From positions 1-28,317 of the forward strand of contig JAQVML010000001.1 of NCBI GenBank assembly GCA_028703645.1: a DNA stretch of 28,317 nucleotides. The letters are read 5' to 3'. The notes beneath the pieces are model-generated. The model saw only the letters and a program-made list of their open reading frames with translations, did no database searches and was not told the origin of the DNA. The stretch is from Eubacteriales bacterium (GTDB lineage: Bacteria; Bacillota; Clostridia; Christensenellales; CAG-138). This document shows, one piece after another, positions 1 to 28,317 of this stretch. How positions within the stretch are numbered: the stretch's first letter is position 1; the number at the start of each line of letters is the position of its first letter. Position numbers and translations under genes: made by a program.

Positions 1-22
1 AAAACGCTCTTCTAAGAGGAGC
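1..22 (-). terminator. possible weak intrinsic terminator after ruvB (cut by window edge)
   Basis: Minus strand GCTC-CTCTTAGAA-GAGC followed by GTTTT at the window edge. The stem is short and the T-tract is incomplete. Confidence 0.3.
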
Positions 23-38
23 TTCATTTCCCTGCGTT

Positions 39-1064
39 TCATTCCTCAACCTCCAGTTTCAACTGCTGCGTATCGCTTTGGTACCCAAGGTGCGCGTATC
101 CAGCCGGCATAACGATTCGTCTGCGCGGCGTTCTTGCGATAAATCCGAGGCGTAACAGATAGGGTTCGTAAACGTCTTCAATCGTCGCCGCGTCCTCACC
201 CGTCGCCGCGGCGATGGTGTCGAGTCCGACGGGTCTGCCGCAAAATTTCACGATCATGGTCTGCAACATGCGCCGGTCTACTTCATCCAGACCCAATTCA
301 TCGACGCCCAGCATATCTAAGCCCTCTTTGGCGGATTCCAGATCGATAAATCCGCTTTTTCGAACCTCCGCATAGTCGCGAATGCGCCTGAGCAGACGGT
401 TGGCAACGCGCGGTGTTCCCCGCGCGCGGGAGCCGATCTCCACCGCGCCCTCTTCGGCGATCTCGATGCCGAGTATGCGCGCGCTTCGAATGATGATCTC
501 TTTGAGCGACTCTGAATCATACATCGCGAGTTGCTCTTTAATTCCAAATCGATCGCGCAGGGGCGACGTCAAAAGCCCCATGCGGGTCGTAGCCCCGATG
601 AGCGTAAACTTTGGCAAATCCAGCCGGATGCTCCGCGCGGACGGCCCTTTTCCAATAATGATATCGAGCGCAAAATCCTCCATCGCGGGATAGAGCACTT
701 CCTCTACGTTTGCGTTGAGGCGATGGATTTCGTCGATGAACAGCACGTCTCCCGGCGCAAGGTTGGTGAGCAGTGCGGCCAGATCGCCCGCGTGCGTAAT
801 CGCAGGGCCGCTGGTGACGCGCAAAGACACGCCCATCTCGTTTGCGACGATGCCCGCCAGCGTCGTCTTCCCCAGCCCCGGCGGGCCATAAAAGATTGCG
901 TGGTCGAGCGGTTCCGCGCGCTTGAGCGCCGCATCGATGTAGATGCGCATGTGATCCTTCACCGCGTGTTGACCGATGTATTCGCTCAGCATGCGCGGGC
1001 GAAGGGAATATTCTGTTTTTACGTCCTCCTCGCGCATCGAGGAGCTGATCAGGCGTTCGTCCAT
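39..1064 (-). CDS. ruvB: Holliday junction branch migration ATPase RuvB
   Basis: [14 protein letters not shown]-terminus, Walker A GPPGLGKT, Walker [31 protein letters not shown]; downstream of ruvA. Confidence 0.98.
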
Positions 1065-1106
1065 TCTTATCCTTATCTATCGAGCTAAATCTATTGAGCC
1101 AAGTTT

Positions 1107-1685
1107 CTATTTTGCCATTTTGCGCAGTGCTTGGGTGATGAGCGTTTCTACGCTCTCAGCCTGCTCTACCGCCGCAACCGCCTTGCCCGCGGCGAGCCCG
1201 TCGTAGCCCAGCGAAACAAGCGCCGCAACCGCTTCCGAGCGGATATCCGGCGCGTCCAGGTTTGCACCGCCCGACAGCATTTCACTGGTTTCGACGCGCT
1301 CCTTGAGCTCTAGCAGTACGCGTTGGGCCGTCTTTCTGCCCATGCCGCTCACGCGGTCAAAGGCAGCCGCATTGTTGGTTACAATCGCGATTGCAACGTC
1401 GCTTGGCGACAGAACCGAGAGCACCGAGAGCGCAAGCTTCGGGCCGACGCGCGTCACCGTTAAGAGCCTTCGGAACATATCCTTCTCTGCCGGCTCATAG
1501 AAGCCGTAGAGCGCCATGATGCCCTCCGCCAGATGCAGGTGTGTATAGAGCCGCTCCTTTTGTCCGGGTTTTAGACGCTTGAGCGTGAGCGCGCTGCAAA
1601 AGAGCTCGTACCCCACGCCGCCCGCCTCCAATATGGCGCGATCCGGCAGCAGTTCATCCACAATTCCGCTGATATATGCGTACAA
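1107..1685 (-). CDS. ruvA: Holliday junction DNA-binding protein RuvA (TTG start)
   Basis: MYAYISG..GVGYEL, LYGF, HhH motifs VGPKLALSVLS and GMGRKTAQR, C-terminal EAVAALVSLGY; GGAGG 9 nt upstream of TTG. Confidence 0.97.
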   Translation of the reverse strand: MYAYISGIVDELLPDRAILEAGGVGYELFCSALTLKRLKPGQKERLYTHLHLAEGIMALYGFYEPAEKDMFRRLLTVTRVGPKLALSVLSVLSPSDVAIAIVTNNAAAFDRVSGMGRKTAQRVLLELKERVETSEMLSGGANLDAPDIRSEAVAALVSLGYDGLAAGKAVAAVEQAESVETLITQALRKMAK

Positions 1686-1732
1686 GGATCATTTCCTCCG
1701 TCTTGAGTGCGTTTTAAAAAAACACACGCTGA

Positions 1733-2230
1733 TTATCGAATGCGATATTCTTCCGCAGCGGGGCCGATCGTGCAGCCGTGGCAAATCGCGGCTGCGAGCG
1801 CATCCGCAGCGTCGTCCGGCTTGGGGATACTTTTCAACGAGAGTAAAAGCTTTACCATGTTCTGCACGGCGCGTTTGTCCGCGTGTCCGTCTCCCGTGAC
1901 CGCGAGTTTAATCTGCATGGGTGTGTATTCGTATAAAGGAATGTTTGCCTGTTGCGCCGCGAGAATCGCAACCCCGCGCCCTGCGCCGACGGAGAGGGCG
2001 GTCGTCGTATTCCGGTAAAAAAACAGCTCCTCAAACACCGCCATGTCGGGGTGAAACCGCTCAAGCAGCGCGCGTGTGCCGTCATACAGGCGGTTGAGCC
2101 GCTCCGGCAGGCGTTCGTCCGGCGTGGTCTCGATCACGCCGTAATCGACGGGCGCAAGCTTCGTTCCCGAAACATCCACCACGCCATAGCCTAAAATGGC
2201 ATATCCGGGGTCGATTCCGAGAATTCTCAT
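1733..2230 (-). CDS. ruvC: crossover junction endodeoxyribonuclease RuvC
   Basis: MRILGIDPG, FEELFF, YTPMQIKLAVTG, PDDAADALA; the catalytic acidic residues are present. Confidence 0.98.
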   Translation of the reverse strand: MRILGIDPGYAILGYGVVDVSGTKLAPVDYGVIETTPDERLPERLNRLYDGTRALLERFHPDMAVFEELFFYRNTTTALSVGAGRGVAILAAQQANIPLYEYTPMQIKLAVTGDGHADKRAVQNMVKLLLSLKSIPKPDDAADALAAAICHGCTIGPAAEEYRIR

Positions 2231-2259
2231 GCAATTACCTGCCTACATATAGTCATCTT

Positions 2260-2288
2260 ATTTTAGCATGAACGCAATCGAGTGTAAA
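2260..2288 (-). promoter_or_regulatory. sigma-A type promoter of ruvCAB
   Basis: Minus strand TTTACA (2288-2283), 17-nt spacer, TG-c-TAAAAT (2265-2260), about 30 nt upstream of the ruvC ATG. Confidence 0.75.
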
Positions 2289-2387
2289 TGAACGCCGGGC
2301 GTTTGCCCGATGTTTCATCCCACGTTCATATCTGTTCTACCGCTGTATTCTTCCCTCGCTTGTGTTTTCTGTGTGTCGGGTTCGAGC

Positions 2388-2418
2388 AAAAGGCAGCCGC
2401 GTATTGTTGCGACTGCCT
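2388..2418 (-). terminator. intrinsic terminator of the LTD-CotH gene
   Basis: Minus strand AGGCAGTCGC-AACAATAC-GCGGCTGCCT-TTT: 10-bp stem with one G.U pair, 16 nt after the stop codon. Confidence 0.8.
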
Positions 2419-2434
2419 GATCAACAGAATGATC

Positions 2435-5400
2435 TTATTGTTTGTATTTTGCGATGAGCTCATCCAGCTTTTCTTGCGAAACGCCAAAATACTTGCGCAT
2501 GTTCTCCAGCGCGTAATCCGGCCGCTGCTCGATAAACGAGCGCATCTGCGCAACGCTGTCCTCCCACGCGCGCATTGAGCTGGGTTTCCCCCAACGCTCG
2601 ATCTGGCGCGGCATTTCGGGCCTGAGCGCCGCAACCATTTGGTCAAACAACGCCGTCGCACGCTGCGCATTAAAATACTGTTCTACCACCTGAACGTAGC
2701 GATCCACGCAATAGTCCCGCCACGCCGCATTTTTCTTTAAGCCGATATAAATTTCGAAATATGTCAGCGACCCATCTGCCGAAGGCACGCCATTGCCGTT
2801 GAAATATTGCCCGATCATGTCTCGCGCCGCGGTCTTATAGGCAAAGTCGAGATCGAAGAACACCGGCCGCCATTTTACCTTATAGTCCGTCGTACGCCAA
2901 TATTTCTGGTTAAACATATCGCTGTTGCAAATATACGTCTGCGCGATGAAGTAATCCGTAAAATAGTCGACATCAATCCACTGCGAAAACTCGGCGAACA
3001 CCGCGTCGTCGCTCAATTTCTCATTCTCCGCAAAGGCACGCACGCGCTTGATATCCTTATTGCCGCCCTTGATTGCCGCCGAGTTGCGGCGAATGAACTC
3101 CACCGTGTCTCCGTCCACGCCGTAGTGCGTCTCCAAAAACGAGCTGTTCTGCTCCTCGTTGAGATCGTAAAGCCCGTTGAATTTGCCGTTGATGTATACG
3201 ACGACGGGACGCGACGCGGAGTTGTCGAGGTTCATTCCTTCGACGAGGTTGTTTGTGAATGCGTCGCGAATGCGCGCTGCGCTCCAATCCTGTCCGCCGT
3301 TTCGCACCACGAGCGCGGAGAACGTGTCAACCTCGTAACCCGGAAAGAACGGATAGGTCACCTTGCTCTGTCCGTAGCCCGCGCGGAGGTTGATGCTGAG
3401 CGACTTTTGCGAATAGATGATGGTTCCCGCTCCCTTGGGTTTGATGCCTGCGGGGAATGAAACCCCGAGCGTTCCATCCGGCTCGTAAAACGAAATGTTC
3501 GCGAGGCGTTCGATCTTGTTAAATTTATCGTCGACGCGCAAAACCGCCTGTACGCGGTCAGGATTTCCATTAATGCAGATCACGGGTACGGTATGCGGCT
3601 CCTCAAACAGATAGGTTGCCGTCGTGATCTCGCTGGCTCGTTTTCCGCTGACGAAGGAAACCGCGCGCAGCGGCGTATTCGCGCTGATTTGCACGGGCTC
3701 CGTATATCTCTTTGAATCGAGCGAAGGCTCGTCTCCATCCGTTGTATAGTAGATCTCCGCGTTGGGATCGTCGCAGGAAATCGTTACGGAAAACGCGCTG
3801 CTGTGATACAGCGTCAGATCAGAAAACACCGGTTGTGGAGCAACACCGTTAGTGATGTCCGTGTTGTTCTCTTTGCCGCGTGTCGGGCTTTGAAAGAACA
3901 CGCGCGCGGTGGCGGTGTCGCTTTCCAGCCTGCCGCTCGTAATCTCCGGCGTGAGTACGCCGGAATCAAACGCGTCTACCAGCGTTCCTTCCGCGTTTTT
4001 CAAAATCAGTGTTTCGCCCGCGGCCGAAATCGAGAACGGCGCGATCCCCGCGCCCTGCTTCACGGACGAGTTGGTGCACTCGATGACGAGATAGTCGCCC
4101 GCGCCAATCGTTTCGCCGGAAAATGTGTAGGGATTCGTCGAGTCGATGCCATCAGACAGTGTCCAGCCGGTCAAATCGATAGCACGTTCCGAGCCATTGT
4201 GCAGCTCGATCCAATCGTTTTCTCCGCTCTTCACCTCGTTTACGGCGCAGACCTCGCTGAAAAATACCCCCGTATTGTCGAAACAGCCGATCTGGTCGGC
4301 TGTTTCAAATCCGTGTACGTTATCGCTGCCCGGCGTCGGCGTTGCAAAATATCGAATGTTGTGCCCGCTGTCCAAACCAACCGAGATGTTATCCCGCGTG
4401 ATGCCGGCGAGCGACATACTCTCCGTTTTCATACCGCTGAGCGTTGTAAAGAACACCTCGTTCTCATCGTCGGTCAACCCGAAGCTTGCGTGCAGTTCTC
4501 CACTTGTGCGATCTTTGCCGGAGAGGAAGATCACCTTGCACTCGCCGGGTTGGAGCGTTACATCCGGCAGCGCCCATTTATAGAGGTCGTCCGAATTGTC
4601 TGAGAGGAAATAGCCGAGCAGTGTTTGGGCTTCGTTGGAGAAATTCTTCAGCTCGACCCATTCCTCGCGGTCGCCGTCCGCGTCGATTGCGGAGAGCGTA
4701 TTATACTTGAGCACCTCGTTGATATGAATGGGATCGGACTGATCCATCACCGTCATTTCAAGCGAGGAAAATGTCTTGTCGCTGTTTGCGGCCTCAAACG
4801 TTGGATAAGCGGTATAGACCGCCATTCCGGTCGCGTCCTTAACCACCGAAACGCCGCCGGGAACACCCGTTTGCCAACTGATCCGGTCGATCAAGTTACC
4901 CTGCAAATCGGAAAGGAGAACCGTCGTGTCCTCGCTGCTGAGTCGAAACGGCGCATGGATTCCGTCTTTCCCGTCGCTGCCGAGTCCCGATAGATAGATG
5001 CAGACATAGCCGCCCGCGGGTACGGTACCGGAAGAAATCTGCCATTTGAGAGGTTTCGTTTCATCGTCCGAGAGACAGTAGTTCTCAAGCTGAATCGCGT
5101 TGTCGCTGTTGTTGCGCAGCTCCACCCAGCGGTAACCGCTCGCGTCGTCGCTCGGCATCACTTCGCTGATCGAAAGCGCATTGAGATTTTGCGCAGAGAA
5201 TACCGAGTCCAATGTTGTAAATAGCGGGCTGTCGTTCGCGGCTCCCGGTGAGGGTACGCCGCAATAGCCGTAAGTGCCGTCTGCCGCGCGCGCATAGGAT
5301 ACATCCGTATACAGCGCGGGAACCTGCATCTGCGCGACGAGTCCGAAATATGCGTCGGTGATAAAGATATAATCGCCGCTCTTGCTCAAACCAAAGTTTG

Positions 5401-5755
5401 TGATCATCGGATTGGTTTGGTCTTCCGTCGCGTTGGTCGCATAGAGAACGAGATATTCGCCTGGTCCAAGCGTCGTGCCTTCGGGTATGACAAACTTATG
5501 CAGCTTGCGCAGGTTGTCCGATACGCCATAGCCGGAGAGGTCCAGCGCGACCGAACCCGAGTTGTAAAGCTCAATCCAGTCCGGCGTACCGAGCGACTCG
5601 TCCACCAGCGAACGCTTGTTGCTGGTGACCACCTCGTTGACCACCAGCGCGCTGCTGTCGACGGTGGCTTTTTGCGAACACGCAAAAAGCAGCGGCAGCA
5701 TAACCGCTACAATGATCGCAATTGCTATCTTTTTCGTCATGGATGTTTTTCTCAA
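2435..5755 (-). CDS. lipoprotein with four lamin-tail domains, a chitobiase/Fn3-like domain and a C-terminal CotH-family kinase domain (start is TTG 5755 or ATG 5740)
   Basis: Signal peptide with lipobox LFA-C; four NEV/SEV...D/EW(I/V)EL.N..lsD repeats; YYTTDGDEP...YTEPV domain; CotH motifs KGAGT, VRNGGQDW, VYINGKFNGLYDLNE, NSDMFNQKYW, KWRPVFFDLDFA. Confidence 0.88.
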   Translation of the reverse strand: MRKTSMTKKIAIAIIVAVMLPLLFACSQKATVDSSALVVNEVVTSNKRSLVDESLGTPDWIELYNSGSVALDLSGYGVSDNLRKLHKFVIPEGTTLGPGEYLVLYATNATEDQTNPMITNFGLSKSGDYIFITDAYFGLVAQMQVPALYTDVSYARAADGTYGYCGVPSPGAANDSPLFTTLDSVFSAQNLNALSISEVMPSDDASGYRWVELRNNSDNAIQLENYCLSDDETKPLKWQISSGTVPAGGYVCIYLSGLGSDGKDGIHAPFRLSSEDTTVLLSDLQGNLIDRISWQTGVPGGVSVVKDATGMAVYTAYPTFEAANSDKTFSSLEMTVMDQSDPIHINEVLKYNTLSAIDADGDREEWVELKNFSNEAQTLLGYFLSDNSDDLYKWALPDVTLQPGECKVIFLSGKDRTSGELHASFGLTDDENEVFFTTLSGMKTESMSLAGITRDNISVGLDSGHNIRYFATPTPGSDNVHGFETADQIGCFDNTGVFFSEVCAVNEVKSGENDWIELHNGSERAIDLTGWTLSDGIDSTNPYTFSGETIGAGDYLVIECTNSSVKQGAGIAPFSISAAGETLILKNAEGTLVDAFDSGVLTPEITSGRLESDTATARVFFQSPTRGKENNTDITNGVAPQPVFSDLTLYHSSAFSVTISCDDPNAEIYYTTDGDEPSLDSKRYTEPVQISANTPLRAVSFVSGKRASEITTATYLFEEPHTVPVICINGNPDRVQAVLRVDDKFNKIERLANISFYEPDGTLGVSFPAGIKPKGAGTIIYSQKSLSINLRAGYGQSKVTYPFFPGYEVDTFSALVVRNGGQDWSAARIRDAFTNNLVEGMNLDNSASRPVVVYINGKFNGLYDLNEEQNSSFLETHYGVDGDTVEFIRRNSAAIKGGNKDIKRVRAFAENEKLSDDAVFAEFSQWIDVDYFTDYFIAQTYICNSDMFNQKYWRTTDYKVKWRPVFFDLDFAYKTAARDMIGQYFNGNGVPSADGSLTYFEIYIGLKKNAAWRDYCVDRYVQVVEQYFNAQRATALFDQMVAALRPEMPRQIERWGKPSSMRAWEDSVAQMRSFIEQRPDYALENMRKYFGVSQEKLDELIAKYKQ

Positions 5756-5818
5756 TCCAAGTGTCTTCCTCGATGAATGTAATGCTGATTTTTACCAAAA
5801 AATCACCACGTGGCAATT

Positions 5819-5827
5819 ATTATATCA
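5819..5827 (-). promoter_or_regulatory. extended -10 promoter for the LTD-CotH gene
   Basis: Minus strand TG-a-TATAAT about 65 nt upstream of the start; no recognisable -35. Confidence 0.6.
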
Positions 5828-6112
5828 TAGCGCAACGTAGATTTGTAGAATGCCTCTCTTGTTGCGAAAAAAGTTACAATATCAAAGCCTTATCTTCAAT
5901 CATCTCTATAGAAGCCTCATCTGAAGCCTCGTCAAAAAACGCATAAAAAGCGAATTTTTCAAACTTGCCTCAATCATTTTGATCATTTGACACATCCGGC
6001 TTCGCCTCATGCGATACAATAAAAGCAGGAAACAAGTCATCTATCACATCATTCCATTCAAAATCATACGACGGAGGAAACACACACAAAAAGCAGAACA
6101 GGGAGGCGGCTT

Positions 6113-7087
6113 ATGAAAACCATCGGCTATGTGATCAGCCACAAAAATCACGAGCAGCGACGGGCGTTGATTCCCAAAGACGCAGAGCAAATTCAGCATC
6201 GTTCGATGATTGTTGTCGAGCACAACTATGGGGACGCGTTGGGTTACTCCGATGACGATTATCTTCGCGCGGGCGTTTCGGTTGCGCCGAGAAAGCAGGT
6301 GTTAAGCTGCGACGCACTCGTGGACGTAAAGCTTGGCGACTCGGACTTCATGAGCCAACTCACGCCTCGAAAAACGCTGATCGGTTGGTCGCACATCCTG
6401 CAAAAACCAGACTTCACGGATGCCGCGATTGCAGGCCAGCACTCCGTTTTAGCATGGGAAAACATTATGGAAAACGGTCGCTATCTCTTTTACCGAAACC
6501 GCGAGCTCGCCGGCGAAACAGCGATTCTGCATGCGTTTTGCTATTACGGGCGCATGCCGTATGATTGCAGCGTCGCCATCATTGGAAACGGAATGACCGC
6601 GCACGGCGCTTTTCGCATCCTAATCGGCCTTGGTGCCCGTGTCGACATCTATACGCGCAAGATGGAATCCCTCTTTCGTGAGAATATGACACAATACGAC
6701 GTGATCGTTAATTGCGTTCGTTGGGATACCTGCCGTGACGATCGATTGATCTACCGATCCGACCTGCGGCGCATGAAGCAAGGCAGCATGATCATCGACG
6801 TGAGTTGCGATGCCTGTCTCGAGATTGAAACCTCGCGCGCGACGACGTTCGATGATCCGGTCTACTCGGTCGACGGCGTGCTGCACTACTCGGTCGATAA
6901 CACGCCTGCGATGGCATATCGCACGGTGAGCGAGGTGATCAGCCGCAGCTTCTCGCCCTATATCGACGCCATCGTCACAAATAAGCCCGTCACCGCGCTG
7001 GAACAAGCCTATGTCATTCGCGGCGGCATGTTGCTTGATGAGGAGTGCATTGCGTTCCGCTCCCGCCTGGAACAAAACGAAGCCTAG
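6113..7087 (+). CDS. N5-(carboxyethyl)ornithine synthase-like protein, AlaDH/PNT superfamily NAD(P)-dependent oxidoreductase
   Basis: EQRRALIP, VEHNYG..LGYSDDDY, LIGWSH, YRNRELAG, IIGNGMTAHGA dinucleotide fold, IIDVSCD, YSVDNTP; resembles the lactococcal Ceo layout; GGAGG 6 nt before ATG. Confidence 0.75.
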   Translation: MKTIGYVISHKNHEQRRALIPKDAEQIQHRSMIVVEHNYGDALGYSDDDYLRAGVSVAPRKQVLSCDALVDVKLGDSDFMSQLTPRKTLIGWSHILQKPDFTDAAIAGQHSVLAWENIMENGRYLFYRNRELAGETAILHAFCYYGRMPYDCSVAIIGNGMTAHGAFRILIGLGARVDIYTRKMESLFRENMTQYDVIVNCVRWDTCRDDRLIYRSDLRRMKQGSMIIDVSCDACLEIETSRATTFDDPVYSVDGVLHYSVDNTPAMAYRTVSEVISRSFSPYIDAIVTNKPVTALEQAYVIRGGMLLDEECIAFRSRLEQNEA

Positions 7088-7120
7088 CAGAAGAGCGCGC
7101 TGCGTCTTCACGGATACGCA

Positions 7121-7147
7121 AAAACCCGCCGGTTACCCGACGGGTTT
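7121..7147 (-). terminator. intrinsic terminator of the ribosomal superoperon, probably bidirectional
   Basis: Minus strand AAACCCGTCGG-GTAA-CCGGCGGGTTT-T: GNRA loop, one U.G pair; lies between the convergent rplQ and ceo-like genes; plus strand ends in TTTGTTT. Confidence 0.85.
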
Positions 7148-7170
7148 GTTTGTGTTGCTTGGTTTCAGCC

Positions 7171-7680
7171 TTAGTCGACAAGTTCGATGACGACCATCTC
7201 CGCTGCGTCTCCGCGGCGCGGCCCGAGCTTATACATACGCGTGTAGCCGCCTTTGCTGCCGGCTTCTGCGCGCTTTGCATACTTCGGCGCAAGATCACGG
7301 AAGAGCTTCTCTACCACTGGATGCGCGCGGTCTTTCGTGCGCTCAGCGTATTCGCTCTTGTTCTCTTTCGCCTGCTTGGGTTCGGGAATATCGTAGACAT
7401 ACGCCATGATCGCGCGGCGAGCGGCGAGCTTGCTCGCCTTGTCGTTGACGACTTCGCGCTTGATGATCTGCGCCTTCTCGTTACGGGATTCCTTCTCTAC
7501 GGTCTGGCTGTTATCGTATTCCTTGACTGCCAGCGTGATGATCTTTTCGGCAATCGAGCGGATCTCCTTGGCGCGCGCTTCGGTCGTGACGACCTTACCG
7601 TTCCAAAGAAGCGCCGTGGTCTGATTCCTCAAAAGAGCGACTCGCTGATCAGAGGGCTTACCCAGTTTGCGGTTCGCCAT
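7171..7680 (-). CDS. rplQ: 50S ribosomal protein L17 (long form with internal insertions)
   Basis: RKLG...[35 protein letters not shown]; last gene after rpoA. Confidence 0.97.
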
Positions 7681-7694
7681 TGTGCTTCCTCCTC

Positions 7695-8636
7695 TTATTC
7701 ATCGTGTGCGCGAAGCGACAGACCCAGCGCACTCAGTTTTGCCTGAACTTCCTCGAGCGATTTCCGGCCAAGATTACGAACCTTCATCATTTCTTCCTCG
7801 TCGCGCTGCACAAGCTCTTCAACCGTGTTGATGCCCGCGCGCTTGAGGCAGTTGTAGGAGCGGACGGAGAGATCGAGGTCTTCGATATTCATCTCCAGAA
7901 TCCGTTCTTTTTTGCTCTCTTCCTTCTCCACGAGAATTTCCACGCCGACCACGTGATCGGTGAGGTTGATGAAGAGCGCCAGATGCTCGGTCAGGATCTT
8001 TGCCGCGAGGCTAGCCGCCTCGTCTGGCTTAATGCTGCCATTCGTCCAGATTTCGAGCGTGAGCTTGTCAAAGTCCGTAATCTGGCCAACACGCGTGTTT
8101 TCAACGGTGAAGTTGACCTTCTCAATGGGCGTGAAAATCGAATCCACGGCGATCTCGCCGATGGGCATATCGTGCCGCTTGTTGCGCTCGATCGGGACAT
8201 AGCCACGGCCATTTTCCAGCATGATTTCCATGTGGAGCTTCGCGCCGCGATCCAGCGTTGCAATATGCAGCTCCGGGTTGATGATCAGCACGTCGGAATC
8301 CGGCAGGATGTCCTTCGCCTTGACTTCACCTTCGCCCGTTGCGTCGATAATCACCTTCTTGGGGCCGTCGCAATACAGCTTGCAACACAGCTCCTTGAGG
8401 TTGAGAATGATTTCGGTAACGTCTTCTTTTACGCCATCGATGATCGAGAACTCATGGAGCACACCGTCGATGCGAACGCTCGTCACCGCCACACCGGGCA
8501 GGCTTGAGAGCAGCACGCGACGCATGGAATTGCCAAGCGTAGTGCCGAATCCGCGCTCCAACGGTTCCACGACGAATTTGCCGTAGTGATCCGTTAGTTC
8601 AACACATTCGAGTTTGGGCTTTTCGATCTCCAGCAT
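7695..8636 (-). CDS. rpoA: DNA-directed RNA polymerase subunit alpha
   Basis: [31 protein letters not shown], alpha-[28 protein letters not shown]. Confidence 0.99.
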
Positions 8637-8686
8637 TGCTTACCCTCCTTCGGTTTGTCTGTTGCGGTCCGCCAAATCAGCTTGGC

Positions 8687-9313
8687 TTACCTGGAGTAGT
8701 ACTCAACGATGAGGTGCTCTTCGATCGTCAAGTCGATATCGTCGCGCGACGGGAGAACGACGACCTTACCGGTGAGCTTTTCGGCATCCAGCTCGAGCCA
8801 TTTCGGCACGGTTCTGGCTGCACCCTGCTCTTTGAGGGTTTTGAAGAATTCGACATCATTGCTCTTTTCGCGAACGGAGACCACGTCTCCTTCTTTCACT
8901 TGGTAAGAAGCAATGTCGACCTTCTTGCCGTTGACCAAAATGTGGCCGTGGGTCACCATCTGGCGCGCCATCGGGCGGGAATCGCCAAAGTTGAGGCGGT
9001 AAGCCACGTTGTCCAGGCGGCGCTCCAGCAGCGAAAGCATGTTTTCGCCGGTGATGCCGCGCATGTTGGTCGCGAGGTCGTAATATTTGCGGAACTGGGA
9101 TTCCAGAACGCCGTATGCTCTGCGGACTTTCTGCTTCTCACGAAGCTGAATGCCGTACTCGCTCTGCTTCTTTCTGCCCTGTCCATGCATTCCCGGAGGG
9201 GTGTGGCGCTTGTTGACCGCGCACTTTTCGCTGAAGCAGCGATCGCCCTTGAGGAAAAGTTTGGTGCCTTCTCTGCGGCATTGCCTGCAGACGGAACCGG
9301 TATATCTTGCCAT
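8687..9313 (-). CDS. rpsD: 30S ribosomal protein S4 (Zn-type, Cys motif); start corrected from the ORF track to ATG 9313
   Basis: [16 protein letters not shown]...C...[19 protein letters not shown]; GGAGG upstream of ATG 9313. Confidence 0.98.
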
Positions 9314-9327
9314 ATCGCTTTCCCTCC

Positions 9328-9735
9328 TTAAACTCTTCTGCGCTTGGGCGGGCGGCATCCGTTGTGCGGAATGGGCGTCACGTCCTTGATCATGTTGACA
9401 TCCAGGCCTGCGGTCTGCAGGGCGCGGATTGCCGACTCACGGCCGGAGCCGGGGCCTTTGACATAGACCTCAACGGTCTTGAGGCCGTGCTCCATCGCGC
9501 CGCGCGCGGCGGTCTCCGCCGCCATCTGCGCTGCAAACGGCGTGGACTTCTTCGAACCGCGGAACCCGAGCGAACCCGCGCTCGACCAGCTCAGGGCGTT
9601 GCCCTGCAGGTCGGTGATGGTCACCAGGGTGTTGTTGAAGGAGGAGCGGATGTGCGCTGCCCCGCGCTCAATGTTCTTGCGCTCGCGGCGCTTGCGCGTG
9701 GTGGCGGTCTTCTTGACTTGCTTTGCTGCTGCCAT
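9328..9735 (-). CDS. rpsK: 30S ribosomal protein S11
   Basis: [53 protein letters not shown]. Confidence 0.99.
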
Positions 9736-9750
9736 AATCGCTTTTCCTCC

Positions 9751-10119
9751 TTACCGTTTCTTGCCGCTCTGCGAGCGCTTGGGTCCCTTGCGCGTGCGAG
9801 CGTTCTGCTTGGTGCTCTGTCCGCGAACAGGCAGACCTTTACGGTGCCGTACGCCGCGGTAGCAGCCGATTTCAATCAGCCGCTTGATGTTCATCGAGGT
9901 TTCGCGGCGAAGATCGCCTTCCACCTTGACGTGGTGATCAATGTAGTCTCTCAGTTTAGAGACGTCGCTTTCCGCCAAGTCGCGGACGCGGATGTCGGGG
10001 TCGACACCGGTCGCGGACAATATTTCCAAAGCGGTCTTGTGGCCGATCCCATAGATATAGGTCAAGCCGTACTCGATCCGTTTGTCTCTGGGAAGGTCAA
10101 CGCCAGAAATACGTGCCAT
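9751..10119 (-). CDS. rpsM: 30S ribosomal protein S13
   Basis: [53 protein letters not shown]. Confidence 0.99.
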
Positions 10120-10238
10120 ATCGTTCCTTTACCTCCGTAAATAGTCGTGGATGGTTATTTATATCAGCATCCGCCGGAAACGTAAATCATGGTCTCCCAT
10201 CCCTTACGCAGCCGCTCCGACGGTTTTGTTCCTGAAAA

Positions 10239-10352
10239 TCAGCCCTGCTTCTGTTTGTGCTTGGGGTTTTCGCAGATAACCATGATGCGGCCTTTGCGCT
10301 TGATGATCTTGCATTTCTCGCAAATGGGTTTCACACTCGGTCTTACTTTCAT
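10239..10352 (-). CDS. rpmJ: 50S ribosomal protein L36 (Zn-binding form); absent from the ORF track
   Basis: Hand-translated [37 protein letters not shown] (37 aa); AAGGAG RBS; canonical position between infA and rpsM. Confidence 0.98.
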
Positions 10353-10465
10353 GGTGGTTCTCCTTTCGCTTCCTATCGTCGAAAAATCATTTTTCTAAAA
10401 AGCTGCGCTTTGATGAATCCAGACTTGTTCTCATCTCGTTTCGCAAAACGCCGCTCTTTTCAAAA

Positions 10466-10687
10466 TCAGTTCTTGCCGCGCCAGGTGATGCGCCCGCGTG
10501 ACAGATCGTACGGAGAGAGCTCCACGGTGACCCTGTCACCCGGCAGAATCCGAATGAAATTCATTCGAAGCTTCCCCGAAATCGTTGCGAGTATCTTGTG
10601 ACCGTTCTGGAGCTTTACCTCGAACATAGCGTTCGGGAAGGAATCCGAAACGACACCTTCTACTTCAATAACGTCCTGTTTTGACAA
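10466..10687 (-). CDS. infA: translation initiation factor IF-1 (TTG start)
   Basis: [49 protein letters not shown]; AGGAGG RBS. Confidence 0.99.
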
Positions 10688-10760
10688 GCTATCCCTCCTA
10701 ATTTGTCTGTCTCAACACGGTTTGATCAAACCTTGATTTCGCAAAGTTGTATTGCGGAAT

Positions 10761-11036
10761 CTAACCGATGTTGTAACCGAATAATTTTAACGCATTTCGC
10801 ACATCCGCGTCCAGTATTTCTTTACTTTCTGCGAATTTTTTTGCAATTTCGTCCGATTTTGGGGGCTCAATGTGCAAATGCGAGAGCTTTTTCTTCTTCG
10901 GTCGCGCAAGTTTTCGCGTTTCCCCGTCGCTTAAAAGCACATGGTTCTCATCCGCTATTCCGACGATGAGGAATGCTCTGCCTTTATCATGCCCGGCTCG
11001 CGAGGTGCAAACCCTGCCGATCACCGGTTCGTTCAT
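10761..11036 (-). CDS. KOW-domain RNA-binding protein (L14e-like)
   Basis: GRVCTSRAGHDKGRAFLIV..D...LSDGETRKLARPKKKK.SHL; sits between map and infA with an ATGA overlap. Confidence 0.85.
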   Translation of the reverse strand: MNEPVIGRVCTSRAGHDKGRAFLIVGIADENHVLLSDGETRKLARPKKKKLSHLHIEPPKSDEIAKKFAESKEILDADVRNALKLFGYNIG

Positions 11037-11812
11037 GCGCGCTCTTCCTCCTCGTGCAGGGTCAGAAGTCTCGGTTCCCCTTCGGTGATCAGTACGGTGT
11101 TTTCATAGTGCGCGGAAGGTTTGCCGTCCGCCGTAACGACCGTCCAGCCGTCGTCGAGCTGGTACACGCGATGCGTTCCCAGATTGATCATCGGCTCAAT
11201 CGCAATGGTCATGCCCGCTTCCAGTCTTGCCCCGCGCCCGAAGCGCGTGTTGTCCCAGAAGTTTGGCACCTCGGGATCTTCGTGCATATGCCGTCCAATC
11301 CCGTGTCCAACCAGGTCGCGTACCACGCCGTAGCCGTGTGCCTGCGCGTGCGCCTGCACCGCTCTTGCGATATCCGAGATACGGCAACCGGGTTTGGCAA
11401 AACGAATTCCTTCGAAGAAGCATTCCTTCGTCACGCGGACGAGTTCTTGCGTCTCCTCCGGCACGTTGCCGATGAGCACCGTGCGCGCTGCGTCTCCGTG
11501 AAACCCGTTTTTACACGCGCCTACGTCCAGAGAAAGAATATCTCCGTCCTTGAGGCGGACATGCCCGGGAATTCCGTGAACCACCTGCGCGTTGATCGAG
11601 GTGCAGATGCTCTTCGGATAGCCATTGTAGTTCAGAAACGAGGCTTCCGCGCCGCGGCTCTTGATGTAAGAAGCCGCGATGTCGTCCAACTCCTGCGTCG
11701 TCATACCGATCTCGGCAGATTTCGCAAGCAGGTTCAGCGTCTCTTCTACAATGCGCCCCGCCTCGTCCATCTTTTCAATGTCGGAAGCGGACTTAATCGT
11801 GATCCCGCTCAT
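11033..11812 (-). CDS. map: type I methionine aminopeptidase
   Basis: YPKSICTSINAQVVHGIP, DVGA...GD, GHGIG, IEPM, HYENT metal ligands. Confidence 0.98.
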   Translation of the reverse strand: MSGITIKSASDIEKMDEAGRIVEETLNLLAKSAEIGMTTQELDDIAASYIKSRGAEASFLNYNGYPKSICTSINAQVVHGIPGHVRLKDGDILSLDVGACKNGFHGDAARTVLIGNVPEETQELVRVTKECFFEGIRFAKPGCRISDIARAVQAHAQAHGYGVVRDLVGHGIGRHMHEDPEVPNFWDNTRFGRGARLEAGMTIAIEPMINLGTHRVYQLDDGWTVVTADGKPSAHYENTVLITEGEPRLLTLHEEEERA

Positions 11813-12426
11813 TTTGAAAGCACCGCGCGGATTGCTGCGTCAACCGTATCGATATCCGCATTTCCGTTTACCGTATGCAGCAGGCCCTTTTTGATGTAGT
11901 AATCGATCAGGGGCTTGGTCGAGCGTTCGTAGACGACGAGGCGGTTACGCACCGTTTCTTCCTTATCGTCCTCGCGCTGATACAGCGCCGCACCGCAAAC
12001 GCAGTTTGGCTCCGCATAGGTAGACACATGGTACGCCGCCCCGCAGGATGCGCACATTCTCCGTCCGCTGATGCGCTTGATGAGCGTTTCAACCGGCACG
12101 TCGATGTTGATCACGTAGTCGATCTCGCTGATTGTTTCCAGCGCTTCCGCCTGCGCGATCTTGCGCGGAAATCCATCGAAGAGGAATCCGTTTTTGCAGT
12201 CCTCTTTTTGAATGCGGTTCTTCACCATCCCAAGGATGACGTCGTCCGGCACTAGTTCGCCGCGATCGATCAAATCTTTGGCTTCCTTGCCGAGCTTGGT
12301 TCCTTCACGCATTTCGGCGCGGAGCATGTCTCCCGTCGAAATATGCGCAATCTGGTACGTCTGGGCGATCTTGACCGCCTGTGTACCCTTTCCCGCGCCT
12401 GGCGGGCCTAAAAAAATCAGTTTCAT
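11809..12426 (-). CDS. adk: adenylate kinase
   Basis: GPPGAGKGTQA P-loop, STGDMLR, DGFPR, Cys-containing lid, QREDD. Confidence 0.99.
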   Translation of the reverse strand: MKLIFLGPPGAGKGTQAVKIAQTYQIAHISTGDMLRAEMREGTKLGKEAKDLIDRGELVPDDVILGMVKNRIQKEDCKNGFLFDGFPRKIAQAEALETISEIDYVINIDVPVETLIKRISGRRMCASCGAAYHVSTYAEPNCVCGAALYQREDDKEETVRNRLVVYERSTKPLIDYYIKKGLLHTVNGNADIDTVDAAIRAVLSK

Positions 12427-12605
12427 CGCGTTTCCTCCGGTCTAAGCGCGTTTCCGCATTGCTGCGCATTTGCTTCGCTTGTTCCGTTCATTCGCTGTTT
12501 GCGCTGCATCCCGCATTTCCGCGGAACCGGCGCGCCGGTAGGTTACCGGCACGCCATTGTCCGCTTGTAAGCTTTGCGGGCGCAAAACGCCAGCCGCGTG
12601 TTTGA

Positions 12606-13862
12606 TTAGTTAAGGAATCCCTTGTAGTGGCGCATGAGCATGTGGCTTTCGAGCTGGTTCGTCGTCTCAAGGGCAACGTTGACCATGATCAGCACACTGG
12701 TTGCACCAAACGCGCTGCTCTCCGCCATGCCTCTCATCGCCAGCTGAGGGAAGATCGCAACCACCGCGAGGAAGAGCGAGCCGAACAGCGTGAGGCGTCC
12801 GGAGATCTTTCCGAGGTAGTCGCTCGTCGGCTTGCCGGGGCGAATGCCCGTGATGAAGCCGCCGTTTTGCTGCAGGTTCTTCGACATTTCGATCGGATTA
12901 AACGTCACGCTCGAATAGAAGAATCCGAAGCCGATGATCAACAGCGCATAGATGACGTAGTAGATCGCGCTGTTCGTGCCCATATACGTTTTATAGAACG
13001 CATAGAACGCGCCGTCCGGCTTGAACTGGGCAATCATGCCCGGGAACTGCAGGAACGTGAGCGCGAAGATCAGCGGCAGAACGCCGTTGGAGTTCGCCCT
13101 GATCGGCAGATAGGTGCTCTGTCCGCCATACATCTTGCGTCCGACCACGCGCTTTGCATACTGCACGGGGATGCGGCGCTGCGCCTGATCCACATGGGTC
13201 ACCAGCGTGATGAGTCCGACAACCAGAATCGTCAGAAGCAGCAGTTCCCAGATGGGAAGCGTACCGACGAAGAGCTGTTGACCGAGGCTGATGAACGTCT
13301 TGGGTACGCGCGAAACGATGGATGCAAAGATCAGCATCGAAACGCCGTTGCCGATTCCGTCCTCGGTGATACGCTCGCCCAACCACATTAAGAATGCGGT
13401 ACCTGCGGTGGAGCAAATGCCAATGGTGGCATACGTCAGCCAGCTGGTGTCGACCAGATACTGGGTACCGAGGCCGATGAAGATACCGATGGACTGAACC
13501 ATGGCCAGCGCAATACCGGTATAACGGGTGATTTTCTCGATCTTGATCTTCCCGTCCTCCTCCTTGCTCATGCGCTCCAATGCAGGAATCGCAATGGTCA
13601 GGAGTTGGATGATAATCGACGCGTTGATATAGGGTGAAATACCCATCGCAAAGATCGTAAACTGGCTGAACGAACTACCAGTGAGCAGATCGAGAAAGCC
13701 GAGAATGTCGTATTGCGACACGGCGCTCTTGAGGAGCACCGTATTGACGCCGGGAATCGGAATGAAACTTCCGAGCCGGTAGACCACGATCAGCAGAAGC
13801 GTAATGAGCATCTTCTTGCGGATCTCTTTGATCTTAAACGCGTTGATATATGTCTGGAACAT
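12606..13862 (-). CDS. secY: preprotein translocase subunit SecY
   Basis: IYRLG-like VYRLGSFIPIPG, IFAMGISPYINASII, WLGERIT..GIGNGVS, IPVQYAKR, GIRPGKPT; TAATG overlap with rplO. Confidence 0.99.
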   Translation of the reverse strand: MFQTYINAFKIKEIRKKMLITLLLIVVYRLGSFIPIPGVNTVLLKSAVSQYDILGFLDLLTGSSFSQFTIFAMGISPYINASIIIQLLTIAIPALERMSKEEDGKIKIEKITRYTGIALAMVQSIGIFIGLGTQYLVDTSWLTYATIGICSTAGTAFLMWLGERITEDGIGNGVSMLIFASIVSRVPKTFISLGQQLFVGTLPIWELLLLTILVVGLITLVTHVDQAQRRIPVQYAKRVVGRKMYGGQSTYLPIRANSNGVLPLIFALTFLQFPGMIAQFKPDGAFYAFYKTYMGTNSAIYYVIYALLIIGFGFFYSSVTFNPIEMSKNLQQNGGFITGIRPGKPTSDYLGKISGRLTLFGSLFLAVVAIFPQLAMRGMAESSAFGATSVLIMVNVALETTNQLESHMLMRHYKGFLN

Positions 13863-14305
13863 TAGCCGATCACCTCAACACTTCCACCGGCAGCCTTGAT
13901 CGCAGTCTGAGCGGATTGAGAGAACTTCGCCGCCTTAACGTCCAGTTTCTTCGTCAGCTCGCCGCCGCCCAAAACCTTCAGGCCGTCCTTTTCGATCTTG
14001 CTGATCATGCCGGATTTCTTCAGCAGTTCAGCCGTCACTACGGTGCCGTTCTCCAACCCGTCGAGGTCGGAAACGTTGATAATCGTGTATTCTTTTCCAA
14101 AGATATTGGTAAAGCCGCGCTTCGGCAAACGGCGTGCAAGCGGCATCTGTCCGCCTTCAAAACCGTTCTTTTTGCTACCGCTGCGTGCCTTCTGGCCCTT
14201 GTGACCCTTCGTAGAGGTCTTGCCCATACCGCTGCCGGTACCACGACCGATGCGCTTGGGGGCTTTGACCGAACCGGGGGCGGGCGATAATTCATGGAGT
14301 TTCAT
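13862..14305 (-). CDS. rplO: 50S ribosomal protein L15
   Basis: [48 protein letters not shown]. Confidence 0.99.
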
Positions 14306-14323
14306 GATGCACGTCCTCCTGCC

Positions 14324-14527
14324 TTAAACTTCTTCCACCGTGATCAGGTGCTTGACCTTAAAGATCATGCCGCGCGTGCAGGCGTTATCCGGCTGGGTAA
14401 CGGTGCTATGGAGCTTTTTGAGGCCCAGCGCGACGACCGTCGCCTGCTGATCTTTCAGGCAGCCGATCGGGCTCTTAACGAGCGTTATCTTGAGTTTTTT
14501 GGCCTCCGCCGCTGTTGCTTTCGCCAT
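14324..14527 (-). CDS. rpmD: 50S ribosomal protein L30; start corrected to ATG 14527
   Basis: [12 protein letters not shown]...ALGLKK...[15 protein letters not shown]; GGAGG upstream of ATG 14527. Confidence 0.95.
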
Positions 14528-14540
14528 TGTAGCGTCCTCC

Positions 14541-15050
14541 TTAACCCAAGATCTCTTCCACGGACTTGCCGCGGGCCTTGGCAATCTGCTCCACCGTGCG
14601 CAGCTGGCTCAGGCCTTCAATGGTGGCCTTGACGCAGTTGCTGGGGTTGTTGGAGCCATAAGATTTCGTACGGATATCGCGAATGCCAACCATTTCGAGC
14701 ACTGCACGAGCGGGGCCGCCTGCGATAACGCCGGTACCTTCTTCAGCGGGCAGCATGCGGACATGCCCCTTGCTGAATCTGCCTTCCACGGCGTGGGGAA
14801 TCGTTGTACCCACGATGGGAACATCGACCATATGACGCTTCGCGTCTTCAACGCCCTTACGAACGGCTTCCGGAATTTCCGCGGCTTTGCCGAGGCCAAC
14901 GCCGACTTTGCCTTTTTCGTTTCCGACGACCATCAGCGCGGTGAACCGGAAGTTCTTACCACCCTTGACAACCTTCGCAACACGATTGATCGAAACCAGG
15001 CGCTCTTTGAATTCGCTGGGCTCTTTCTCGAATCTCCTGTTGTTTTGCAT
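14541..15050 (-). CDS. rpsE: 30S ribosomal protein S5
   Basis: [45 protein letters not shown]. Confidence 0.99.
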
Positions 15051-15062
15051 GTTCGTTCCTCC

Positions 15063-15431
15063 TTAGAAGTCCAGCCCGGCTTTGCGAGCGCCGTCCGCGA
15101 GTGCGGCTACGCGCCCGGTGTAGAGGTAACCACTACGGTCGAACACGACCTTGGTGACTCCCTTCGCCTTAGCGCGTGCGCCAACGAGTTCGCCGACGAG
15201 AGCGGCTTGTTCAACCTTGCTCTTGCCCTCCAGCTTGCCCTTGATGTCGGCGTCCAGCGTGGAAGCTGCGACCAAGGTGTTTCCAACGGTGTCATCGATC
15301 ACCTGCGCGTAGATGTGTGTGGTGCTGCGGTAAACGTTCAAACGGGGACGCTCTGCGGTACCAACGATATTCTTGCGCATGCGGTAATGACGATCCACGC
15401 GAATCGCGTTTTTATCGATTTTGCTAAACAT
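15063..15431 (-). CDS. rplR: 50S ribosomal protein L18
   Basis: [46 protein letters not shown]. Confidence 0.99.
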
Positions 15432-15452
15432 CTTTCGTCACTCCTTCCTGCT

Positions 15453-15992
15453 TTACTTACCGGTCTTGCCTTCCTTGCGGCGAACGATCTCGTTCTCATA
15501 GCGAATGCCTTTGCCCTTGTAGGGTTCGGGCGGACGCACCGCGCGGATATCGGCGGCCACTTGGCCAACCTTCTGTTTATTGATGCCCTTGACCGTAATC
15601 TTCGTGGGAGCCGGAACATCAAAGCTGATGCCCGCGGGCGCCGGGAAGTTCACAGGATGGGAGTAACCGACGTTGATCACGAGGCCAGTGCCCTGCACCT
15701 GTACTTTGTAGCCGACGCCAACGATCTCAAGCTTCTTTTCATAGCCGGTGGTTGCACCAACGACCATGTTGTTGATGAGCGTACGGGTCAAGCCGTGCAG
15801 CGAGCGGTGGCGCTTGTCGTCACTGGGACGTTTGACGGTGAGTACACCGGCATCCTGCTCGATCACCATCTCTGAAGAGACTTTTTCGGTGAGCGTGCCT
15901 TTCGGACCTTTTACGGTGACGACGTTGCCGTCTTCGACCGTAATTGTCACTCCGGCAGGAATGCTGACCGGAAGTTTTCCGATACGAGACAT
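15453..15992 (-). CDS. rplF: 50S ribosomal protein L6
   Basis: [40 protein letters not shown]. Confidence 0.99.
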
Positions 15993-16097
15993 GTTGTTTT
16001 CTCCTTTTTAGTCTTATCATGCGGGCGCGGATGTCTGCTTCTCGGTCGTTCGCTTGCGGCAATCACACCGAAAAACGAGGCATCCGCCCTTTTTTGA

Positions 16098-16490
16098 TTA
16101 CCAAACGTAAGCCAGCACTTCGCCGCCAACGCCCTGCTTACGCGCTTCCCGGTCGGTCATAACGCCGCGGGAGGTGGAAACAATCGCGATGCCGAGGCCG
16201 CCGAGGACCTTGGGCATTTCGTCCTTGCGCGCATAGACGCGAAGGCCGGGGCGAGAGATGCGCTTGATGCCGACGATTACGCGCTGCTTGTTTGCGCCGT
16301 ACTTGAGCTGAATCCGAATCGTCTTCTTCTCGCCGTCCGCAATTACTTCGAAGCTTTTCACGTATCCTTCGTCCACGAGGATCTGCGCGATGGCCTTCTT
16401 CATCGTGGAAGCGGGGATTTCAACGGAATCATGCTTCGCAATCAGTGCGTTGCGGATACGTGTGAGCATATCGGCAATGGTGTCTGTCAT
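16098..16490 (-). CDS. rpsH: 30S ribosomal protein S8
   Basis: [48 protein letters not shown]. Confidence 0.99.
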
Positions 16491-16504
16491 GTTCGTTTCC
16501 TCCT

Positions 16505-16690
16505 TTACCAGCTTGCCTTGCGTACGCCGGGGATCTCGCCCTTATACGCCAGTTCGCGGAAGCAAATGCGGCAGACGCCATACTTGCGCAGAACCGAGTG
16601 GGGCCGACCGCAGATGCGGCAGCGGGTGTAAGCACGGCTGCTGAACTTCGGCTCGCGCGCCTGCTTTAATTTCATGCTTGTCTTTGCCAT
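16505..16690 (-). CDS. rpsZ: 30S ribosomal protein S14 type Z (Zn-binding)
   Basis: 61 aa, [35 protein letters not shown]. Confidence 0.98.
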
Positions 16691-16708
16691 TATTGCTTTC
16701 CTCCCTTA

Positions 16709-17626
16709 TCAGCCCTGCACAAACGGGATGCCAAGCTGCGTAAGCAGTTCTTTGCATTCTTCGTCGGTATTGGCGCTGGTGACGAACACAACGTTCATGC
16801 CGCGTACCTTGTCGACGTCGTCGTAGTTGATCTCCGGGAAGATCAGCTGTTCCTTGAGGCCGAGGGCGTAGTTGCCGCGCCCGTCAAACGCCTTTTCGGA
16901 TACGCCGCGGAAATCGCGAACGCGGGGCAGGACGATGTTGAAGAGCTTATCGACAAAGTAATACATCCGATCGCCACGGAGCGTTACCTTTGCGCCAATG
17001 GTCATGCCTTCGCGAACTTTGAAGTTTGCGACGCTCTTCTTGGCGCGGGTGGGTACTGCTCTCTGGCCTGCGATGGTGGTGAGTTCTTTGATCGCGGCTT
17101 CAATGCCCTTGGGGTTTTCCTTGTCGGTGCCAAGACCCATGTTGATGACGACCTTCTCCAGGTACGGAATCTGCATGACGTTCTCGTAGCCAAACTTTGT
17201 CTTCAGAGCGGGCGAGATCTCATCGATATAACGCTTCTTCAAACGCGGCATACCTTCGAGTTTCTTCATGTCGCCCTGCGCGCCTTTGGCGGCCTTCTTG
17301 GCTGCGGGTTTTGCTGCTGTTTCGGCCTTTTTCTCGACCTTGGCTGCTGCTTCAGCCTTTTTCTCGACCTTGGCTGCTGCTTCCTTGACGGCACCCGCTG
17401 CTTTGGCAACCGTTTCCGCTGCCGCTTCGCTGACGGCTTCTGCCGCTTTTTCAGCGGTTCCCGCTGCGGCTTTGGCTGTCTTCTTCACGGCTTTTTCAAC
17501 GGTTTCTGCGGCTTCGGCGGCCTTGGGAGCTGCCTTCTTCGCGGCTTTCTTTACTTCTTCAACGACCGTTTCGGCTGCTGCTTCGACGGCGTCGGTTACG
17601 GTTTCAATGTCTTTCTTCGTTGCCAC
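16709..17626 (-). CDS. rplE: 50S ribosomal protein L5 with 125-aa Ala/Lys/Glu-rich N-terminal extension (GTG start)
   Basis: Core from 17251: RLKKRY...[57 protein letters not shown] lies 9 nt before GTG 17626, and there is no convincing RBS before the internal ATGs. Confidence 0.95.
17321..17380. repeat. 30-nt tandem duplication (2 copies, 29/30 identical) in the L5 extension
   Basis: ttcggcctttttctcgaccttggctgctgc / ttcagcctttttctcgaccttggctgctgc, encoding [10 protein letters not shown] twice. Confidence 0.95.
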
Positions 17627-17647
17627 TTGTCAGTTCCTCCTTCCGCC

Positions 17648-17989
17648 TTAGTCAATGACTTTACCGCACTTTTTGCAAACGCGGACACTCTTTTGCTTCT
17701 TCTCGCCGGAAATCTCAACTTCCTTGAGTTTGTGGGCGATGCGGGTGGGCTTATCGCACTTGGGGCACACCAGCATGACGTTAGAGGCATGGATGGGGCC
17801 TTCCTTTTCAATACGACCACCGGGCTGGCCTTGCTTACGGGGCTTCACGTGGCGAGTCACCATTGAGGTACCCTGCACGATCACGCGCTCGTCATCAGGC
17901 TGGGCCACCATGATCTTGCCCTTTTTGCCCTTGTCTTTGCCGGAGATGACAACGACGGTATCGCCTTTTTTGACGTTTAAGCTGTTCAT
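17648..17989 (-). CDS. rplX: 50S ribosomal protein L24
   Basis: VKKGDTVVVISGKDKGKKGK KOW motif, EGPIHASNVML, CPKC...CKKC. Confidence 0.99.
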   Translation of the reverse strand: MNSLNVKKGDTVVVISGKDKGKKGKIMVAQPDDERVIVQGTSMVTRHVKPRKQGQPGGRIEKEGPIHASNVMLVCPKCDKPTRIAHKLKEVEISGEKKQKSVRVCKKCGKVID

Positions 17990-18003
17990 GTCATTCTCCT
18001 CCT

Positions 18004-18372
18004 TTACAGTACTTCCGGTGCGAGGGACACGATTTTCATGTAGTCCTTCTCACGCAGTTCACGCGCCACGGGCCCAAAGATACGGGTGCCGCGGGGCTGT
18101 TTCTGGTCGTTGATGATGACGGCGGCATTGTCGTCGAAACGGATATAGCTTCCGTCCTGACGCTGAACGCCGGACACCGTGCGCACGACGACCGCGCGAA
18201 CGACATCCTTCTTCTTGACCGCGCCGCCCGGAGATGCGGACTTGACGCTGGCCACGATGACATCGCCAATATTGGCGGACTTACGGTAGGAACCGCCCAG
18301 CACGCGAATGCACATAATCTCTTTCGCGCCGCTGTTGTCCGCGACCTTTAATCTGGTTTGCGGTTGAATCAT
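18004..18372 (-). CDS. rplN: 50S ribosomal protein L14; start corrected to ATG 18372
   Basis: [46 protein letters not shown]. Confidence 0.99.
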
Positions 18373-18392
18373 ATTCCCAGTTCCTCCAGTCT

Positions 18393-18650
18393 TTACTTCG
18401 CCTTCTCGACGATCTCGACGAGGCGCCACCGCTTATCTTTGCTGATGGGGCGCGTTTCCATAATCTTAACGGTATCGCCGATGCCGCACTGGTTCTCTTC
18501 GTCATGAACCTTGAACTTTCTCGTGCGGTTAACCATCTTGCCGTACAACGGGTGGCGGACTTTGGTCTTGATGGCGACAACGGCGGTTTTGTCCATCTTA
18601 TCGCTGACGACCACGCCGACACGGGTCTTTCTGTAGCCTCTTTCTTCCAT
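18393..18650 (-). CDS. rpsQ: 30S ribosomal protein S17; start corrected to ATG 18650
   Basis: [42 protein letters not shown]; GGAGG RBS. Confidence 0.98.
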
Positions 18651-18669
18651 GTGTCTGTCCTCCTTCCCG

Positions 18670-18873
18670 TTACTCGGCTGCCTTCGCAAGCTCGCGCTCA
18701 CGAATGATCGTTTTTACTCTGGCAATATCTTTCTTGCACTCGCTGATGCGATTCGGGTTCGAAAGACCGCCGGTAGCCGACTGAAAGCGAAGGTTGAACA
18801 GCTCGCTCTTGAGCTCTTTTTCCTGAACTGCAAGCGCGTCGTTGGTCATATCGCGAAACTTATTAGCCTTCAT
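18670..18873 (-). CDS. rpmC: 50S ribosomal protein L29; probable start ATG 18873
   Basis: [23 protein letters not shown]...KKDIARVKT; overlaps the rplP stop. Confidence 0.95.
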
Positions 18874-19300
18874 CGGTTTCACCACCCTTTTCGGTTTCCT
18901 TCTTGATCACTTTGCACTTGAGCGGGAGTTTGTGCATCGCGAGACGAAGCGCTTCGTAAGCGTCCGCCTGCTCAACTCCAGCAATCTCAAAGAGGACGCG
19001 GCCCGGCTTCACAACGGCAACCCAGTATTCCGGGGAGCCTTTGCCGCTGCCCATGCGGGTTTCAGCGGGTTTTTCGGTAACGGGCTTATCGGGGAAGATC
19101 TTGATCCAGACCTGGCCGCCACGCTTGATGTAACGCGTCAGCGCGACACGAGCCGCCTCGATCTGTTGGCTGGTAACCCAGCAGGGCTCTAATGCAACCA
19201 GGCCGTATTCGCCCTGGGACACCGTGTTGCCACGGGTGGCTTTACCCTTCATGCGACCGCGGAATACTCTGCGGCGCTTTACTCTTTTCGGCATCAACAT
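18863..19300 (-). CDS. rplP: 50S ribosomal protein L16
   Basis: [41 protein letters not shown]. Confidence 0.99.
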
Positions 19301-19302
19301 GG

Positions 19303-19974
19303 TTATTTGCCCCCTTCCTCACGCCTGTCGGAAGCGCCACGCTTGCCGAGCAGTTCGCCCTTGTAAATCCAGACCTTGCAGCCGATGCGGCCGTAGGTGG
19401 TCTTTGCTTCCGCAAAACCGTACTGGATGTCCGCGCGCATCGTCTGCAGCGGGATGGAACCATCGTGGTAACCTTCGCTTCTTGCGATTTCCGCGCCGCC
19501 GAGACGACCGGAGACCATGAGCTTGATTCCCTTGACGCTGTTCTTCTGCATCGCGCGACCCATGGATTGCTTCATGGCGCGGCGGAAGCTAATGCGCTTT
19601 TCGAGCTGAGACGCGATGTTCTCCGCAACCAGCTGTGCGTCTGCGTCCGGATCACGGATCTCCATGATGTTGACGCTGACGTCCTTGCCGGTCGTCTTCT
19701 TAATGTCTTCCTTGATGGCGTCGATTCCTGTGCCGCCCTTACCGATCAAGAGACCGGGACGCGCGGTAAAGATGCTGACGGTGGTTTTGCCCGCCGCGCG
19801 ATCGATCTCGATGCGCGAAATGCTGGCCTGGTAATACTTCTTCTTCACGAAGTCGCGAATCTTGCGGTCTTCGACGAGGAAATCGGCGAAATCCTTCTTG
19901 GAGGCATACCAGCGGGTGTTCCAATCCTTGATGACACCAACGCGGAACCCGTTTGGATTAACTTTTTGACCCAT
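19303..19974 (-). CDS. rpsC: 30S ribosomal protein S3
   Basis: [58 protein letters not shown]. Confidence 0.99.
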
Positions 19975-19989
19975 AGCTCATTTCCTCCC

Positions 19990-20376
19990 TTACTTCGCCT
20001 GATCCAGCACGACCGTGATGTGGCTCGTACGCTTGCGGATTGCGCTTGCGCGGCCATGCGCTCTCGGCCGGAAACGCTTCAGGGTCGGGCCCTGGTTTGC
20101 GTAAATCTCGGCGACAAAGAGTTCTTCGCGGTTGAGATCGAGGTTGTTTTCCGCGTTCGCAATCGCGCTCTTGAGCAGCTTTGCTACCGGCTCGGTGGCC
20201 GCCTTCGGCGTATAGAGCAGGATGGCTTCGGCTTCTTTCACGCTCTTGCCGCGGATCAGGTCGATAACGGCCTTGACTTTGCGCGAAGAGATGCGAATGT
20301 ATTTTGCGGTCGCATGCGGTCGCTTGTCAGCGTTTGCCGCACGTTTGGCCGACTTTTCTCTCATTCTGGTTGCCAT
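19990..20376 (-). CDS. rplV: 50S ribosomal protein L22 (short basic N-terminal extension)
   Basis: [49 protein letters not shown]. Confidence 0.98.
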
Positions 20377-20392
20377 TTTGCTTCGTTCCTCC

Positions 20393-20674
20393 TTACCTTG
20401 CAGAAGAGGACTTTTCGGAGCCTCTGTGTCCTCTGAACGTGCGCGTCGGCGCGAATTCGCCGAGCTTATGGCCGACCATTTCCTCGGTCACATAAACGGG
20501 CACGTGCTTTTTGCCGTCATGCACCGCGATCGTGTGACCGACCATCTGCGGGAAGATGGTAGAGGCGCGAGACCAAGTCTTGACGACCGTCTTTTTTCCG
20601 CTCGCGTTCATCGCTTCGATCCGCCCGAGGAGGCGTTCGCTGATAAACGGACCTTTTTTAATCGATCTGCTCAT
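20393..20674 (-). CDS. rpsS: 30S ribosomal protein S19
   Basis: [38 protein letters not shown]. Confidence 0.99.
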
Positions 20675-20697
20675 TGTTTATCTCCTTCCTCTTCCCG

Positions 20698-21534
20698 TTA
20701 TTTGCTGCCGTTGCTGCGGCGCACGATGTACTTGTTGGTCGGGTTCTTATGCTTGCGCGTCTTGTAACCAAGCGCGGGCTTGCCCCACGGGGTAACCGGG
20801 CCGGGCTTGCCAATCGGGCTCTTGCCCTCGCCGCCGCCGTGCGGATGGTCGCATGGGTTCATGACGCTGCCGCGAACGGTCGGGCGGACGCCCATGTGAC
20901 GCTTGCGGCCTGCTTTACCAATCTGGATGTTGGCATGGTCGATGTTACCGACCTGGCCGATCGTGGCTTTCGCATTCATCGGGATGAGTCGCACTTCGCC
21001 GCTGGGCAGACGAACCTGCGCATACGCGCCTTCTTTTGCCATCAACTGCGCCGCGTTGCCCGCGGAGCGGACGAGCTGTGCGCCCTTGCCGGGCTTGAGC
21101 TCGATGCAGTGAATCATCGTGCCGACCGGAATGTTGGCGATCGGAAGTGCGTTGCCGACCTTGATGTCGGCGGTCTCGCCGGAGACGATCATGTCGCCAA
21201 CCTTGAGGCCGAGCGGGGCGATAATATAGCGCTTCTCGCCATCGAGGTAATGCAGCAGCGCGATGTTCGCCGAGCGGTTGGGATCGTACTCCACGGAGAA
21301 GACCTTCGCGGGGACGTTGTCCTTGTTGCGCTTGAAGTCGATGATACGGTACTTCTGGCGCGCGCCGCCGCCTTGATGGCGGACGGTGATCTTGCCGCTG
21401 ACGTTGCGGCCAGCGTTCTTTTTCTTATCTTCGACCAGCGAGCGTTCCGGCGTCTTCTTGGTGATCTCTTCAAATGAAGAAACCGTCATGAAGCGCTGGC
21501 CAGGCGTGATCGGGTTGATTTTACGGATGCCCAT
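20698..21534 (-). CDS. rplB: 50S ribosomal protein L2
   Basis: [46 protein letters not shown]. Confidence 0.99.
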
Positions 21535-21548
21535 GGTTCTTCCTCCCC

Positions 21549-21845
21549 TTACTGCGAGATGCTGTCGAAGAACTCAATGCCTTTGGAGTTCTCCTTGAGC
21601 TTCACGTAGGCCTTTTTGCTACTCGGCGTGCGGCCGGAAGAGTTGCCCTGGCGGCGCACTTTGCCGTCGCTATTGATGGTATGCACGCTTTCGACTTCCA
21701 CATCGAAGATCTCTTCAACAGCCTTCTTGATCTCGATCTTGTTGGCGGTTTTATCCACTTCGAAGGTATAGGTCTTGCTCGCGAACTGATCGTAACTCTT
21801 TTCGGTCAGAACCGGCTTTTTGATGATGTCATAGGCGCTCTTCAT
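21549..21845 (-). CDS. rplW: 50S ribosomal protein L23
   Basis: [42 protein letters not shown]. Confidence 0.98.
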
Positions 21846-22465
21846 TACGCGTACACCTCCTCGATCTTCTTGGCCGATTCCTCGGTGAGGATCAGCACCT
21901 TATACTTGAGAATCTCGTACGCGCTCAGGGTGCCGACCAGCGTGGTTTTCACGCCGGGGATGTTGCGCGCCGCGCGCTCCACCGTTGCGTTGGGTTCCGG
22001 CAGGACGATGAGCGCCTGCTCTGCCTTGATGGCTTCCAGAACCTTGATCATCTCTTTGGTCTTTGCGGCCTTGAGGTTCAGCTCGTTGAAGAGAACGAGT
22101 TCGTTATCGAGAACCTTGCCGGACAGCGCGCTCTTCATTGCGACGCGCTTGACCTTTTTGTTGACGCGGATGCTGTAATCGCGGGGTTTGGGCGCGAATA
22201 CCACACCGCCGTGACGCCACTGAGGCGAACGAGTGGAACCCTGGCGGGCACGACCGGTGCCCTTTTGGCGCCAAGGCTTGATGCCGCCGCCGGAGACTTC
22301 CGCACGGGTGAGGGTGCTCTGCGTGCCTTGACGGCAGTTCGCCAGGTGCGCCTTCACGACCTCGTGGAGAACGAATTGGTTGACTGGCTGTCCAAAAGTG
22401 TTTTCGGAGAGCTCATATTCGCCGACCTTTTTGCCGGTGATATCGACAATTGCTACTTTAGGCAT
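21845..22465 (-). CDS. rplD: 50S ribosomal protein L4
   Basis: [43 protein letters not shown]. Confidence 0.99.
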
Positions 22466-22479
22466 TCTCTTGCTCCTCC

Positions 22480-23106
22480 TTACTTCACGGTGCTCGTTAC
22501 GGAAACGAGTCCGCCCTTCGGGCCGGGGACCGCGCCCTTAACGAGCAGCAGGTTACGCTCTACGTCCACACGCACAACCTCGAGGTTCTGCACGGTGACG
22601 GTTTCGTTGCCCATGTGGCCGGGAAGGTTTTTGTGCTTGAACACGCGGGACGGGCTCGAGTTTGCACTCATGGAACCGACGCCGCGGTGATAGTGCGAAC
22701 CGTGCGTCATCTTGCCGCGGTTCTGGTTCCAGCGCTTGATAACGCCCTGAAAGCCCTTACCTTTGCTCACGCCGCGGACATCGATCTTGTCGCCTTCTGC
22801 GAACAGGTCCGCCTTGATGATCTGGCCGACTTCGTAATTCTTCGCGTCGTCGAGCTTGAACTCTCTCATATAGCGGAGGGGTTTCACGCCCGCTTTGGCA
22901 AAATGCCCCGTTCTCGGTTTGTTGGAGAGCTTCTCACGCAGCTCGCCAAAGCCGACCTGAACAGCTTCGTATCCGTCCGTCCCGACGGTCTTCTTTTGGA
23001 TGACGGGGCACGGACCGGCTTCGATGACTGTCACGGGGATCATGGTACCGTCAGCTCGGAACATCTGCGTCATACCGATCTTTTTGCCCAAAATGGCTTT
23101 CTTCAT
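22480..23106 (-). CDS. rplC: 50S ribosomal protein L3; start corrected to ATG 23106
   Basis: [51 protein letters not shown]. Confidence 0.99.
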
Positions 23107-23122
23107 GTTTACCTCCGATTGG

Positions 23123-23428
23123 TTACAGTTTGATCTCGATGTCGACACCAGCAGGGAGATCAAGCTTCATCAGCGCGTCAACGGTCTTGGAAGACGGCTG
23201 GAGAATGTCGATCAGGCGCTTGTGTGTGCGCATCTCGAATTGTTCACGGGAATCCTTATACTTGTGGGTCGCACGCAGAATGGTAACGATTTCCGTTTCC
23301 GTGGGCAGGGGGATCGGGCCACTGACCTGCGCGCCGGTTCTCTTGGCGGTCTCTACAATTTTCTCCGCGCTCTGATCGATCAGAGAGCTTTCATACGCCT
23401 TGAGCTTGATGCGAATTCTGTTTGCCAT
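23123..23428 (-). CDS. rpsJ: 30S ribosomal protein S10; start corrected to ATG 23428
   Basis: [41 protein letters not shown]; AAGGAGG RBS. Confidence 0.99.
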
Positions 23429-23560
23429 GTTATTGATATCCTCCTTCGTAATAGGGGCGGTACACAAAGCCGTGTGTTTCCTTCTTCATAAGGCAGGCGC
23501 AGCCTCTCGGCTGTGCGCTATACTCGTTCGGGACTGCACGATGTGCTCTATAGACTCACC

Positions 23561-23635
23561 CTCGCCCGCTTTGCGGACGTTGGGTCTGAGCGGAAATTAC
23601 CCGGATGGCAGAACCGGCAACCTCCCGTTCATCCC
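23561..23635 (-). ncRNA. S10 operon leader RNA (Bacillota/Clostridia type)
   Basis: GGGAUGAA-CGGGAGGUUGCCGG-(9 nt)-CCGGGUAAUUUCCG long stem, then CGUCCGC-AAA-GCGGGCG-A. From memory this matches the GAUGAA..GAGGUUGC...GUC..GGCGA pattern of Bacillota rpsJ leaders; not verified by covariance search. Confidence 0.7.
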
Positions 23636-23677
23636 TTTCACGCGCAAAAACATCGCCTTTGCGGCGCGAACAGGTTT

Positions 23678-23706
23678 ATTTTACACGGTCTGGATAGGGA
23701 TTGCAA
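23678..23706 (-). promoter_or_regulatory. proximal sigma-A promoter of the S10 operon
   Basis: Minus strand TTGCAA (23706-23701), 17-nt spacer, TAAAAT (23683-23678); AT-rich UP-like tract upstream. Confidence 0.8.
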
Positions 23707-23883
23707 GAAGAATTTTTAGAATTTCTACGATATTTTGTGGAATTCCTGCATTGGTTATCTCTTGCACGATTTTCCAGCAAACGGGCTTGATCACGCACCA
23801 GCAAGCGTTTGGGCCGGTTTTCGCAGTTTTACGTCCGATAGATATAGAATCCTGCGTTTTTTGCGATATTTCATCGTCTGAGC

Positions 23884-23912
23884 AGTATAGCACACTTCAC
23901 CCCCATGCGCAA
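23884..23912 (-). promoter_or_regulatory. distal sigma-A promoter candidate of the S10 operon
   Basis: Minus strand TTGCGC (23912-23907), 17-nt spacer, TG-c-TATACT (23889-23884); downstream of the gntR terminator. Confidence 0.7.
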
Positions 23913-24056
23913 CACCGTCTTGCGCAACAAATCGGCCGAACGGTGGGCAGAATTCTCCGTGGCTGGCTATTTTGTATATGGCGGAGTTTTTCTTCCTTAT
24001 ATATAGCATCTCAACGCTGCACTACGAGAAAATACGACTGGAAATCATTCCGGCGT

Positions 24057-24086
24057 AAAAAAACAGGCCCGCGATGGAGCCTGTTT
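24057..24086 (-). terminator. intrinsic terminator of gntR
   Basis: Minus strand AAACAGGC-T-CC-ATCGC-GG-GCCTGTTT-TTTT, about 20 nt after the stop. Confidence 0.85.
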
Positions 24087-24104
24087 CAAAAAAACACAGA
24101 CCGG

Positions 24105-24776
24105 TTACTTCATTGTATTGGGAATAAACAGTTTTGCGTTGAGAATGTGGTCGCGAAGCAGGTTGCAGGCGCTTTCAAAATCTCCCTCGCGGCAGGTCAT
24201 GATGATCGTCTCGTGTTCGTTGATTGAAACCTCGCGCGTCTGCGGCGTTCCGTAGAAGCTTGCGCGCAGATAGCGGTCGATGTTCGCATGCACCAACTCA
24301 AGCAGGAAGTTCGCCATCGAGTTTTTCGAATGAGACGTCAGAATTTCGTGGAACTTGTAGTTGAGCTCCTCCGAGCGGAGGATATTCTCCACAGGGGTCT
24401 CTCTTTGCTGGCGTACGATTTCGTCCAGCGCGTCAAAGTCCGCTTTCGTCAGCATCGGTGCGCTGTTGCGCATCATCATGACGGAGAGCGTCGCGCGCAC
24501 TTCCATCATGTCCAGCAGTTCACTGCGGGTGAGTTCCGTGACCGCGGCTCCGCGGTTTGCGTGGATACGGACAAGTCCCTGTGCTTCGAGCCTTCTCAAT
24601 GCCTCACGCACCGGAATATGGCTGACGTTGAGCGCCGCGGAAATCTCGTCCTGTTTCAACTGCATCCCACCCGGCAGCTTGCCGCTGATGATGCCTTCGC
24701 GTAGAACGTGAAAAATCCACTCCTGCGTGGCGCCGACGCGCGGCCCCACCTGCTCCGCTATGGCTTTGTAATCCAT
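24105..24776 (-). CDS. GntR-family transcriptional regulator (FCD effector domain)
   Basis: LREGIISGKLPGG.QL.QDEISAALNVSHIPVREALRRLEAQGLV winged HTH; NYKFHEIL and HETII FCD His residues; GAGG RBS. Confidence 0.93.
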   Translation of the reverse strand: MDYKAIAEQVGPRVGATQEWIFHVLREGIISGKLPGGMQLKQDEISAALNVSHIPVREALRRLEAQGLVRIHANRGAAVTELTRSELLDMMEVRATLSVMMMRNSAPMLTKADFDALDEIVRQQRETPVENILRSEELNYKFHEILTSHSKNSMANFLLELVHANIDRYLRASFYGTPQTREVSINEHETIIMTCREGDFESACNLLRDHILNAKLFIPNTMK

Positions 24777-24826
24777 AATTCACCTCATATTGATTGAGAG
24801 TTGTAGATTTGACCATGTCTACGAGC

Positions 24827-24855
24827 ATTATATATGATCATATCCGCCGATGCAA
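24827..24855 (-). promoter_or_regulatory. sigma-A promoter of gntR
   Basis: Minus strand TTGCAT (24855-24850), 17-nt spacer, TATAAT (24832-24827). Confidence 0.8.
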
Positions 24856-24978
24856 CCCTTTTGCATAATGTATGCTCGTATGCAGCATATTCTTGTTTGA
24901 GCGCTCCTATTGGCGCAGACGATAAAAACGCCTGTCTGCTTCTAAACGTGGAAGCGTAATAAAGCCGGACGCAAGGGA

Positions 24979-25077
24979 CTATCGATACAGGATATAGAAT
25001 GAATAGAAGAAACTGATAGAATAACAAACAGGAAGCAACCGCTTGATCAACATTCCGAAGACGGATTGTTTGTTCAT
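24979..25077 (-). CDS. candidate 32-aa hydrophobic micro-protein MNKQSVFGMLIKRLLPVCYSISFFYSFYILYR
   Basis: Hand-translated ATG..TAG; AGGA 9 nt upstream; 18-residue uncharged stretch flanked by KR and R. Could be a by-product of T-rich sequence. Confidence 0.3.
   Translation of the reverse strand: MNKQSVFGMLIKRLLPVCYSISFFYSFYILYR
25014..25022 (+). promoter_or_regulatory. extended -10 promoter candidate with no downstream plus-strand CDS
   Basis: TG-a-TAGAAT in an A-rich context; predicted start about 25029, the first base of a long hairpin. Confidence 0.5.
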
Positions 25078-25163
25078 TGGTTTGCTTCCTGCTGATTGTC
25101 GTCGGGGTATGTTCGTTTCCGTTTTACCCCTCCCCCCGGGCCGGCGGAGGGCAAGACTTTTTT
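25029..25163 (+). ncRNA. candidate ~135-nt structured small/antisense RNA
   Basis: Bounded by an extended -10 and a plus-strand terminator; the 5' 63 nt fold as CAGGAAGCAA...TTGCTTCCTG with inner AACA-T-TCCG-AAGA-CGGA-T-TGTT; no plus-strand gene explains these signals. Confidence 0.45.
25121..25163 (+). terminator. plus-strand intrinsic terminator
   Basis: GTTTT/AAGAC (5 bp) plus CCCTCC/GGAGGG (6 bp) plus CC/GG, directly followed by TTTTTT; the minus-strand reading has no U-tract. Confidence 0.6.
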
Positions 25164-25497
25164 AGCGGCCGTACTTGACGCGCTCTAAGCGAATCAGTGC
25201 CAACACGCCTTCGCGGATCTCTCCCGGCAGACGGTCGGCAAGCGCCACGTCGTTACGGTACGACTGCATGCCTTCCGTGTCGAACAGATAGCTCGGCTCC
25301 TCGGTCAATCCGAGAATGCTATCGGTCGAGGTGTTGTAGTGCGTTGCGATCGCGACCAGAGACGCGATGTCCGGCATACAACGGTTGGATTCCCATGCGG
25401 CAACGGATTGCTGTACGACGCCGACCGATTCACCCAGCTGCTGCTGCGTTTCGCCATGGGACTTACGAAGTCTCTTGATACTTGCTCCAATGTCCAT
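25162..25497 (-). CDS. XRE-family helix-turn-helix transcriptional regulator; start corrected to ATG 25497
   Basis: IGASIKRLRKSHGETQQQLGESVGVVQQSVAAWESNRCMPDIASLVAIATHYNTSTDSILG; GGAGG upstream. Confidence 0.9.
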   Translation of the reverse strand: MDIGASIKRLRKSHGETQQQLGESVGVVQQSVAAWESNRCMPDIASLVAIATHYNTSTDSILGLTEEPSYLFDTEGMQSYRNDVALADRLPGEIREGVLALIRLERVKYGR

Positions 25498-26173
25498 TTT
25501 GTTCTCTCTCCTCCAACTAATGTTAACAGTGGATGCTTCTGATGATATTGAAGCATTTCCACAGGGGTGACGCACGGCGATGTCCCTGCGCCTTCAGCTC
25601 TGTCCTCACTGGTACTCGGAAGAACCGTATAAATTATTTTACTATATTACTGGTCAGAAGTATAGGGCCAGAATTAAGATTAATTAAAACTTTTTTTTGT
25701 CAATGACAATGATAGCAGGTTTTTATGATTCATATGTTAGCTTATTGCTTTCGTATGTAATTAATCAACAGCTGTGAATTCGACAAAAAGATTCTGTTTT
25801 CCAACATCTGGAATTAATAGAATCACAATCCACTTTGGAATCAAATACGAAATCGTTTACGCCGAATTTTGCTCCGCCGTGTCGAAAAGTGGTTGCGGCA
25901 GTGAGCCGATCCATGTCATCTATACAAGTGGGTCACTTTTCGTTACGCGTGTTGACCTTGAATTCGAGAATGTACTGAGAAACAAAGTTATTTTAAAAGA
26001 AATTGATGTTACATTGTAATACGATCTCGTTCGTGCAATCGATTCTTTTTTACAAGCCTGTTGTGAATGGCTCTGCTTTACGCGCGCGGAATCGCACGTT
26101 TATAGTTGTTACATTTTTTGACGAAATCACGACGTATTTTTTCGCAGAATGATAGCACCGTAAATTTGAACTG

Positions 26174-26182
26174 TGGTATACT
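26174..26182 (+). promoter_or_regulatory. extended -10 promoter for the GH4 operon
   Basis: TG-g-TATACT about 95 nt upstream of the GH4 ATG; weak -35. Confidence 0.6.
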
Positions 26183-26217
26183 AAGCAAGCGCACAAGGCC
26201 ATTTGCTAGGCGCACCT

Positions 26218-26232
26218 TTCGAAACGTTGTCA
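26218..26232 (+). promoter_or_regulatory. cre/LacI-type operator candidate
   Basis: TTCGAAACGTTGTCA has one mismatch to WTGNAANCGNWNNCW and lies between the promoter and RBS of a sugar-catabolic gene. Confidence 0.4.
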
Positions 26233-26276
26233 CACAACATACGATTATCTTTCCATATTCTCACAGGAGGCGGCAT

Positions 26277-27566
26277 ATGGGTATCAAACTTGCAATTGTC
26301 GGCGCGGGCAGTTCGTATTGCCCAGAATTGATGCAGGGGCTCATCCGTCGCAAAGATATCATCACACTGGACGAGCTTCGGCTCAGCGATATCGACGAAT
26401 CCCGCCTGAACATCGTAGGCGAATTTTGCGAACGCGTGCTGCTTGAAAACGGCATGTCGCCGCGCATCACGCGAACGACGGATCTACCGCGCGCGCTTGA
26501 TGGCGCAGACTTTGTGGTCACGCAGATTCGCGCGGGCCGACTGGAGGCACGCATTCGCGATGAAAAAATCCCGCTCGGGTTTGATTTCATTGGTCAGGAG
26601 ACGACCGGCATCGGCGGATTCACCAATGCGTTGCGCACTATTCCGCAGATGGAGCGCATCGCAAACGCCGTCGAGCAATACGCGCCGGAAGCCTGGCTCA
26701 TCAATTTTTCCAATCCATCCGGCATTGTAACCGAGTTTTTGCTCAATCACACGCATCTCAAGGCGGTCGGTCTATGCAATCTGCCGATCGGAACGCAGGA
26801 GCGCGTATCAAAACTGCTCGGACTGCCCATGGAGCAGGTTCGCCTTGAAACGGTGTCCCTCAACCACTGCGGCGCGGTCACCGCGGTTCATGCCGGCGGC
26901 GAAAACGTTCTGCCGCACATGCTGGACTCCCGCACGCTTGATCAAGCCGCGCAGCAGGACGCTTGGATACAAAACTATCGCCCGATCATCGAACTGTTGG
27001 GCGCGATTCCTAACGATTATTTACAATACTTCTATTATCACGGCAGAAAGCTAGCCGAGCAAAAAGCGGCGTCGCAGACGCGCGGAGAGGCTTGTGTCGA
27101 TATCGAGACTCGTCTGCTCTCCTATTATGCGGACGAGCGAAACCGCACCGTGCCGCCCATGCTGGCGGAGCGCGGCGGGCATCTGTATTCGGAAGCTGCC
27201 ATCGCGCTGATTGCGTCTCTTTCCGGCGCGGTGCCCGGCTATCATGTGATCGACGTGCAAAACCGTGGAGTCATCGATTTTCTGCCGGATCAGAGCATCA
27301 TCGAAACCTGCTGCTATGTTGAAAAAGACAGCATTCGCCGTGTGCCGCTGACCGTTTCGCCTTCTCCCGTGCTGCGCTCGCTGCTAACCAGCGTGAAGGC
27401 ATACGAAACACTGACCGTACAGGCGGCTTTGACCGGAGATCGCCAAACGGCGCAGCAAGCGCTGGCTTGTAACCCCATTACGGCTGATTTGGACAGAGCG
27501 ATCCCCTGTTTCGAAGAAATGTTGGAACAAAACCGTTCTCTGTTGCCCCGCTTCTTTCCGCAATAA
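26277..27566 (+). CDS. family 4 glycoside hydrolase, 6-phospho-beta-glucosidase type; start corrected to ATG 26277
   Basis: KLAIVGAGSSY NAD-binding fold, GQETTGIGG, INFSNP, GLCN (Mn-ligand Cys), LNH; AGGAGG RBS. Confidence 0.93.
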   Translation: MGIKLAIVGAGSSYCPELMQGLIRRKDIITLDELRLSDIDESRLNIVGEFCERVLLENGMSPRITRTTDLPRALDGADFVVTQIRAGRLEARIRDEKIPLGFDFIGQETTGIGGFTNALRTIPQMERIANAVEQYAPEAWLINFSNPSGIVTEFLLNHTHLKAVGLCNLPIGTQERVSKLLGLPMEQVRLETVSLNHCGAVTAVHAGGENVLPHMLDSRTLDQAAQQDAWIQNYRPIIELLGAIPNDYLQYFYYHGRKLAEQKAASQTRGEACVDIETRLLSYYADERNRTVPPMLAERGGHLYSEAAIALIASLSGAVPGYHVIDVQNRGVIDFLPDQSIIETCCYVEKDSIRRVPLTVSPSPVLRSLLTSVKAYETLTVQAALTGDRQTAQQALACNPITADLDRAIPCFEEMLEQNRSLLPRFFPQ

Positions 27567-27640
27567 CCCGCATCTCAGCAGAAAACGCTTACGATCCATC
27601 GTCGTAATAAAAACAACTTTCGCTGCGAGGAACTGCAATC

Positions 27641-28317
27641 ATGGACGAAAAACGATGTTATCTTGCCGTTGACGGCGGAAACTCCAAGACCGAGTACCGC
27701 TTGCTTGATGCTTCCGGTGCGGTGATTGCCGCGCGTCGCGGCAGCGCAAGCAACCACGAAACCCTGCCCGGCGGAGTGGAAGACGCGGCAAATCTGCTGT
27801 TTGGCGAAGCAGAAGAGCTGTTGGAGGCGCAAGGATATTCGTTTCAACAGGTTGCGGATGCGGTGCTGGGTCTCGCGGGAGCGGATTATGCGGAGGAGGT
27901 TGCCGCGCTGCAAGGCGCGTTGGCCGCACGTGGATTGGTTGACGCTTTTGTCTGCAACGATGGATATCTCGGCGTAATGGCGGGCATCGACAACGGCGTT
28001 GGCATCTGCTATTCCGCGGGCTCCGGCGTCACGTGCGCGGGGATGAATGCGGAAGGCGAGCGCGCACAGTTCGGCGGAATCGGCGTTCTGAGTGGAGACG
28101 TCGGCGGCGGTTTTGACATCGCCGCGTTCGTATACCGCTGTGTTTATCGCCATCTGTTCTTTCATCAGCCCTATTCCGCGCTCAAAGACGCCTATTTCAC
28201 GTTGTTTGACGTACGCACGCCGGAAGCATTCCTATCCTCCGCCGCACGCATTCAAAACGAAGAAGCGGCGCGCCAGTTGATCGGGCTATTCTTTACGGCG
28301 GTGGAGACAGGCGACGA
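27641..28317 (+). CDS. BadF/BadG/BcrA/BcrD-type ATPase, N-acetylglucosamine-kinase-like sugar kinase (truncated by window end; absent from ORF track)
   Basis: Hand-translated MDEKRCYLAVDGGNSKTEY...GLAGAD...VCNDG...YSAGSGVTCAG..GERAQFGGIG..SGDVGGG, open to the window end; GAGG RBS. Confidence 0.88.
   Translation, partial: MDEKRCYLAVDGGNSKTEYRLLDASGAVIAARRGSASNHETLPGGVEDAANLLFGEAEELLEAQGYSFQQVADAVLGLAGADYAEEVAALQGALAARGLVDAFVCNDGYLGVMAGIDNGVGICYSAGSGVTCAGMNAEGERAQFGGIGVLSGDVGGGFDIAAFVYRCVYRHLFFHQPYSALKDAYFTLFDVRTPEAFLSSAARIQNEEAARQLIGLFFTAVETGD

Follow-up and report, generated by a model that had tools for sequence, protein, structure and literature searches.

The gene for ribosomal protein uL5 (rplE) in the 28,317-nt stretch of DNA analysed here (the window) is a 305-codon open frame on the minus strand (16709-17626) that begins with GTG. 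The initial annotation had read this frame as an ordinary uL5 of about 180 aa preceded by a 125-aa N-terminal extension. This raises the questions of whether the additional codons are translated, what kind of protein segment they encode, how that segment arose and what it might do on the ribosome. The division of the protein proved accurate, since the open frame and the placement of the Pfam domains agreed with it exactly. Ribosomal_L5 (PF00281, 3.7e-24) fell at residues 149-205 and Ribosomal_L5_C (PF00673, 7.8e-40) at residues 210-302, both above their gathering thresholds (85.2 bits for a cut-off of 34.9, and 135.4 bits for a cut-off of 27.8, respectively). The canonical core, 180 aa plus stop, thus occupies positions 16709-17251 (minus strand), and residues 1-125 drew no significant Pfam match.

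The minus strand of the window carries the S10-spc-alpha ribosomal gene cluster of a metagenome-assembled genome (MAG) of an uncultured Christensenellales bacterium, 2.07 Mb in size and 74% complete. Judged by ORF order and translations, with uL24 alone scanned against Pfam, the genes around rplE run rplN-rplX-rplE-rpsN-rpsH-rplF, which places rplE between rplX and rpsN, its position in the spc operon. The upstream gene, rplX (17648-17989, minus), matched Pfam ribosomal_L24 and KOW. Its 113-aa product, uL24, carries CPKC...CKKC near the C-terminus, with a weak Zn_ribbon_3 match (21.8 bits, below the cut-off), and may be a zinc-binding form. A putative short rpsN (uS14), assigned by position and sequence, is a 61-aa ORF with two CxxC pairs at 16505-16690 (minus). 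Three other products of the window's minus strand are recorded here. In bL17 (7171-7680; 169 aa) the 97-position Pfam L17 model is stretched over residues 16-168, a span that implies ~55 residues inserted internally. A 91-aa ORF between map and infA (10761-11036) had no Pfam match at E ≤ 0.001. Adjoining the ribosomal cluster, positions 2435-5755 encode a 1106-aa protein with four lamin-tail domains, Fn3-associated/CHB_HEX_C and a C-terminal CotH kinase domain.

The long form of uL5 has its own start signals. A Shine-Dalgarno (SD) sequence, GGAGG (17636-17640, minus), stands before the GTG (17624-17626, minus) with a spacer of 9 nt, as had been claimed, and the GTG lies 21 nt past the rplX stop codon, TAA (17648-17650, minus). 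The 20 nt that precede the GTG, GCGGAAGGAGGAACTGACAA, were identical in 26 of 27 relatives from the genus. Two internal ATG codons lie close to the core, M120 (17267-17269, minus) and M126 (17249-17251, minus). Neither is conserved, and a scan 4-16 nt upstream found no SD at M120 or M126, in agreement with the earlier statement that the core ATG has no ribosome-binding site.

A search for rplE in 61 related genomes found a match in 27 of the 36 that belong to the same genus; the nine same-genus genomes lacking a match were 56-89% complete, and all compared genomes were MAGs. The extension was present in 27/27 of the matched genomes, at lengths of 114-180 aa and with a shared N-terminus, SD and GTG. 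Its presence in several single-contig assemblies across the genus indicated that it is not an assembly artefact, and differences in arm length between species consisted of whole repeat units, all in frame. In 11 species with the 294-aa form, dN/dS was 0.065 in the extension (dN 0.036, dS 0.56) and 0.090 in the core, and variable sites were distributed over codon positions 1, 2 and 3 in the ratio 16:12:75. These values point to purifying selection acting as strongly on the arm as on the ribosomal core.

Among the five other frames, four gave dN/dS values of 2.3-4.7. The fifth, antisense and with the same wobble positions as rplE, gave 0.11, a misleadingly low value owing to those common positions. 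Low dN/dS is therefore weakened as sole proof of the frame and does not by itself fix the strand. In that antisense frame an ORF of 127 aa, rich in A, F, S and L, stands open at 17268-17651 (plus) as a mirror image of the composition, solely because the sense strand has no Tyr or His codons. The strand is fixed by continuity with an essential gene, by the SD and by data on internal starts. The Met at the canonical core start was replaced by I, T, V, Q, G, K or A in 14/27 species; an internal ATG, GTG or TTG with an SD was found in none of the species examined; and three species (L023, L025 and L026) had no ATG, GTG or TTG whatsoever between -40 and +12 codons relative to the core. Conservation throughout the genus, dN/dS, loss of the core Met and the three species lacking any internal start all bear out the claim that the extension is translated. 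We conclude with considerable confidence that the 125 codons encode a genuine N-terminal domain of uL5, translated from the SD-led GTG, built of the three parts described below and kept under purifying selection.

Existing gene calls give a shorter protein. The call made for the window (P0100) is the 180-aa form, and NCBI records PKM40241.1, HWQ96562.1 and MEA5047240.1 give uL5 as 180-186 aa at loci (L053, L051 and L057, respectively) where the SD-led ORF has 294-333 aa. Public protein sets hide the arm because homology-guided pipelines trim uL5 to 180 aa wherever an internal Met exists, while JGI annotates the long protein at full length under the plain label 'L5'. Initiation at ATG 17251 or 17269, with the 125 codons as an untranslated or incidentally open leader or else an assembly artefact, would fit these four shorter forms and the tendency of Ala-rich, GC-rich DNA to keep several frames open, the antisense ORF among them, but is scarcely credible in view of internal starts that have no SD, a residue 126 that is so often not Met, the three species with no start codon near the core, the gulf in dN/dS between the true frame and four of the five others, and the in-frame length changes and single-contig assemblies. 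As for novelty, which the initial annotation had implied for an extension of this kind on bacterial L5, one part stood: no description of a bacterial N-terminal uL5 extension was found in the open-access literature searched. The other part has to be qualified, since the arm is widespread in the genus and already stands at full length in JGI.

What kind of segment is the arm? Residues 1-125 comprise A44 K26 E18 V13 T9 G5 D3 P2, with a net charge of +5, and contain no F, W, Y, R, C or H. The earlier hand count (44 Ala, 26 Lys, 18 Glu and 3 Asp, no aromatic, Arg or Cys residue, a charge of about +5) was exact. Across all ORFs of the 2.07-Mb assembly, the arm holds the 60-aa window richest in A+K+E, at 0.80; the runner-up reached 0.68. 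The arm is made of three parts, a conserved tip of ~45 residues, a run of hendecads that varies in number and a basic Pro/Gly linker. The tip (aa 1-45; 17492-17626, minus) was delimited by alignment conservation and by charge per block, and is the best-conserved section of the arm. Its first 25 residues are acidic (net -5) and are followed by a basic motif at aa 26-36 with a nearly invariant Pro34. K5 and A32 were invariant in the genus alignment, and A2, K4, E8, E24, K26, K30, K31, A33, P34, K35 and A36 were at least 90% conserved.

The second part (aa 46-100; 17327-17491, minus) was recognised from its periodicity and from AF2 as hendecad amphipathic helical repeats, whose copy number varies between species. 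A 30-bp tandem repeat (17313-17383, minus; 2.4 copies, 95% match) corresponds to one extra 10-aa unit in the present gene, absent from the nearest relatives (294-295 aa). The third part, aa 101-125 (17252-17326, minus), is the basic Pro/Gly linker; it ends in KKLEG and has its counterpart in a short tail found family-wide. Two further regularities were considered and given up. Punctuation every 22 residues (P34, G56, G78) was rejected on the grounds that G56 is Glu in relatives and that Pro34 alone is nearly invariant, and a Thr spacing like that of type-I antifreeze proteins was dropped since Thr does not recur at regular intervals of 11.

In residues 1-105, hydrophobicity showed a single strong spectral peak at 3.67 residues (11/3; z 16.5), a height reached by 0/2000 shuffles. 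The best period lay between 3.58 and 3.68 in 15/15 close homologues. At 3.67 residues, z was 16.5-33.5 in 14 of these and 4.8 in the most divergent one (P0113), which peaked at 3.58 and had a z of 13.6 at 3.6. Laid out in 11 columns, the sequence places V, A and I in columns 3, 6, 7 and 10, the a-d-e-h pattern of hendecads, and K, E and T in the remainder. The signature of a heptad coiled coil was missing (z -0.39 at 3.5 residues and -0.28 at 7), and so was that of a single alpha-helix (SAH): opposite-charge pairs from i to i+4 numbered 7, with 7.0 expected (z 0.0). A HeliQuest-type estimate gave a mean hydrophobicity of ~0 and a mean muH of 0.33. AF2, run on a 17-sequence alignment, predicted helices at residues 2-32, 34-60 and 65-99 and a non-helical stretch at 100-117, with pLDDT of 31-55. 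A sequence search of the PDB with the extension returned the designed helical bundle 4uos alone (E 0.087), and a search of the ESM Atlas with residues 1-118 gave no usable match.

On this evidence the arm looks like a long hendecad amphipathic helix with a narrow apolar stripe of Ala and Val. The earlier preference for an amphipathic or LEA-like helix over a histone-H1-like tail was therefore well placed, given one period of 3.63-3.68 over the extension, the Ala/Val stripe, the few Pro residues and the near-neutral charge, and given the contrast with other families in the order, whose uL5 extensions have basic charge, many Pro residues and no period.

The distribution of the arm was followed in 400 genomes sampled from the order. 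The sample included 20 genomes of the family from outside the genus, in 16 genera, and 18 of their loci were compared; the order-wide survey of rplE used the best 150 of 393 matches, and counts for distant families rest on the loci examined. In 17 of the 18 other family genomes (15 genera), uL5 begins with a basic tail of 15-29 aa, MAKKDxxxQAPAKKKKxxEAKPFTEAPRLK. The eighteenth, G228 of genus g33, differs: its arm of 143 aa is periodic (z 18) and shares the VATKKDIE...KKxAPKA tip of the present genus. Among the sampled genera of the family, the long periodic form is restricted to this genus and g33. The motif at the junction with the core reads K(A/P)F(T/S)xxPR(L/M)K family-wide; the close group has KKLEGxPRLK there, and deeper members of the genus retain AKAFT-x-x-PRMK. 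The long module therefore lies downstream of the initiator MA(T)KKD and ahead of the old basic tail. The arm itself arose from the 15-29 aa basic tail of the family, by expansion of a repeat run that still varies, in frame. Capture of a domain from another gene was considered and rejected: at the sensitivity used, the AKE part was confined to rplE in a whole-protein search of 61 genomes, and the organism's own genome had no comparable AKE-rich ORF.

Maximum-likelihood analysis of the uL5 core recovered the family as one clade (100/99), in which the genus, g33 and five short-tail genera grouped in one subclade (100/97). One sequence nested inside the long-arm genus (95/76), at L063 (JAUNCT010000007.1), has a 14-aa tail, MAKKEQAQMAAFDEMPRLK, which suggests a secondary loss of the arm. 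A single gain followed by losses would best fit the shared tip motif, although the 180 columns of the alignment cannot settle the matter.

In other families of the order, uL5 has either no tail or a basic, Pro-rich tail of 16-162 aa. Three of these tails, examined in detail, had no 11/3 period (z -0.9 to 0.1), and the 58-aa tail of L032 gave a weak 11/3 signal (z 5.3). The tail of L035 has 162 aa and a net charge of +19, and that of L036 has 85 aa and a net charge of +12. Other uL5 clusters from metagenomes also have basic tails of this sort. These tails and those of the other families occupy the same site as the arm, from the initiator MA(T) to the PRLK helix, and resemble it in reaching up to ~160 aa; they differ from it in a net charge of +5 to +19 and 5-9 Pro.

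Where would the arm lie on the ribosome? uL5 lies in the central protuberance, turned towards the 30S head, and makes bridge B1b together with uS13 (PMC10531944), in agreement with the initial annotation. In E. coli ribosomes, uL5 with an N-terminal ACP tag served as a FRET partner of N-terminally tagged uS13 (PMC8318882), which indicates that fusions to the N-terminus of uL5 are tolerated and that this terminus is close to the 30S head. Tails that vary from 15 to 162 aa among the order's other families likewise argue for a solvent-exposed N-terminus. An arm starting there would emerge at the central-protuberance surface, close to bridge B1b and to the 30S head, would measure ~15 nm if fully helical, and would project as a ribosome-tethered amphipathic helix. 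It would probably act as the repeats of exchangeable apolipoproteins and LEA proteins do, by making reversible contacts through a weak apolar stripe. The arm could make such contacts with itself (as a hairpin or bundle) or with its counterpart on a second ribosome, or else with the 30S head or a lipid surface. Since the apolar face is made of Ala and Val alone, binding to any of these surfaces is expected to be weak. A matching extension on neighbouring proteins of the central protuberance or head was not found within the window.

Tight conservation, a specific tip and a variable middle together suggest a spacer on which a defined surface makes the contacts, in preference to some bulk property. 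In the role that we tentatively prefer to the others, the arm may add an adjustable and reversible contact at the interface of the head and the central protuberance or between ribosomes. A narrower form of this proposal, in which the arm is a docking device whose apolipoprotein- or LEA-like hendecad helix pairs reversibly with the arm of another ribosome, the 30S head or a membrane, is more speculative still. Compensation for a lost bL31 or bL25 was also considered and rejected, as neither correlated with the arm. bL31 (PF01197) was present in 5/5 genomes examined. bL25 (PF01386) was found in 0/5 genomes of the order (G021, G031, G019, G228 and G040; 93-99% complete), one of which has no uL5 extension, and the same search matched 8/14 control genomes.

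Among known families, the exchangeable apolipoproteins (ApoA1/A4/E, PF01442; apoLp-III, PF07464) share with the arm amphipathic repeats of 11 or 22 residues and a period of 3.67. PF01442 matched 10/17 homologues at E ≤ 0.01 (best 9e-12), with sub-threshold scores, and PF07464 matched 5/17; the uL5 studied here scored far below the PF01442 cut-off (12.6 bits for a cut-off of 90; E 0.11). Unlike these proteins, the arm has an apolar face of Ala and Val alone and no regular Pro punctuation, Pro34 being the only conserved Pro. The match of this uL5 may reflect composition and periodicity alone, and homology of the arm to apolipoproteins is neither expected nor demonstrated. The likeness is relevant to the idea that the arm is a tether to a membrane or lipid surface, in the manner of alpha-synuclein or perilipin, that holds a share of the ribosomes at the cytoplasmic membrane. 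A straight apolar stripe arising from the 11/3 periodicity would suit such a tether, as would the weak apolipoprotein and ApoLp-III similarity of the homologues and a HeliQuest-type discriminant of 1.3-1.6 in some 18-residue windows. However, the arm has no large hydrophobic or aromatic residues, its mean hydrophobicity is near zero and its first 25 residues are acidic, and we consider a membrane tether unlikely.

Group-3 LEA proteins (LEA_4, PF02987) are a second point of comparison. They share with the arm a composition rich in A, K, E and T, the lack of aromatic residues and a hydrophilic, amphipathic helix of 11-mers, whereas the arm is fused to a ribosomal protein and is far tighter in sequence than expected of a bulk protectant. 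This composition, Val included, and the hendecad period follow group-3 LEA logic and would fit a ribosome-fixed protectant of the LEA type, acting against aggregation during desiccation, freezing or osmotic stress in free-living members from groundwater, sediment and digesters. Groundwater, bioreactor and other environmental MAGs appear in the records of the long-form genus, whereas samples of rumen or gut yielded several of the short-tail genera, a habitat contrast drawn from record titles alone. PF02987, however, matched neither this uL5 at E up to 1 nor any of 17 homologues, and the low dN/dS and the specific tip motif speak more for one defined partner than for a bulk effect. We do not regard such a protectant as a likely explanation either. 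A 176-aa protein encoded elsewhere in the same genome (contig C94, plus strand, from base 1036) combines a hydrophobic N-terminal segment with three repeats of DAVTNAADTVKEKAPEYVEKAR; it resembles repeat proteins of the LEA/YtxH type and has no relation to the arm of uL5.

The function ascribed to AKP-rich tails of other ribosomal proteins, and to those of uL5 in neighbouring families, is charge-based binding of rRNA or DNA. A disordered basic tail of this kind, comparable to those of histone H1 or HupB, would account for the motif at aa 26-36 and the linker, both of which resemble such repeats, and it would be in keeping with the basic tails of sister families (L035, L036) and with the low AF2 pLDDT. 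The arm is Ala/Lys-rich like the AKP tails of HupB/Hlp and AlgP, but the similarity is limited to roughly its last 25 residues and aa 26-36: those tails are strongly basic, Pro-rich and non-periodic, and the arm is charge-balanced and helically periodic. The present arm did not fit an H1-like or HupB-like tail, with net +5 over 125 aa, 2 Pro and a strong 11/3 period. Across species the net charge is merely +2 to +15 over 114-180 residues, most arms have 2-3 Pro (13 in the longest form, L022), and the strong helical period of the body is absent from the basic tails. We consider a basic tail that binds by charge quite improbable. The H1-like AKP tails further include the extensions of mosquito RpS6 and RpL23a cited in PMC11764897.

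The arm might also be translated and then removed, as a pro-sequence or as a chaperone for assembly or solubility, with the cut made either ahead of 50S assembly or after it, leaving mature ribosomes with an ordinary uL5. A precedent for processing exists in Firmicutes, where an N-terminal peptide of bL27 is removed by Prp. The conserved junction motif before the core could be a processing site, and purifying selection would fit a chaperone-like pro-domain equally well. Yet the same motif stands in genera with a tail of 15-29 aa, where a pro-domain makes little sense, and a pro-peptide of 114-180 aa would be costly on so abundant a protein; removal of the arm is in our estimation very unlikely.

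On bacterial ribosomal proteins, extensions tend to be short, basic and disordered, and they are interpreted as glue for rRNA. The uL5 arm is no member of the apolipoprotein or LEA families, nor a heptad coiled coil, an SAH domain or an H1-like tail. It is instead a lineage-specific ribosomal-protein extension of unusual structural type. The nearest parallel on the same protein is uL5 of Cutibacterium acnes, whose 31-aa C-terminal extension runs between H84 and H38 (PMC10085706). Both are lineage-restricted additions to a universal protein of the central protuberance, with no proven role. In contrast to the C. acnes extension, which is mostly disordered, the arm is N-terminal, 4-6 times longer, near-neutral and of coherent helical period.

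If the docking proposal is true, the lineage would store, cluster or localise its ribosomes through a core ribosomal protein, and would need no separate hibernation or targeting factor for that task. Bridge B1b, beside uL5, is the only inter-subunit bridge formed between proteins. A long, charge-balanced and periodic arm next to that bridge, conserved at the level of the ribosomal core, suggests a specialisation of the ribosome in uncultured, widespread anaerobes.
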